From: Patescibacteria group bacterium
GTDB taxonomy: Bacteria; Patescibacteriota; Kazan-3B-28; UBA10110
Assembly: GCA_018817805.1 (NCBI GenBank)
Contig: JAHITC010000033.1
Location: forward strand, 1 to 41,430
Direction of reading: 5' to 3'
Length of the DNA stretch: 41,430 nt
Shown here: one piece after another, positions 1 through 41,430 of the stretch
Position numbering within the stretch: the first letter of the stretch is position 1
Layout: each line of letters starts with the position of its first letter
The notes under the pieces: model-generated
Told to the model about the DNA's origin: nothing
The model's input: only the letters and a program-made list of their open reading frames with translations
The model's database searches: none
Translations under genes and position numbers: made by a program

Positions 1-1
1 G

Positions 2-106
2 CAGTACTACAACCATAGAAGGATTCATAGTAGATTAAAAATGGCACCAGTAATCTATGCTCAGAAGCATACTAATTTAATAACTAAATACGTACCCCAT
101 ACATGA
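2..106 (+). mobile_element. 3' end (last 34 codons) of an rve/DDE-type transposase or integrase gene, cut by the window edge
   Basis: Frame 2 reads QYYNHRRIHSRLKMAPVIYAQKHTNLITKYVPHT*. The YYN-x-R-R-I-H-S-x-L block is the usual C-terminal signature of rve-domain (IS3/IS481-like) transposases. Confidence 0.45.
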
Positions 107-217
107 AGACAAAGTGTCTAAAGAAATGGGTACCCGCCACCTATTATCAGAGCTAATTTATCCATTATGGCTATACTGCGATCTTCAAATCTTCTGTCTG
201 AATTTGGAGCCAAAAAC

Positions 218-541
218 TTAGCTCCTTGCAAGCAGTGCAAATTGGAAAAAATATTTATTTAGTTGATCCAGCTCAAAATTACTTTTTGGAGTGGATGTTA
301 ACCAACTGCTCACCAAGATCTCTCTCACTCTGGCTATTTCTCGCAGTCGATATTTATTATGTAAACTAGATAAAGTTAGGTCTAAAAGTTCTAACGTTCT
401 CTCAAATGCTCTGTCAGCCATATCCTTATCTTTATGACGCCATTTAATCATTCGATTCACTTCACTACCAACATTCCCCAATTGTTGCGCTAATGATAGC
501 TCCGACCATCTACCCGCAGATAGTTCTTGATGAAAAACCAT
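218..541 (-). CDS. hypothetical helical protein (107 aa), translationally coupled to the upstream DUF5674-like gene
   Basis: ORF from the track. Its ATG overlaps the upstream stop as TAATG at 541. No family recognised. Confidence 0.6.
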   Translation of the reverse strand: MVFHQELSAGRWSELSLAQQLGNVGSEVNRMIKWRHKDKDMADRAFERTLELLDLTLSSLHNKYRLREIARVREILVSSWLTSTPKSNFELDQLNKYFFQFALLARS

Positions 542-891
542 TATTTAATTAAATTATTCACAATCTCTACTATTTTTTTGCGAATAGTTTCATCTTCTAT
601 AGAACGAGAACGGTTATTTAATGATGGACGCACATTAATCATCGAATCAAATTCTATCCAACCATCATTGAGAATATCGGGGTAAAGATTAATACCCCAA
701 AGATTATTCTGCTTGGATCCTTGTTCCAGTAAGGCTGCTTCTTCATCAGCGTGCAACTCACTTCCCAACGCCATAGTCCTAGATTCAATATCTACAACTG
801 CTTTAACTAAATCACCAAACCTCTCTTCTGCAATTTTCCTTAGCTCTGCTCGGGTAATTGATTCTGTGATAATCCTGCTATCCATGAGCAT
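541..891 (-). CDS. DUF5674-like protein (116 aa)
   Basis: The ITRAELRKIAEERFGDLVKAVVDIE...GSELHADEEAALLEQGSKQNNLWGINLYP pattern matches my memory of the DUF5674 family. Confidence 0.6.
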   Translation of the reverse strand: MLMDSRIITESITRAELRKIAEERFGDLVKAVVDIESRTMALGSELHADEEAALLEQGSKQNNLWGINLYPDILNDGWIEFDSMINVRPSLNNRSRSIEDETIRKKIVEIVNNLIK

Positions 892-928
892 ATCTTACCA
901 TATGCCCTATCTGTCTGATTAGCTGGAT

Positions 929-977
929 TGCTGTATGACCTTCGAACCTTTTGTTTAAGTTTGGGGTAAGAAAAAAA
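929..977 (-). repeat. intergenic repeat module, copy A (truncated; lacks the promoter half)
   Basis: Minus-strand TTTTTTTCTTACCCCAAACTTAAACAAAAGGTTCGAAGGTCATACAGCA is shared with copies B and C. Confidence 0.8.
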
Positions 978-1001
978 CCACCTCCCATCTTTGGGGGGCG
1001 G
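971..1001 (-). terminator. intrinsic terminator after the 43-aa ORF
   Basis: Minus strand CCGCCCCCC-AAAGAT-GGGAGGTGG followed by TTTTTTT. The T-tract is the first part of repeat copy A. Confidence 0.6.
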
Positions 1002-1046
1002 TCAACTAATAATCTTATGGATAAGCAACAGCATCAATTAATCTTA

Positions 1047-1178
1047 TTAATCGCGGTCGCGGTCATCCCAATAACTATGACTCCACTTATCATGAAGATA
1101 CTTATTGTAGAACCAGATCAACAGTCCCACAAATATATAGAATCCGAACATATCAATAAACCAGCGCAAAAACCCCAT
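1047..1178 (-). CDS. candidate small hydrophobic protein (43 aa), below the ORF-track cutoff
   Basis: MGFLRWFIDMFGFYIFVGLLIWFYNKYLHDKWSHSYWDDRDRD*. It has GGTGA 5 nt upstream of the ATG, a promoter in repeat B upstream, and a terminator downstream. Confidence 0.35.
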   Translation of the reverse strand: MGFLRWFIDMFGFYIFVGLLIWFYNKYLHDKWSHSYWDDRDRD

Positions 1179-1248
1179 AATTCACCGCCCACACGAAAAT
1201 TAACAAAAAATATGCCTACACCCTATTTGTCAATTGACTCCTGATATA

Positions 1249-1277
1249 AATATACCGAAATAACAGATTCCAGTCAA
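1249..1277 (-). promoter_or_regulatory. sigma70-like promoter inside repeat copy B
   Basis: Minus strand TTGACT (1277-1272), 17-nt spacer, TATATT (1254-1249). Confidence 0.5.
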
Positions 1278-1348
1278 GCTATTCCTGGTTTGGTTGGGGC
1301 TACTGTACGACCTTCGGACCTTTTGTTTGAGTTTGGGGTAAGAAAAAA
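1268..1348 (-). repeat. intergenic repeat module, copy B (full length)
   Basis: Minus strand TTTTTTCTTACCCCAAACTCAAACAAAAGGTCCGAAGGTCGTACAGTAGCCCCAACCAAACCAGGAATAGCTTGACTGGAA. Confidence 0.85.
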
Positions 1349-1372
1349 CCCATTAACTAATTAATTAACGGG
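1343..1372 (-). terminator. intrinsic terminator of the 199-aa membrane protein gene
   Basis: Minus strand CCCGTTAA-TTAATTAG-TTAATGGG then TTTTTT. The hairpin includes the stop codon. Confidence 0.55.
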
Positions 1373-1964
1373 CTGTGAAGAATGTTTGTAGCTTATAACC
1401 AAGCTTGAATTTGATCAGACACGTCAATACAACGCATATCAAGAAAATATATACAGGAAATGCATAGTATTCGAAACTCCAGATATCAATGGCAAATATG
1501 GTTATTAGTGCACCAATCGCAGAAAAAAGATACGCAGAGTAGCTTTCTGATTCTGGATTTGTGTGAGATTTAATTATTGTTGGTATTGCAGCCATAAAAT
1601 CTGCCAAAATTGCAAAGAGAATCGCTACGTTTCCAGATCTGGTTATATACCACAGAGCAAGAGCTACAATAGCCAGTACGCCGGCTAACATATCGAATCT
1701 TTCTAAGCGCCAATATGCTTTTTTATTCACAAATGAAGCTATAAAGATAAGCAGTGGACCAAAACCTACTGAGAAAGTCATTAAAGAATGGATCCCCACT
1801 CCTTCATACAGCTGAGCAAAGAAAGCTGTTAATGGAGCTACGGACCATATAAACCAACTAATTTTATTAGGTTTGGTATTTCCCTTAAGAGTTTCTATGA
1901 GATAGATTAGCAAGCCTACAAAATTGAAAACGAGTGCTAAGATCACAAATCTCTCATCAATCAT
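1365..1964 (-). CDS. hypothetical polytopic membrane protein (about 199 aa)
   Basis: The ORF has multiple hydrophobic helices. I moved the start from TTG at 1982 to ATG at 1964 because AAGGAG lies 7 nt upstream of it. Confidence 0.7.
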   Translation of the reverse strand: MIDERFVILALVFNFVGLLIYLIETLKGNTKPNKISWFIWSVAPLTAFFAQLYEGVGIHSLMTFSVGFGPLLIFIASFVNKKAYWRLERFDMLAGVLAIVALALWYITRSGNVAILFAILADFMAAIPTIIKSHTNPESESYSAYLFSAIGALITIFAIDIWSFEYYAFPVYIFLICVVLTCLIKFKLGYKLQTFFTAR

Positions 1965-2000
1965 TTCTGGACTCCTTTTCAAAGATCAGTTACAGAGTCC

Positions 2001-2029
2001 AGTGTATAAAAAAACTAGCTTCCAGTCAA
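2001..2029 (-). promoter_or_regulatory. sigma70-like promoter inside repeat copy C
   Basis: Minus strand TTGACT (2029-2024), 17-nt spacer, TACACT (2006-2001). Confidence 0.45.
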
Positions 2030-2082
2030 GCTATTCCTGGTTTAGTTGGCGCTGCTGTACGACCTTCGAACCTTTTGTTTAG
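2020..2082 (-). repeat. intergenic repeat module, copy C (lacks the T-tract/CTTACCCC half)
   Basis: Minus strand CTAAACAAAAGGTTCGAAGGTCGTACAGCAGCGCCAACTAAACCAGGAATAGCTTGACTGGAA. Confidence 0.85.
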
Positions 2083-2089
2083 CTAGCCT

Positions 2090-2716
2090 TTAGACTTTAA
2101 CCCCTATATATCGAATCAACCCCCCTTCTGCTCCACCACGACTATTCACCCGACTTCCCATATCATCGAGTATTATAGTGTTAAATATGCCAGCAATCTT
2201 TAACTTTATACTTTTCTCATCAAAAAACCGTTTCTTTAGCCCAGGCCTTACTTCAAAATAGTCTTCTTCCAACATATTCCCCTTACCATGCTCTGGATCT
2301 TTCCGGGAATTTAGCAATAATGCGACAACACCTTTTTTCTTAAGAACCCTCTTTATGTCTGCAAATATTCTGTCAGTGGTAATGTCATCAAAATATTGGA
2401 TTGATACAGAGGCATAAACGGTATCAAATGACTCGTCGGGAAAAGGAAAAGGTTTTCCTAAATCCAAGTACTCGACAGAAATGCCTTTAAGCTTTTTAGA
2501 TCGGTTAGCTTGTAATGCAGGTTCTGAAAAATCTGTTGATACAACTTTATGACCCTTGGAAACAAAGTACCTAGAATCATGACCCGCACCGGCACCTAAA
2601 TCTAATATTCTACTTTTCTTCGAGAAATATGGTTCAGCGAATCTAGCAAACTCGGTTGATTCGCCAGAAGCATCGGATTTTAAGTATTCTTTATTTTTCT
2701 CGTCCCAAATATTCAT
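2090..2716 (-). CDS. class I SAM-dependent methyltransferase
   Basis: Motif I ILDLGAGAGHDS and a typical Methyltransf_11-like layout. Confidence 0.8.
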   Translation of the reverse strand: MNIWDEKNKEYLKSDASGESTEFARFAEPYFSKKSRILDLGAGAGHDSRYFVSKGHKVVSTDFSEPALQANRSKKLKGISVEYLDLGKPFPFPDESFDTVYASVSIQYFDDITTDRIFADIKRVLKKKGVVALLLNSRKDPEHGKGNMLEEDYFEVRPGLKKRFFDEKSIKLKIAGIFNTIILDDMGSRVNSRGGAEGGLIRYIGVKV

Positions 2717-2789
2717 ACCTTTATATTATCAGGTTCAAACGTTCGTTGGGGTACCTAAAATTAACTGCTCCTGCAAAAGAGAATTTTGT

Positions 2790-2863
2790 TGGTTGGGGCG
2801 GCAGGATTCGAACCTACGATCACGGGACCAAAACCCGATGCCTTACCACTTGGCTACACCCCA
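2790..2863 (-). tRNA. tRNA-Gln (anticodon UUG), CCA encoded
   Basis: Minus strand TGGGGTG TA GCCAAGTGGTAAGGC A TCGGG TTTTGGT CCCGT GATC GTAGG TTCGAAT CCTGC CGCCCCA A CCA. The acceptor, anticodon and T arms pair, and it closely resembles E. coli tRNA-Gln. Confidence 0.9.
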
Positions 2864-3000
2864 TCAAAATGTTCCAAAAGCCTGGATAGAACTATATAAC
2901 GATCTACGAGATTGGTGCATACGAGAACAACTGAAAGAAAAAGGATTCAAACAAGAATTCATCGATAAGCTAATTATATCTTAAAATACTTAAAAACCCA

Positions 3001-3055
3001 TTGACCTTTAATGTACTCTCTATTATCATTTAGATAGTTGGCTAAATATCTAAAT
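3001..3055 (+). promoter_or_regulatory. promoter plus palindromic operator of the ArsR/SdpR-like operon
   Basis: TTGACC (3001-3006), 17 nt, TATCAT (3024-3029). A perfect inverted repeat ATTTAGATA (3028-3036) / TATCTAAAT (3047-3055) lies between the -10 and the ATG at 3057. Confidence 0.6.
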
Positions 3056-3056
3056 A

Positions 3057-3341
3057 ATGGGCATTACAGACATTACTACTACCCTGAAGGCGTTAAGCGA
3101 TCCGATTAGGCGGGACATATTGAACTTATTAAAGAAAAAGAACTTAACTGCTGGTGAAATTGCCCTCCTCTTCCCTATCAGCAAGCCGTCGCTTTCTCAT
3201 CACTTTACCGTTTTAAAGAATGCAAATCTGATTGGATCCGAACGAAAAGGACAAAAAATCTATTACTCTCTTAATGCTACCGTGTTCTACGAATTATTAA
3301 ACGATGTTTTAGAAACTTTTGGAGAAAAAAATGAAAATTAA
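3057..3341 (+). CDS. ArsR/SmtB-family transcriptional regulator (SdpR-like autorepressor)
   Basis: wHTH signature LSDPIRRDILNLL...LTAGEIALLFPISKPSLSHHFTVLKNANLI...GQKIYYSL. Confidence 0.85.
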   Translation: MGITDITTTLKALSDPIRRDILNLLKKKNLTAGEIALLFPISKPSLSHHFTVLKNANLIGSERKGQKIYYSLNATVFYELLNDVLETFGEKNEN

Positions 3342-3981
3342 CTTTAGAAGTGAATGGTTCTCAATTTTTTGTTTTATTAGCGCTGTCATAATTTCGCTAT
3401 GGGCTTACCCACACCTGCCTGCCATGGTTCCATCTCATTGGAACATTCAGGGACAGATTGATGGTTATATGACTAGACTTGGACATACCATTGGTGTCCC
3501 CGGCATGATACTCGGAATATATATATTGTTTTTAGCAATTCCTGTTTTCGAGCCAAGACGACAAAATTTCTTCAGATCGATTGGTTTCTACCAGATGATC
3601 CGCAACTTTATGATGGGCTTTATGTTGCTAATATACATGGTTACTACCTGGATAGGAGTCACAGGGGAAGCGCTTGCAATTGGCAAAATCGTGCCACTGG
3701 CAGTTGGTATCTTATTTATCTTTATAGGTAACTATTTGAGCCAGATTAAATCTAACTTTTTTATGGGTATCCGAACCCCATGGACACTGTCTTCAGATAC
3801 AGTTTGGCAAAAGACCCACAGGTTAGGTGGATATACTTTTGTTATAGGTGGACTCTTGTTTATGGTAGCAGTGCTTTTTAATGAACCATGGAATTTCTAT
3901 CTACCAATGACTGGAATACTACTAGCAGCATTAGTGCCAGTAGTTTATTCTTATATTTCATTTAGACAGGAGCAGCAATAA
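3331..3981 (+). CDS. SdpI-family membrane protein (DUF1648 + SdpI immunity-like domain)
   Basis: HLPAMVPSHWNIQGQIDGY (DUF1648-like) and GNYLSQIKSNFFMGIRTPWTLSSDTVWQKTHRLGG (SdpI-like). The start is set at ATG 3331, with GGAG at 3321-3324. The track start at 3319 is TTG. Confidence 0.8.
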   Translation: MKINFRSEWFSIFCFISAVIISLWAYPHLPAMVPSHWNIQGQIDGYMTRLGHTIGVPGMILGIYILFLAIPVFEPRRQNFFRSIGFYQMIRNFMMGFMLLIYMVTTWIGVTGEALAIGKIVPLAVGILFIFIGNYLSQIKSNFFMGIRTPWTLSSDTVWQKTHRLGGYTFVIGGLLFMVAVLFNEPWNFYLPMTGILLAALVPVVYSYISFRQEQQ

Positions 3982-3995
3982 TATTCCAGCTATGT

Positions 3996-5357
3996 TTAAA
4001 ACAATGGCTTTATAATGTAGCCAGAGGAAGTGTCGAGAACCTCATACCCTAATTTCTCTATTTCACCCCGCAATTTATCTGACTTTTTCCAATCTTTATT
4101 AGTCCTAGCCCGCTCCCTCTCCTCGGCTAGTTTTTTAATTTTGGTAGGAATGGCAGGGGCTTTGTAATTCTTAAAGCCAAACCCTAGAACTTTATCAAAA
4201 TCCAATAAAGTGGCTTGTTTGTCTGCTAGGTTTGATTTCGACCCTTCTAACTCCCAAATTATTTTCATTGCTGATGGCAAATTCAAATTATCATTTATGG
4301 CAAACAAAAACTTCTGCTTATAATTTTTTAGTATCTTGCCTTTCTGTTTCTTTGCTAGAAACATCTCTTGCAGTTTATACAACGAATTTTGCGCCCCAAT
4401 CATAGCTGATCTAGAAAAGTTTAATTTGCTTCTGTAATGGCTGGTTACTGCTAAATATCTAAACACTGTTGGAGAAAACCCTTGTTTTTCTAAATCAACT
4501 AGTGTTAAGAAATTGCCTTTACTTTTCGACATCTTGTCTTTACCAACTATCATGAAGGCGCCATGTACAAAATATTTTGCTAGTGGCTTGCTAGTAGCCG
4601 CTTCGCTTTGAGCAATCTCGTTATTGTGATGAATCGCAATGTGATCTTCACCACCTAAATGAATATCGAAAGGTTGCCCCAATTCTTTAGTGGAGATGGC
4701 CGAACATTCTAAATGCCACCCCGGATACCCTCTCCCCCACGGAGAAGCCCACTCCTGCTGCCTATTCTCGTTTGGCAAAGAAAGCTTCCAAAGCGCAAAA
4801 TCGGCTATATTTTTTTTACCCGAACTATGGCAAACCCTAGCTTTTCCAAGTTTAATTTTAGCTAAACGACCATAATTTTTAAATTTTTGAGTATCGAAAT
4901 AAATTCCATCATTTGTGGCATAAGTATATCCCCTTCTCTCTAGTTTTTTTATTAAAGCTATCTGTTCTTTAATATATTTTGTCGCAGAAGCAAATTTAGC
5001 AGGAAACTCTATATTCAGATCCTTCAAATCTCGCTTGAATAAATCGGTGTAGTGCTTTGTTAATTTATTTGCTTTTAAGCCAGATTTTTTGGCAGCCACC
5101 TCAACTTTATCCATACCTTCATCTTCATCAGAAGTGAGATGGCCCACATCGGTAATATTCATTACATGCTTAACTTTGTAGCCATTGTATTCTAACGTTC
5201 TTCGCAAAATATCTTCAAAAATATATGTTCTTAAATTCCCAATATGTGCTTCCTGATAAACCGTTGGACCACAAGCATAAATAGAAACCTTACCTTTTTT
5301 AAGAGGTTTAAAAACTTCTAATTTACGAGTCAGCGAATTATATAGCTTAAGCACCAT
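3996..5357 (-). CDS. cysS: cysteine--tRNA ligase
   Basis: The N-terminus LYNSLTRKLEVFKP...YACGPTVYQEAHIGNLRTY carries HIGH, and KMSKSKGNF is also present. Confidence 0.95.
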   Translation of the reverse strand: MVLKLYNSLTRKLEVFKPLKKGKVSIYACGPTVYQEAHIGNLRTYIFEDILRRTLEYNGYKVKHVMNITDVGHLTSDEDEGMDKVEVAAKKSGLKANKLTKHYTDLFKRDLKDLNIEFPAKFASATKYIKEQIALIKKLERRGYTYATNDGIYFDTQKFKNYGRLAKIKLGKARVCHSSGKKNIADFALWKLSLPNENRQQEWASPWGRGYPGWHLECSAISTKELGQPFDIHLGGEDHIAIHHNNEIAQSEAATSKPLAKYFVHGAFMIVGKDKMSKSKGNFLTLVDLEKQGFSPTVFRYLAVTSHYRSKLNFSRSAMIGAQNSLYKLQEMFLAKKQKGKILKNYKQKFLFAINDNLNLPSAMKIIWELEGSKSNLADKQATLLDFDKVLGFGFKNYKAPAIPTKIKKLAEERERARTNKDWKKSDKLRGEIEKLGYEVLDTSSGYIIKPLF

Positions 5358-6240
5358 GTTTTTTAGATTCTATTAATTTACTCTCTACTAGATAAGCCCC
5401 CACTAACACCGTTGCCCCACCTAGAATATGTTGGAATTCAATTTTTTCGCGCAGAAACAACATCGATAAAATTGCGATCTGTACTAACATAGTGTTTTGC
5501 AAAACAGCAGCTTCGATCGCTTTTAGTTGATCTAGAGCCACATTCCATATAAGTCCACCAAAAGCAAAGATTGCACCTACTAGCATTACTATGCTTAGAT
5601 TAGGCATCACAAATACTTTTGGTAGATCGCCACTTAAAAGACCAACTGGGAATAACAACAACACCCCTATGGTTACTCCAAACAAAGCTAAAGTAAAAGC
5701 CTGGTCACCAGGTTGTTTAGATAGCATTCTGGTAAGCACAGTGTTAAGGGCATAGCTAATTTCTGCTAGCAAAATAAGTAACATCCCAAACAAAGCCCCA
5801 CCAAAAAGTTCATGACTCAAAAACATACTGGCTCCAGCAAAGGCAATAGCTAACCCCACTACTTGCAAAATAGTGGGTTTTTCTCGCAGAATTAACCACG
5901 CCAAAATCATTACCAGAGTAGAGTTAAGCCCAGCAAACAAACCAGCTACAGTGCCAGTCACATATTTTAGCCCAACGACGGCCAACAGCGGCGCAATCAC
6001 GAACCCTGTCACGCCAATTAGAACTAGGACGGTTATCCACTGAGAATCTTTGTTCCAATTTAATTTGGGTTTTCTGATGAAATAATAGATTAGCAGTGCC
6101 ACTAATGCCATTAGTTGAATGGCAAATGTTAAAGCATACGGTGAAACTAATAACAAGCCAAACTTAATAACAATTTTTGAAATTGACCATAAAAAAGTAG
6201 CAAGTAAAGCTTGCCATAGAAAGAATCTGCCCCCCTTCAT
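5347..6240 (-). CDS. EamA/DMT-family transporter
   Basis: About 10 TM helices in a two-EamA-repeat architecture. Confidence 0.75.
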   Translation of the reverse strand: MKGGRFFLWQALLATFLWSISKIVIKFGLLLVSPYALTFAIQLMALVALLIYYFIRKPKLNWNKDSQWITVLVLIGVTGFVIAPLLAVVGLKYVTGTVAGLFAGLNSTLVMILAWLILREKPTILQVVGLAIAFAGASMFLSHELFGGALFGMLLILLAEISYALNTVLTRMLSKQPGDQAFTLALFGVTIGVLLLFPVGLLSGDLPKVFVMPNLSIVMLVGAIFAFGGLIWNVALDQLKAIEAAVLQNTMLVQIAILSMLFLREKIEFQHILGGATVLVGAYLVESKLIESKKHGA

Positions 6241-6839
6241 GCGACTCTCCTTCCTTCTAGCGCTCTAGCCAGTGTTATTTCATCGGCATATTCTAAATCA
6301 CCACCCATAGGCAACCCACTAGCAATGCGTGTCATTCTAACTTCAGTAGGAACAAGTAAACGTTTTAAATACATCGCAGTTGCTTCACCTTCTATATTAT
6401 GATTTGTAGCAATAATCACCTCTTCAATTGTATCGGTTTTTATGCGACTTAATAAATTTTGCAGATTTAACTGTTCTGCTCCAATTCCATCAAGTGGCGA
6501 GAGGCGCCCACCCAGAACATGATACTTGCCGTTAAAACTTCGTAATTTCTCAAAAGCTACTACATCTAATGGCTCCTCAACAATACAAAGAATATTAGAA
6601 CTTCTGCTCTCATCTGCACAAATATGACAGGGATTGTGGTCGGTAATATTACCGCAAGTACTGCAGTAGGCTAAATCTTTTTTAAGATTCAAGAATGCAT
6701 CGCCCAATTCACGAACATCGAGGTTTGGATTTTTAATTAAATAAAAAGCTAACCTGGAAGCAGTTTTAGGACCAATGCCAGGCAATTTGCCAAGCTCATT
6801 AATTAATTTAGAAACAGATTTAGGTAGGGCATACATCAT
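6237..6839 (-). CDS. recR: recombination protein RecR
   Basis: LPGIGPKTASRLAFYL HhH motif, a Cys4 zinc finger CSTCGN...CHIC, and a Toprim domain. Confidence 0.95.
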   Translation of the reverse strand: MMYALPKSVSKLINELGKLPGIGPKTASRLAFYLIKNPNLDVRELGDAFLNLKKDLAYCSTCGNITDHNPCHICADESRSSNILCIVEEPLDVVAFEKLRSFNGKYHVLGGRLSPLDGIGAEQLNLQNLLSRIKTDTIEEVIIATNHNIEGEATAMYLKRLLVPTEVRMTRIASGLPMGGDLEYADEITLARALEGRRVA

Positions 6840-6840
6840 A

Positions 6841-7140
6841 TTAGAGACCCGGTATCCCGAGCCCGCCCATCACTTCTTTAGTTTTGTTAGCAGCGGCTTG
6901 TTGCGACTTTTTAACTGCTGAAGAAAATGCTTGGCTCAAAAACTTAATTAAACTATCTTTTTCTTCTATGCTTACTAAACTGTCATCAATTTCGACAGCA
7001 ATTACTCTTTGTTCGCCACTTAGAGTAACTTTTACTTTGCCACCTAACTCTTCACCAGTAAACTCCATTTCTTTTAGCTCTGCCTGCAATTTACGAGCTT
7101 TACTTTGCAAATCCCACAATTTTTTTGCTTTATCAAACAT
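6841..7140 (-). CDS. ybaB: YbaB/EbfC-family nucleoid-associated protein
   Basis: 99 aa, with ...KLQAELKEMEFTGEELGGKVKVTLSGEQRVIAVEID..., located next to recR. Confidence 0.9.
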   Translation of the reverse strand: MFDKAKKLWDLQSKARKLQAELKEMEFTGEELGGKVKVTLSGEQRVIAVEIDDSLVSIEEKDSLIKFLSQAFSSAVKKSQQAAANKTKEVMGGLGIPGL

Positions 7141-7150
7141 GACTTTTAAT

Positions 7151-7888
7151 TTACTCGTTACTTAATACAACAGATTTAATAATAATATCTTTTTTAGGAC
7201 GATCATTATCACTTGTTTTTGCTATTCCAATCTTATCAACAATATCTAGTCCGGCTATAACCCTACCAAAAGGAGTATGTTTACCATCTAACCAAGGAGT
7301 TGACTCACCCGTAATAATAAAGAACTGGCTACCATTAGTATTTACCCCAGAATTAGCCATTGCTACGATGCCTTTAGTTAGATTTGGCATCTTACTAGAG
7401 AATTCGTCATCAAACTGATATCCTGGGCCACCAGTACCATCATTACTGATATCGTCATCTTTCGACAAAGGATCTCCAGTTTGGATCATAAAATCTTTAA
7501 TTATCCGATGGAACTTAACGTTGTCGTAAAAATTCTTTTGTGTAAGCAAAACGAAATTAGCCACAGTTTTTGGAGCTGTCTCACTTAATAACTCTATCTT
7601 AATGTCTCCTTCACTAGTCGAGATAGTAGCAAATTTATTAGCCACTAGCTCCTCTCTAGACAAAGTGCCAAAAGGGCCAGAGATACTCTTTAAACTGCCG
7701 GCCCAGATAATTCCCTTAGGAATTGCCCAAACTAATGCTCCAGCTAGCACCAACCCACCCATTAGCCAAACTATTCGCTTCCAAGGAAAAGCAACCTTAT
7801 ACAAGCGCCTATTTTCGTGCCATTGGCGAAGTAGCTCCCTCTTTTCTTCTATCCTCTTTAATTTACGCAATCTCTGACGAGTAGACAT
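7151..7888 (-). CDS. cyclophilin-type peptidyl-prolyl isomerase with N-terminal membrane anchor
   Basis: NFVLLTQKNFYDNVKFHRIIKDFMIQTGDP...GIVAMANSGVNTNGSQFFI. Confidence 0.9.
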   Translation of the reverse strand: MSTRQRLRKLKRIEEKRELLRQWHENRRLYKVAFPWKRIVWLMGGLVLAGALVWAIPKGIIWAGSLKSISGPFGTLSREELVANKFATISTSEGDIKIELLSETAPKTVANFVLLTQKNFYDNVKFHRIIKDFMIQTGDPLSKDDDISNDGTGGPGYQFDDEFSSKMPNLTKGIVAMANSGVNTNGSQFFIITGESTPWLDGKHTPFGRVIAGLDIVDKIGIAKTSDNDRPKKDIIIKSVVLSNE

Positions 7889-8003
7889 AATGTATTTAAT
7901 TACCTTTATATTCTACAATACCACAGCCAATTGGGAATCTATTCGTGAATTTAGCTGTGTTACAATATATTATTGTTATTTGAAATCTACGGAGGTGCAT
8001 ATT

Positions 8004-8297
8004 ATGGTTGATAGACCCATCGCCAAGACAACACTACAAAACATGTTTGAATGTAGTAAAGCACACGCAGAGCGATATGATGTTGCGATCACAACTTTTT
8101 TCGTATCAACAATGCTTTTCGAAGAAATTATCAACGACACTAAAGTGCAGAGAGATGCCACACGACTAATTGAAGGCAAGAGAGTTATTACAAACGTCAA
8201 ACTAAGCCCAACCAATGGCCTGCTCGTGACTATCATCGAGGACAACGATAGAGTCCCCACAGAGGTAACTCTAGAGCAACAATGGAAGAACAGTTAG
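8004..8297 (+). CDS. hypothetical protein (97 aa)
   Basis: GGAGGTG lies 6 nt upstream of ATG 8004. The longer track ORF from 7890 has no RBS. Confidence 0.5.
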   Translation: MVDRPIAKTTLQNMFECSKAHAERYDVAITTFFVSTMLFEEIINDTKVQRDATRLIEGKRVITNVKLSPTNGLLVTIIEDNDRVPTEVTLEQQWKNS

Positions 8298-8327
8298 TTG
8301 TTAAAAGAATTCCTCACAAATAAACCC

Positions 8328-8358
8328 AAGACACTTTATCGATTAAGGTGTCTTTTTA
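8328..8358. terminator. hairpin terminator between convergent genes
   Basis: AAGACAC-N12-GTGTCTT followed by TTTT on the plus strand. Confidence 0.55.
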
Positions 8359-8373
8359 CTTTCTACAAAGAAG

Positions 8374-8556
8374 TTATAACCCAGGAATAAGGGGTTGAGC
8401 CACTAAGTTAGTGCCCCAAAGCACTACATATGGGCCAACTGCCTGAATAATTACAATCGATACCAGAATAACTGCCAACTGACGCCAAAATGAATTAGTA
8501 AAATCGCGTTGGCGCCACGCTTCTTCACGGAACATTTTTACAAATTCTCTTTCCAT
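8374..8556 (-). CDS. hypothetical small membrane protein (60 aa)
   Basis: One TM helix. It sits 1 nt downstream of the 412-aa gene. Confidence 0.5.
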   Translation of the reverse strand: MEREFVKMFREEAWRQRDFTNSFWRQLAVILVSIVIIQAVGPYVVLWGTNLVAQPLIPGL

Positions 8557-8557
8557 T

Positions 8558-9796
8558 TTATCTCACTGGGTTAGATACTGACCCAAAGAACTTTGACCAG
8601 AAGCCAGTCGGTGGGGTTTGATCATCCCCAGCCGGTGGCGCATAATCCACCACACTGTTGATTATACCAGCTCTAGTCATATACAGTAAAGCAGAGCCAA
8701 CTCCACCTTCAGGGGCTGGCAACTCTCCCAACATTGGTATTACTCCAGAAAAAACCAAATCGTCTAAATCTTTTAACTGAGATGCATCAGCTAATCTCAT
8801 CTCCTGTAATTCCTTCAACAATTCAATGCGCAATTGTGAAGCCCTCATTTCTTTCATCGTCGATTCTAAAGACTGCGGAATATCTATATTTGGATTTTGC
8901 GTTGTATCTCTCTCCGAGCTAGTTACAGTCAAAGTAATTTTCTTACTAACAGTAGACTTATCGATGTCTTCGCCTTGTGCCAAAATAGTAAAATTATAAA
9001 TAGTGGCAGGAGTAGCGGGTGTAGTAGTTAGCCGCAGATCGGCTGTAAACGGCGCCAAACCCTGTGCAGGAGTAATTTGGGCTGTAATGCTAGGAGTTAG
9101 GTCGGCAATTGATAAATTCACCTGTGAAGCATAACTATTTGGCGAAGAAATACCAATTCGATAAACCGCTTGTCCTGAGGCATAAACAACGTGCGCAGTA
9201 GGTTGAATTACCATGTCAAAAACAGGTTTCGACAATGCTGTATCAGTCGCGGTTAGGACAATAGCATTAACTGCCCACAAATTCTCTGCTGTACCTATGC
9301 GACTAAAATCTATTTCTACAACACCATCGACAGGGGTAACACTTAAAATTACATGGTTCCATTCTCCTGGATTACTACGAATTAAATAATTTTGACCAGC
9401 ATAACTAACTTTAGTGGCCATGTTGTCTACAAAATCGCCACTAATAATTTCAGCATTATAAAGTGTGTGAGTGAGTCCGGAAACCTTGAACTTAGCCGGA
9501 TCGATACCAACGTTAGCATCTCGAAGGCGCAAATCGGCAACTGCGTTGCCGTGACTTTTAATAATGACTGGGTCTAACCAACCATGTTCGAGGCCCAAGT
9601 CGGCAGTTGGATACATCGAGCCACCCACCGAAATATATCCGGCTGCCTTGCCCCCATTGTCACCAAAATCGAATTTAACAGTCGCGTCACTGTTATCTGC
9701 TAAACTCCAGCCTACCAGCGCTATTAACACTATGCTCAACGCAATAGCAGCACGTAGTTCGCTCTTTATAATTTTAGTAAAGAAGCTAGATATCAT
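8558..9796 (-). CDS. hypothetical membrane-anchored/secreted protein (412 aa) with a beta-rich, CBM-like N-terminal domain
   Basis: N-terminal hydrophobic anchor AAIALSIVLIALVGWSLA. The FDFGDNGG...GY...HGW pattern resembles carbohydrate-binding-like modules, but no firm family was recognised. Confidence 0.6.
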   Translation of the reverse strand: MISSFFTKIIKSELRAAIALSIVLIALVGWSLADNSDATVKFDFGDNGGKAAGYISVGGSMYPTADLGLEHGWLDPVIIKSHGNAVADLRLRDANVGIDPAKFKVSGLTHTLYNAEIISGDFVDNMATKVSYAGQNYLIRSNPGEWNHVILSVTPVDGVVEIDFSRIGTAENLWAVNAIVLTATDTALSKPVFDMVIQPTAHVVYASGQAVYRIGISSPNSYASQVNLSIADLTPSITAQITPAQGLAPFTADLRLTTTPATPATIYNFTILAQGEDIDKSTVSKKITLTVTSSERDTTQNPNIDIPQSLESTMKEMRASQLRIELLKELQEMRLADASQLKDLDDLVFSGVIPMLGELPAPEGGVGSALLYMTRAGIINSVVDYAPPAGDDQTPPTGFWSKFFGSVSNPVR

Positions 9797-9820
9797 AATT
9801 CAAGGCATTTATTACCCTTA

Positions 9821-11209
9821 TTATACCAAGCTCTTTTCAGCACTAACAGCTGTTTGCACTGTTTCTTCGGGAGTAAGGTTAGTTTCTAGCGAACGGAAGA
9901 CCATCGTATCGGGGTAGAAATAGAGTTCTACTTGGCCTACGGGACCATTGCGATGCTTCGCAATAATTATATCGGCAACGTTAGGACGATCAGAACTTTT
10001 ATTGTAATAATCATCCCGGTAAATAAACATAACTACATCGGCATCTTGTTCTATAGAGCCACTTTCTCTTAAATCAGAAAGTTGCGGAATTTTATTTGGC
10101 CTCTTCTCTACTTCTCTGGAAAGCTGAGATACCGCTATGACAGGAATATTTAACTCTCTTGCAAGCCCCTTAAGTCCTCTCGAGATGTCTGAAATTTCTT
10201 GAACACGACTTTCAGATCTACCGCGACTTTCCATCAGCTGCAGATAATCGACAACCAATAGGTCTAGATTCTTTTCGGACTGCAATCTTCTAGCTTTAGT
10301 GCGCATCTCCATCACATTCATACCAGGAGAATCATCGATATAAATAGACATTTCCGAAAGCTGACTAATGGTTTCACCCATACGATTAAAATCTTCTTCG
10401 CGTAAATTACCAGTTCGAAGTCGCCAAGAATCGACCCCAGATTTAGCACTAATCAACCTATCTACCACCTGCTCCTTAGACATTTCCAAATGGAACATTC
10501 CCACCGAAAAACCAGCTGTCGCAGCATTTAAAACAAAATTAAGAGCTAGACTAGTTTTACCGATACTAGGACGCGCAGCTACAATAACTAAATCTGACTT
10601 TTGAAGTCCTGCTAAAATATTATCTAGATTTTTAAAGCCAGTTGGTATACCTCTTAGCTCTCCGCGATTGGCATGCAACTTGTCCATTCTTTCGAACGCA
10701 TCTTCCAGCACAGACTTAACTGCAATAAACCCACTTTTAAGATGCCTCTGAGAAACTGTAAATAAAGTTTGTTCAGCTTTATCAAGTAAATTGTCTACTT
10801 CGTCTTTTTGGTTGCGCCCTAAGGTCTCAATTTCGTTAGCAGCTGCGATTAACCTTCTTAAGGTAGCTTTGCTCGCCACAATGCCGGCATACCCTGCTAC
10901 ATTAGCACTGCTTGGCAAACTACTAGCCAGTTCGGATAGATAACCAGCCCCACCAATATTTTCTAATTCTTTTCTGTCTTTAAGCGAACTCGATACTGTC
11001 ACAATGTCTAGAGGTCTTTGTTTTTCGTACAAATCTAGCATTGCTTGAAAAATTGTACGATGGCGTTGTTCGTAAAAATCATCCGCCTTTACCAAGTCTG
11101 CCACTTTAATCATTGCGTCGCGATCTAAGAGCAATGATCCAAGCAAAGACTTCTCTGCATCCAGATTTTGTGGGGGAACAATTATGTTAGATGAATTTGT
11201 CTGATTCAT
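9821..11209 (-). CDS. dnaB: replicative DNA helicase DnaB
   Basis: PQNLDAEKSLLGSLL..., Walker A ARPSIGKTS, and VIAVSQLSREVE. Confidence 0.95.
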   Translation of the reverse strand: MNQTNSSNIIVPPQNLDAEKSLLGSLLLDRDAMIKVADLVKADDFYEQRHRTIFQAMLDLYEKQRPLDIVTVSSSLKDRKELENIGGAGYLSELASSLPSSANVAGYAGIVASKATLRRLIAAANEIETLGRNQKDEVDNLLDKAEQTLFTVSQRHLKSGFIAVKSVLEDAFERMDKLHANRGELRGIPTGFKNLDNILAGLQKSDLVIVAARPSIGKTSLALNFVLNAATAGFSVGMFHLEMSKEQVVDRLISAKSGVDSWRLRTGNLREEDFNRMGETISQLSEMSIYIDDSPGMNVMEMRTKARRLQSEKNLDLLVVDYLQLMESRGRSESRVQEISDISRGLKGLARELNIPVIAVSQLSREVEKRPNKIPQLSDLRESGSIEQDADVVMFIYRDDYYNKSSDRPNVADIIIAKHRNGPVGQVELYFYPDTMVFRSLETNLTPEETVQTAVSAEKSLV

Positions 11210-11212
11210 TTT

Positions 11213-12679
11213 TTAACTTTGTATTATATCAAACACTTCGGCCACCTTTTCTCTAGCTTCCTCTGTAGCACCAGCTTTAACTACTAATTCAATCTCAAGA
11301 TCTTGGCCAAAGCTTTTTAGCATTTCAGAAATAACTTGCACATTAGCCTGTTTCTTAACTATATTCTTCAAAAATTCGCTAGGCAGTTCAATAACAATCT
11401 GCTTTTCAGTACATTTAACCGTGCTACCCCGGAGCAAAGAAGCTAACGCTGAGTTGCTAGTGCTAATTTTTTGGCAGATTTGTAGCCACAAATCTTGGCT
11501 AAGAGGTGTTTGCGATGACACCGACGGTAATGTTACATCCGGCTTGGGCACTTTTGAATCTACGTTAGTGGTAGTAGGTGGAGGGACACTATGACTCGAG
11601 GGTTTAATGGCACCAAAGAGCACCATCTCCAAAGCTAGTTGTGGCATGCTGGCCACCTTGTATTGGCTATTTGCTTCTGCTAAGCGCTGTAATAAATTAA
11701 CAAATATTTTGTAATCGACACCTTTTGCTTGAATGCGCATACTAGTTTTTTCGTCTTCGCTTCTAGATATTAAGCTATCATTACCCAAGCTGACCATCAT
11801 TAGTTCTCGCACGTACACCATCCACCGCTTTAGTAATTGATTTAAATCATATCCCTGATGATAAGCCTGGCCTATAAGGTCGATACCGCGAGTAATATTT
11901 TGGCTTAGAATAGATTCTGTTAACTCTCGAACAATCTGAACATCAACAATACCCAAAAGACCTTCCAGAGTTTGTCTATCGACTTCTGTAACATTTAAGC
12001 TTGCTACCTGGTCGAGAATACTAAGAGCATCGCGCAGGCTACCTTCCGCACCTTCAGCCACTGCGGCGATAGCTTCATCAGTAATAGAGATCTCTTCTTT
12101 AGCTGCAATCTGTTTAAGATAGTTAGTAATCGCCTCCCAACCTAAATGATGAAAATCGAAATATTGGCAACGCGAGACAATAGTAGGGAGTAGTTTGTGC
12201 ACCTCTGTAGTTGCAAGAATAAAGATTGCATGAGATGGCGGCTCCTCTAGCGTCTTAAGCAAAGCATTAAAAGCATTTTTGGATAACATGTGAGCCTCAT
12301 CAATAATGTAGACCTTGTACTTACCCACTGCTGGGGCTAAATTAACTTTTTCAATTAGGCTGCGCACATCATCAACCCCAGTATGCGAAGCGGCATCAAT
12401 TTCAATCAAATCCAACATCCGCCCTTCAATTAAAGCCAAACAGTTCTGACACTTGCCACATGGTTCACCATCCTGGTTGTCTTGGCAATTAATTGCCTTG
12501 GCCAATAACCTCGCCATCGTAGTTTTACCTGTACCCCTCGGGCCAGCAAACAAATATGCATGACTAATTTTGTTAAACCGAATTTCATTAAGCAAAGTTT
12601 GCTTAACGTGATCCTGATTAACTAAATCAGAAAACTTTTGCGGTCGATATTTCCTATATAAAACCTGACTCCCTTGCAT
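11213..12679 (-). CDS. dnaX: DNA polymerase III subunit gamma/tau
   Basis: YRKYRPQKFSDLVNQ...GPRGTGKTT...Cys cluster...SRCQ. The start is set at ATG 12679, which has GGAGG just upstream. The track start at 12712 is GTG. Confidence 0.9.
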   Translation of the reverse strand: MQGSQVLYRKYRPQKFSDLVNQDHVKQTLLNEIRFNKISHAYLFAGPRGTGKTTMARLLAKAINCQDNQDGEPCGKCQNCLALIEGRMLDLIEIDAASHTGVDDVRSLIEKVNLAPAVGKYKVYIIDEAHMLSKNAFNALLKTLEEPPSHAIFILATTEVHKLLPTIVSRCQYFDFHHLGWEAITNYLKQIAAKEEISITDEAIAAVAEGAEGSLRDALSILDQVASLNVTEVDRQTLEGLLGIVDVQIVRELTESILSQNITRGIDLIGQAYHQGYDLNQLLKRWMVYVRELMMVSLGNDSLISRSEDEKTSMRIQAKGVDYKIFVNLLQRLAEANSQYKVASMPQLALEMVLFGAIKPSSHSVPPPTTTNVDSKVPKPDVTLPSVSSQTPLSQDLWLQICQKISTSNSALASLLRGSTVKCTEKQIVIELPSEFLKNIVKKQANVQVISEMLKSFGQDLEIELVVKAGATEEAREKVAEVFDIIQS

Positions 12680-12736
12680 GTGCCTCCTAAATGCTACTTC
12701 CCATAATAGCACAGTCGCATATGGGCAGAAGGCAGA

Positions 12737-13621
12737 TTATTTATAATAAATTCTATCTTCTATCCGCAAATCCACGTACTGGCGAGGCGGACTCTCGATA
12801 TTTGCCTTTAACACTCTAACTAAATTATTCAGCTGAGTTTCAGAACTTCTAGTGGTGTCCAAAATTATTGTCCAACCATCAGAAGTCACTACTTCTATCT
12901 CGAAAGTAGTTTCAGGCACTAGTATCCTTCTAGCTACTAAATTAGTTTTGCGAGGGAGATTTGCCACTATTGAAGTTACGAACTCGATGAAATCAGTGGT
13001 TATAATTTTTTGGTTTAAATTAATCGGTACATTTTTTAAATCTTCTACAATAGCTAGTGGACTATTATCTGGCGCTATATCATAAACTACCCCAAATCGA
13101 TTAACCATAAATCTTTGGTTGTTGGTTTGCCAAACGATAGTAGTTTCGTGTTCTTCTACCGTAATTAATAAGTTTTTACTAAAAATTTGTTTACTAAACT
13201 TAACAGTCTTAATCTGCGGTATCGCTAAAATCTGTTTTTTGGCCTTGCTATCATTAAAAATTAAAGCGTTAACCGGGCTAAACCCATCTTTAAAAATTAC
13301 GTTTTCTATATCGCTAGCTACAACTAGATGGCTCCCCTCAATCTCTAATTTATTAAGCACTAGTAGTTGTGACCCAAGTAAGAGATATACAAGTAATATT
13401 AAAACCACCCCTAGCCCAACCTTAAACATTGGACCAGACACAGCCTTAAAGGGACGTGGCTTTATCTTTGGTTCCCAGAATAATTTACGAATCTTTTTGA
13501 CACGGTTACCAATAATCTCTGGTCGAGTAGTATAAAAAGATACCTTCGGCTCGGGTTTATCTGGCCGTTCTTTTTTCTTTAACCAATCTAATGCAAAGCC
13601 CGGTTTAATCATCTCCCCCAA
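12737..13621 (-). CDS. ftsQ: cell division protein FtsQ/DivIB-like (POTRA)
   Basis: A single TM helix followed by a POTRA-like domain, positioned after murC. Confidence 0.7.
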   Translation of the reverse strand: MGEMIKPGFALDWLKKKERPDKPEPKVSFYTTRPEIIGNRVKKIRKLFWEPKIKPRPFKAVSGPMFKVGLGVVLILLVYLLLGSQLLVLNKLEIEGSHLVVASDIENVIFKDGFSPVNALIFNDSKAKKQILAIPQIKTVKFSKQIFSKNLLITVEEHETTIVWQTNNQRFMVNRFGVVYDIAPDNSPLAIVEDLKNVPINLNQKIITTDFIEFVTSIVANLPRKTNLVARRILVPETTFEIEVVTSDGWTIILDTTRSSETQLNNLVRVLKANIESPPRQYVDLRIEDRIYYK

Positions 13622-13627
13622 TTATAT

Positions 13628-15010
13628 TTAATATTGATGATAAAAATCATTAATCCAATCACTGTTTTTACCAGCCCCAACTGATAAAACAACGTCTCCA
13701 TCTTGCAGATTTTCTTTAAGATATTTGGAAATAGTAGCAAAACTATCAAACAATTTAGCGTTATGACTAATTAAATTAATTTTACTAACTAAATCTTCTG
13801 TACTAATCGAGCGAAGATCTTCGGCACTGTCTCTCACGGGTAAAATTGGAGCTACTAACACTTCACCAGCATCCACAAAACTTTTACCAAAATCGTTAAT
13901 TAGTAGCTTTGTCCGACTATATTGATGGGCCTGAAAGACAACTCTAATTTTTCTACCAGAGAAAAACTCGCTCGCTGAGGACAAGACAGCTTGGATTTCG
14001 GTAGGATGGTGCGCATAATCATCAACAAAAGTAACCCCGCGCGCATCACCTAAAATCTCAAACCTTCTTTGAGCTCCACTAAAATCTGCCAATACCGTTT
14101 TAATTACCTCATCTTTTACCCCGACATGCCGCGCAACGATTATGGCTGCTAGTGCGTCTAAAATAAGATGTTTGCCTGGAAGTCTTAATGCAAAAACTTG
14201 ATCAAGCAACTTAAATTGGGTCTTGCCATCTTTAGTCATCGTTATCTCCGCCCGCATATCATTAGATTCATCAAAACCAAATGTAACAACTTTAGCATTA
14301 GCATCTTTCAATATTTCTTTTACATTTTCATCATCACCACAAGCTACTACTAACCCATATTGAGGTACCAAGGAGATAAACTCTCTAAATGCCTGCTTAA
14401 TCTCATCAAGGTCTTTGTAATAATCCAAATGATCAGCTTCAATATTAGTTACTACCGCAATAGTCGGTTTCATATCTAAAAATGAACGATCGTATTCACA
14501 GGCCTCTACTACCATTTGTTCTCCTCCCCCATATATCCCAGCACCCGAAAGCGTTTTAACTTCTGCCCCAATTAATGCGCTTGGTTCTAGCCCTGCTTGC
14601 TGCAGAATTAGAGTCATTAATGTAGAAGTAGTAGTTTTTCCATGAGTGCCAGACACAGCAATGCCTACCTTATTAGCCATTAATTGACCAATAAAGACTG
14701 AACGTTGGGTCACGGGAGCTCCAAGCTCCATCGCTTTCATTAATTCTGGATGGGTAGAAACTGGTGAAAAATATGCCTTAATTGCCGAAGTATAGATAAG
14801 CTCATCGGTATTATCTGGTACATTATCAGCTTTGTGCTTACCGATAATTACTTTTATGCCCTTATCCTCTAGGCGCTTCCTCTCTATAAAATCGTCCATA
14901 TTCGAACCTGTAATCTGATGCCCCATACCAAGCAACAGGTCTGCCAGTGCCTGCATACCAATGCCACCTATCCCCACCATAAAATAATGCTTGGGAGTAA
15001 TTTTATCCAT
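13628..15010 (-). CDS. murC: UDP-N-acetylmuramate--L-alanine ligase
   Basis: GIGGIGMQALA, GTHGKTTT and DDYAHHPTE. Confidence 0.95.
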   Translation of the reverse strand: MDKITPKHYFMVGIGGIGMQALADLLLGMGHQITGSNMDDFIERKRLEDKGIKVIIGKHKADNVPDNTDELIYTSAIKAYFSPVSTHPELMKAMELGAPVTQRSVFIGQLMANKVGIAVSGTHGKTTTSTLMTLILQQAGLEPSALIGAEVKTLSGAGIYGGGEQMVVEACEYDRSFLDMKPTIAVVTNIEADHLDYYKDLDEIKQAFREFISLVPQYGLVVACGDDENVKEILKDANAKVVTFGFDESNDMRAEITMTKDGKTQFKLLDQVFALRLPGKHLILDALAAIIVARHVGVKDEVIKTVLADFSGAQRRFEILGDARGVTFVDDYAHHPTEIQAVLSSASEFFSGRKIRVVFQAHQYSRTKLLINDFGKSFVDAGEVLVAPILPVRDSAEDLRSISTEDLVSKINLISHNAKLFDSFATISKYLKENLQDGDVVLSVGAGKNSDWINDFYHQY

Positions 15011-15033
15011 CTCACCTATTGTATAACAAACCC

Positions 15034-15702
15034 CTAAGAGGTAGGAGTCGATGTAATAAATTCGTGAATAGCAAAGAGTTTACCTTCGTAATCTACAACC
15101 CCATCGACAAATCTACCTCTAATTTCCACATCCTTGCCACTATCCTTAGATTCTTTAATTTTTAAGCGAATTCCTGGATCTCCTATATTGTCTTGAGTGT
15201 ATGGAGCGATGCCAAACTTTTGACCATCATTACTTTCGAAATAATCATCATATTTATCGCCAGCAGGTAATGACTTAATTTTGCCAGTTAAAGTAATGAG
15301 GCCATCATCTGGGTTTCCATTAATGCTAATATTAAATGAATTAGCTACTTTAGATTTATCCCATGATTTAACATATTGCATTCTGATACGCGATCGTTCT
15401 ATGCTAACAACTTTAAACGTCCATATTTCTTCTCCTCCAGCCCCTACAACATCACTACCCTCATATTTCTTAGATAACTTATATTCGTTCTTCACCTCTT
15501 CAATGGAGCTCGAAGTTAGGTCACTAACTTCCCATTTATATCCAGTAGTCTGGTTCGACGGTAAGAGTATCTGAAACTGTTGATCAATAGCAAATGTATA
15601 ATCTTGACCTTGATTATCTATGGTAATCTGAGGCAAGTTGCTTTGACTACCGCAGCCGCTTAGTAATATTATCGCCAATAAGCAAAAAGATAATTTTTTC
15701 AT
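15034..15702 (-). CDS. lipoprotein with chagasin/ICP-type (I42) peptidase-inhibitor domain
   Basis: Lipobox LLSGC. LLPSNQTTGYKWEV matches the NPTTGY-x-W signature of I42 inhibitors. Confidence 0.6.
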   Translation of the reverse strand: MKKLSFCLLAIILLSGCGSQSNLPQITIDNQGQDYTFAIDQQFQILLPSNQTTGYKWEVSDLTSSSIEEVKNEYKLSKKYEGSDVVGAGGEEIWTFKVVSIERSRIRMQYVKSWDKSKVANSFNISINGNPDDGLITLTGKIKSLPAGDKYDDYFESNDGQKFGIAPYTQDNIGDPGIRLKIKESKDSGKDVEIRGRFVDGVVDYEGKLFAIHEFITSTPTS

Positions 15703-15732
15703 TAATAAGTTGTTTATTCTATACGTCTATAA

Positions 15733-16494
15733 TTATCTATTAACTTTAAGGTCTTTGAAAGCGGCGCGATAAGTACAGAAATCGCAATCTGGATCGGCAG
15801 GGGGAACTTTGTCCGACATTAAACATGCCTTAATATCTGTAAGCGCTTTTTCTATCCAACCAGTACCCCCAACATAAGGGATTAATTTAATATCAAATTC
15901 CAATTTACCATCAAAGGCTTTGGCATCTCGCTTGCCATTACAATATACAAAATAGCTAGTATTCGACACCTTAAATCCGTTTTGTCGGAATAACCACTGA
16001 TACACCTCCATCTGCCGCTTATAAGCTATCTGCCACTCGGCATCTAGCGTTACTTCCTGGTCTTTAGCGGTCGCCTTGTAATCCACAATAATTAGTTCAC
16101 CCTCAGGATTTACCCAAACATCATCTATCCCTCCGGATAAAATTAGATTTGTTGGCTGATGCAAATATTGGATGCCGTGGCGTAATGAATCGCGCCATTT
16201 ATCCATCTCCGCATGCTGATAAGGTACCGCATCAATACCATAAGCCTCCATCATTGGATGAGTTGTCTGTTTTATTCTGTGAATATCAAATTCTTTTTTT
16301 AAAAGATGATCTACTGCCGAGTTAAGCGTAAATGGATAAGAAGGAGGTACATCAATACCTAGTCGTCTATCTATATAAAAACAACGGGGGCATTTCATAA
16401 AATTGTCCACTTTAGAACGACTAAGCTTAAACGATTCCGTCGATTTGGGATCGAATAAACGCGTTGTACGTCTGCCACGATAATATTTAGACAT
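15733..16494 (-). CDS. PD-(D/E)XK (Cas4/RecB-like) nuclease family protein with four Cys
   Basis: GGIDDVW...LIIVDYKAT core, with CPRC near the N-terminus and CDFC near the C-terminus. Confidence 0.65.
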   Translation of the reverse strand: MSKYYRGRRTTRLFDPKSTESFKLSRSKVDNFMKCPRCFYIDRRLGIDVPPSYPFTLNSAVDHLLKKEFDIHRIKQTTHPMMEAYGIDAVPYQHAEMDKWRDSLRHGIQYLHQPTNLILSGGIDDVWVNPEGELIIVDYKATAKDQEVTLDAEWQIAYKRQMEVYQWLFRQNGFKVSNTSYFVYCNGKRDAKAFDGKLEFDIKLIPYVGGTGWIEKALTDIKACLMSDKVPPADPDCDFCTYRAAFKDLKVNR

Positions 16495-16509
16495 AAACTA
16501 ACCTTTCTT

Positions 16510-17184
16510 TCAGTTTATTCTAACATTCAGAAGGTCATTTGACGATTTAACAGAGCTCAAATCAATTGCCTGATTAAAAGAATACTGACCTATTTGTGTT
16601 CTGAATAACTTAGACAAATAAGCTCCGGTTTTTAGATTAGTGCCAATATCGTATGCCAGCGATCGAATATATGTACCAGCCGAAACCATAACCTTAAACT
16701 CAATTTCCGGATAATGATACTTGATTAAATCTATCGATTTAATTTGGACCTTAACCGACTTCATCACAACTTCCTTGCCCGCACGAGCTAACTCATATGC
16801 CTTTTTTCCTTTAATTTTCTTTGCAGAAAATATTGGCGGCATCTGTTCTTGCCAACCGATAAAATTAGTTAAAACTTTTTTTGCTTCTTCAACATCTGGC
16901 TCTCTGTCAGAAACAGGTGACAACTCCCCTTCTGCGTCATAAGTAGTGCTATTCTTTCCTAGCGTTAGTGTTGCCAAATATTCTTTTTCAAGCTCACTAA
17001 ACTTAGAAATTTGTTTAGTAAACTCCCTCCCAATCGCTATAATCATCAGCCCTGAAGCCATTGGATCTAGCGTACCAGCATGACCAATGGTTTTTTCGCC
17101 AGTTATCTTGCGCAAATAACCGACCACATCATGTGAAGTGATGCCAATAGGTTTATTAATTAAAAATAATCCGGTTATTGACAC
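16510..17184 (-). CDS. truB: tRNA pseudouridine(55) synthase
   Basis: KPIGITSHDVV...GHAGTLDPMASGL. Confidence 0.95.
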   Translation of the reverse strand: MSITGLFLINKPIGITSHDVVGYLRKITGEKTIGHAGTLDPMASGLMIIAIGREFTKQISKFSELEKEYLATLTLGKNSTTYDAEGELSPVSDREPDVEEAKKVLTNFIGWQEQMPPIFSAKKIKGKKAYELARAGKEVVMKSVKVQIKSIDLIKYHYPEIEFKVMVSAGTYIRSLAYDIGTNLKTGAYLSKLFRTQIGQYSFNQAIDLSSVKSSNDLLNVRIN

Positions 17185-17615
17185 GTTCGCTCAAATTGAT
17201 CGACACCAATAATCTCACCAGAGTTGGATGTTAGCTCATCATACTGGTCGTCGCTAATAGCCATTGTAACCTTGTCTTTTTGCACTACTACCTGAATAGT
17301 ATGGTTAGTTTTTTGGCCATCAGGAGATTTACCTTTGCGATTACCATAACCACTACTTGCAGCGCTAAACTTAAATTCGTACATCCAAGCATATTGGCAC
17401 CTTAAACTAGTAGATTGCATAAATTGCAGATCTGTACCATCAAAGACAAATGTTGGCGAATTATATTTCACCCAATTTTCAGCCACAATTCGAGAAGAAT
17501 CCTGGGTATATTTCGAATTAGCTTTATTTCCACTAGTAAAATTAATACTACAACCAGTAAGGGTTACTGTTATTACAATTAACAACACTAATAAATATTG
17601 AAACTTATATTTCAT
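17175..17615 (-). CDS. hypothetical lipoprotein (146 aa)
   Basis: Signal peptide with lipobox LTGC. Confidence 0.65.
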   Translation of the reverse strand: MKYKFQYLLVLLIVITVTLTGCSINFTSGNKANSKYTQDSSRIVAENWVKYNSPTFVFDGTDLQFMQSTSLRCQYAWMYEFKFSAASSGYGNRKGKSPDGQKTNHTIQVVVQKDKVTMAISDDQYDELTSNSGEIIGVDQFERTCQ

Positions 17616-17640
17616 AACTGACTAAATTATACATCACGCA

Positions 17641-17670
17641 TGAAAAGACCCGCGACAAAGCCGCGGGCTT
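17641..17670 (-). terminator. intrinsic terminator ending the ORF-free locus
   Basis: Minus strand GCCCGCG-GCTTTGT-CGCGGGT followed by CTTTTC. There is no minus-strand CDS upstream of it before 19468. Confidence 0.65.
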
Positions 17671-18060
17671 CGGGGCAGAGCACTACCCCGCTAATTGATT
17701 AAACCAACCTCTCTCAATCGACTACAACACTAAACAACGTGTAACTACATTGTGACGTTTTAAGTCACTGATCAACAGAACACAACGGTGGCAAGTGTTA
17801 TTTGCCCATTAGAAGCATGATCTCGACTAATAAATGTGATGGAATTAGAATTATGGACTTCTAATCCTTACATGAATTAGATCTTTAGATCACCTCCTTG
17901 CGTCACCGTCTAGGGGGTCGGTGACGTTTCACCTTGTACTGAGGGTTATTAGATCTCCGCACAATTCTAGGCGGAGGATTTGTCATCTTCTTTGTGCTTG
18001 TGCCCTTATCTTTAGTGACACCTCCATCGATAGGAATATTTATAAAGGTACTTCTTTGCG
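17641..18060 (-). ncRNA. candidate structured non-coding RNA or long cis-regulatory leader of unknown class (5' end uncertain)
   Basis: No ORF longer than 27 codons on the minus strand. Hairpins at 17671-17690, 17841-17867, 17901-17926 (8-bp perfect stem) and 17955-17976. Terminator at 17641-17670. TATAAT boxes on the minus strand at 18061-18071. Confidence 0.4.
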
Positions 18061-18131
18061 ATTATATTATAAACAAATAAATCTTATCTGTATAACAAGC
18101 AACTTCTTGCAACCTGTAATATAATAAGACC

Positions 18132-19481
18132 ATGTCTCTTTCGTTACAATTTCTAGGTGCAGTTGGAGGTGTAACCGGCTCTAATTTCTTAGCAAGAACA
18201 GATACCCAAGCTTTTCTAATCGATTGCGGGCTATTTCAAGGCAACTCGCAAAACCGAGCTCATAACGACGAACCATTTGCTTACGACCCCAAGGAAATAG
18301 ATTTTTTAATTCTTACTCATGCTCACCTCGACCACTGTGGTTTAATCCCAAAACTATACCACCAAGGTTTTAGAGGAAAAATTTATTGTACTCCTGCAAC
18401 CGCAGAGCTAGCTAAAGAAATTCTTTCTGACTCGGCCCATATTAGAGAACATGGTGCCAACGAACTGCAGATTGAAGCCCTATTTTCCTACCAAGACACT
18501 CTCGATGCTTTCAAACTATTTAAAACCTACAACTACAACCAGCCGTTTAAGGATGGAGAAATAAAAATATGTTTGCAAGATGCAGGACATATTTTAGGCT
18601 CTGCCATGGTGGAAGTTTGGGCCTCTGGTAAAAAATTGGTGTTCACCGGAGATCTAGGTAACAGCCCGGTTCCAATCCTGCGCGACCCAACAAAAATCTT
18701 AGAGGCAGACTATGTTGTTTCCGAATCAACTTATGGCAGCAGATTACACGAAGCAGTTGATCTTCGCTCCAAGAAACTAGTAACGGCGATTGAATATGCC
18801 CAAAGACATAAGGCAAAAATAATTATTCCTTCGTTTGCACTAGAGCGAACTCAAGATTTGTTATATATTTTAAATCAATTAAAAAATCAAAAAAAGTTTA
18901 CTAATTTGCCTGTATTTTTAGATAGCCCTCTAGCTGGTAGAATTACAGCTATCTACAAAAAATATACTCCACTTTTTGACGAAGAATTTCAAAAACAACT
19001 AAAATCTGATCCAGATTTGTTTAGCTTCAAAGGATTTAAAGAAACTGCCACGAGAACTGAATCCATGGCACTAAATGATTTAGTCGGCCCAGCTATATAC
19101 ATTGCAGGATCAGGCATGGCTGATGCGGGCAGAGTTCAACATCATATTTTGCATCAAGGTAATAACCCAAATAATCAGATTATATTTGTTGGGTTCCAAG
19201 TTCCCGGCACACTAGGCAGGAAACTAGTAGATGGACTTACCAGAGTACGAGTAATGGATCATTTCATCACAGTGAAAGCCAAAATTGGTTCGATTAATGC
19301 CTTCTCGGCTCATGCCGACCAGAAAGGTGTTTTAAATTGGTTAAATAATTTTAAAACTCAACCTACTGTTTTCCTGGTACATGGAGAACAGAAATCTAGA
19401 GAGATTTTAGCCGAAAAAATTACCAAACAGTTAAAACTTAAAGCGATACTACCAAAGCTAAAACAGACTATCGACCTATAA
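18132..19481 (+). CDS. MBL-fold beta-CASP family hydrolase (RNA-metabolising metallo-beta-lactamase type)
   Basis: LIDCG...THAHLDHCG motif and beta-CASP-like middle and C-terminal motifs (..SAHAD..). Confidence 0.85.
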   Translation: MSLSLQFLGAVGGVTGSNFLARTDTQAFLIDCGLFQGNSQNRAHNDEPFAYDPKEIDFLILTHAHLDHCGLIPKLYHQGFRGKIYCTPATAELAKEILSDSAHIREHGANELQIEALFSYQDTLDAFKLFKTYNYNQPFKDGEIKICLQDAGHILGSAMVEVWASGKKLVFTGDLGNSPVPILRDPTKILEADYVVSESTYGSRLHEAVDLRSKKLVTAIEYAQRHKAKIIIPSFALERTQDLLYILNQLKNQKKFTNLPVFLDSPLAGRITAIYKKYTPLFDEEFQKQLKSDPDLFSFKGFKETATRTESMALNDLVGPAIYIAGSGMADAGRVQHHILHQGNNPNNQIIFVGFQVPGTLGRKLVDGLTRVRVMDHFITVKAKIGSINAFSAHADQKGVLNWLNNFKTQPTVFLVHGEQKSREILAEKITKQLKLKAILPKLKQTIDL

Positions 19482-20439
19482 ACTGACTAATTACCTTCTT
19501 AACCGATTTTGAATCATCGCATGCCATTAGATCGGCACGTAACTTTTTAGCACCCACAAAACCAGTAATATATGCGTGATAATGTTTTTTAATAACAGAG
19601 AAGTTACGAGAGGGGAAAGTTTTTTCAAAAACTTTGGTATGCAAAAGTAAGGTTTTAAGTTTTTCAGATAGGGGAATCTGGTCAATAGTTTTTGTATCGT
19701 CGAAAAACCAAGGATTGCCAATAACCGCTCGTCCAATCATAATCCCGTCTAAGTTATACTGTTTCGCTTTTTCCATAGCTTCTGCCGTGGTCTGAACGTC
19801 TCCATTGCCAATTATAAATGGCCGCTCTGCCTCTTTAGTCTGCTTTTTTACAAACTCAACAATTTTGCCAATTTCATCCCAGTGAGTTGGCACTTTTGAC
19901 ATTTCTTTTTGAGTGCGACCGTGAACAGATATAACCGCCGGCTTAGCTTCTAGCAAAACCCCAAGCCAACTCTGCCAATCTATTTTTGTATATCCTAAAC
20001 GAATTTTAATCGACACGGGCAGATCCCCTGCCCCCTCTTTAGTGGCTAGAATTATATCCCGCGCAAGCTCGGGATTACGCAATAAGGCCGCCCCACTTTC
20101 CTGCTTAACAATTCTTTTCTCTGGACAACCCATATTAATATCTATGCCGTCAAATTTTAATTTGCAAACAATTTTAGCAGCTCTAAGAAAATCCTTCGGT
20201 TCATTCCCAAACAACTGCGCAACTAATGGCCTCTCTTGTTTTTTAAAAAGTAGAAACCGTTTAACTAAAAACTCTTCCCCTATAGAACATAGCCCAGAGG
20301 TCGAGACAAATTCCGTCCACATAACGCTAGGGTTACTACACTGTGATACGATTTGCCGAAAAGCACTATCCGTCACATCCATCATTGGTGCTAATGCTAA
20401 AATTGGCCTTTCTAACTTGTCCCAGAATCCTCTTTTCAT
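19468..20439 (-). CDS. dus: tRNA-dihydrouridine synthase
   Basis: LAPMMDVTDSAFR...GIDINMGCP...VHGRT. Confidence 0.9.
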   Translation of the reverse strand: MKRGFWDKLERPILALAPMMDVTDSAFRQIVSQCSNPSVMWTEFVSTSGLCSIGEEFLVKRFLLFKKQERPLVAQLFGNEPKDFLRAAKIVCKLKFDGIDINMGCPEKRIVKQESGAALLRNPELARDIILATKEGAGDLPVSIKIRLGYTKIDWQSWLGVLLEAKPAVISVHGRTQKEMSKVPTHWDEIGKIVEFVKKQTKEAERPFIIGNGDVQTTAEAMEKAKQYNLDGIMIGRAVIGNPWFFDDTKTIDQIPLSEKLKTLLLHTKVFEKTFPSRNFSVIKKHYHAYITGFVGAKKLRADLMACDDSKSVKKVISQFIGR

Positions 20440-20442
20440 AAA

Positions 20443-21525
20443 TTAAGATAACATATCAGCAATTTCATGAGCAGCGTTTCGAACCGACAAATTAGCCACG
20501 TTTTTCTTTAATTCATCGCCTAGATTTGTTTTAGTTACCTGATGAACCATGTTAATCATACCTTCAGGGGTAATACTTATCTGATTCATTAAAACTGCTG
20601 CTACCCGATCAGACAAATATTTAGCATTAAAATACTGATGGTTACTAGCAGAGCCAGGCAGGGGAATGAGAATGGCCGGTTTACCTTTAGCTGCAATTTC
20701 CATTAGAGCAGTTGCTCCAGCCCTAGAAATGACCAAGGCAGCTTTATCCATTACTAACGCCACTTGCTCGTTAGATAGAGAAGCTAATAAATGATAACTA
20801 TCTATCTTATTGGTATCAGCCCAGTTTTTCATCATCGAATAATCCGACTCACCTGTTAGATGTACCACCTCATACTCCAAAACTAATTGAGGCAATACTG
20901 TCTTAACAATTTTATTAATAGCATGCGCTCCCTGCGAACCACCCATAATTAAAATTAGTGGTAGATGATTAGCAAGCGGTAACTCTAATTTACTGTTCGA
21001 TGAATCAAAAAATATTTCACTAATAGGCACACCTGTATAAACTAACTTATCTTTTATTGCAGGAGGTAAGTTGTAACCATCAAGCGGAAACGATACGCAC
21101 ACTTTTTGAGCTAACTTGGCAAGCATACGATTAGCTACCCCCATGACAATATCCGATTCGTGCAAGACAATAGGCCGCCGAAGTATGTAGGCAGCTATGC
21201 CTACTGGCAGACCCACAAACCCACCTTTAATAAACACCTTATTGGGCCAGAAGAATAACACTACAAAAAAAGCTGAAAATAGCCCAAATATGCCAACAAC
21301 TAAATCGATTAAATTTCTTAAGTCAAAATAACGACGCCATTTACCAGCCGGGATACCAATGAACTTAAAACCAGCCGCTTCAACTAACGCGCGATCGTTC
21401 CGTCTTAACGAGCCAACATACAAAATATTATTTTGCGGATTTTTCTTCTTTAGGGCTAATCCGACTAGTAAAGTTGGTAAGACGTGACCAGATGTTCCGC
21501 CCCCAGATAAAAGGATCTTCATCAT
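20443..21525 (-). CDS. murG: undecaprenyldiphospho-muramoylpentapeptide beta-N-acetylglucosaminyltransferase
   Basis: SGGGTSGHVLP at the N-terminus, GGSQGA, and its position after ftsW. Confidence 0.9.
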   Translation of the reverse strand: MMKILLSGGGTSGHVLPTLLVGLALKKKNPQNNILYVGSLRRNDRALVEAAGFKFIGIPAGKWRRYFDLRNLIDLVVGIFGLFSAFFVVLFFWPNKVFIKGGFVGLPVGIAAYILRRPIVLHESDIVMGVANRMLAKLAQKVCVSFPLDGYNLPPAIKDKLVYTGVPISEIFFDSSNSKLELPLANHLPLILIMGGSQGAHAINKIVKTVLPQLVLEYEVVHLTGESDYSMMKNWADTNKIDSYHLLASLSNEQVALVMDKAALVISRAGATALMEIAAKGKPAILIPLPGSASNHQYFNAKYLSDRVAAVLMNQISITPEGMINMVHQVTKTNLGDELKKNVANLSVRNAAHEIADMLS

Positions 21526-22630
21526 GCTTATCGTAAATAGTTTGTCTCGAGATATTCAGCAAAATACCTGACCCTATCATAACAAAAACTAGCGAAGTTC
21601 CACCCTGACTAATAAATGGCAAGGGAACCCCAGTTAATGGCAGTAAACCAGTAATAGCCCCAATGTTAATGGTAGCCTGCCAACCAACCCAAAAAACAAT
21701 TCCCATAGCCATTAACTTGCCGAATACATCTGGCGCATTCTGAGCCACCTTTAATCCACGCCAAATGAAAATTGATAATGGAATAATTACCAAAAATAAT
21801 ATTCCAACTAAACCCAACTCTTCACCAATAATTGCTAAGATCGAATCTGAAGATGCTTCTGGTAAAAAATTGAATTTTTGACGACTGTGCCCAAATCCAA
21901 GACCAAACAATCCCCCACTGCCTAGAGCAATTAACGCTTGGTTAATGTGGTAGCCAGCACCTAAGGGGTCTCTGGCTGGATTCAAAAAAGTTAACCACCT
22001 AGCAGCCCTGTAAGGTGCCGCTTGAATCGCTGCCCATGCGGCCAAGATGCCAGTTCCAAGCAACATCAACAAATGCTTCACCTCTCCGCCAGCATAGAAA
22101 TACATTGCGATAGCAATGCCAGCAATAACCATAGCAGTGCCCATGTCTGGCTCAGCAATAACTAATCCTGCAATTAAGGCAAGCAGTAGAGCAAAAGGTA
22201 GAAACGTATTGTAAAAACTTCTAATTCTATTACCTTTGTTCTCAAACCAAAAAGCTAAATAAATAATTAGAGCCAATTTAGTTACTTCAGTTACCTGCAA
22301 GGTTAAGTCACCTGCCCCAATCCACCTGCGCGAACCTCCAGCTTCGAAACCTACCCCAGGAATAAAGACAACTACTAATAACCCGACCCCAATGAATAAC
22401 GCAATAGTGGCTAGTGGCCTAAAACGATGGTAGTCAAATCTCTGCAAAAAGAACCAAAGTCCTGTGCCAAAAGCCGCAAATATCATTTGGCGCACAAAAT
22501 AATGGCTATTACTGCCAGTTACCTGAAAAGATTCCACTACCGAAGCAGAAGACACCATAAATAAACCCACTACCACTAGAAACAAAGTGGTTAGAATGAG
22601 CCAAGGGTCGGGAGCATGATATTTCCGCAT
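21428..22630 (-). CDS. ftsW: SEDS-family peptidoglycan glycosyltransferase FtsW
   Basis: Ten-TM SEDS pattern with LPEASSDSILAIIGEELG. The 3' end overlaps murG by 98 nt. Confidence 0.9.
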   Translation of the reverse strand: MRKYHAPDPWLILTTLFLVVVGLFMVSSASVVESFQVTGSNSHYFVRQMIFAAFGTGLWFFLQRFDYHRFRPLATIALFIGVGLLVVVFIPGVGFEAGGSRRWIGAGDLTLQVTEVTKLALIIYLAFWFENKGNRIRSFYNTFLPFALLLALIAGLVIAEPDMGTAMVIAGIAIAMYFYAGGEVKHLLMLLGTGILAAWAAIQAAPYRAARWLTFLNPARDPLGAGYHINQALIALGSGGLFGLGFGHSRQKFNFLPEASSDSILAIIGEELGLVGILFLVIIPLSIFIWRGLKVAQNAPDVFGKLMAMGIVFWVGWQATINIGAITGLLPLTGVPLPFISQGGTSLVFVMIGSGILLNISRQTIYDKHDEDPFIWGRNIWSRLTNFTSRISPKEEKSAK

Positions 22631-24022
22631 TTAAAGATTCTTTTGTTGATTGATGAATGTTTTGACAATTGTCTTAAATTGATCACCTCTATCATAGGCG
22701 TCTTTAAACATATCGAAGCTAGCAAAAGATGGTGACAATAACACCGTGCCACCATAACCATCAAGGTAATTATAAGCTTTCTTCACCGCCGATCCTAAAT
22801 TACCAGCAAAGCGATGGGGAACATCTTTGGCATAAGCATCCAGCGCACACGCCAATCGCTCAGCCATTTCGCCGATTAAAACAATACCTTTAATTTTATG
22901 GTTATTTAAACTTTTAGCCAAAGCATTTATATTCTCACCTTTACTAACTCCTCCCATGATTAACACTACTTCACCAGTTATTGCATCGAGCGCCGCTAAA
23001 GTAGCAGGCGGTGTTGTGGCCATCGAATCATTAACAAAATTTACCCCTTTAAAACTACCCACCATTTCCAAGCGATGCTTGAGCGCCCGGAAACTCTTCA
23101 TCTTTTTTCTAATTTGGGCAGGGGAGACTGACGCTAGCAGTGCTGCTGCAATAGCAGCTAACACATTTTGCAGATTATGTTTTCCGGGCAGGGGAACTTG
23201 TGTTTTTGGTATTATTAAATCTCGCTTACCCGTTTGGGCATTGCGCGACACGATATCATCGCCTATTAGATAAACCCCTCTGGCTAAAATCTTCTTAGTC
23301 GAATACTTGTAGTTCTTACCTGGAGCTTTTTTAATAAGCCTGCGCATTGAAGCATAATCATCGCTTGAAATTAAAAAATCGCTTTTAGCTTGATGTAAGA
23401 AGATATTCGATTTGGCATCACTGTATTTCTTAAACGTGCCGTGCCTATCTAAGTGTTCTGGAATAACCTTTAATAGCACTGCAATGTGTGGACTTTTATC
23501 TAAATCCTCCAGCTGAAAACTCGATAGCTCTAAAATTACTATGTCCGATTTGCTTAATTTAGATAACCACGCTAGTGGTGGAACACCAATGTTGCCCCCA
23601 AAATAAACCTTACCATCGGTATTACCCTTTATGAGGTGATGGATGAGAGAAGTGGTCGTGCTTTTTCCTTTTGTTCCAGTCACACCAATAATTTGAGCAG
23701 GGCATAGGTTGAAAAACAAAGCGGTGAGTGTGCTAAAAATTACACCTTGTTTTTTGGCTTGTTTAATTTCTGGTAGCAAAAGAGAAACTCCTGGGCTTCT
23801 AAAGACTAAATCGAATTCATGAAAATGATCGAGATGATCATCGCCTAGATATGTCTGAGATGTCCGCTTGGTAATTTCATTAAAATCTGCCTTAGAAAAA
23901 TCTTTTGACTTTCTGGCATCTAAGCCAGTTGGTTTAATTTTAATCGTATTTAAAAAGCGAATTAGATCGAGCCCCTCCCTACCTAGACCTAGTACGGCAA
24001 TACGATAATTACTATCTATCAT
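22631..24022 (-). CDS. murD: UDP-N-acetylmuramoylalanine--D-glutamate ligase
   Basis: GVTGTKGKSTT and NDSMATTP. The start is set at ATG 24022 (MIDSNYRIAVLGLG...), just after the mraY stop, rather than 24061. Confidence 0.9.
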   Translation of the reverse strand: MIDSNYRIAVLGLGREGLDLIRFLNTIKIKPTGLDARKSKDFSKADFNEITKRTSQTYLGDDHLDHFHEFDLVFRSPGVSLLLPEIKQAKKQGVIFSTLTALFFNLCPAQIIGVTGTKGKSTTTSLIHHLIKGNTDGKVYFGGNIGVPPLAWLSKLSKSDIVILELSSFQLEDLDKSPHIAVLLKVIPEHLDRHGTFKKYSDAKSNIFLHQAKSDFLISSDDYASMRRLIKKAPGKNYKYSTKKILARGVYLIGDDIVSRNAQTGKRDLIIPKTQVPLPGKHNLQNVLAAIAAALLASVSPAQIRKKMKSFRALKHRLEMVGSFKGVNFVNDSMATTPPATLAALDAITGEVVLIMGGVSKGENINALAKSLNNHKIKGIVLIGEMAERLACALDAYAKDVPHRFAGNLGSAVKKAYNYLDGYGGTVLLSPSFASFDMFKDAYDRGDQFKTIVKTFINQQKNL

Positions 24023-24032
24023 ACAAAATAAT

Positions 24033-25082
24033 TTAAACTGGACCAGCGCCCACAATCCCAATAATTACCCCAATAACAGCCATCACCATACCAACCATCC
24101 AAAGCCGCATGGTTACTTTTGTTTCTGGCCATCCAATAGCCTCGAAATGATGGTGCAGAGGGGCAATTAAGAATAGTTTTTTCTTAAATACCTTACGCCA
24201 AAAAAGCTGCAGAATTACTGAAATAGTTTCTACCATAGGCACAAATGCAACCAACGGTAAAATGGCGATCCCAACATTACTCTTCAGCAGCATTGCTACC
24301 ACCCCTAGGGCTGCTCCAAGCGACAGAGCATACGTATCACCACCAAAAAAACGTGCTGGATAAACATTGAACCAAAGATACGAGACCAACACACCAGCAA
24401 CAGTAGCACAGAAAATAGCCAAGCTAACCTGAGAGTTAAGATAAGCTAACAAGCCATAAGATACGAATCCAATCCCAAGGAGCCCACCAGAAAGTCCATC
24501 TAAACCATCCGTAATATTTACCGCATTCGTAATAGCCAAAATTACAAAAATGAAGAGGGGAATGTACCAAAACCCAATCATAACGTCGCCATAAGCTGGA
24601 ATATGTAAGCTATCAAAACCTAATTTAAAATAAAACCACCAAGCTCCTAGTATTGAGATTAAAAACAACCAAATCATCTTATAACGCGAACGAATCCCCT
24701 TAATGCCACCAATACCACGAATATTAAACCAATCGTCAACTGCCCCCAAAATACCCACCGAAATTAAGGCGAATAGTGGCAAATAAGTTTGAGAACGAGT
24801 TAGGTTAAACAAAAAAGTAACGATAGCGATAACTCCCCAGACTAAGATACCTGCCATTGTGGGAATATTTCTCTTATGTTTTTCACCATGCAGCTTTTGA
24901 AAAACTGTGGCATAAGTACCATACAAAGTTTCTTCCTTAGATTGTTTCCAAAATTTGTATTTATACAACACATTAGTCCAAAACGGAGTCAACGCCATAG
25001 CTACCACAAAAGCAATCATTGCGGTTGTCAGCATCCGCAGGATATCTCCGTGCTCGGTTACAATTTTAGTTATATCATTCAT
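24033..25082 (-). CDS. mraY: phospho-N-acetylmuramoyl-pentapeptide-transferase
   Basis: NAVNITDGLDGL and HHHFE motifs. Confidence 0.95.
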   Translation of the reverse strand: MNDITKIVTEHGDILRMLTTAMIAFVVAMALTPFWTNVLYKYKFWKQSKEETLYGTYATVFQKLHGEKHKRNIPTMAGILVWGVIAIVTFLFNLTRSQTYLPLFALISVGILGAVDDWFNIRGIGGIKGIRSRYKMIWLFLISILGAWWFYFKLGFDSLHIPAYGDVMIGFWYIPLFIFVILAITNAVNITDGLDGLSGGLLGIGFVSYGLLAYLNSQVSLAIFCATVAGVLVSYLWFNVYPARFFGGDTYALSLGAALGVVAMLLKSNVGIAILPLVAFVPMVETISVILQLFWRKVFKKKLFLIAPLHHHFEAIGWPETKVTMRLWMVGMVMAVIGVIIGIVGAGPV

Positions 25083-26347
25083 GCAGCAAAATCTTCTTTA
25101 AATACCTCGGCAATCTTGTCTAAATGTACTGCCCTGGAGCCCTTAATTAGCACAATATCATTATCGCGCAAATAAGGTAAAATTGCACTCCTAATCTGAG
25201 TTTTGTCATTTATCTCTCCAAACCCTACAGTTTTACTTGCAGATAATCCAGACCGAATAGCAGCTTGCCTAATTAGCTCTCCCCCACTCCCAACACTAAT
25301 TAAAAAATCCACAGTTTTGGATGCAATAACACCCACATCGAGATGCCCTTTTTCATATGCGCTACCTAACTCCCGCATATCACCTAAGATAGCCACCTTT
25401 CTTCTGGCCATACCTAAACTTGTCAAACTCTCTAAAGCACTAATCATCGAGGTCGGATTAGCGTTATACGTATCATCGATAAGAGTTAGTTTATTAAAAT
25501 CAATTTTTTCAAATCTACCACCAGGAAGCTTAAGCTTAGTTAAGCTTTGGCATGCTTCACTAAATGGCACATCAAAGTAATCTGCTACTGCCAATGCAAA
25601 TAAGGCAGTATAAGCAAACTGTTTACCATACACCGGCATAGTCACAGACAACGATTCAGAATTACGTACCACATCAAAACGAATACCGCTACTGCTAAGC
25701 CCAATATTAGTTGCTTTGTAATCAGCATCCATTTTAACGCTAACCATCACGGCTTTAGCAGTTAAATTACGCACAATTAGATTACTGAACTCATCATCTT
25801 TGCTTAAAACAACTAAACCATTAGCTAACGTACCCGTAATAAGTTTTCTTTTTTCTTCTACTAGGCTTGCTTTAGTGTCAAAGAATTCCAGATGCACATC
25901 TCCAATGTTAGTTAAAACCCCTAATTCTGGATGGATGAAAGTCATAAAATGAGCAATATCACCAGGTTTATCGGCACCAAGCTCTAGAATCAATATCTCT
26001 GGATATTTTTCAGATTGAGCCAGTAGTTTAAGAGCTTGCCCAGTTAGTTTAAAAACATCGCGCAAGCTTAAACGCATTTTATCCCCCACCGGAGTACCTA
26101 CAAAATTAGGGTCAATAATACTAGCGGGAATACCAAATTCGGTATTTAAATTACCAGTTGTTTTAACAATGAATTTATCTTGTAGATTACTAGCTTGTGA
26201 CAATACTAAGAAAATTGCCTCTTTTGTAGTAGTTTTGCCCGTGCTACCCGTGATGGCGATTATTCTTGGCTCATATTTACGCAAAATTTTAGAAGCCAGC
26301 CACTTGAGATAGTTCTTTAACCAATTTTTGAATACTTTTTTCATCAA
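25079..26347 (-). CDS. murF: UDP-N-acetylmuramoyl-tripeptide--D-alanyl-D-alanine ligase
   Basis: ITGSTGKTTTKE and DDTYNANP. Confidence 0.9.
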   Translation of the reverse strand: MMKKVFKNWLKNYLKWLASKILRKYEPRIIAITGSTGKTTTKEAIFLVLSQASNLQDKFIVKTTGNLNTEFGIPASIIDPNFVGTPVGDKMRLSLRDVFKLTGQALKLLAQSEKYPEILILELGADKPGDIAHFMTFIHPELGVLTNIGDVHLEFFDTKASLVEEKRKLITGTLANGLVVLSKDDEFSNLIVRNLTAKAVMVSVKMDADYKATNIGLSSSGIRFDVVRNSESLSVTMPVYGKQFAYTALFALAVADYFDVPFSEACQSLTKLKLPGGRFEKIDFNKLTLIDDTYNANPTSMISALESLTSLGMARRKVAILGDMRELGSAYEKGHLDVGVIASKTVDFLISVGSGGELIRQAAIRSGLSASKTVGFGEINDKTQIRSAILPYLRDNDIVLIKGSRAVHLDKIAEVFKEDFAA

Positions 26348-26350
26348 TAA

Positions 26351-28090
26351 TTATTTATCTGGGGGCACCTGCCAGTAATTAAGTAAAAATTTAGCAATAT
26401 CACCAAACAATGGGGCGGCACTACTCTCAGCAAAGCGCATACCTTGCGGCCGATCAATTTTGGTTAGCATTACAAATCTAGGAGAATCGACAGGGCCAAA
26501 ACCAATAAAGGTACCTATAGTGTCCCAGGCCTCGTACCCGCCACTAGGGGTTGGGATCTGAGCAGTACCGGTTTTCCCAGCTATCTTATACCCTGGTACT
26601 CCTGCTTGCTTACCATGGCCATTTTGGACCACGCTCACCATCATAGCAGATAATAGCTGTGCCACCTGGGGCTTTATAACCGATCGAATTGTTTGTGGAT
26701 CTACCGAAACTGCACCACTAGGATACAAGATTTTATCGATAACATGCGGTTTCATCAAATTCCCCTGATTGGCAACTGCGCCAAAAGCCGACACTAGTTG
26801 CATGGGGGTTACTGCAATGCCTTGACCAAAAGATATAGCAGCTAAATCGACCTCTGCCCAATCTTTAGTTGAGCGAACAGGTGCTCCCACTTCCCCGTCT
26901 AACTCCAACCCTGTAGCACTGCCAAATCCGAAGCTAGTTAGATATTTAGAGAATAAATAACGACCTAACTTTTGTACTACATAAACCGCCCCTGTGTTAA
27001 GAGATTTTTCTAGGACTTCAGTCATAGTTTGAAGACCATGGGCTTTAAGATCTGAATTACGAATAATTTTATCGTCTACTAAGACCTCACCCGTATCGGT
27101 ATACACGGTACTAGGCGAAACCAAGCCAGTGTCCATCCCGGCCGCCATAGTAATAATTTTAAATACCGAACCTGGCTCATATACTGATGAAATATTGCCA
27201 TTCACAAAATCTTCTAACGGATATTCACTGTAATAATTAGGATTAAAATTAGGATATGATGCCATCGCCACAATTTTTCCAGTGCTAGGCTCCATAATAA
27301 CCACCTCTCCGTTAGTGGCCTCAAACCTATCCACATATTCTTTTAATTTTTTCTCTACGTAGTACTGAACAGCTCGATTAATAGTTAGAACCACGCTCGC
27401 ACCATCTTCAGGAGTAATAATTTTCCTATTTCCAATAGTAATTTGAACCCCGGACGAACTTTGTTCTACTGCAGCTAGTCCCCCGACGCCGCTCAGCTCT
27501 TTATCTAAATAGCCTTCTACCCCGTATTGGCCGTCTTGGTCTCGATTAACAAAGCCTAAAATATGCGAAGCTAACGAATCTTCTGGATAATACCGATATT
27601 CTTCGGCGCGCAAAATAACTCCATCTAAATCTAATGCCCTAATTTCTTTGGCTTCTACTTCCTCTATCCTTCGACGCAAAGGAGGGATATATACTTTATT
27701 TGATCTCATCTTAGAGATTAATTCACTCTCTTCGACACCTGTATCAGCCAAGTATGGCATTAATTTAGCTGCAGTAAGCTCTGGTTGTCTAACTTGAGTC
27801 GGCACAATATTTAAGCTATACAAAGAAACATTAGTAGCTAGCGGATAATAATCTTTTAATTCAGAGTCATATACCAAAACTTCTCCACGCTTAGCCGGTA
27901 CTTCTTCGTTAGCTAAATGTTGTTCTTTGGCTATGGTAGAAAATGCAGCATGTTCAATAATTTGATGCTGCACTAACTTGGTTGTGATCAACATCAAAAC
28001 TAATAAAAAGAAAAAACTAATTACTCCCAACCGTCCCCGTTGGACGATATCAATGGTTGCGCCATATGCCATAGCCATATTATAACGCAA
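26351..28090 (-). CDS. ftsI: penicillin-binding protein 2 / FtsI-type transpeptidase
   Basis: SVFK (SxxK), SLN (SxN) and KTGT motifs, with an N-terminal TM anchor. Confidence 0.9.
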   Translation of the reverse strand: MRYNMAMAYGATIDIVQRGRLGVISFFFLLVLMLITTKLVQHQIIEHAAFSTIAKEQHLANEEVPAKRGEVLVYDSELKDYYPLATNVSLYSLNIVPTQVRQPELTAAKLMPYLADTGVEESELISKMRSNKVYIPPLRRRIEEVEAKEIRALDLDGVILRAEEYRYYPEDSLASHILGFVNRDQDGQYGVEGYLDKELSGVGGLAAVEQSSSGVQITIGNRKIITPEDGASVVLTINRAVQYYVEKKLKEYVDRFEATNGEVVIMEPSTGKIVAMASYPNFNPNYYSEYPLEDFVNGNISSVYEPGSVFKIITMAAGMDTGLVSPSTVYTDTGEVLVDDKIIRNSDLKAHGLQTMTEVLEKSLNTGAVYVVQKLGRYLFSKYLTSFGFGSATGLELDGEVGAPVRSTKDWAEVDLAAISFGQGIAVTPMQLVSAFGAVANQGNLMKPHVIDKILYPSGAVSVDPQTIRSVIKPQVAQLLSAMMVSVVQNGHGKQAGVPGYKIAGKTGTAQIPTPSGGYEAWDTIGTFIGFGPVDSPRFVMLTKIDRPQGMRFAESSAAPLFGDIAKFLLNYWQVPPDK

Positions 28091-28135
28091 TCTAATTACA
28101 CGTTAGATAGTGAATTAAAACATGCCTTTTGATAC

Positions 28136-28618
28136 TTACCGTTGCGCAACAGTACTATCCAAAAAATCCAAGTAGGTCATATCCCCTCCTTGAATCATTC
28201 TTGGAATATAAGTGACTTCATCTTTCTTCTCTTCTTCTTTCTCAGCGTCTGTTTTAGGAGTTTGATCCGCGGGTGTTTCTGTCAAAATTCTACCGGTTGG
28301 CTTACCATCTTCTCCAATCTCAATCTTAGCTTTAGCTTCTCCATCTATTACTGCTAACGATGCTAATCGAGCTGCCTCTAGGGCCAATCTTTCGTTTTCT
28401 CGTATAACCTCTTTTCGTTCTAATTGTAAGCTATACAGATAGCTACCTTTGGTCGATGTAATATTAACTGCTACAACATACAAAAGACCGACTGCAGCAA
28501 ACATAATAATGACGATTGAATTAACCGATAAACTACCAAAACGAGCTTTACGGAAATTACTAAGATTAATTGTCTTTTTAGTGCCCGCTTCTAAATTTTT
28601 TGGTAACCAACTTTTCAT
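28136..28618 (-). CDS. ftsL: FtsL-like cell division protein (single TM + coiled coil)
   Basis: Positioned between rsmH and ftsI, with a TM helix followed by a heptad-like segment. The sequence itself is not diagnostic. Confidence 0.5.
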   Translation of the reverse strand: MKSWLPKNLEAGTKKTINLSNFRKARFGSLSVNSIVIIMFAAVGLLYVVAVNITSTKGSYLYSLQLERKEVIRENERLALEAARLASLAVIDGEAKAKIEIGEDGKPTGRILTETPADQTPKTDAEKEEEKKDEVTYIPRMIQGGDMTYLDFLDSTVAQR

Positions 28619-28621
28619 AAT

Positions 28622-29518
28622 CTAAATTTTTTCAATCACTCTTAGTTTTGCGCTTCTACTGCGGGGGTTATTCTTTGTCTCTACAAACGAAGGTCTGGTC
28701 GGTTTTTTAGTAACTAGTTTAACAATTTCATTCTTGGCCGCATCCCGAAAAATATTTTTTACAATGCGATCTTCCAGCGAATGGTAACTAATTACAGCTA
28801 ATCTACCACCCGGCTTTAATAGCTCGATAGCTATTGGTAAAGCACTCATAATAGCAGATAACTCATCATTCACTGCTATGCGCAAGGCTTGGAAAGTAAG
28901 TGTGGCGGGATTAATTCTGCCTTTGCGGCCACCCTTAGCTTTAGTCACAATATCGACTAATTCATTAGTGGTAGTAATCCGCTCTTTCCTTCTGGCCTCA
29001 AAAATGGCTTTAGCAATTTTCCTGCTATCTCTTTCTTCACCAAATTGCCATAGAATATCAGCGAGCTTATCTACCGGATAACTATTTATAATTATTTCTG
29101 CAGTAAGATCTTCTGCTTCTCCAAAGCGCATATCTAAAGGTGCATCTTCTAAAAACGAAAAACCTCTATTCCCTCCTAATTGAAGAGACGAGAGGCCAAG
29201 GTCAAATAATATTCCGTCAGGTTTACCGCATCGCCAACTTTTAGTGGCGGTACTAAATATTGAATCAAGAGCAGTGTAACTACCAACGACAGTAGCCAAC
29301 TGACTTTGCGGTTTGAAGCTAGATAGGTTGTTACTTGCGATTCTGATTGCATCTTCATCTTTATCTATTCCAACTAGGGTTCCCTTAGGGCTGATTTTTT
29401 CTAATATAGCGCTGCTGTGGCCTCCAGCTCCCAGCGTGGCATCGACTACCACATCCCCCGGTTTTAACTGAAGCAATTCGGCCACCTCCGTCGCTAATAC
29501 AGGAATGTGAGATGGCAT
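28622..29518 (-). CDS. rsmH: 16S rRNA (cytosine1402-N4)-methyltransferase
   Basis: HIPVL...DATLGAGGHS...DLGLSS. Confidence 0.95.
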   Translation of the reverse strand: MPSHIPVLATEVAELLQLKPGDVVVDATLGAGGHSSAILEKISPKGTLVGIDKDEDAIRIASNNLSSFKPQSQLATVVGSYTALDSIFSTATKSWRCGKPDGILFDLGLSSLQLGGNRGFSFLEDAPLDMRFGEAEDLTAEIIINSYPVDKLADILWQFGEERDSRKIAKAIFEARRKERITTTNELVDIVTKAKGGRKGRINPATLTFQALRIAVNDELSAIMSALPIAIELLKPGGRLAVISYHSLEDRIVKNIFRDAAKNEIVKLVTKKPTRPSFVETKNNPRSRSAKLRVIEKI

Positions 29519-29707
29519 ACGTTTAATAATTAACTGTTGTTATGGCAATTAGCGAAGGGCGAGCAAAATTTGTTTTCCCTATTGTCAGAAACATTACTGT
29601 TTCTGTGGGTGGAGGGAAATATCACTTAGGAGGTGAAAATATTGGCAAATTGTTTTTTGTGGATAATTACTGAGCTCGCCACTGCGCTAACTGCCACCCA
29701 ACTAAAC

Positions 29708-30130
29708 TTAAATGAACAATTCTTCCGCCATTTTTTCGGCGTCTTTTTCAGTTTTGGCCTTATATTCTTGCCAAACTTTTGAATCCCATATTTCTAAGCG
29801 ATTCACAAGTCCAGCAACAATTACACTGCTTTTGATGCCGGCATAAGCCATTAAATACTTTGGCAAATTAACTCTGCCTTGTTTGTCAGGTACACTATCC
29901 ATTGCCCCTCCCAGCATCAAGCGCGAAAAGGCCCTGGCATTACTTTGCGAAACAGGCATAGCATTAATTTTTTCTGCTACTTTCTCCCACTCTTCCTTAG
30001 TGTAAAGGAACAAGCAACCATCTAGTCCTTTGGTAATCACTACACCCTGCGCTAACGCCCCCCTAAATTTAATCGGCACTGCTAAGCGCCCTTTGTCGTC
30101 AACTGAATGAGTAAATTCGCCAATAAACAT
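29708..30130 (-). CDS. mraZ: transcriptional regulator MraZ
   Basis: MFIGEFTHSVDDKGRLAVP and a second DKQGRVNLP repeat. Confidence 0.95.
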   Translation of the reverse strand: MFIGEFTHSVDDKGRLAVPIKFRGALAQGVVITKGLDGCLFLYTKEEWEKVAEKINAMPVSQSNARAFSRLMLGGAMDSVPDKQGRVNLPKYLMAYAGIKSSVIVAGLVNRLEIWDSKVWQEYKAKTEKDAEKMAEELFI

Positions 30131-30146
30131 TTATCCCCTTCTTTTT

Positions 30147-30208
30147 CCCACTTATCCCCACGCTTCTCCACAACAAAACCATTATATACCACCAGACTCC
30201 ATTAACAA
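30147..30208 (-). promoter_or_regulatory. mraZ promoter with three MraZ-box direct repeats
   Basis: Minus strand TTGTTA (30208-30203), 16 nt, TATAAT (30186-30181). Then GTGGA (30171-30167), GTGGG (30161-30157) and GTGGG (30151-30147) follow at an exact 10-bp period. Confidence 0.65.
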
Positions 30209-30339
30209 TAAAAAAATCCCCACATTGACAATAATCCGCTGTGGGATTATAAAGTTTATTGAAACATAACTAAAACTATGCTAGTATAAAGCGTATCTGT
30301 ATTTTGAAAAATAAAACTTTACCCTGGAGGTAACAACAA

Positions 30340-31191
30340 ATGGGCATCCATATCCAAATCAGCCCCCCGGGCTTGAAAGTCGACTTCTACGGCCGACCGA
30401 TGTTACCAAATACCACACCTAATCCGGGAGCATATCCCCACGATCCTGAGTGCGCAAATAAACTAGAGCAACTAGCTCCTAATTCCACTATTATTTACTC
30501 AGCTAGTGATCATTCTGGGAATATAGTATTTGTTGATACAGAACTTAACACAACCAACCCTAAAGGGAAAAAAATCAAAATTAAACCGAGTGAAAGAAAA
30601 AGGATAGGGCTTGTGTTAGGTGATAGTATCATCTGCCATAGATCAACACTTACGCCAATTACATTGGCGCTACGCACATGTGATTGCATTCCTCTAGTTA
30701 TATGGGATAAATCACACTTTGGAGTAGTCCACGTAAGCAACATAAATCTATGCAGCTATCGAACAGAGAATTTTAAAGGGTCTATACTGAAATCTCTATT
30801 CCAGTACTTGGATCCCAAAAATTGCCATGTTATTGTAGGCCCATCTATCGGGGGCATACACTATGGTGATTGTAAGCATTATGGATATACAGAAACAGTC
30901 CAGCAAGATGATGGAAGTCATCTTATAAACCAACTGTTTAAAGAATATCCCAACATCAATATATCACGCCAAAAAGGCAGAGGAATGATATATTTCCAGT
31001 GGGGAGCAATCATTGTTGGAATTCTTAAATCGCACGGTGTAGACCCTCGTGCCATACAGAATGAATACAACCTCTGCACAATGTGTTTCGCAGAGATTCT
31101 CTATTCGAATCGAGCAGCTAAAGTAGCTTTGAATCGAGAGGAGATGACAAAGCGTTATGGTAACATAACACTTGTCCGCACAACAGCATAA
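30340..31191 (+). CDS. divergent PgeF/YfiH-like (DUF152) protein
   Basis: TCDCIPLVIWD...GVVHVS and a C-terminal CTMC....LYSNR resemble the ADC.P / H.GW / CT...YSYRR motifs. GGAGG lies 8 nt before the ATG. Similarity is judged by eye only. Confidence 0.5.
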   Translation: MGIHIQISPPGLKVDFYGRPMLPNTTPNPGAYPHDPECANKLEQLAPNSTIIYSASDHSGNIVFVDTELNTTNPKGKKIKIKPSERKRIGLVLGDSIICHRSTLTPITLALRTCDCIPLVIWDKSHFGVVHVSNINLCSYRTENFKGSILKSLFQYLDPKNCHVIVGPSIGGIHYGDCKHYGYTETVQQDDGSHLINQLFKEYPNINISRQKGRGMIYFQWGAIIVGILKSHGVDPRAIQNEYNLCTMCFAEILYSNRAAKVALNREEMTKRYGNITLVRTTA

Positions 31192-31198
31192 TAGTTTA

Positions 31199-31224
31199 AA
31201 GACGCTAGTTTGGCGTCTTTTTTA
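31199..31224. terminator. terminator hairpin shared by convergent genes
   Basis: AAGACGC-TAGTTTG-GCGTCTT followed by TTTTT on the plus strand. Confidence 0.6.
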
Positions 31225-32511
31225 TTGAATTTTATGAGTTATATATTCTTTTAAAGCAGAGATATCTATTCGCTCCTGATTCATCGAATCTCTATCTCGC
31301 ACCGTTACTCTGCTATCTTCCAATGAATCAAAATCGACTGTCACGCAATAAGGAGTACCTATTTCATCTTGCCTTCTATACCTTTTGCCCACAGTGCCAC
31401 TTTCATCATATTCGACAAACCATAACTCCTTTAGCTCGGTATAAATCTTATTTGCCAATTTTATTAATGGTTCTTTTTTGATTAAAGGTAGGATCGCTAC
31501 TTTAATGGGAGCCAGTTTTGGGTGCAAGGATAAAACTGTTCGCTTTTCACCCTTAACCTCTTCTTCTTTATAAGCATCTACTAGAAATGCTAACACTGCC
31601 CTATCTACCCCACCAGATGGCTCTATAACATAAGGTGTAAACTTTTCTCCTTCTCCATCCGTATATTGCAAATTCTCACCACTAACTGCCTGGTGTTGCT
31701 TTAAATCGTAGTCTCCCCTATTAGCAATGCCTTCGAGCTCCGACCAACCAAAAGGAAACTCATACTCAATATCTGTCACAGCCTTAGCATAGTGCGCTAA
31801 ATCTTTTTTAGGATGATCTTTAAGTTTAATTTTTTTCTTATCGATACCTAAACCTAGATACCACTTTAATCTCTCTTCTTTCCATTCATCAAATGATTTG
31901 TCTGCTTTTTTAGGGTCAACAAAGTATTCTAGTTCAAATTGTTCGAACTCACGAGTTCGAAAAGTAAAATTGCCAGGAGTAATTTCGTTTCTAAAAGATT
32001 TACCAATTTGGGCAATACCAAATGGAATCTTAACACGAGTACTGTCTAAAACATTTTTAAAATTAACAAAAATACCTTGGGCTGTCTCTGGACGCAAATA
32101 AACTAAGTTAGCATCGCTCTCTACCGGCCCTGCATGGGTTTTAAACATTAAATTAAAATCGCGAGCAGGAGTTAGCTCTCCCCCGCAAGCACATTCTTTT
32201 TTCTTTAAGTCGTCCGATTTAAACCGTTGTTTACACTTTTTGCAATCTACCAATGGATCTGTAAACGCTTTTAGATGGCCGCTAGCTTCCCAAACTTTAG
32301 GGTTCATTAAAATGGCACTATCAAGACCAACAATGTCATCACGAAACTTAACCATTGTTTCCCACCAGATTTTTTTAACATTGTTTTTTAAAAGAACTCC
32401 GTATGGGCCATAGTCCCAACTATTAGCAAACCCACCATAAATCTCAGAACTGGGATAAATAATTCCCCGACGCTTACATAGACCCGTGATGTCTTTCATT
32501 AAATCGCTCAT
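31222..32511 (-). CDS. glyQS: glycine--tRNA ligase (dimeric class II type)
   Basis: CKRRGIIYPSSEIYGGFANSWDYGPYG... and RPETAQGIF. Confidence 0.95.
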   Translation of the reverse strand: MSDLMKDITGLCKRRGIIYPSSEIYGGFANSWDYGPYGVLLKNNVKKIWWETMVKFRDDIVGLDSAILMNPKVWEASGHLKAFTDPLVDCKKCKQRFKSDDLKKKECACGGELTPARDFNLMFKTHAGPVESDANLVYLRPETAQGIFVNFKNVLDSTRVKIPFGIAQIGKSFRNEITPGNFTFRTREFEQFELEYFVDPKKADKSFDEWKEERLKWYLGLGIDKKKIKLKDHPKKDLAHYAKAVTDIEYEFPFGWSELEGIANRGDYDLKQHQAVSGENLQYTDGEGEKFTPYVIEPSGGVDRAVLAFLVDAYKEEEVKGEKRTVLSLHPKLAPIKVAILPLIKKEPLIKLANKIYTELKELWFVEYDESGTVGKRYRRQDEIGTPYCVTVDFDSLEDSRVTVRDRDSMNQERIDISALKEYITHKIQ

Positions 32512-32960
32512 TCTTTTTCGACAGTTACCATAAACTCACCGAACAAATCGGGGGATAAAATAATTTTTACATTATGCTCTCCGACACTTTTAATTGGTTC
32601 TTCTATCACTAACATTTCCGGAGTAACGTCAAATGTAAATTTTTCACCTAGTTCGCTTACAACCTCGGTTAATGGCACCGCAGCAAATAGTTTTCCAGTA
32701 GAAGTCGCTTTACGTTTAAAAACTAAATTAATTTTGTCTGGAGCATTAAAGATGCTGGCGAATTCTTCTCTTTGCTCAGATATCTTTTGAGTGGATACTA
32801 ATTGCAACGATTCTAATGCTTCGATCTTCTCTGGTGTGGCCATTTCCGCTAATCCCCTAGGAAACAAAAAATTTCTGGCATAGCCATCCGACACTGCCTT
32901 AACCGTACCCGGCCCACCTACACCTGTAACTGCCTTCTTTAAAATAACTTTAACTAACAT
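32508..32960 (-). CDS. rplI: 50S ribosomal protein L9
   Basis: VKVILKK...V.DGYARNFLFPRGLA. Confidence 0.9.
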   Translation of the reverse strand: MLVKVILKKAVTGVGGPGTVKAVSDGYARNFLFPRGLAEMATPEKIEALESLQLVSTQKISEQREEFASIFNAPDKINLVFKRKATSTGKLFAAVPLTEVVSELGEKFTFDVTPEMLVIEEPIKSVGEHNVKIILSPDLFGEFMVTVEKE

Positions 32961-34169
32961 TTATTCGCCTATTACTTTCTTTAATTCAGCTATAGCTCTC
33001 TGGAGTTGGGAGTCTTCCGCCCCATTACCATCACCTTTTATAACTATATCAGGATTCAGCCCCCCATCGCTAATCGAGACTCCGCCAGGAGTATACCAAT
33101 GCGCAATAGTAATACGTAGCGCAGAACCATCCGGAAACTCTTCTATCTCCTGTACGCTACCTTTGCCATAAGTATGCTCTCCCACAATTTTAGCTCTTTC
33201 ATTGTCTCTCAGAGCTCCTGCTACAATCTCGGCTGCCGATGCACTACCACCATCTACTAATATTACAACCGGGATCTTGGCTAATTTGCCATTACCATCT
33301 GCCGAGAACGGCGTTACACTGCCATCTTTAAATCTTTCTTCTACAATTAATCCACCTGGTAAAAATTCGTTAGCTACTTTTACTCCCGTATCCAAAAACC
33401 CTCCAGGATTATTTCGCAAATCTAGCAAAATTCCCTTGGAGTCATTCTGTAAAATTTGCGTAACTGCTCTATTAAACAATTTCTCTGTATCACTCCCAAA
33501 CTTTGTAATTTTTAATATTGCTACTTCATCTTCAAATTTAAGTTGTACGCTTTTAATTTTGACTACATCTCTCACGATTGTAATGTCTTTTGGATCATCT
33601 TTTCCTCTAACAATAGTTAAAACGACACTGCTACCCTTAGGGCCTTTAATTAGACTTAGCACTTCACCCAAATCTAGCCCTGAAACTATTCTGCCATCGA
33701 TAGCCAAAATTTCGTCTTTAGGTGCCAGGCCAGCTGCATCTGCTGGCGAACCTTCTAAGGGGGCCACTACCAGTACCCTATCGTCGATTAAATCTATTTC
33801 TATCCCCACACCTTCATACAAACCATTTAAACTAGTAAAAAACTCTTTGTTCTCGACAGGCGTGCTAAAAGAAGTATACGGATCGTTTAACGAATAAACT
33901 CCGCCCTTAATACTGCCATATAACAAATCAAGATAATTAACATCTTCGTAATATTTATCTTTTAAAATATCTAGCACTGTTTCGTACAGAGCAAAATCTG
34001 GCAGAGTTGATTCACTAGCACTAAGCTTTTGTTTAAAAACAGTCGAGAAAGTACTAGCATTTACTCGTTGGTAGTAACCTTTAGTAAAACCAAGCAAATA
34101 AAAACTGCCGAGCAAAAGCCCAATTCCAATAATAGATACTAGCTGTCTAAATAATTCTTTTTTACCCAC
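32961..34169 (-). CDS. S41-family C-terminal processing peptidase with PDZ domain
   Basis: PDZ segment GSPADAAGL...D.ILAIDG and GGSASAAEIVAGALRD. Confidence 0.9.
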   Translation of the reverse strand: MGKKELFRQLVSIIGIGLLLGSFYLLGFTKGYYQRVNASTFSTVFKQKLSASESTLPDFALYETVLDILKDKYYEDVNYLDLLYGSIKGGVYSLNDPYTSFSTPVENKEFFTSLNGLYEGVGIEIDLIDDRVLVVAPLEGSPADAAGLAPKDEILAIDGRIVSGLDLGEVLSLIKGPKGSSVVLTIVRGKDDPKDITIVRDVVKIKSVQLKFEDEVAILKITKFGSDTEKLFNRAVTQILQNDSKGILLDLRNNPGGFLDTGVKVANEFLPGGLIVEERFKDGSVTPFSADGNGKLAKIPVVILVDGGSASAAEIVAGALRDNERAKIVGEHTYGKGSVQEIEEFPDGSALRITIAHWYTPGGVSISDGGLNPDIVIKGDGNGAEDSQLQRAIAELKKVIGE

Positions 34170-34205
34170 TTACTCTACCAACCATTACAATTTTATCTCC
34201 AAGCT

Positions 34206-35366
34206 TTATCCTACCAGATATGCTAAGGGGTTTCTGGCTGTACCCTGATACCATACCTCCATATGCAAATGCGGGCCAGTTGTAAGCCAACCAGCGCCAG
34301 GAGTTCCAGGTGTACCTCCGGTGTACCCTAACACTTGTCCCTGAGCAACATAAGCACCCTTCGAAACAGCAAAACCAGATACATGTAAGTATGTAGTGCT
34401 CAAACCACTATTGTGGCTAACTATAATATAGCTCAGGCCCATTCCCCCATCTTTTACATTCGTAACTGTGCCATCAGCTGGCGACTTAATTGGCGTACCT
34501 TGTGGAGTCGCAATATCTAGACCATTATGAGCAATGCCGAATCGTCTCTTATAATCTGGGTCTTGAAAAGTGGCTGTAATTAGACGAGAGCCAATTGGCC
34601 AGTTTAATACCAGCTCTCCGGAATAAGTTTTACCTTTGTCTGTCGATTTAATTAACGCAGCAATTTCATTCGAAACCGCTTGCTGTTCGGTCCTAGAAGC
34701 ATCCAACTTAGACTGATACTCCGCTTCGCTTAGCTTTAGACCTTTCATAATCTTGTCTTTGGCATCTAATTGAATTTGCAAACTCTGCTCTTCTACAGCT
34801 TTATCAGATCTAATTTCGGCTAAACGAGCATCTTTGTCTTGCAGTAAAGATTTTTTAACTGCTAGATCTTTTTGCAGTTCGTTCATGTTTTTAATGCCAC
34901 TCGAAATCCGGTTTTGAATTTGATTTAAATACTGTATATAGCTTAGGAGTTCGGATAGATTTTTAGAACTAAGTAATATTTCCAATAGCCCACGTTGTTT
35001 CTTAATGTAAGATAAACGCAAAGCTTGTTGCAAAACTATCTTCTGTTCTAAAGCATCTTCCTCCAAATCGACTAGGTCGCGGTTAATAAAAGTTTTTTCA
35101 ATACCAATTTCATCAATTTGAGCAGAAATTTTTTCTAGCATTAATCTGGCGGCTTCAGTCTGTTGGTCTAATAGTTTAACTTGATTGCCCAATGTCAACG
35201 TTTGATTGCGCACTTTACTTAGAGCGGCTTCTTGTTCATCAATTTTTTTCTGTAGATTGTGTAGTTCTATCTTTTTATCTTCTAACAAATCGGCATGCAC
35301 AAAATTAGGCATACCAAGTGTTGTTATTAATACTGCTAGTAAAAATTTAAATAAAAACTTCTTCAT
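34206..35366 (-). CDS. M23 (LytM) peptidase with long coiled coil (EnvC-like)
   Basis: HNGLDIA and HLHMEV motifs, with an N-terminal coiled coil. It follows ftsEX. Confidence 0.85.
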   Translation of the reverse strand: MKKFLFKFLLAVLITTLGMPNFVHADLLEDKKIELHNLQKKIDEQEAALSKVRNQTLTLGNQVKLLDQQTEAARLMLEKISAQIDEIGIEKTFINRDLVDLEEDALEQKIVLQQALRLSYIKKQRGLLEILLSSKNLSELLSYIQYLNQIQNRISSGIKNMNELQKDLAVKKSLLQDKDARLAEIRSDKAVEEQSLQIQLDAKDKIMKGLKLSEAEYQSKLDASRTEQQAVSNEIAALIKSTDKGKTYSGELVLNWPIGSRLITATFQDPDYKRRFGIAHNGLDIATPQGTPIKSPADGTVTNVKDGGMGLSYIIVSHNSGLSTTYLHVSGFAVSKGAYVAQGQVLGYTGGTPGTPGAGWLTTGPHLHMEVWYQGTARNPLAYLVG

Positions 35367-36280
35367 ACTCTTAAATGCTTTTTAGTAGAGAATAAACTGC
35401 TAGCACCTCCTACAATAATTCCTAGCACTAGTTGCATTATTAGTAGTTCGACAAGTAATAAAATACGAGAATCTGTAGTTGGTAAATCTGAAACTCCTAA
35501 TGACAAGTATTTATTTAATACTCCGGAAGTTATAGCCAAATAACCGACAAGGGTGGTAGCAAATGCCCAAATTGCCCCTACAATGCCATAGATCATTCCT
35601 TCAATAATAAACGGCCAGCGGATATACCAGTCGGTAGCACCCACTAACTTCATAATTTCGATCTCTTCCCGACGGGTAAAAATAGCAATGCGGATAGTAT
35701 TAAAGATAATTAACAAAGCAATAATAATAAAGATAAATCCTAGCAGCACATTAATTAACCCCACCGTACGATTAATCTTTCTAAGCTGATTAATCATTGT
35801 CTGATTATCTTTAAAAGTAGTGGTGGCAATAAGTTGGTTGGTATCATACGAGATAATTTGTGTTACCACTTCCTCGATACGATCTGGATGAATTATTTTA
35901 ACTTCTAAACTAGCAGGCAAATAGTTATTGTCGGTACCAATAATGTCTTGCAACTGTTCATCAATCAAGTTTTGTGCCTGATAGTTCTTAAGCGCTTGCT
36001 CCTGTGAAATAAAATTAATTGCTTTAACCCCAGGCACACTATCAATCTCATCTTTAAATACTAGAATATCTGTCTCTGGAACAAATTCCTTAAAAAAGAT
36101 GGCCACATCTATGCGATCATTAACAGTTTGAATAGTTCGGTTAACCGCTACATTTAAACTGAAAAGCAAAGTAATAAGGAGCAATGCTTGCATCATCGTA
36201 AAAGTCGCCACGAATGAAAGCCATCCATTGCGTCTAAACCCACTCCAAGCTGTTTTAATAATCCGTAAAAATAATTCCAT
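35363..36280 (-). CDS. ftsX: cell division permease-like protein FtsX
   Basis: 4-TM FtsX topology downstream of ftsE. Confidence 0.85.
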   Translation of the reverse strand: MELFLRIIKTAWSGFRRNGWLSFVATFTMMQALLLITLLFSLNVAVNRTIQTVNDRIDVAIFFKEFVPETDILVFKDEIDSVPGVKAINFISQEQALKNYQAQNLIDEQLQDIIGTDNNYLPASLEVKIIHPDRIEEVVTQIISYDTNQLIATTTFKDNQTMINQLRKINRTVGLINVLLGFIFIIIALLIIFNTIRIAIFTRREEIEIMKLVGATDWYIRWPFIIEGMIYGIVGAIWAFATTLVGYLAITSGVLNKYLSLGVSDLPTTDSRILLLVELLIMQLVLGIIVGGASSLFSTKKHLRV

Positions 36281-36283
36281 CGT

Positions 36284-36964
36284 TTAACTCAATTGGTATT
36301 TACCCTTCCGCCGATCGCTAGCTACTCGCCCATCTTTTAATGAAATAACTCGCTTACTAATAGTATCAACGATTTCGCGATTATGCGTAGCCAAAATAAC
36401 AGTAGTGCCAAGTTTGTTAATTTTTAGAAGTAATTGAGTAATTTCCCAAGCATTGCCAGGGTCCAAATTACCAGTTGGTTCATCGGCAATTAAAAGACGG
36501 GGCGAAAAAACCAACGCCCGAGCAATAGCCACTCGTTGTATTTCTCCACCTGAAAGTTCTCTAGGAAAATTAGTAGCCTTATTTTTTAAACCTACTAAAT
36601 CCAAAATCTTCATCACCTCTTTGTAAATTACCGAAGACGGTGCACCTGAAACCTCCATAGCAAAAGCGACATTCTCATAGACATTTTTATGTGGCAGAAG
36701 CTTAAAATCCTGATATACCACCCCAATCTGCCGCCTATAATATGGGATATATCGTTTCTTTAGCAAATGAATGTCTTTGCCATCAATCGTAATTTCCCCA
36801 AAAGTAGGATACTCTTCGCAAGTCAAAAGTTTAATTAAAGTCGATTTACCAGCACCAGAAGGACCAACCAAAATTACAAACTCCTTTGGCATAATCGTAA
36901 AGCTGACGTTGTCGAGCGCTTTGCTTGTTCCGTAATGCTTTGTAACTCTTTTAACTTGAATCAT
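36284..36964 (-). CDS. ftsE: cell division ATP-binding protein FtsE
   Basis: GPSGAGKST, LSGGEIQR and LIADEPTGNLD. Confidence 0.9.
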   Translation of the reverse strand: MIQVKRVTKHYGTSKALDNVSFTIMPKEFVILVGPSGAGKSTLIKLLTCEEYPTFGEITIDGKDIHLLKKRYIPYYRRQIGVVYQDFKLLPHKNVYENVAFAMEVSGAPSSVIYKEVMKILDLVGLKNKATNFPRELSGGEIQRVAIARALVFSPRLLIADEPTGNLDPGNAWEITQLLLKINKLGTTVILATHNREIVDTISKRVISLKDGRVASDRRKGKYQLS

Positions 36965-36998
36965 AAAAATCCCCCTAATAGTTTTAGTTTAGGTTAGT

Positions 36999-38085
36999 TT
37001 ATGGTTTTAACAAAATAACACTATTAATTAGCTCATCCAGATTGCCTTCTTCTAAAACTTCCTTAATCTGGGTGGTAATAAAATTGCTACGATGATCTTT
37101 AATTTGATGGTATGGATGCAACACATACGAACGAACTTGATGGCCAAAATCTCCAGACTGTTCAGAGCTTTTTAGAAATCTTTCAGCCTCGTCTTTATTT
37201 TGTTGATGACGTAGATATAACTTGTGTTTCAGAAGCTTCATCGCAGTTTCTTTGTTTTGCATCTGTGAACGCTCGTTTTGCACAGCAACTGAAAGTTTAG
37301 TTGGCAAATGCGTAATGCGCACTGCCGAATCGGTAGTGTTCACCCCCTGCCCCCCTTTGCCACTAGATTTAAACACATCAACCCGAAGTTCTTTCTCGGG
37401 AATATCCATCTCTTTTATATCCCCTAGATCAGGAATGACTTCGACTAATGCAAAGGAAGTTTGCCTTAGATTTTGAGAATTAAACGGTGAAAGACGCACC
37501 AACCGATGCACTCCTTTCTCAGCTTTTAGAAGACCATAAGCCATGTCCCCTTCTACTCTTAATGTAGCACTTTTCACCCCTGCTTCATTCCCTATAGCTT
37601 GGTCAACAATAGTCATCTTCCATCCTCTACGTACAGCATATTTTTGATACATCTCCATTAGCATTCTAGTCCAATCGGCAGCATCAGCTCCCCCAGTCCC
37701 ACTATGCAGAAACATGTATGCATCCTTGCGGTCGTATTCGCCGTTTAAAACTGTTTCACGCTCTAAGTTATCTAATCGTTTTTGTAAGTCGTCTAATAAC
37801 GCTACTGCCGCTTCATCAGTGCTAGAAAAATCTTCCCCCTTCATTACATTACCCAAGTTACTAAGCTGACTATCTATATCCGAAAGTTCTTCTAGAATCT
37901 TTTTATTCTTTTCAAATTCTTTAGTAATATTTGTAGCATTAACCTGATCCTCCCAAAAAACAGGATCAATCATCTCTTTTTCTAATTGTTTATTTTTTGA
38001 AGTAAGACCGGCCGGGTCAAAGATACCCCCGCAGTCTAGATAGCTGGTCTAAGGCTTCTGCGACTGAAAACTTGATTTCTTTCAT
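36999..38085 (-). CDS. prfB: peptide chain release factor 2, expressed via programmed +1 frameshift (join 38085..38020, 38018..36999)
   Basis: SPF and GGQ motifs occur in the long ORF. The upstream short frame is MKEIKFSVAEALDQLSRLRGYL, ending in CGG GGG TAT CTT TGA C, and the +1 frame continues DPAGLTSKNKQLEKEMIDP. Confidence 0.95.
38016..38032 (-). promoter_or_regulatory. prfB +1 frameshift site (internal SD-like GGGGG, slippery CTT, UGA C)
   Basis: Minus strand GCGGGGGTATCTTTGAC. The core is identical to the classical E. coli site. Confidence 0.9.
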
Positions 38086-38137
38086 AGATATATTATATCT
38101 CAATCATTAAGGATAATGATGAATGTATAACATAACC

Positions 38138-38166
38138 AAAACTCTCCCCACCAAAAGCCGGGAGAG
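38138..38166 (-). terminator. intrinsic terminator 12 nt downstream of the template repeat
   Basis: Minus strand CTCTCCC-GGCTTTTGGTG-GGGAGAG followed by TTTT. Confidence 0.55.
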
Positions 38167-38178
38167 AAATGAAGATAG

Positions 38179-38308
38179 TTGCGGCGGACAAAGACAAAAC
38201 GGTTGTCGCTATACCAATGATTGTCTGGATTGGCATAGTTCGTGTCAAGCCACGGGTCATTATCGTCGTGGTTGACATTGAACACCTTGAGGCCACCGTT
38301 CGAGTCCG
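38179..38308 (-). repeat. DGR-type template repeat (TR), non-coding
   Basis: 130 nt aligning without gaps to 38666-38795 (116/130 identical). All 14 differences are A in this copy on the minus strand. The homologous frame is preceded by TAA, has no ATG (a GTG lies inside it), and is rich in AAY codons. Confidence 0.8.
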
Positions 38309-38570
38309 TTTATGTGCAAAATACCTTCCATTGTCACTGCCCGACAAACGCTTTATCTAGCAGAGTGGCTGGGCTGTATTTTATCCGATTGTCTTTAAAC
38401 AATCTTAGCATCTTACACCAAGTATCTTCATTTTTTGAAGTTTCTACATGTGACCTCTGTTTTCAACCTTAATCGAAAACACTCTCATCACATGGATACT
38501 TAGTTTCGGTAGTCAGAAACCTTGGTCTCTGGCATATTCACCTACTTCCAGACATATTCTACCAGACATG

Positions 38571-38606
38571 AAAAAGCCCAGCTTTAGTTTGAAACTAAAG
38601 CTGGGC
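38571..38606 (-). terminator. intrinsic terminator of the variable-protein gene
   Basis: Minus strand GCCCAGCTTTAGTTT-C-AAACTAAAGCTGGGC followed by TTTTT. Confidence 0.7.
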
Positions 38607-38661
38607 AGGACAAAGTCCATCCATCCAAAGGATTCAAGGGGCCAAGGAACAAGTTCCAAGA

Positions 38662-39294
38662 TTACTTGCGGCGGACAAAGACAAAACGGAAGACGCTAGA
38701 CCAATGATAGTCTGGATCGGCACAGTACGTGTCAAGCCACGGGTCACTACCGACGTGGGAGACATTGAACACCTTGAGGCCACCGTACGAGTCCGCAATG
38801 GGTTCCATGCCGATAAGAATGTATTCTATTGGTGGTTGATCCTGGTAATCCAGACGTAATGCCGGACCAACTTCTGGTGGACAAAGTTGCAAACCCATGG
38901 ACGGCGCTTTTCCGTAGATATCCTTTTGAGTTGCGCCGCTGGGAAATCCGAGTTCAGCGACGGTTACCAACACGAGCTCAACATCGGTTGGTTCGTTTGT
39001 TATCTTGAATGCTGGTTTTTTGATCATGTCATTGGCCCAGTTACCAACTCTGAAACCAGCCTCCTTGAGCGCTTTGAGATAATCATCAGCACTCTTGTGG
39101 GCACCGAGTTTGATGGTCTTCCATGTCTTATTAAATTGACAATGGTCATCAATTACTGCCTGCATGGCAGCTTTTAATCGTCCAAGGTCTTTCTCAGACC
39201 TCCGGCCATCTCGCACCATTTTTATTATGGTCGCGAACCCGACCGTCAACCACTCGATCAAAGTGGCAATTTCAGAGTTTCTGGCTCTTGTCAT
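38662..39294 (-). CDS. DGR target (variable) protein candidate, 210 aa, otherwise uncharacterised
   Basis: ORF with GGAG 6 nt before ATG 39294. The C-terminal 43 codons are the variable repeat, and the C-terminus ...RFVFVRRK resembles the ends of C-type-lectin-fold DGR variable regions. It looks GC-richer than the flanks by eye. Confidence 0.75.
   Translation of the reverse strand: MTRARNSEIATLIEWLTVGFATIIKMVRDGRRSEKDLGRLKAAMQAVIDDHCQFNKTWKTIKLGAHKSADDYLKALKEAGFRVGNWANDMIKKPAFKITNEPTDVELVLVTVAELGFPSGATQKDIYGKAPSMGLQLCPPEVGPALRLDYQDQPPIEYILIGMEPIADSYGGLKVFNVSHVGSDPWLDTYCADPDYHWSSVFRFVFVRRK
38666..38795 (-). repeat. DGR-type variable repeat (VR) at the 3' end of the 210-aa gene
   Basis: Counterpart of the TR. 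It has T/C/G (minus strand) at the 14 TR-adenine positions, changing 12 codons, all non-synonymously. Confidence 0.8.
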
Positions 39295-39413
39295 TTTTAT
39301 CTCCATCCTGTGCTACTAACACAGGGCTCACTCTCTGTAATCCGGCTTTTCACGGCTCGGTGTCTAAGTGGCGCGATAACGCGATGATATCAAGGTCATC
39401 AATTTCCCCCCTA

Positions 39414-39467
39414 ATTTTATTCCTTTTTCAGTTCTCTGTCAAGAGTTATATGCTCTGGGAGCATATA
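39414..39467 (-). promoter_or_regulatory. near-consensus promoter with upstream 10-bp-arm palindrome for the variable-protein gene
   Basis: Minus strand TTGACA (39441-39436), 16 nt, TAAAAT (39419-39414). The palindrome TTATATGCTC-CCA-GAGCATATAA lies at 39445-39467. Confidence 0.55.
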
Positions 39468-39502
39468 ATCAAAACACCTAGATTTTCTCCAGGTGTTTTG
39501 AT
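39466..39502 (-). terminator. hairpin terminator after the surface-protein gene
   Basis: Minus strand AATCAAAACACCT-N11-AGGTGTTTTGATT. Confidence 0.55.
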
Positions 39503-39545
39503 TACTTGTTACTTAAATCTTAATAAAGGGTTAAAAGAAAGTTGT

Positions 39546-41430
39546 TTATTCTTCTTCACCGGTAAAATCTTCCACTATAGTCACAAACCGAAGCTTATTT
39601 CTAATCTGTAACACTTTCCAGGTAGCTATAGTAGCAAGCAATGAAGCAATCGCCATTAATAACCAGTTAAGCGCACCAGTAGGAGTTAATGGGTCCGTAG
39701 ATCCACTGCCAGCCACAGTAATGTCGTTGGCGTAAACCCATATCCCATTTGAGACTTCATTTGCAGATACGAATGCCTTGGCTCTAACTAAAGTATTTCT
39801 AGGCACAACAGAGTTAATAACTACCCTCACTGTCATCGTCTTGCTTTCGTAAGGCATTAAGCTATTGCTTAATGTCCAAGTAATAGTGCGGTTGTTAATT
39901 GTAGGAGCACCGCTACCAGAGCTCGCAGAAATGAATTTAGTATACTCTGGCACATCGAAAGTAGCTCTTACGCCACTTAAGGTTGTGCTGCGGTTGTTAG
40001 TAATTCTTAAGGTATAAGCTAATACATCATTTTCTAGAGCACTACCACCGTTATCATCAATACCACTTAAGGTTGCATCGATACCATAGTTGTTGTCACT
40101 GCCACCAGTTCTGACAATAACATCTGCATAATCAGATCTTTCAATACCATTTCTGTAAGCTCTTACCCTAACAGTATTGTAATAAGTACCTATGTTATTG
40201 CTGGCAGTGAAATAACCACTTTGGTTAATATACCCAGCTTGGCTATTTACCACATCCCAAGTGTAAGAAGCTGAAACAGCATCACCAGATGTGTTATATG
40301 CTTGGGCCGAGAAATAAGTAGAAGCACCAGTATTTAAGGTAACGGTTTGAGGAGCTAAAGTTACATAACTTAACTCATCGTTGTAGTAACCACCAGTTAC
40401 TGTCACGGTAGCAGTGTCGTAGCGTTCGATGCTACCTTGCATGGCTTTAACTTCGACAGTAATTGTGCCTGTGGTATCGCTAGCTTGGTACAAACCATTT
40501 TGACTAATACTGCCACTACCAGAAAGTATTCTCCAGCTGTAACTGACGGAGCTAAACAATGGTGAATGGTTGGTGTCAAATGCTTGTGCATCAAAATCGA
40601 ACGATTGGTTAGTACTAATCGTAATCGAAGATGGATACGCCTCGACATAATCCAAAGCAGTCTGAACAATAATAGAATTTACAGTTACAGTTGCGTAGGC
40701 GTATACCACTTGGCCACCTATGCTACTGCCCATGCTAGCACGCACTTTAACGGTGCTATCAAAAGTACCAGAGGTAGTTCCGGCTGTGAATAAGCCCGTA
40801 TATGGCTCGATGCTGCCACCACTATGGATTACCGACCAGATATAATCTACGCCACTATTAATGATGCGATTGTATTGGTCGTAAGCTGTGGCTGTAAACT
40901 GTCTGGTTTGGTGTGGGTCTAAAACAGTATTAGCAGGATAAACCACTACCGAAGTAAGAATTATTTCTTCTTCAGTTTGATTAATAGTTACACTAACTGC
41001 ATCAGTAATAGTTTTCCCGTTATAACTACCGCTTAACTTAATTGCATTAGCGTAATATCCAGCCCTATTCCCAGCTGAATATAAGCCAGATTGGGTAATG
41101 GTGCCTACTTCAGTCGAGTTGTATCCACTCTCTATACTCCAAACAAATGAAGTAACCGAAGTAATATCATTTCCACTTGTATCGTAAGCTCTAGGATATA
41201 GCTGTTTGCTGTAATTCGGATCGATACTAAAGCTAGAGATTGATGAACCAACATTATCGATAATTTCGACTCTGAATAATGTCGCTACCGGTGTATCACC
41301 TTTAGTTACAATTACTCTAGCGTAAACTTCCAAAGCTCCATTAGGACTAGTAGCAGTTAGTTTAACTACATTGTTGTAAGTGCCAATGTTATGACCAGCT
41401 GTAAAGTAACCGGTTTGAGTAATTGAACCA
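39546..41430 (-). CDS. large surface protein, 5'-partial: repeated Big_2-like Ig domains, DUF11-like domain, C-terminal membrane anchor
   Basis: Repeats of the type G.I...G.FTAG...GTY...V.V. LAYTLRITNN...L.GV is DUF11-like. C-terminal helix LNWLLMAIASLLATIATW. The frame stays open to 41430 (GSITQTGYFTAGHNIGTYNNVV...), so the M at 41333 is not the start. Confidence 0.8.
   Translation of the reverse strand, partial: GSITQTGYFTAGHNIGTYNNVVKLTATSPNGALEVYARVIVTKGDTPVATLFRVEIIDNVGSSISSFSIDPNYSKQLYPRAYDTSGNDITSVTSFVWSIESGYNSTEVGTITQSGLYSAGNRAGYYANAIKLSGSYNGKTITDAVSVTINQTEEEIILTSVVVYPANTVLDPHQTRQFTATAYDQYNRIINSGVDYIWSVIHSGGSIEPYTGLFTAGTTSGTFDSTVKVRASMGSSIGGQVVYAYATVTVNSIIVQTALDYVEAYPSSITISTNQSFDFDAQAFDTNHSPLFSSVSYSWRILSGSGSISQNGLYQASDTTGTITVEVKAMQGSIERYDTATVTVTGGYYNDELSYVTLAPQTVTLNTGASTYFSAQAYNTSGDAVSASYTWDVVNSQAGYINQSGYFTASNNIGTYYNTVRVRAYRNGIERSDYADVIVRTGGSDNNYGIDATLSGIDDNGGSALENDVLAYTLRITNNRSTTLSGVRATFDVPEYTKFISASSGSGAPTINNRTITWTLSNSLMPYESKTMTVRVVINSVVPRNTLVRAKAFVSANEVSNGIWVYANDITVAGSGSTDPLTPTGALNWLLMAIASLLATIATWKVLQIRNKLRFVTIVEDFTGEEE

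What the first reader, a model, noticed from the sequence alone, without database searches (positions are those of the whole stretch)
17616..18131. 515-bp ORF-free, hairpin-dense locus with its own minus-strand terminator (candidate novel ncRNA or long attenuator leader)
Intergenic spacers elsewhere in this window are mostly under 100 bp. This gap has stops in all minus-strand frames; the longest ORF is a 27-codon basic peptide.

It contains at least five stem-loops, including a perfect 8-bp stem (CGTCACCG/CGGTGACG, 17901-17926). It ends with a GC-rich hairpin plus T-run (17641-17670), and that hairpin cannot serve any upstream CDS.

The divergent plus-strand gene at 18132 appears to start right at its own -10 box, so the region is unlikely to be its 5' UTR. 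The terminator lies only 26 nt before the lipoprotein-truB gene string. A riboswitch- or attenuator-type leader for that operon is therefore as plausible as a free-standing RNA of 350-420 nt.
Basis: partly seen in the sequence, partly recalled or inferred. Interest (0 to 1): 0.6.

Follow-up and report, generated by a model that had tools for sequence, protein, structure and literature searches.

The report
Small basic-peptide gene in structured RNA
The "ORF-free" 516-bp gap in this tiny Patescibacteria genome is a self-contained transcription unit, and its 27-codon reading frame is conserved as protein in relatives, so it is most likely a lineage-specific, dispensable gene for a small, very basic peptide carried on a heavily folded mRNA, not a pure non-coding RNA or an operon leader.

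Summary
Window 17616-18131 is the largest unexplained gap in the window (median spacer 14.5 bp). On the minus strand it has a promoter, many hairpins (fold z = -5.3) and an intrinsic terminator. It matches no Rfam family; RNase P RNA and tmRNA lie on other contigs.

- **Not a leader.** A conserved TGTATAAT promoter sits between the terminator and the lipoprotein ATG. It persists in relatives that lack the unit.
- **Not ORF-free in function.** Three metagenomic relatives carry the same unit. In them the 27-codon frame (17986-17903) is conserved as an Arg/Lys/Pro-rich peptide, core R-[RK]-[ST]-x-N-x-x-Y.
- **Coding evidence.** Against the closest relative pN/pS is 0.39 (p = 0.0002). Indels inside the frame are 6 and 3 nt. 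A mutation-shuffle test gives 3 of 5000. The open antisense frame shows no constraint.
- **Ribosome-site masking.** GGAGG-type ribosome-binding sequences are predicted to pair with CCUCC- or ACCUUU-type stretches in all four RNAs.

The unit is confined to this genus-level clade. It is deleted or replaced in close relatives, and the peptide has no known family. No canonical start codon is conserved. Expression could not be tested.

The parts
18066..18094 (-). Promoter of the unit: -35 TATACA (18094-18089), 17-nt spacer, -10 TATAAT (18071-18066). The predicted transcription start is near 18059.
   Evidence: Consensus scan, 10 of 12 matches. The block ATTTATTTGnTTATAAT is conserved in L098 and L080 and is TATGAT in L099. 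The start site is inferred, not measured.
17643..18060 (-). Predicted transcript of about 418 nt, made of a 5' UTR, the small ORF, a structured 3' region of about 258 nt and the terminator.
   Evidence: Bounded by the promoter and terminator. Fold z = -5.3. Homologous units in L098, L080 and L099 fold at z = -2.9 to -3.5.
18039..18057 (-). 5' element AAAGAAGTACCTTTATAAA, which contains an anti-SD-like ACCUUU.
   Evidence: It is 19 of 19 nt identical between the window and L098 although neighbouring codon third positions vary. It is predicted to pair with GGAGGU of SD1 or with the SD2 12-mer (where two U.G pairs become U-A in L098).
18019..18025 (-). SD1, GGAGGTG, a Shine-Dalgarno-type site upstream of the conserved frame.
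   Evidence: GGAGGTG is present in all four homologues, 5-7 nt (measured from the end of GGAGGTG) before a conserved in-frame AAR-GAT. It is predicted to be sequestered in every homologue.
17903..17986 (-). Conserved small ORF of 27 codons plus TGA: MTNPPPRIVRRSNNPQYKVKRHRPPRR (pI 12, GRAVY -2.0). The true start may lie further upstream.
   Evidence: Homologous frames are seen in L098, L080 and L099. Against L098, pN/pS = 0.39 with Fisher p = 0.0002, and this is the only frame that is both open and constrained. Indels inside the frame are 6 and 3 nt, and the BLOSUM shuffle tests give 1-2 of 5000. The ATG-to-stop part alone gives 3 of 5000.
17973..17977 (-). CCUCC inside the ORF (Pro-Pro codons), the predicted pairing partner of SD1.
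   Evidence: RNAalifold on window + L098 pairs AGGUG of SD1 with the CGCCU that abuts this CCUCC. In L099 the same logic gives a local hairpin, GGAGGUGAUC...GAUCCUCC, in both the minimum-energy and centroid folds.
17901..17926 (-). Perfect 8-bp hairpin CGUCACCG/CGGUGACG. It covers the last ORF codons and the UGA stop.
   Evidence: pair I5. It is kept in the window/L098 consensus, where 4 of 7 predicted pairs are unchanged and 3 differ on one side only.
17888..17899 (-). SD2, AAGGAGGTGATC, a 12-nt perfect complement of the canonical 16S rRNA 3' tail. It lies 3 nt after the stop codon and has no usable start codon behind it.
   Evidence: Its 11-nt core (AGGAGGTGATC) occurs only here in the 617-kb bin. 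L080 has a 14-nt version that overlaps its ORF stop, L099 has a 13-nt version as its SD1, and L098 has only 8 of 12. It is predicted to pair with the 5' element.
17841..17881 (-). Three-part set UCUAAUUC / GGAUUAGAAG / UUCUAAUUCC, which can form two mutually exclusive hairpins.
   Evidence: Read from the sequence. The minimum-energy fold uses the 2:3 pairing, and the window/L098 consensus uses 1:2. UCUAAUU and GGrUUAGAAG are conserved in L098, and GGAUUAGAG in L080.
17752..17768 (-). Hairpin GUGAC-UUAAAAC-GUCAC.
   Evidence: The same core, GUGACUUAAAAUGUCA, forms the terminator hairpin of L099, and L080 has GGCAC-UUUUAA-GUGCC.
17643..17689 (-). 3' end: hairpin GGGG...CCCC (17689-17672), then the intrinsic terminator stem 17668-17648 and the U-run 17647-17643.
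   Evidence: Both hairpins are kept in L098 with compensatory changes, CGCGG/CGCGG becoming CGUGG/CCACG.
17626..17633 (-). Not part of the unit: TGTATAAT, the extended -10 box of the lipoprotein-truB string, 10 nt before its ATG (17615).
   Evidence: Conserved in L080, L098, L099, L077, L082 and L105, including loci that lack the unit. This is the reason the unit is not a leader.

Best explanation
The gap holds one independent minus-strand gene: promoter (18094-18066), an RNA of about 418 nt, and terminator (17668-17643). The RNA is an mRNA, or possibly a dual-function RNA. It carries a short reading frame (17986-17903, perhaps starting further upstream) for an extremely basic, Arg/Lys/Pro-rich, non-hydrophobic peptide of about 27 residues or a few more.

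Translation is probably kept low or conditional. The GGAGG ribosome-binding sequence is predicted to pair with pyrimidine stretches that mimic the 16S 3' tail. These are ACCUUU at the 5' end and CCUCC in the Pro-Pro codons. A second, perfect 12-nt SD-like segment just after the stop codon can pair with the 5' end and close the ORF domain.

Shown here:
- the unit boundaries are conserved;
- the frame is under purifying selection at the protein level;
- folding is well above that of shuffled sequence.

Inferred:
- the RNA is transcribed and translated;
- the start codon;
- the masking switch;
- what the peptide does. My best guess is binding to nucleic acid or the ribosome, because of its charge.

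The gene is accessory. It occurs only in the window's near relatives and has been deleted or replaced in some of them.
For: **Unit boundaries**
- Promoter and terminator scan.
- The same architecture lies in the same slot in L098, L080 and L099.

**Coding signal**
- Aligned frames:
  - window ..TNPPPRIVRRSNNPQYKVKRHRPPRR*
  - L098 ..KNPPPKARRRSRNPQYRIKCRPPRR*
  - L080 ..VVRKTQNTTYAAKRGVGRR*
  - L099 ..SPPQRRTRNPKYLANQGK*
- Synonymous codon turnover at conserved residues: CGG/CGA/CGT/CGT, AGA/AGA/AAA/CGG, TCT/TCG/ACC/ACG, AAC/AAC/AAT/AAT and TAC/TAT/TAC/TAC.
- Nei-Gojobori, window against L098: pS 0.67, pN 0.26, Fisher p = 0.0002. The open antisense frame has a ratio of 1.22, and the other frames contain stops.
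- On an unbiased MAFFT nucleotide alignment the only indels inside the frame are 6 and 3 nt. The in-frame BLOSUM score is 110 against null means of about 56 and 63 (sd about 14.5), reached by 1-2 of 5000 shuffles.
- The signal sits in the ATG-to-stop part, 3 of 5000.

**Structure**
- Fold z-scores run from -5.3 to -2.9 for the four homologues.
- SD occlusion is predicted in all four.

**Not a known RNA or a gene remnant**
- Rfam is negative at gathering thresholds and at E up to 0.5 for the relatives' loci; a single chance-level ALIL match (12.9 bits, gathering score 50) appears in the window at E up to 10.
- RNase P RNA and tmRNA are found elsewhere in the bin.
- There is no remnant of the PCMT gene or the 385-aa gene that fill this slot in relatives.
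Against: - **No conserved canonical start codon.** The window has ATG. L080 has GTG/TTG. L098 has only ATC at that position, or TTG upstream of the SD. L099 has none in frame.
- **Distant SD.** In the window the strong SD1 lies 34 nt before the ATG.
- **Thin data.** There are only four homologues, and one pair carries most of the statistics.
- **RNA-level constraint overlaps the frame.** The CCUCC Pro codons and the 8-bp stem over the stop codon could account for part of the conservation.
- **No other record of the peptide.** It has no hit in Pfam, NCBIfam or PDB, or among 1.84 billion predicted proteins.
- **Unexplained 3' region.** About 258 nt of folded RNA follow the stop codon and are not accounted for by a plain mRNA.
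Confidence: 0.6

Rival explanations
1. It is a purely non-coding structured RNA, a lineage-specific sRNA or large ncRNA. The short frame is never translated, and its apparent protein-level conservation comes from RNA structure constraints and small sample size.
For: - Folding is strong on the minus strand.
- The unit has its own promoter and terminator.
- No canonical start codon is conserved.
- The SD-like segments can be read as helix strands that pair with ACCUUU and CCUCC.
- The 258-nt 3' part has no frame.
- The same genomic slot in genus g5 holds a true non-coding RNA of 590-715 nt with abundant covariation.
Against: - Arg codon switches (AGA to CGG; CGG, CGA, CGT) and Ser/Thr, Asn and Tyr third-position turnover at conserved residues are not explained by pairing.
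- Indels inside the frame are multiples of three, while those outside are not.
- Only the sense frame is both open and constrained.
- The shuffle tests give p of about 2-6 in 10,000.
Confidence: 0.2
2. It is a hok-like, type I toxin-antitoxin-style module. An inert, tightly folded mRNA has its 5' end paired to an internal or 3' segment, so that a harmful small peptide is made only after processing. An antisense RNA would act as the antidote.
For: - A small ORF sits in an mRNA of about 0.4 kb with a sequestered SD and a predicted long-range pairing between the 5' end and SD2.
- The unit is patchy among close relatives: present in the window, L098, L080 and L099, and absent in L082 and L105-107.
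- Promoter-like sites exist on the antisense strand.
Against: - The peptide is strongly hydrophilic, with no membrane helix (GRAVY -2.0), unlike nearly all type I toxins.
- No conserved antisense promoter or terminator could be shown.
- No PADLOC or TA-family search was run.
- The empty sites look like internal deletions of an ancestral unit, which points to loss rather than mobility.
Confidence: 0.07
3. It is decaying, non-functional DNA, left over from an ancestral gene or RNA in a variable slot.
For: - The slot is highly variable. It holds PCMT + tRNA-Ser in L077, nothing in L082 and L105, and a 385-411-aa gene plus a large RNA in genus g5.
- The 3' region differs greatly in length among homologues (about 115-258 nt).
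- ORF starts are inconsistent.
Against: - Promoter, SD, frame and terminator are all retained over a divergence at which beta-CASP identity falls to 69%.
- pN/pS is below 1.
- Fold z-scores are significant in all four.
- There are compensatory changes in the terminator and neighbouring hairpins.
- The genome is otherwise tightly packed.
- No similarity to the genes that fill the slot elsewhere.
Confidence: 0.08
4. It is a riboswitch- or attenuator-type leader that controls read-through into the lipoprotein-truB string.
For: - The terminator lies 32 nt before the lipoprotein ATG.
- Mutually exclusive hairpins exist at 17881-17841.
- The leader-like ORF is rich in Arg and Pro.
Against: - A conserved TGTATAAT promoter sits between the terminator and the ATG and gives a near-leaderless mRNA.
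- The operon and that promoter persist where the unit is deleted or replaced by a tRNA gene.
- The ORF stop is about 235 nt from the terminator, too far for ribosome-coupled attenuation.
- No riboswitch family matches.
Confidence: 0.03

Closest known systems
Dual-function RNAs that also encode a small protein (S. aureus RNAIII/delta-haemolysin, SgrS/SgrT, SR1/SR1P, Spot 42/SpfP; the last from PMC8916003, the others from general knowledge)
   Same: A stand-alone, terminator-ended, hairpin-rich RNA of a few hundred nucleotides. Only a small part (84 nt) is a conserved short ORF. RNAIII, at 514 nt with a 26-aa ORF, is the closest in layout.
   Different: No sequence or family relationship. No base-pairing target is known here. 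The peptide is a highly basic Arg/Pro-rich chain, unlike the peptides of those RNAs. Translation is not demonstrated.
Type I toxin mRNAs with fold-back inhibition (hok/sok, tisB/istR; general knowledge)
   Same: A small ORF in a long, stable, folded mRNA. The SD is occluded. A predicted 5'-end-to-internal pairing closes the ORF domain. Occurrence is patchy.
   Different: The peptide is hydrophilic (GRAVY -2.0), not a membrane helix. No antisense RNA was identified. The empty sites look like deletions, not mobility.
Very small basic ribosome-associated proteins (bTHX, bS22/Sra, bL37; general knowledge)
   Same: Size of about 25-45 aa, pI around 12, Arg/Lys-rich with a C-terminal RPxRR-like tail.
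   Different: Nothing matched in Pfam, NCBIfam or PDB at E <= 10, so no bTHX-type or other ribosomal-protein model was hit. The gene is dispensable among close relatives, which does not fit a core ribosomal protein.
Proline-rich antimicrobial peptides of insects and mammals (oncocin, Bac7, apidaecin; recalled from memory, a lead only)
   Same: A short cationic peptide with P-x-Y followed by a ...R-P-P-R-R tail. By eye, the L098 segment NPQYRIKCRPPRR resembles the oncocin core.
   Different: Not tested. Those peptides are eukaryotic and secreted, and this ORF has no signal peptide. The sequence is low-complexity, so the resemblance may well be chance. L080 lacks the prolines altogether.
Large lineage-specific ncRNA in the same genomic slot of sister genus g5
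   Same: The same position upstream of the lipoprotein-truB string and near the divergent beta-CASP gene (in G004 across a PCMT gene). The same strand, a TATAAT promoter, an SD-like/anti-SD-like long helix, and a 3' hairpin plus terminator.
   Different: It is 590-715 nt long, has no conserved ORF and shows many compensatory pairs. nhmmer finds no similarity in either direction. I treat it as a different gene.

Membership tests
Any Rfam family (riboswitches, T-box, 6S, OLE, GOLLD, ROOL, HEARO, raiA and others) | A covariance-model match at or near the family's gathering score | tested here: not met
   Only a tRNA-Gln matches in the whole window. In the region the sole hit is a 12.9-bit ALIL match at E = 1.1, against a gathering score of 50. 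The three homologous loci and the g5 loci give nothing at E <= 0.5.
RNase P RNA / tmRNA (the usual 350-420-nt bacterial RNAs) | This locus is the genome's copy of that RNA | tested here: not met
   RNase P RNA scores 194 and 191 bits on contigs C37 and C28. tmRNA scores 139 bits on C31. ARAGORN finds no tmRNA in the window.
cis-acting leader (riboswitch or attenuator) of the downstream operon | It lies in the 5' UTR of the regulated gene, with no promoter between the terminator and the gene | tested here: not met
   A conserved TGTATAAT box at 17633-17626 lies 10 nt before the ATG. It is present in all relatives, including those without the unit.
cis-acting leader (riboswitch or attenuator) of the downstream operon | The element co-occurs with the regulated operon across relatives | tested here: not met
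   The operon is intact where the unit is absent (L082, L105-107) or replaced by PCMT + tRNA-Ser (L077-79).
Protein-coding small ORF | The frame is conserved, with an excess of synonymous change and indels in multiples of three | tested here: met
   pN/pS = 0.39, p = 0.0002. Indels are 6 and 3 nt, and 1-2 of 5000 shuffles reach the observed score. Four homologous frames are seen.
Protein-coding small ORF | A conserved start codon at a proper distance from a ribosome-binding site | tested here: inconclusive
   GGAGGTG is conserved in all four. The start codon is not: ATG in the window, GTG/TTG in L080, ATC in L098, none in L099.
Protein-coding small ORF | Evidence of translation (ribosome footprints or detected peptide) | not testable with these tools
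No proteomic data were available.
Type I toxin-antitoxin | A small hydrophobic, membrane-active toxin peptide | tested here: not met
   GRAVY runs from -0.9 to -2.3 and pI from 11 to 12, with no hydrophobic stretch.
Type I toxin-antitoxin | A cognate antisense RNA | not testable with these tools
   There are only weak promoter-like sites on the plus strand, no more than expected from shuffles, and no strand-specific RNA data.
Known small ribosomal or ribosome-associated proteins | A profile match in Pfam or NCBIfam, or a PDB sequence match | tested here: not met
   No family at E <= 10. No PDB chain at E <= 10.

The most novel reading that the evidence does not exclude
The unit could be a ribosome-directed device. 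Its peptide has a P-x-Y...R-P-P-R-R tail reminiscent of proline-rich antimicrobial peptides that plug the ribosomal exit tunnel. Its RNA carries 12-14-nt perfect complements of the 16S 3' tail, which is unusually long for an ordinary ribosome-binding site. Together these could trap or modulate ribosomes, either the cell's own or those of the host bacterium on which such episymbionts live. A related oddity is that the conserved frame appears to begin at AAA-GAU, 7-9 nt after GGAGG, with no canonical start codon in two of four homologues. That would imply unusual initiation.
Probability: 0.05. Interest if true: 0.75.

Novelty: new member of a known kind. Interest (0 to 1): 0.35.

Why it matters
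Patescibacteria (CPR) genomes are extremely compact, and their small proteins and regulatory RNAs are almost unexplored.

- **A gene that annotation misses.** The 84-nt frame is below Prodigal's cut-off. No gene was called on it in any of the homologous contigs. Nothing resembling it exists among 1.84 billion predicted proteins.
- **A caution for the scan.** 'ORF-free, hairpin-dense' gaps can hide conserved micro-ORFs. Checking codon substitution against close relatives is a cheap way to tell.
- **A variable slot.** The position between the beta-CASP gene and the lipoprotein-truB string hosts different fast-evolving RNA genes in sister lineages. These are this unit, a tRNA-Ser, and a 590-715-nt RNA with strong covariation in genus g5.

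The function of the peptide is unknown, so the biological weight of the finding is modest for now.

Tried and rejected
1. **Known RNA families.** Rfam was run at gathering and permissive thresholds on the window and on the homologous loci. It found nothing.
2. **RNase P RNA or tmRNA.** Both are elsewhere in the bin.
3. **blastn of the gap.** Searched against 40 relatives and the own genome, it found only itself.
4. **Pseudogene of neighbouring genes.** tblastn with PCMT and with the 385-411-aa bactofilin-like proteins of relatives gave only noise.
5. **Metagenome pattern scan.** AGGAGGTGATC-N(10-35)-AAGGATTAG gave 15 hits. All were chance hits in unrelated GC-rich contigs.
6. **Homology to the g5 large RNA.** MAFFT was suggestive only at the promoter and 5' end. 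nhmmer was negative in both directions, so I rejected it.
7. **Peptide family searches.** Pfam, NCBIfam, PDB and an exhaustive hmmsearch of 1.84 billion proteins gave one spurious low-complexity hit. Six-frame HMM searches of all 26 genomes of the class hit only the own genome.
8. **Antisense 67-aa ORF (17921-18124, plus strand).** It is also open in L098, but its pN/pS is 1.22 and it is broken in L080, so I rejected it.
9. **TGA recoding or read-through to rescue upstream starts.** TGA ends 5 of 38 long ORFs in the window, so the genetic code is standard.
10. **Frameshift from the GUG inside GGAGGUG.** The frame relation differs in each homologue (0, -1, -1, +1), so I rejected it (by inspection).
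11. **The genome's own 16S 3' end.** GATCACCTCCTT occurs once in the bin, at this locus. The single matches in relatives turned out to be ordinary sites, not rRNA. The anti-SD sequence therefore rests on general knowledge.
Full report
**Setting**

The window is contig C4 of a 617-kb, 45-contig genome bin (88.6% complete). It belongs to a small Patescibacteria class of 26 species genomes.

Gene order around the finding, from Pfam, is:
- murC
- a chagasin-type inhibitor
- a PD-(D/E)XK nuclease
- truB
- a 146-aa lipoprotein-like ORF; all of the above are on the minus strand, ending at 17615
- the 516-bp gap
- a plus-strand beta-CASP/RMMBL hydrolase from 18132
- dus and murG (minus strand).

**Observation**

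- The gap is the largest unexplained spacer in a window whose median spacer is 14.5 bp.
- The minus strand has a sigma-70-like promoter, TATACA-17-TATAAT, at 18094-18066.
- It also has an intrinsic terminator at 17668-17648 followed by a U-run.
- The 8-bp perfect stem at 17901-17926 is real.
- The minus-strand RNA folds far better than shuffled sequence, z = -5.3. The plus strand gives z = -3.9.
- The longest canonical minus-strand ORF is the 27-codon basic peptide.

**What it is not**
- No Rfam family matches at gathering or permissive thresholds.
- The genome's RNase P RNA and tmRNA are on other contigs.
- blastn finds nothing similar in 40 relatives or elsewhere in the bin.
- It holds no remnant of the genes that occupy this slot in relatives.

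**Relatives**

The lipoprotein and beta-CASP proteins were used to pull in syntenic contigs. Three of them carry a recognisably homologous unit in the same place and orientation:
- L098 (beta-CASP 86% identical);
- L080 (81%);
- L099 (69%).

L081 holds only the 3' end of such a unit.

Features shared with the window:
- the promoter block ATTTATTTGnTTATAAT;
- a 5' CCUUUAU element;
- GGAGGTG followed by AAR-GAT;
- the short frame;
- GGAUUAGA-type hairpins;
- a hairpin with a UUAAAA loop;
- a GC-rich terminator with compensatory changes.

All of these RNAs fold better than shuffles, z = -2.9 to -3.5.

Other close relatives differ at this slot.
- L077-79 have a PCMT gene plus a tRNA-Ser(UGA) gene with its own promoter and terminator.
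- L082 and L105-107 have only 80-118 bp between the two divergent genes.
- The L105 spacer keeps short pieces that resemble the unit's 5' end (GAAGTTACC) and its terminator tail (TTGTCGC...TTTTTTT). The empty sites therefore look like internal deletions (by inspection).

Every locus, with or without the unit, keeps a TGTATAAT box about 10 nt before the lipoprotein ATG. That operon therefore has its own, nearly leaderless promoter downstream of the unit's terminator. This removes the attenuator or leader reading.

**The short frame is coding**

Three-frame translation of the four units shows one frame that is open and similar in all:

| Locus | Frame |
|---|---|
| window | ...TKDKGTSTKKMTNPPPRIVRRSNNPQYKVKRHRPPRR* |
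| L098 | ...KKDNHKEKIKNPPPKARRRSRNPQYRIKCRPPRR* |
| L080 | ...IKDKHGVVRKTQNTTYAAKRGVGRR* |
| L099 | ...NKDPPKNSPPQRRTRNPKYLANQGK* |

The evidence for selection on the protein is as follows.
- Conserved residues are written with different codons: Arg as CGG/CGA/CGT/CGT, Arg or Lys as AGA/AGA/AAA/CGG, Ser or Thr as TCT/TCG/ACC/ACG, Asn as AAC/AAC/AAT/AAT, Tyr as TAC/TAT/TAC/TAC.
- For window against L098, Nei-Gojobori counts give pS = 0.67 and pN = 0.26 (ratio 0.39, Fisher p = 0.0002).
- The antisense frame that also happens to be open has a ratio of 1.22. All remaining frames carry stops.
- On a MAFFT nucleotide alignment made without reference to the frame, the only indels within it are 6 and 3 nt. 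Indels outside it are 7, 2, 12 nt and so on.
- The in-frame BLOSUM62 score (110) is reached by 2 of 5000 column shuffles and by 1 of 5000 random-mutation replicates.
- Split by part, the signal lies in the 27 codons from the window's ATG to the stop (3 of 5000). The stretch between the SD and the ATG is not significant, p of about 0.08-0.18.

The peptide has pI 11-12 and GRAVY from -0.9 to -2.3, with no acidic residues in the window copy. It matches nothing in Pfam, NCBIfam or PDB, or among 1.84 billion predicted proteins. A six-frame HMM search of the whole class finds it only in this genome.

**An unsolved point**

No canonical start codon is conserved.
- The window has ATG (17986), preceded only by an A-rich stretch and lying 34 nt after SD1.
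- L080 has in-frame GTG/TTG right at the SD.
- L098 has ATC at the ATG position, behind an AAGGAG.
- L099 has no ATG, GTG or TTG in frame after the TGA that sits inside its SD.

In all four, an in-frame AAR-GAT lies 7-9 nt after GGAGG, where a start codon would be expected. The SD-to-AAR distance varies by non-multiples of three. True SD-led genes in the window use ATG at 8-9 nt. I could not resolve this, and it is the main weakness of the coding reading.

**RNA architecture and likely mechanism (inferred)**

The window RNA contains:
- two GGAGGUG segments: SD1 at 18025-18019, and SD2 within the perfect 12-mer AAGGAGGUGAUC at 17899-17888;
- two segments resembling the 16S 3' tail: ACCUUU at 18048-18043 in a 19-nt block identical in L098, and CCUCC at 17977-17973 in the Pro-Pro codons.

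The predicted pairings are these.
- The single-sequence fold pairs ACCUUUAU with AUGGAGGU.
- The window/L098 consensus pairs SD1 with the CCUCCGCCU region. It pairs the 5' block with SD2, where two U.G pairs become U-A in L098.
- L099 forms a tight GGAGGUGAUC/GAUCCUCC hairpin.
- L080 pairs CUUCC with GGAGG.

In every homologue, then, the ribosome-binding sequence is predicted to be occluded, by different partners. I read this as translational masking of a small ORF. The 5'-to-SD2 helix would close the ORF domain, as in the fold-back inhibition of hok-type mRNAs.

The core of the SD2 12-mer (AGGAGGTGATC, 11 nt) occurs only once in the 617-kb bin. It recurs as a 14-mer in L080, overlapping the ORF stop, and as a 13-mer in L099, as SD1. 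In L098 it is degraded to 8 of 12. It is therefore not strictly required in that form.

Downstream, UCUAAUUC / GGAUUAGAAG / UUCUAAUUCC can form two exclusive hairpins. The rest of the 3' region is variable in length, apart from the last hairpins.

**Verdict**

The locus is real and is a free-standing gene. It is best described as a lineage-restricted, dispensable small-protein gene on a highly structured transcript that may have a second, RNA-level role. It is not an ORF-free ncRNA or an operon leader. Function, start codon and expression remain open.

**Side observation**

In sister genus g5 (G004, G007, G009) the corresponding slot holds a 385-411-aa bactofilin-like gene. Upstream of it lies an ORF-free RNA gene of about 590-715 nt with a TATAAT promoter and a terminator.
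- It has no conserved ORF and no Rfam match.
- Forty of 102 predicted pairs show compensatory changes among only three sequences. These include a helix of about 18 bp capped by an invariant GCCACAGCGC.
- A covariance model of that helix finds it in only these three of 401 sampled Patescibacteria genomes.
- nhmmer shows no similarity to the window's unit.

Noticed in passing
L071:5640-6232 (-), L072:5885-6493 (-), L073:146-860 (+) = G004:C10, G007:C13, G009:C37: Sister genus g5 carries a conserved, ORF-free RNA gene of about 590-715 nt in the equivalent slot, upstream of a bactofilin-like gene, the lipoprotein and truB. It has a TATAAT promoter and a terminator. Forty of 102 predicted pairs are compensatory among three sequences, and a long helix is capped by an invariant GCCACAGCGC. 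It has no Rfam match. A CM of the helix hits only these 3 of 401 Patescibacteria genomes. It is a candidate new large ncRNA.
   Followed up: partly
G000:C37:8120-8561 (-) and G000:C28:391-812 (-): The bin holds two full-length bacterial type-A RNase P RNA matches (194 and 191 bits) on different contigs. This may be strain duplication or contamination of the bin, or a real second copy.
   Followed up: no
L077:5018-6000 (also L078, L079): In a relative whose lipoprotein is 67% identical, the slot holds a PCMT (protein-L-isoaspartate O-methyltransferase) gene plus a tRNA-Ser(UGA) gene with its own TTATAAT promoter and terminator. The window has neither here.
   Followed up: partly
window 17613-17633 (-) and 18120-18134 (+): Both genes flanking the gap start 6-10 nt after a TATAAT box with no Shine-Dalgarno sequence, so they look leaderless or nearly so. 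GGAGG precedes only a handful of genes in the window, for example at 7991 and 30326.
   Followed up: partly
window 17921-18124 (+): A 67-aa GTG ORF runs antisense to the small ORF. The same antisense frame is open in L098, and a 78-aa gene was called there in L099. It shows no purifying selection (pN/pS 1.22) and is broken by stops in L080. It is probably a by-product of the sense frame's codon content.
   Followed up: yes
L115:1495-1530 (G004:C10, about 29212): Read on the opposite strand, a G004 gene is preceded by AAAGGAGGTGATCCAC, 16 nt resembling the complement of the 16S 3' end, followed by ATA and then ATG. Very long SD complements therefore occur before ordinary genes in this family.
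   Followed up: no
window 18132-19481 (+): The beta-CASP/RMMBL hydrolase has Patescibacteria relatives at 57-86% identity. In the species-representative genome scan its best hits were Clostridia and Tissierellia at 40-45%. Precomputed Pfam lists also include Anti-Pycsar_Apyc1 (PF23023) for this protein family.
   Followed up: no

What the first reader, a model, noticed from the sequence alone, without database searches (positions are those of the whole stretch)
38086..38661. Template repeat is a stand-alone, terminator-bracketed unit with no reverse transcriptase or Avd nearby
Canonical DGR cassettes place the TR next to the RT gene, usually with avd, and co-transcribe TR, a spacer and RT. Here the TR sits in a 576-nt ORF-poor stretch.

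This stretch begins about 55 nt before the strong terminator of the target gene (38571-38606). It ends with its own hairpin plus T-run (38138-38166) only 12 nt past the TR. The prfB promoter and start (38097-38083) follow immediately.

No translation in the six-frame track of this 41-kb window shows RT motifs such as Y-x-DD, and no Avd-sized ORF lies between VR and TR. Two explanations fit:
- The RT acts in trans from elsewhere, beyond 41430 or at another locus. An independently transcribed TR RNA would be an unusual architecture.
- This is a fossil cassette that kept its mutagenesis footprint.
Basis: inference. Interest (0 to 1): 0.75.

Follow-up and report, generated by a model that had tools for sequence, protein, structure and literature searches.

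The report
DGR template unit without its enzyme
This stretch is a complete, self-contained template-RNA gene of a protein-diversifying retroelement (DGR) that has lost its neighbouring reverse transcriptase and helper gene, yet still looks functional, most likely because an enzyme encoded on another contig of the same genome bin serves it.

Summary
VR (38663-38795) and TR (38176-38308), both read on the minus strand, differ at 15 positions. Fourteen lie at TR adenines; the fifteenth is at the repeat boundary. No RT or Avd is encoded anywhere in the 41-kb window.

In about 45 related Patescibacteria cassettes the TR always sits in the same unit: target terminator, -10-like promoter, a roughly 250-nt structured leader (43 of 49 pairs covary, no Rfam match), TR, a leader-to-3'-flank duplex, then a stem-loop with a U-run. 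Antisense avd and RT follow. This is the published B3 architecture.

Here avd and RT have been deleted; only 11 avd codons remain. A syntenic relative (L087) has the same RT-less unit next to prfB.

The window's unit looks active:
- no internal non-A mismatch;
- 47 of 49 leader pairs formed;
- an 11-bp flanking duplex intact;
- TR changes mirrored in its VR.

A partial DGR-type RT, MBU1083358.1, lies 82 proteins after this contig's last gene, so it probably belongs to the same MAG.

Verdict: a split DGR served in trans (about 0.6), a relic (about 0.25), or RT just beyond the contig end (about 0.1). It is a new variant of a known kind.

The parts
38662..39306 (-). DGR target gene (214 aa; NCBI aa, KKE14_02455 / MBU1083275.1). 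It belongs to a Patescibacteria-only family of ~200-aa proteins whose C-terminal positions are hypervariable.
   Evidence: ORF list. 195 homologues, none with a Pfam domain. The alignment shows variable C-terminal columns. AlphaFold model pLDDT 90.5; the best PDB fold hits are C-type lectin domains, but only weakly (E ~0.03, TM 0.42-0.46).
38663..38795 (-). Variable repeat (VR), ending at the stop codon. Its last ~24 nt (38666-38689) are adenine-poor and identical to the TR, which is IMH-like.
38571..38606 (-). Intrinsic-terminator hairpin of the target gene: 14-bp stem plus UUUUU, 56 nt after the stop codon. A GC hairpin occupies the same place in relatives.
   Evidence: A conserved 90-nt post-VR segment with a hairpin is seen in L003, L087 and L089.
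38556..38564 (-). Extended -10-like promoter element TGGTAGAAT. It sits 11 nt upstream of the conserved leader start 'TAGGTGAAT'. The putative start of the TR RNA is near 38548.
   Evidence: A TAnAAT hexamer, often with TG, is visible at this aligned position across the 42-sequence leader alignment. A crude automated hexamer pick placed it 11-13 nt before TAGG in 23 of 40 sequences and found the TG extension in 16. The promoter function is inferred, not shown.
38309..38548 (-). Structured leader of the TR RNA (~240 nt): two 5' hairpin domains, and a 12-bp long-range helix that closes just before the TR and encloses two small hairpins.
   Evidence: The nucleotide sequence is conserved at 70-81% across the family. 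RNAalifold gives 49 pairs, 43 with compensatory changes. 97.3% of cells are paired, against 78% in shuffles and 39-47% with slid partners; covariation score 0.674 against 0.284. The window forms 47 of 49 pairs. No Rfam match. The whole unit folds with z = -5.5.
38423..38433 (-). Leader strand (AAAUGAAGAUA) of a long-range duplex that brackets the TR.
   Evidence: It pairs with 38167-38177 over 11 bp in the window. Nine base pairs are conserved family-wide, with covariation at 4 positions. 87% of cells are paired, against ~47% when shifted.
38176..38308 (-). Template repeat (TR). It is non-coding. In the VR frame it reads as an Asn/Asp-rich peptide.
38167..38177 (-). 3'-flank strand (UAUCUUCAUUU) of the TR-bracketing duplex. 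It lies within the family-conserved motif CGCAACUCUCUUCAUUUC.
38138..38166 (-). Post-TR stem-loop plus U-run. It is lineage-conserved and its stems covary. It probably serves both as the terminator of the TR RNA and as the Avd-binding-type stem-loop. Read antisense, it encodes the last ~11 codons of the lost avd gene.
   Evidence: Alignment of 47 TR 3' flanks. Fold energies; L087 and L003 have 9-bp stems with tetraloops. The avd tail is matched by tblastn at 38137-38169. The comparison with Handa et al. rests.
38086..38137 (-). Deletion junction, where homology to the family cassette ends. It also contains the prfB promoter-like TATAAT.
   Evidence: Alignment with L087, L003, L037 and L022. 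No avd or RT remnant by blastn, tblastx or tblastn.
36999..38085 (-). prfB (RF2, with a +1 frameshift). This housekeeping gene takes the place that avd and RT occupy in relatives.
   Evidence: Pfam PCRF and RF-1. The same synteny is seen in L087.

Best explanation
The 576-nt stretch is the template-RNA gene of a Patescibacteria-type DGR (architecture target-TR-(avd)-RT, RT clade 'CPR').

**Proposed mechanism.**
1. After the target gene's terminator, a -10-type promoter drives a non-coding RNA of about 410 nt.
2. This RNA consists of a ~240-nt structured leader, the 133-nt TR, a duplex that pairs the leader with the TR's 3' flank, and a terminal stem-loop with a U-run.
3. In intact relatives this RNA is bound by Avd and RT, encoded just downstream. 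It is copied into adenine-mutagenised cDNA, which replaces the VR at the end of the target gene 487 nt upstream.
4. At this locus the avd-RT module has been deleted, and prfB now abuts the TR terminator. The RNA gene and the VR remain intact.
5. The unit therefore most likely keeps working with RT-Avd supplied in trans from another place in the genome. The best candidate is the partial RT MBU1083358.1, on a 9.5-kb contig of the same bin.

**Shown:** the anatomy, the homology, the RNA covariation, the absence of RT and Avd in the window, and the adenine-specific signature.

**Inferred:** transcription start and end, trans supply of the enzyme, and current activity.
For: 1. **DGR signature.** All 14 internal mismatches are at TR adenines, and none of about 98 non-A sites differs. 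This cannot be told apart from 41 RT-linked VR/TR pairs of the family (median 0 non-A mismatches, 10-26 mismatches in total).
2. **Every RNA element of intact cassettes is present and well formed.**
   - The unit matches the family profile from position 37 to 478 of 490 (E = 3e-102).
   - 47 of 49 leader pairs form, against a family mean of 47.3.
   - The TR-bracketing duplex is 11 bp.
   - The stem-loop is present.
3. **A syntenic relative has the same RT-less unit.** L087 has a target 58% identical and housekeeping DNA 76-80% identical, and carries the unit between the big surface-protein gene and prfB.
   - The two leaders differ by at least 5 double compensatory changes.
   - They are 84% identical at family-conserved columns against 65% elsewhere. 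This points to continued constraint.
4. **TR changes are mirrored in the VR.** At 11 non-A sites where the two TRs differ, each VR carries its own TR's base. In 7 of these the window's state is derived. TR-to-VR transfer therefore followed TR change in this lineage, interleaved with A-only differences.
5. **A candidate RT exists in the same bin.** It is a DGR RT N-terminal fragment with the YADD motif, 77-78% identical to the RTs of L003, whose target and leader are also among the nearest relatives of the window's. Its accession MBU1083358.1 is 83 numbers after the target's. Accessions in this record run strictly in gene order along the contig: 3235 is KKE14_02245 and 3275 is KKE14_02455.
6. 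**Precedent.** Avd, TR and RT work in trans experimentally, and RT-less degenerate loci diversified in trans are reported (PMC5758913; PMC10907252).
Against: - The RT contig's DNA could not be read. It is therefore unknown whether that RT is intact, has an avd, or carries its own TR. It is also unknown whether it truly belongs to this genome, since binning and accession order are only indirect evidence.
- No population data exist. Three assemblies give the same VR.
- The window's TR has lost four family-conserved adenines.
- It keeps 89% of the highly conserved leader columns, against a family mean of 95%. This is compatible with slight relaxation.
- L087 shows about 10 non-A VR/TR mismatches, and L037 is a clearly decaying truncated cassette. 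RT-less units do decay.
- Orphan targets in two other genomes do not match the TR of the co-resident cassette. Trans service is therefore not general in this family.
- If avd-RT was lost independently and recently in the window's lineage, the mirrored TR/VR changes could predate the loss.
Confidence: 0.6

Rival explanations
1. Relic. The avd-RT module was deleted fairly recently and no enzyme in the cell now uses this TR. The VR is frozen in its last diversified state, and the TR unit has simply not had time to decay.
For: - Truncated cassettes that are clearly decaying exist in the family. L037 keeps 43 avd codons and has 3 non-A mismatches.
- The syntenic L087 has ~10 non-A mismatches.
- The window's TR has lost four conserved adenines and is slightly below the family mean in conserved leader positions.
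- Many family targets have neither TR nor RT within 10 kb. Two of them do not match the co-resident TR.
Against: - No internal non-A mismatch in 133 nt.
- Full RNA structure, with compensatory differences from L087.
- Conserved columns evolve more slowly than others between the two RT-less orthologues.
- Derived TR bases have been copied into the VR.
- There is a DGR RT in what is very probably the same bin.
Confidence: 0.25
2. Ordinary but stretched cassette cut by the assembly. RT (with avd) lies just beyond position 41430, upstream of the big repeat-protein gene and on the same strand. The true order would be (avd)-RT-X-target-TR, and the missing RT would be an artefact of a contig break.
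For: - The window ends at a real contig end inside a repeat-rich gene.
- The candidate RT is cut at its C-terminal end by a contig end, and it reads towards that end. This geometry would allow the two contigs to abut.
- RT-upstream-of-target arrangements exist in the family (L004).
- Nested unrelated ORFs are known in DGRs (PMC5758913).
Against: - In all ~43 RT-linked relatives, RT starts ~400 nt downstream of the TR with avd antisense between them. Here that position shows a deletion scar with an avd tail.
- Even in this scenario RT would lie at least 3.3 kb from the TR, on the far side of two genes, and the TR would still be a separate transcription unit.
- The two contigs are 82 proteins apart in the record. 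This is weak evidence, because contig order is arbitrary.
Confidence: 0.1
3. Not a DGR at all. On this view the two 133-nt copies are a partial gene duplication, or a pseudogene fragment of the target's 3' end, that diverged by ordinary mutation.
For: The 38176 copy can be read in the VR frame as a related peptide.
Against: - Fourteen of 15 differences fall on one base of one copy, although that base makes up only 26% of the repeat (35 of 133).
- The same repeat, leader and hairpins are found next to DGR RTs and Avd in ~43 loci.
Confidence: 0.02

Closest known systems
CPR/Patescibacteria DGR cassettes of architecture B3, TR-(avd)-RT (Wu et al. 2018, PMC5758913; RT clade 2 of Roux et al. 2021, PMC8144416)
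   Same: - The target family is homologous, with no known domains and a C-terminal VR.
- VR-to-TR spacing is similar (487 nt here; 477 nt in L003; offsets of about 380-540 nt in the table).
- Leader, TR flanks and post-TR stem-loop are homologous.
- The adenine-specific signature is the same.
   Different: The antisense avd and the RT, the two defining protein genes, are absent. prfB sits where they should be, and only 11 avd codons remain.
Degenerate or incomplete DGR loci of Thiohalocapsa PB-PSB1, diversified in trans (Dore et al. 2024, PMC10907252)
   Same: [quoted passage not shown] An enzyme encoded elsewhere in the genome is proposed to act in trans.
   Different: - There, several RT-less loci rely on the TR of another locus, and RT was replaced by MITE arrays. 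Here the locus keeps its own complete TR RNA gene, and only the proteins would come in trans.
- The lineage is different: clade 5 in multicellular bacteria there, CPR here.
- Trans activity here is inferred, not observed in reads.
Trichodesmium erythraeum DGR template-repeat ncRNA (Pfreundt et al. 2014, PMC4143802)
   Same: The TR is transcribed as a discrete non-coding RNA from its own promoter. That one is 265 nt and acts on targets in trans.
   Different: - There, transcription was shown by dRNA-seq and Northern blot, and RT is nearby. Here the promoter and terminator are only predicted and RT is not nearby.
- The RNA here carries a much longer structured leader.
Bordetella phage BPP-1 DGR RNA: avd 3' end, TR and spacer (Handa et al. 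2018, PMC6182149; 2024 bioRxiv 10.1101/2023.10.23.563531)
   Same: The TR must be flanked by RNA on both sides. A duplex pairs sequence upstream and downstream of the TR, and a stem-loop just downstream of the TR binds Avd. Both kinds of element are present here and are supported by covariation.
   Different: - In BPP-1 the functional flank is mostly the ~140-nt spacer downstream of the TR, and the RNA is co-transcribed with avd and brt.
- Here the large structured part (~240 nt) lies upstream. The 3' flank is only ~45 nt and ends in a terminator.
- No sequence similarity was found, and the equivalence of the elements is an inference.

Membership tests
Diversity-generating retroelement (DGR) | A VR/TR repeat pair whose differences fall almost only on adenines of the TR | tested here: met
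   133 nt with 15 mismatches. Fourteen are at TR adenines and one is at the boundary.
Diversity-generating retroelement (DGR) | VR inside a protein-coding target, typically the C-terminal part of a C-type-lectin-fold (or Ig-fold) domain | tested here: inconclusive
   The VR occupies the last 44 codons of gene 38662-39306. The model is confident (pLDDT 90.5), but similarity to C-type lectin domains is weak (E ~0.03, TM 0.42-0.46). There is no Pfam hit.
Diversity-generating retroelement (DGR) | A DGR-clade reverse transcriptase encoded next to the TR | tested here: not met
   No RVT_1 in any ORF of at least 90 aa. No tblastn match to family RTs in the window. A candidate RT exists on another contig, probably of the same bin.
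Diversity-generating retroelement (DGR) | Accessory gene avd (present in most DGRs) | tested here: not met
   Only an 11-codon C-terminal remnant at 38137-38169.
Diversity-generating retroelement (DGR) | RNA elements flanking the TR that are needed for cDNA synthesis: a duplex between upstream and downstream flanks, and a stem-loop just 3' of the TR | tested here: met
   An 11-bp duplex, 38423-38433 with 38167-38177, with family covariation. A stem-loop at 38142-38166 whose stems covary across the family. Their function is inferred from Handa et al..
Diversity-generating retroelement (DGR) | IMH-type 3' end of the VR plus an inverted repeat downstream of the VR, for target recognition | tested here: inconclusive
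   There is an adenine-poor 24-nt identical 3' end. A 14-bp hairpin lies 56 nt after the stop codon, further away than in BPP-1, and it looks like a terminator.
CPR-type DGR cassette, architecture B3: target-TR-(avd)-RT | Homology of target, leader, TR flanks and stem-loop to the lineage | tested here: met
   Target homologues. The unit profile matches at E = 3e-102. Alignments.
CPR-type DGR cassette, architecture B3: target-TR-(avd)-RT | Antisense avd directly after the TR stem-loop, and RT ~400 nt downstream of the TR | tested here: not met
   Homology stops after the U-run, and prfB starts 46 nt later. Relatives have both genes.
RT-less (degenerate or satellite) DGR locus served in trans | [quoted passage not shown] | tested here: met
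   No internal non-A mismatch to its own TR. This is within the range of RT-linked pairs.
RT-less (degenerate or satellite) DGR locus served in trans | An intact DGR RT (and Avd) elsewhere in the same genome | tested here: inconclusive
   MBU1083358.1 is a 260-aa N-terminal RT fragment with YADD on a 9.5-kb contig, 82 proteins after this contig's last gene in the same accession series. The contig's DNA, RT completeness and avd could not be checked.
RT-less (degenerate or satellite) DGR locus served in trans | Ongoing adenine-site diversification of the VR in the population | not testable with these tools
   Only consensus assemblies are available, and three assemblies give an identical VR.

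The most novel reading that the evidence does not exclude
In Patescibacteria DGRs the template is an autonomous RNA gene running from promoter to terminator. A ~240-nt covarying leader, not in Rfam and not described in the papers I could read, forms the scaffold for RT-Avd together with a TR-bracketing duplex and a 3' stem-loop.

Because the RNA gene is self-contained, it can be physically uncoupled from the enzyme genes. Selection then maintains it as a target-plus-guide satellite at a housekeeping locus. Here that has happened in two diverged species, giving a natural two-part (split) DGR.
Probability: 0.45. Interest if true: 0.65.

Novelty: new variant of a known kind. Interest (0 to 1): 0.5.

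Why it matters
- **Missed by current surveys.** DGR surveys start from the RT gene, so TR-plus-target units that have lost their RT go uncounted. If such units stay active through an enzyme encoded elsewhere, the number of diversified genes in small-genome CPR bacteria is underestimated.
- **Modularity.** The template RNA would be shown to be a portable module.
- **A testable RNA.** The conserved leader, bracketing duplex and stem-loop give a concrete RNA, rich in covariation, for asking how a non-Bordetella RT-Avd recognises its template.
- **Engineering.** It is also a compact promoter-to-terminator template cassette that could be useful for engineered DGR mutagenesis.
- **If it is a relic.** It would then be a well-dated snapshot of how DGR cassettes decay.

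Tried and rejected
**Attempts that failed**
- Exact-protein look-ups of the 214-aa target, MurC-like and methyltransferase ORFs found nothing, because start codons differ.
- A look-up of the RT fragment P0171 failed. A homology search with P0171 found no near-identical copy in other assemblies. The RT contig could therefore not be read.

**Searches with little or no yield**
- The VR/TR pattern scan of viral contigs gave 0 hits.
- The single metagenome scan returned only L088, which is a piece of L087.
- The window's MAG is not among the GTDB representative genomes, so its other contigs could not be scanned.
- Rfam has no family for the leader or the hairpins.

**Ideas tested and rejected**
- Orphan targets in genomes that also hold a full cassette might be served by that cassette's TR. 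Rejected: 14 and 30 non-A mismatches.
- P0127's contig (L089) might be the RT locus of the L087 organism. Rejected: it comes from a different sample and its TR is only 71-74% identical.
- Gene conversion between VR and TR might explain the mirrored changes. Rejected as a sufficient explanation, because A-only differences are interleaved with the mirrored sites.
- The 296-nt extra segment of L087 was searched for RT remnants. Nothing was found beyond ~34 decayed avd codons.

Full report
**1. Observation**

The window holds one strong direct repeat, 38176-38308 and 38663-38795 (133 nt, 89% identical). Of its 15 mismatches, 14 are T on the + strand of the first copy, which is adenine on the minus strand. 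The other, 38178, sits at the 3' boundary next to the stop codon.

Read on the minus strand, 38663-38795 is the last 44 codons of an ORF (38662-39306). The 38176 copy is non-coding and reads as an Asn/Asp-rich version of the same peptide. These are the VR and TR of a diversity-generating retroelement.

- 38606->38576 plus U5: 14 bp, -23.3 kcal/mol, z = -6.0.
- 38166->38142 plus U-run: -18.6 kcal/mol, z = -4.3.

The prfB start codon follows at 38085.

No ORF of at least 90 aa in the window has an RVT_1 or Avd domain (gene table). The window is an ordinary Patescibacteria chromosome stretch: mur/fts operon, dnaB, dnaX, cysS, hisS, rplI, ftsEX, prfB, DUF5674. A permissive tblastn with family RT and Avd proteins found nothing better than E = 0.15, apart from an 11-codon Avd tail under the post-TR hairpin.

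Position 41430 is a true contig end. An independent ENA assembly begins at exactly that base, inside a repeat-rich surface-protein gene.

**2. What the lineage normally looks like**

The target belongs to a Patescibacteria-only family of ~200-aa proteins without Pfam domains. Their C-terminal positions are hypervariable.

A scan of GTDB representative genomes gave 382 relatives, of which 80 loci were read. About half of them have a DGR RT starting roughly 900 nt after the target's end. In these loci a TR lies a few hundred nt downstream of the VR (offsets of about 380-540 nt, read from the table). Mismatches are almost all at TR adenines: 41 pairs, median 0 non-A mismatches, 10-26 mismatches in total.

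Between TR and RT lies a conserved ~120-aa Avd-like ORF on the opposite strand. This is the B3 architecture, 'TR-(avd)-RT', which Wu et al. found in 90% of CPR DGRs (PMC5758913). It is also the Patescibacteria RT clade of Roux et al., whose targets lack known domains (PMC8144416).

**3. The 'ORF-poor stretch' is a conserved RNA gene**

The VR-TR spacer is conserved at the DNA level (70-81%) across loci whose target proteins are only ~50% identical.

In an alignment of 42 units, the elements occur in this order:
- the target terminator;
- a TAnAAT hexamer, often TG-extended, at a fixed 11-13 nt before the conserved 'TAGGTGAAT' (visible in the alignment; a crude automated pick placed it there in 23 of 40 sequences and found TG in 16);
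- a ~240-nt leader;
- the TR.

RNAalifold predicts 49 leader pairs, 43 of them with compensatory changes. On the same alignment:
- 97.3% of cells pair, against 78.0% in shuffles and 39-47% with slid partners;
- the covariation score is 0.674 against 0.284.

A further long-range duplex joins leader AAAUGAAGA to UCUUCAUUU immediately 3' of the TR. It is 9 bp family-wide and covaries at four positions. 87% of cells are paired, against ~47% when shifted.

Next comes a stem-loop with covarying stems, often 9 bp with a tetraloop, and then UUUUG. The 3' end of the antisense avd overlaps it.

Rfam has no matching family. Handa et al. describe, for the Bordetella element and by prediction for 207 other DGRs including CPR ones, a duplex between sequences upstream and downstream of the TR and an Avd-binding stem-loop just after the TR. 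The elements found here fit those classes. That study looked only 40 nt upstream of the TR, so the large leader is not covered by it.

The TR in this lineage is therefore always a promoter-to-terminator unit, separate from the RT mRNA. This feature is not special to the window. A TR ncRNA with its own promoter is already known in Trichodesmium.

**4. What is special here**

Homology to the family unit runs from the terminator to the U-run (profile positions 37-478 of 490, E = 3e-102) and then stops. prfB starts 46 nt later. avd and RT are gone.

The same is true of L087, a contig from a related organism. Its target is 58% identical and its housekeeping DNA 76-80% identical. Its synteny is identical: big surface protein, target, TR unit, prfB, ftsE. 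L087 keeps ~34 decayed avd codons and has a 296-nt insert before prfB. A third, independent truncation (L037) keeps 43 avd codons.

The locus is thus a deletion derivative of a B3 cassette. The RT-less state is either ancestral to the window and L087, or it arose twice at the same place.

**5. Active or fossil?**

In favour of continued function in the window:
- There is no internal non-A VR/TR mismatch, as in RT-linked pairs.
- 47 of 49 leader pairs are formed (family mean 47.3), and the bracketing duplex is a perfect 11 bp.
- The window and L087 differ by at least five double compensatory changes in one leader domain.
- The two are 84% identical at family-conserved leader columns against 65% at other columns.
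- At 11 non-A positions where the two TRs differ, each VR carries its own TR's base. By outgroup comparison 7 of these are derived in the window's lineage and 2 in L087's. These sites are interleaved with the A-only differences, so plain gene conversion does not explain them.

Against:
- The window's TR has lost four conserved adenines.
- Leader conservation is slightly below the family mean, 89% against 95 +/- 6.5%.
- L087 has ~10 non-A mismatches, and L037 has 3.
- Orphan targets in two other genomes do not match the co-resident TR.
- Three assemblies of the window's population give the same VR, so no population diversity can be seen.

**6. Where is the RT?**

A homology search with the RT of L003 returned P0171. 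L003's target and leader are among the closest to the window's. P0171 is a 260-aa N-terminal RT fragment with the YADD motif. It is 77-78% identical to L003's two RTs, and it runs off the end of a 9,510-nt NCBI contig.

Its accession is MBU1083358.1 and the window's target is MBU1083275.1. Eight other window proteins show that accessions in this record follow gene order along the contig exactly: 3235 is KKE14_02245 at 218-541, 3274 is FtsE and 3275 is the target. The RT is therefore 82 proteins after this contig's last gene. That very probably puts it in the same MAG, on another contig.

The contig's DNA could not be obtained. Completeness of the RT, presence of avd, its own TR, and physical linkage all remain unknown. 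The fragment reads towards its contig end, so it could even abut position 41430. I keep that as a rival.

**7. Conclusion**

The 'unusual independent TR transcript' is, however, the lineage norm.

The best reading (about 0.6) is a split DGR: an intact target plus template-RNA gene whose RT-Avd is supplied from elsewhere in the genome. A recent relic (about 0.25) and an assembly-cut stretched cassette (about 0.1) are not excluded.

RT-less DGR loci served in trans have a precedent in Thiohalocapsa (PMC10907252), and trans complementation is established experimentally. This is therefore a new variant of a known kind, not a new kind.

The most novel by-product is the large covarying leader RNA of Patescibacteria DGRs.

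Noticed in passing
window 38309-38548 (minus strand); L003 10692-10953; 40 other loci in alignment A3: A ~240-nt structured leader lies upstream of the TR and is conserved across Patescibacteria DGRs. 43 of 49 pairs covary and there is no Rfam family. It may be an undescribed RNA motif that forms the RT-Avd scaffold.
   Followed up: yes
window 38607-38661 (minus strand); L003 9664-9720 and 10619-10670; L087 3062-3115; L089 230-290: Between the VR stop codon and the terminator hairpin lies a pyrimidine-rich run of CCUUG/CUUGA-like repeats. It is conserved in relatives. It could be part of target-site recognition, or it could be a protein-binding site.
   Followed up: no
L031 10602-11579; L050 1100-2171: Two loci carry two tandem leader-plus-TR units after one target. 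This shows that the template-RNA gene duplicates as a module.
   Followed up: partly
L013, L019, L025, L035, L044, L059, L065, L077, L083, L085 (targets at ~10000-10470): Many family targets have neither TR nor RT within 10 kb on either side. In two genomes that also hold a full cassette (L012/L059 and L040/L048), the orphan VR does not match that cassette's TR (14 and 30 non-A mismatches). These orphans are either relics or are served by templates that were not seen.
   Followed up: partly
window 931-980, 1258-1352, 2010-2104: Three copies of a 50-71-nt direct repeat (CTGTACGACCTTCGRACCTTTTGTTT...) lie in intergenic DNA near the DUF5674 gene and unknown ORFs. Their function is unknown.
   Followed up: no
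window 36999-38085 (minus strand): prfB carries the classical RF2 +1 frameshift site (GGGGG UAU CUU UGA C, near 38005-38025). NCBI gives it no protein accession between FtsE (MBU1083274) and the target (MBU1083275).
   Followed up: partly
window 39546-41430 (minus strand): A large repeat-rich surface protein gene (weak DUF11 / Lipoprotein_17 hits) is cut by the contig end in the independent ENA assembly of this organism (L001) and in the related L087. It is probably the cause of the assembly break that hides what lies upstream.
   Followed up: partly
window 8558-9796 (minus strand): A 412-aa ORF between a cyclophilin-region gene and dnaB has no Pfam hit.
   Followed up: no
window 38176-38308 (minus strand); unit positions 314, 315, 362, 395: The window's TR has G or T where nearly all family TRs have adenine. 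Fewer positions can therefore be mutagenised than in relatives.
   Followed up: partly
L003 8983-12549; L004 8281-12083; L089 768-3140: Full cassettes of this family often sit beside mobile-element genes: ParB-N6 methyltransferase, serine recombinase, phage integrase, PIN. L003's 344-kb contig carries two RTs that are 77% identical.
   Followed up: no

What the first reader, a model, noticed from the sequence alone, without database searches (positions are those of the whole stretch)
38179..38795. DGR-style template/variable repeat pair: 130-nt repeats that differ only at template adenines
The last 43 codons of the 210-aa gene (38666-38795) and a non-coding copy 357 nt further downstream on the same strand (38179-38308) align gap-free over 130 nt with 14 mismatches.

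Every mismatch is an A in the non-coding copy on the coding (minus) strand, where the gene copy has T (8), G (4) or C (2). That copy has 34 A's among its 130 positions. Finding 14 of 14 differences on A's by chance is about 1e-8 by my rough estimate.

The changes hit only 1st and 2nd codon positions of AAC/AAT/GAC/GAT/TAT codons: N->Y, N->S, D->V, D->G, N->S, N->Y, Y->C, N->D, N->Y, Y->S, D->V, N->F. That gives 12 variable residues inside an invariant scaffold GGLKVFNV..DPWLDT..PD.HW..RFVFVRR. The 3'-most 24 nt (CCGTTTTGTCTTTGTCCGCCGCAA) are identical in both copies, as expected for an IMH-like homing end.

Adenine-specific TR-to-VR mutagenesis is the defining signature of diversity-generating retroelements (the Bordetella phage BPP-1 mtd/TR/brt paradigm).
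Basis: partly seen in the sequence, partly recalled or inferred. Interest (0 to 1): 0.9.

Follow-up and report, generated by a model that had tools for sequence, protein, structure and literature searches.

The report
Orphan DGR cassette without reverse transcriptase
A Patescibacteria (CPR) bacterium carries a genuine hypermutation cassette of a diversity-generating retroelement, a target gene plus the RNA gene that templates its variable tip, but not the reverse transcriptase that normally sits beside it, and relatives suggest such "solo" cassettes keep working with an enzyme encoded elsewhere.

Summary
VR 38666-38795 and TR 38179-38308 (minus strand) align gap-free over 130 nt. All 14 mismatches fall on TR adenines (p = 6e-10), all at codon positions 1 or 2.

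The pair belongs to the Patescibacteria-specific DGR clade. Homologous targets elsewhere have the order target(VR), about 350 nt leader, TR, avd (opposite strand), RT. Here avd and RT are missing: prfB starts 53 nt after the TR hairpin's U-tract, and family HMMs find no RT or Avd in the 41 kb.

The stretch between VR and TR is a conserved structured RNA leader: 52 base pairs, 44 with compensatory changes, no Rfam match. It has its own -10 element, and a terminator hairpin follows the TR. The TR is therefore an independent RNA gene.

Ten such intact solo cassettes were found, three pairs of them syntenic across species. Solo TRs evolve like coding DNA (dN/dS 0.14). Each VR tracks its own lineage's TR substitutions (14/14 here). 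One contig holds a solo and a full DGR whose leaders are 98% identical.

Best reading: a non-autonomous cassette served in trans, at least until recently. A recent fossil is the main rival. No RT was found for this genome.

The parts
39414..39442 (-). Promoter-like site of the target gene (TTGACA, 17 nt, TAAAAT)
   Evidence: Consensus scan, 11 of 12 matches. The same element is visible in the syntenic L007. Function is inferred.
38662..39294 (-). DGR target gene, 210 aa (NCBI MBU1083275.1, KKE14_02455). It has an N-terminal helical hairpin plus an alpha/beta domain that ends in the VR.
   Evidence: ORF. No Pfam hit. Fifty homologues, all from Patescibacteria or metagenomes. Homologues lie in complete DGRs. 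AF2 model pLDDT 92. Weak C-type-lectin-like fold hits.
38666..38795 (-). Variable repeat (VR), the last 43 codons of the target
   Evidence: 130-nt gap-free match to the TR with 14 mismatches, all opposite TR adenines, at codon positions 1/2.
38576..38606 (-). 14-bp hairpin plus U-tract downstream of the VR. It is the target-gene terminator and is positionally equivalent to the hairpin that follows the IMH (initiation of mutagenic homing site at the VR 3' end) in known DGRs.
   Evidence: Terminator scan. Fold -23.3 kcal/mol, z = -7.2. An equivalent hairpin is present in L004, L005 and L007.
38556..38564 (-). Extended -10 element (TGgTAGAAT) of the TR-RNA gene
   Evidence: The position and the TGnTAnAAT consensus are conserved across 74 leader sequences (alignment A2). 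Transcription start is inferred, not shown.
38309..38549 (-). Structured leader RNA upstream of the TR (about 240 nt, 10 helices, invariant core AAAAAAUGAAGAUACUUGGU at 38417-38436)
   Evidence: Conserved in 71 genome loci. 52 consensus pairs, 44 with compensatory changes, 95.8% of cells paired against 38-49% when slid, covariation 0.66 against 0.29 shuffled. Single-sequence fold z = -4.4. No Rfam family matches. It occurs once in the window.
38179..38308 (-). Template repeat (TR), non-coding
   Evidence: In the VR frame it evolves under purifying selection against the syntenic L007 TR (dN 0.09, dS 0.67; ratio about 1.2 in the other two frames).
38138..38178 (-). Conserved linker (CUAUCUUCAUUU), hairpin (UCUCUCC.../...GGAGAGA) and U-tract. 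This is the presumed 3' end of the TR RNA.
   Evidence: Conserved in sequence, with covariation in the stem, in solo and complete loci alike. Fold -17.9 kcal/mol, z = -3.8. In complete DGRs the avd gene ends immediately after it on the other strand.

Best explanation
The two repeats are the VR and TR of a diversity-generating retroelement of the Patescibacteria-specific clade. The locus is a complete but non-autonomous cassette: a target gene plus an independent TR-RNA gene, made of its own -10 element, a leader of about 240 nt, the TR, a conserved linker and a terminator hairpin. It has no avd and no RT.

Proposed mechanism:
1. The TR RNA is transcribed on its own.
2. An RT-Avd complex encoded elsewhere in the genome recognises the conserved leader and 3' hairpin. 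The likeliest source is a full DGR of the same clade.
3. That complex copies the TR into cDNA, misincorporating opposite adenines.
4. The cDNA replaces the VR at the GC-rich identical 3' end and hairpin. This rewrites up to 12 or more codons at the C-terminal tip of a 210-aa, probably lectin-like, binding protein.

Shown here:
- the A-only TR/VR pattern
- membership of the clade
- absence of RT and Avd in cis
- the covarying leader structure
- coding-like constraint on the TR
- TR-to-VR concerted evolution after lineage splits

Inferred:
- transcription limits
- which RNA parts bind RT-Avd
- the priming site
- the existence and location of the trans RT in this genome
- whether the cassette is active today
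For: A-specific pattern: 14 of 14 mismatches at TR adenines, p = 6e-10, codon positions 1/2.

Clade membership: target homologues lie in loci ordered target-leader-TR-avd(-)-RT(+). Pfam gives bAvd at 43.7 bits and RVT_1. Sixty of 71 genome loci that carry the leader motif have avd and/or RT right after the TR.

No RT or Avd in cis: family HMMs at E <= 10 and a YxDD scan find nothing in 41 kb. prfB begins 53 nt after the TR hairpin's U-tract.

Not an assembly accident: an ENA contig (L002) is 100% identical across the TR-prfB junction, a Logan contig (L001) matches up to a point between VR and TR, and a different species (L007) has the same arrangement.

The TR is an independent RNA gene: conserved -10 element, covarying leader and terminator hairpin.

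Intact solo cassettes recur: window, L007, L015, L022, L023, L044, L051, L054, L057, L080. Three pairs are syntenic across species: window/L007, L051/L054 and L015/L023. Their flanking genes have saturated dS of 1.8-3.6.

The TR is constrained as a coding template in solos: window vs L007 dN/dS 0.14 in frame against about 1.2 out of frame; L051 vs L054 0.31. TR nucleotide identity is 84%, against 61% for the target N-terminal part.

Concerted evolution after divergence: at 14 sites where the window and L007 TRs differ and neither base is A, the window VR follows its own TR 14/14 and the L007 VR follows its own 11/14. For L051/L054 the figures are 6/6 and 6/6.

Direct example of one RT with two TR RNAs: L022 (solo) and L032 (full) lie on the same 138-kb contig. 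Their leaders are 98% identical over 370 nt, their TRs and targets differ, and both pairs have 0 non-A mismatches.

True relics look different: in L082, L025 and L031 the leader is truncated and the TR is gone.
Against: No RT or Avd was identified for this genome. Its assembly is not in the genome collection scanned. A search with the Avd profile gave more than 7,358 clusters, and none could be tied to this MAG.

The VR is identical in the NCBI, Logan, JGI and ENA assemblies. No population variation was seen, though these may derive from the same samples and consensus contigs hide minor variants.

The sister cassette L007 shows decay: 13 non-A mismatches, and 3 of 14 TR substitutions not copied. 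Solos can therefore fall silent.

In 5 of the 7 genome assemblies with intact solos, no second locus with the exact leader motif was found. MAG incompleteness and the exact-match pattern limit this.

Independent recent deletions of avd-RT in each lineage cannot be excluded formally.
Confidence: 0.58

Rival explanations
1. Fossil. The cassette is what remains of a complete DGR whose avd-RT module was deleted recently. The VR is frozen in its last diversified state and the TR RNA gene has not yet had time to decay.
For: No RT or Avd in 41 kb. The VR is identical in four assemblies. Decay is visible in the syntenic L007 (13 non-A mismatches). Truncated relics exist in the clade (L082, L025, L031). 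Partial, RT-less DGRs were earlier read as possible fossils in Nanoarchaeota (PMC4372165).
Against: There are zero non-A differences in 130 nt. The promoter, all leader helices, the linker and the hairpin are fully intact.

The solo state is shared with L007 at the same chromosomal site although flanking genes have saturated dS. Yet both lineages copied lineage-specific TR substitutions into their VRs, as did L051/L054. A fossil scenario therefore needs separate, recent, precise deletions in each of at least four lineages.

The window-type leader motif has so far been found only in solo form, 5 of 5 evaluable.
Confidence: 0.33
2. The RT-Avd module is nearby in cis but outside the contig, beyond window position 41430 upstream of the large surface-protein gene, in an unusual gene order.
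For: The contig ends 2.1 kb upstream of the target, inside a repetitive surface-protein gene. What lies beyond is unknown.
Against: In all 60 complete loci of the clade, avd and RT lie downstream of the TR. Other solos show no RT for 5 kb upstream (L051, L080) or 6-7 kb downstream (L023, L044, L054). Functionally this would still be an RT acting on a separately transcribed TR RNA.
Confidence: 0.05
3. Ordinary paralogous or duplicated sequence, or an assembly artefact, with the A-bias arising by chance.
For: None beyond the fact that repeats can mislead assemblers. One Logan contig does break between VR and TR.
Against: p = 6e-10 for the A-bias. The same geometry and bias occur in more than 55 related loci. 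An independent ENA contig is identical across both junctions, and a syntenic second species has the same arrangement.
Confidence: 0.01

Closest known systems
Patescibacteria/CPR diversity-generating retroelements (DGR clade 2 of Roux et al. 2021, PMC8144416; the 'CPR set' of Wu et al. 2018, PMC5758913)
   Same: Same host group. Homologous target proteins, about 200 aa, with no recognisable domain. Same TR/VR length, spacing and A-bias. Same leader RNA and post-TR hairpin.
   Different: The avd and RT genes that define those elements, and that anchor every published survey, are absent here. I did not find the leader RNA and the antisense avd orientation described in the papers I could read. The key CPR paper, Paul et al. 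2017, was not available.
Bordetella phage BPP-1 DGR (mtd-avd-TR-brt)
   Same: Adenine-specific TR-to-VR differences. VR at the 3' end of the target ORF. Identical GC-rich 3' end followed by a hairpin. A bAvd-family accessory protein and an RT with [LIV]GxxxSQ in complete relatives. avd/TR/brt are known to work in trans from a plasmid (PMC5758913).
   Different: The order in complete relatives is target-leader-TR-avd(antisense)-RT. The large structured RNA part lies 5' of the TR, not in a 140-nt spacer 3' of it. This locus has no RT or Avd. The target fold match to C-type lectins is weak.
Partial, RT-less DGRs of DUSEL4 Nanoarchaeota (Paul et al. 2015, PMC4372165)
   Same: Target gene with a VR showing adenine mutagenesis at a site without an RT. 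The authors proposed either a fossil or remote diversification.
   Different: Different domain of life and an unrelated target. Those fragments were described as target, VR and cis elements. Here a complete, separately terminated TR-RNA gene is retained, and comparative tests (TR dN/dS, TR-VR co-evolution across species) bear on the fossil-versus-trans question.
Remote target genes of Treponema denticola, Legionella and lineage-4 DGRs
   Same: RT acting at a distance from the diversified gene (PMC5758913; PMC4891356).
   Different: There the remote locus holds only a VR that matches the single TR next to the RT. Here the remote locus brings its own, different TR.
Non-autonomous retroelements (ORF-less group II introns, SINEs); an analogy from general knowledge
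   Same: An RNA-only element that keeps the structured RNA recognised by a protein encoded by an autonomous relative.
   Different: The cassette does not copy itself to new sites. It rewrites one adjacent gene segment. This is a resemblance only, not tested.

Membership tests
Diversity-generating retroelement (DGR) | TR/VR repeat pair whose differences are confined to template adenines | tested here: met
   14 of 14 mismatches at TR A, p = 6e-10.
Diversity-generating retroelement (DGR) | VR at the 3' end of a protein-coding target, with changes at codon positions 1/2 (AAY-type codons) | tested here: met
   Last 43 codons. All changes at positions 1/2. 12 residues changed.
Diversity-generating retroelement (DGR) | DGR-clade reverse transcriptase encoded in the element | tested here: not met
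   No hit to the clade RT HMM at E <= 10 and no YxDD in an RT context in 41 kb. The rest of the genome could not be searched.
Diversity-generating retroelement (DGR) | Accessory gene (avd) | tested here: not met
   No hit to the clade Avd HMM in the window. It is present, antisense, in 63 related loci and confirmed as Pfam bAvd.
Diversity-generating retroelement (DGR) | IMH-like identical GC-rich 3' end of the VR followed by an inverted repeat | tested here: met
   24 identical nt ending GTCCGCCGCAA. 14-bp hairpin about 60 nt downstream. Its function in homing is not testable here.
Diversity-generating retroelement (DGR) | Ongoing diversification (VR polymorphism in the population) | tested here: inconclusive
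   Consensus VR is identical in four assemblies. Reads were not available.
Patescibacteria DGR clade (Roux clade 2) | Target homologous to targets of complete DGRs of that clade; host is Patescibacteria | tested here: met
   Homologues at 44-62% identity in L004, L005 and L083 next to avd and RT. NCBI names the source Patescibacteria group bacterium.
Patescibacteria DGR clade (Roux clade 2) | Clade-specific leader RNA upstream of the TR and conserved linker-hairpin after the TR (features defined here) | tested here: met
   Exact core motif at 38417-38436. 47 of 52 consensus pairs formed, 3 gapped. Linker and hairpin conserved.
C-type-lectin-fold DGR variable proteins | CLec fold carrying the VR on its surface | tested here: inconclusive
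   Confident model (pLDDT 92). The best PDB matches are C-type lectin-like domains, but at E 0.05-1 and TM 0.41-0.45. No Mtd, TvpA or other solved DGR variable protein among the hits, nothing significant in BFVD and nothing by sequence profile.

The most novel reading that the evidence does not exclude
Patescibacteria maintain a class of non-autonomous DGR cassettes over speciation timescales. Each cassette is a target gene plus a free-standing TR-RNA gene. A conserved, roughly 240-nt structured leader marks these RNAs for an RT-Avd complex encoded elsewhere. One enzyme would then service several different templates and targets. RT-anchored surveys would systematically miss a tenth or more of diversified loci.
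Probability: 0.45. Interest if true: 0.75.

Novelty: new variant of a known kind. Interest (0 to 1): 0.62.

Why it matters
DGRs are catalogued by finding the RT first, so TR-VR cassettes that live apart from any RT are invisible to current surveys. If such cassettes are served in trans, several things follow.

- The number of hypermutated genes in CPR bacteria is underestimated. About 12% of leader-bearing loci here are solo or relic.
- A single RT-Avd can be programmed by several templates in nature. That is the property engineers want from DGR-based mutagenesis systems.
- The conserved leader, with strong covariation and no Rfam match, becomes a candidate RT-Avd recognition module. It can be used as a search handle and tested biochemically.

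The locus also offers a clean comparative test of fossil versus trans-active, a question left open since the Nanoarchaeota partial DGRs of 2015.

Tried and rejected
1. Looked for the RT in the window with a YxDD scan, Pfam on neighbouring ORFs, and clade-specific RT and Avd HMMs on all six-frame ORFs. Nothing was found.

2. Tried to find the RT/Avd of this MAG.
- The genome-collection scan did not contain this assembly.
- The JGI metagenome scan with the window-type leader returned only three contigs, none with RT.
- An Avd-profile search returned more than 7,358 clusters with only the top 120 listed, none attributable to locus-tag prefix KKE14.
- All of this is inconclusive.

3. Looked for VR variants of the same protein in other assemblies. 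All cluster members were identical in the VR.

4. Phage origin. The leader pattern has 0 hits in IMG/VR.

5. Rfam. No family matches the leader; the only hit was a sub-threshold chance match on the other strand.

6. Fold assignment. Foldseek against PDB and BFVD, and a profile search of PDB sequences, gave no significant match. The lectin-fold claim is therefore left inconclusive.

7. Paul et al. 2017 (CPR DGRs) could not be read. Prior description of the leader or of solo cassettes there cannot be excluded.

8. Gene conversion alone as the cause of TR-VR co-evolution was rejected. It would also erase the A-site differences.

9. Chance or paralogy was rejected on the statistics.

Full report
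OBSERVATION

The repeat is real and exactly as described. The repeat finder reports one family, 38176-38308 and 38663-38795, 133 nt, 89% identical. On the minus strand the 130-nt core aligns without gaps. There are 14 mismatches, and each is an A in the downstream, non-coding copy: 8 A>T, 4 A>G, 2 A>C. That copy has 34 A, of which 20 are unchanged. The chance that all 14 differences fall on A is 6.4e-10. All changes hit codon positions 1 or 2 of ORF 38662-39294 (210 aa) and alter 12 residues. The last 24 nt are identical.

WHAT THE LOCUS IS

The window is a whole contig of a Patescibacteria MAG. The protein is MBU1083275.1, KKE14_02455. An ENA contig starts at the same end as the window.

The 210-aa protein has no Pfam domain but has about 50 homologues. 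Where these lie on long contigs they sit in complete DGRs.
- In L004 there are two tandem targets, then the TR, a bAvd gene on the opposite strand, and an RVT_1 gene.
- L005 and L083 have a single target followed by the same downstream order.
- The RTs carry LGNLTSQ and Y(A/C)DD.

The TR/VR pair is therefore a genuine DGR pair of the Patescibacteria-specific clade (Roux et al. 2021, clade 2; PMC8144416).

WHAT IS MISSING

Downstream of the TR a short conserved linker and hairpin end with a U-tract at about 38138. prfB starts at 38085 and is followed by ftsE, ftsX, an M23 peptidase and an S41 peptidase. Upstream lies a large DUF11/CLIPPER-type surface protein that runs off the contig.

HMMs built from 45 clade RTs and 63 clade Avds find nothing in any frame of the 41 kb, even at E <= 10. 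A YxDD scan finds no RT-like context.

This is not an assembly accident. An ENA contig (L002) is 100% identical across the TR-prfB junction, and a Logan contig (L001) matches up to a point between VR and TR. The closest homologue (58% identity, L007, another sample and species) has the same order: surface protein, target, TR, prfB, ftsE.

THE TR IS A FREE-STANDING RNA GENE

The 357 nt between VR and TR are not a spacer. After the 14-bp terminator of the target (38576-38606) comes a conserved extended -10 element (TGnTAnAAT, 38556-38564). A sequence conserved in every related locus follows.

A pattern taken from its invariant core, AAAAAAYRAAGATACTTGGT-N22-34-ATAARATWCA, found 71 loci in one genome per species. 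Nearly all are from CPR lineages. The TR always begins 45-70 nt after the motif, with rare exceptions.

RNAalifold on 49 sequences predicts 52 pairs in 10 helices, 44 with compensatory double changes. Counting on that alignment gives:
- 95.8% of cells paired, against 38-49% when partners are slid;
- covariation 0.66, against 0.29 for shuffles (0 of 500 reach the observed value) and 0.12-0.18 when slid.

A long-range helix joins the segment after the invariant core to the nucleotides just before the TR. The window sequence folds into the same helices on its own (z = -4.4). Rfam 15 has no matching family.

Right after the TR, a linker (ACUNUCUUYAUUU) and a hairpin with a U-tract are conserved, with stem covariation. 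In complete loci, avd ends immediately after this hairpin on the other strand.

The TR RNA therefore appears to be its own transcription unit, separate from the RT mRNA. That makes service in trans mechanistically natural. It was also shown experimentally for the Bordetella element supplied from a plasmid (cited in PMC5758913).

SOLO CASSETTES ARE A RECURRENT CLASS

Of the 71 genome loci:
- 60 have avd and/or RT after the TR;
- 7 are intact cassettes with neither, despite enough flanking sequence (L015, L022, L023, L044, L051, L054, L057);
- 2 are truncated relics (L025, L031);
- 2 are too short to call.

Adding the window, L007 and a JGI contig (L080) gives ten intact solos. L082 is another relic, with the leader cut in half and the TR gone.

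Solos fall into three syntenic pairs from different species:
- window/L007, upstream of prfB-ftsE;
- L051/L054, upstream of ruvA;
- L015/L023, upstream of a conserved two-gene block followed by rpsM.

The window-type leader (GGAAGTAGGTGAATATGMCAG) has so far been seen only in solo form: window, L007, L044, L054 and L080. L079 is too short to call.

FOSSIL OR WORKING?

Several tests bear on this.

(a) The window pair has no non-A difference in 130 nt. Other solos have 0 (L022, L051), 1 (L044), 2 (L080), 3 (L054), 4 (L023), 9 (L057) and 13 (L007). Complete loci mostly have 0-2, with a few up to 9.

(b) Window and L007 are old relatives. prfB, ftsE and the surface protein have dS of 1.8-3.6, which is saturated. 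The target N-terminal part is only 61% identical in nucleotides. The non-coding TRs are nevertheless 84% identical. Their differences behave like coding changes in the VR frame (dN 0.09, dS 0.67), but not in the other two frames (ratio about 1.2). L007/L044 gives 0.28 and L051/L054 gives 0.31. A template that is never copied into a gene should not be constrained in this way.

(c) At the 14 sites where the window and L007 TRs differ and neither base is A, the window VR carries its own TR's base 14 of 14 times. The L007 VR carries its own TR's base 11 of 14 times. With L044 as outgroup, derived changes on both branches have been copied. L051/L054 give 6/6 and 6/6. Template-to-gene transfer therefore continued after these lineages split, in lineages that all lack a cis RT. 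Gene conversion alone would also have erased the A-site differences.

(d) On contig CAYRHW010000001.1, a solo (L022) and a complete DGR (L032) have leaders 98% identical over 370 nt. Their TRs and targets are unrelated, and each pair has 18-22 A-mismatches and no other mismatch. This looks like one RT-Avd serving two templates. A second such pair lies on a Kazan-group contig (L057/L037).

Against current activity here:
- No RT was found for this genome.
- The VR is identical in four assemblies, possibly from the same samples.
- L007 has begun to decay.
- Five of the seven solo-bearing assemblies show no second exact-motif locus.
- Independent recent deletions in each lineage remain possible, although at least four would be needed.

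I put about 0.58 on trans service, at least until very recently. I put about 0.33 on a recent fossil.

THE TARGET PROTEIN

The AlphaFold model is confident (pLDDT 92). It has an N-terminal helical hairpin (residues 2-54) and an alpha/beta domain whose last three strands (173-208) carry the VR.

Foldseek against the PDB puts C-type lectin-like domains first (mincle, NKR-P1, BDCA2, plus Bd2740-C), but only at E 0.05-1 and TM 0.41-0.45. BFVD and a sequence profile against the PDB give nothing significant. The lectin-fold expectation is plausible but not established. This matches published remarks that CPR targets lack recognisable domains (PMC8144416; PMC5758913).

COMPARISON WITH WHAT IS KNOWN

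The adenine-mutagenesis signature, VR placement, the IMH-like end (the identical GC-rich 3' end where homing starts) and its hairpin, and the Avd/RT of relatives are all standard DGR features.

Remote VRs served by a distant RT and TR are known in Treponema, Legionella and others (PMC5758913; PMC4891356). RT-less partial DGRs were noted in Nanoarchaeota and left as "fossils or diversified remotely" (PMC4372165).

Three things differ here:
- The remote locus brings its own complete TR-RNA gene.
- The clade has a large covarying leader 5' of the TR and an antisense avd.
- Comparative evidence argues that solos stay functional across speciation.

The main CPR DGR paper (Paul et al. 2017) could not be read, so some of this may already be described. 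I rate the finding a new variant of a known kind.

VERDICT

The finding is confirmed and its interpretation is correct. The added value is that the locus is a non-autonomous cassette, not a full retroelement. It also exposes a conserved structured RNA and a recurrent solo architecture that deserve follow-up.

Noticed in passing
window 38085-36999 (minus); frameshift site 38022-38016: prfB (release factor 2) carries the classical programmed +1 frameshift: SD-like GGGGGT at 38030-38025, then CTT TGA C. The short ORF1 has 22 codons. The same site is present in L007.
   Followed up: partly
window about 39310-39400 (minus); L007 2340-2428: The 5' UTR of the target gene is conserved between window and L007. 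This includes a hairpin (CCCTGTGTTAGTAGCACAGG) just before the ribosome-binding site, although the coding N-terminus is only about 60% identical. It may be a regulatory element.
   Followed up: no
63 related loci, e.g. L004 11098-11502 (-): In this DGR clade avd is always encoded on the strand opposite to the target, TR and RT. It ends right at the TR terminator hairpin, so that hairpin may terminate both transcripts.
   Followed up: partly
L004 1905-5096; L083 459-3698: Two complete DGRs with close target homologues lie next to a shared block of terminase-like gene, 140-aa gene and ParB_N-N6_N4 methyltransferase, which suggests a prophage-like neighbourhood. Yet the leader motif has no hit in IMG/VR.
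   Followed up: partly
L082 698-1204; L025 1480-1760; L031 7169-7400: Truncated relics of the cassette: the leader is broken and the TR absent. In L025 the break coincides with two tRNA genes on the other strand. In L082 the invariant ACTTGGT has mutated to ACTTAGT.
   Followed up: partly
L004 about 11480-11515: A (CT)7(GT)8 microsatellite lies between the divergent avd and RT starts. It could act as a slippage-prone switch.
   Followed up: no
L007 about 1925-2010 and 3570-3690: MITE-like repeats (gtcatcc...atcgtcattctg...cagaatctaat) flank the cassette in L007. They account for its longer TR-prfB spacer.
   Followed up: no
window 38001-39000: Local G+C is 0.455, against about 0.38-0.40 for the rest of the contig. 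The cassette is compositionally distinct.
   Followed up: no
window 39546-41430 (minus): A large surface protein with DUF11/CLIPPER-type repeats and a C-terminal hydrophobic anchor runs off the contig end. It is conserved and syntenic in L007 (79% aa identity).
   Followed up: no
loci (e.g. L051, L054, L019, L022 versus window, L007, L032, L057): Two unrelated VR sequence classes (…NLKVFNVNHDDND.WLNTNY.NPDNHWNGNNRFVFVRR and …NLVVRYLNWNGTRWNWNYNWLDNDWNDNNPAAL) are served by the same leader type. This suggests that templates and targets are swapped behind a constant leader.
   Followed up: partly
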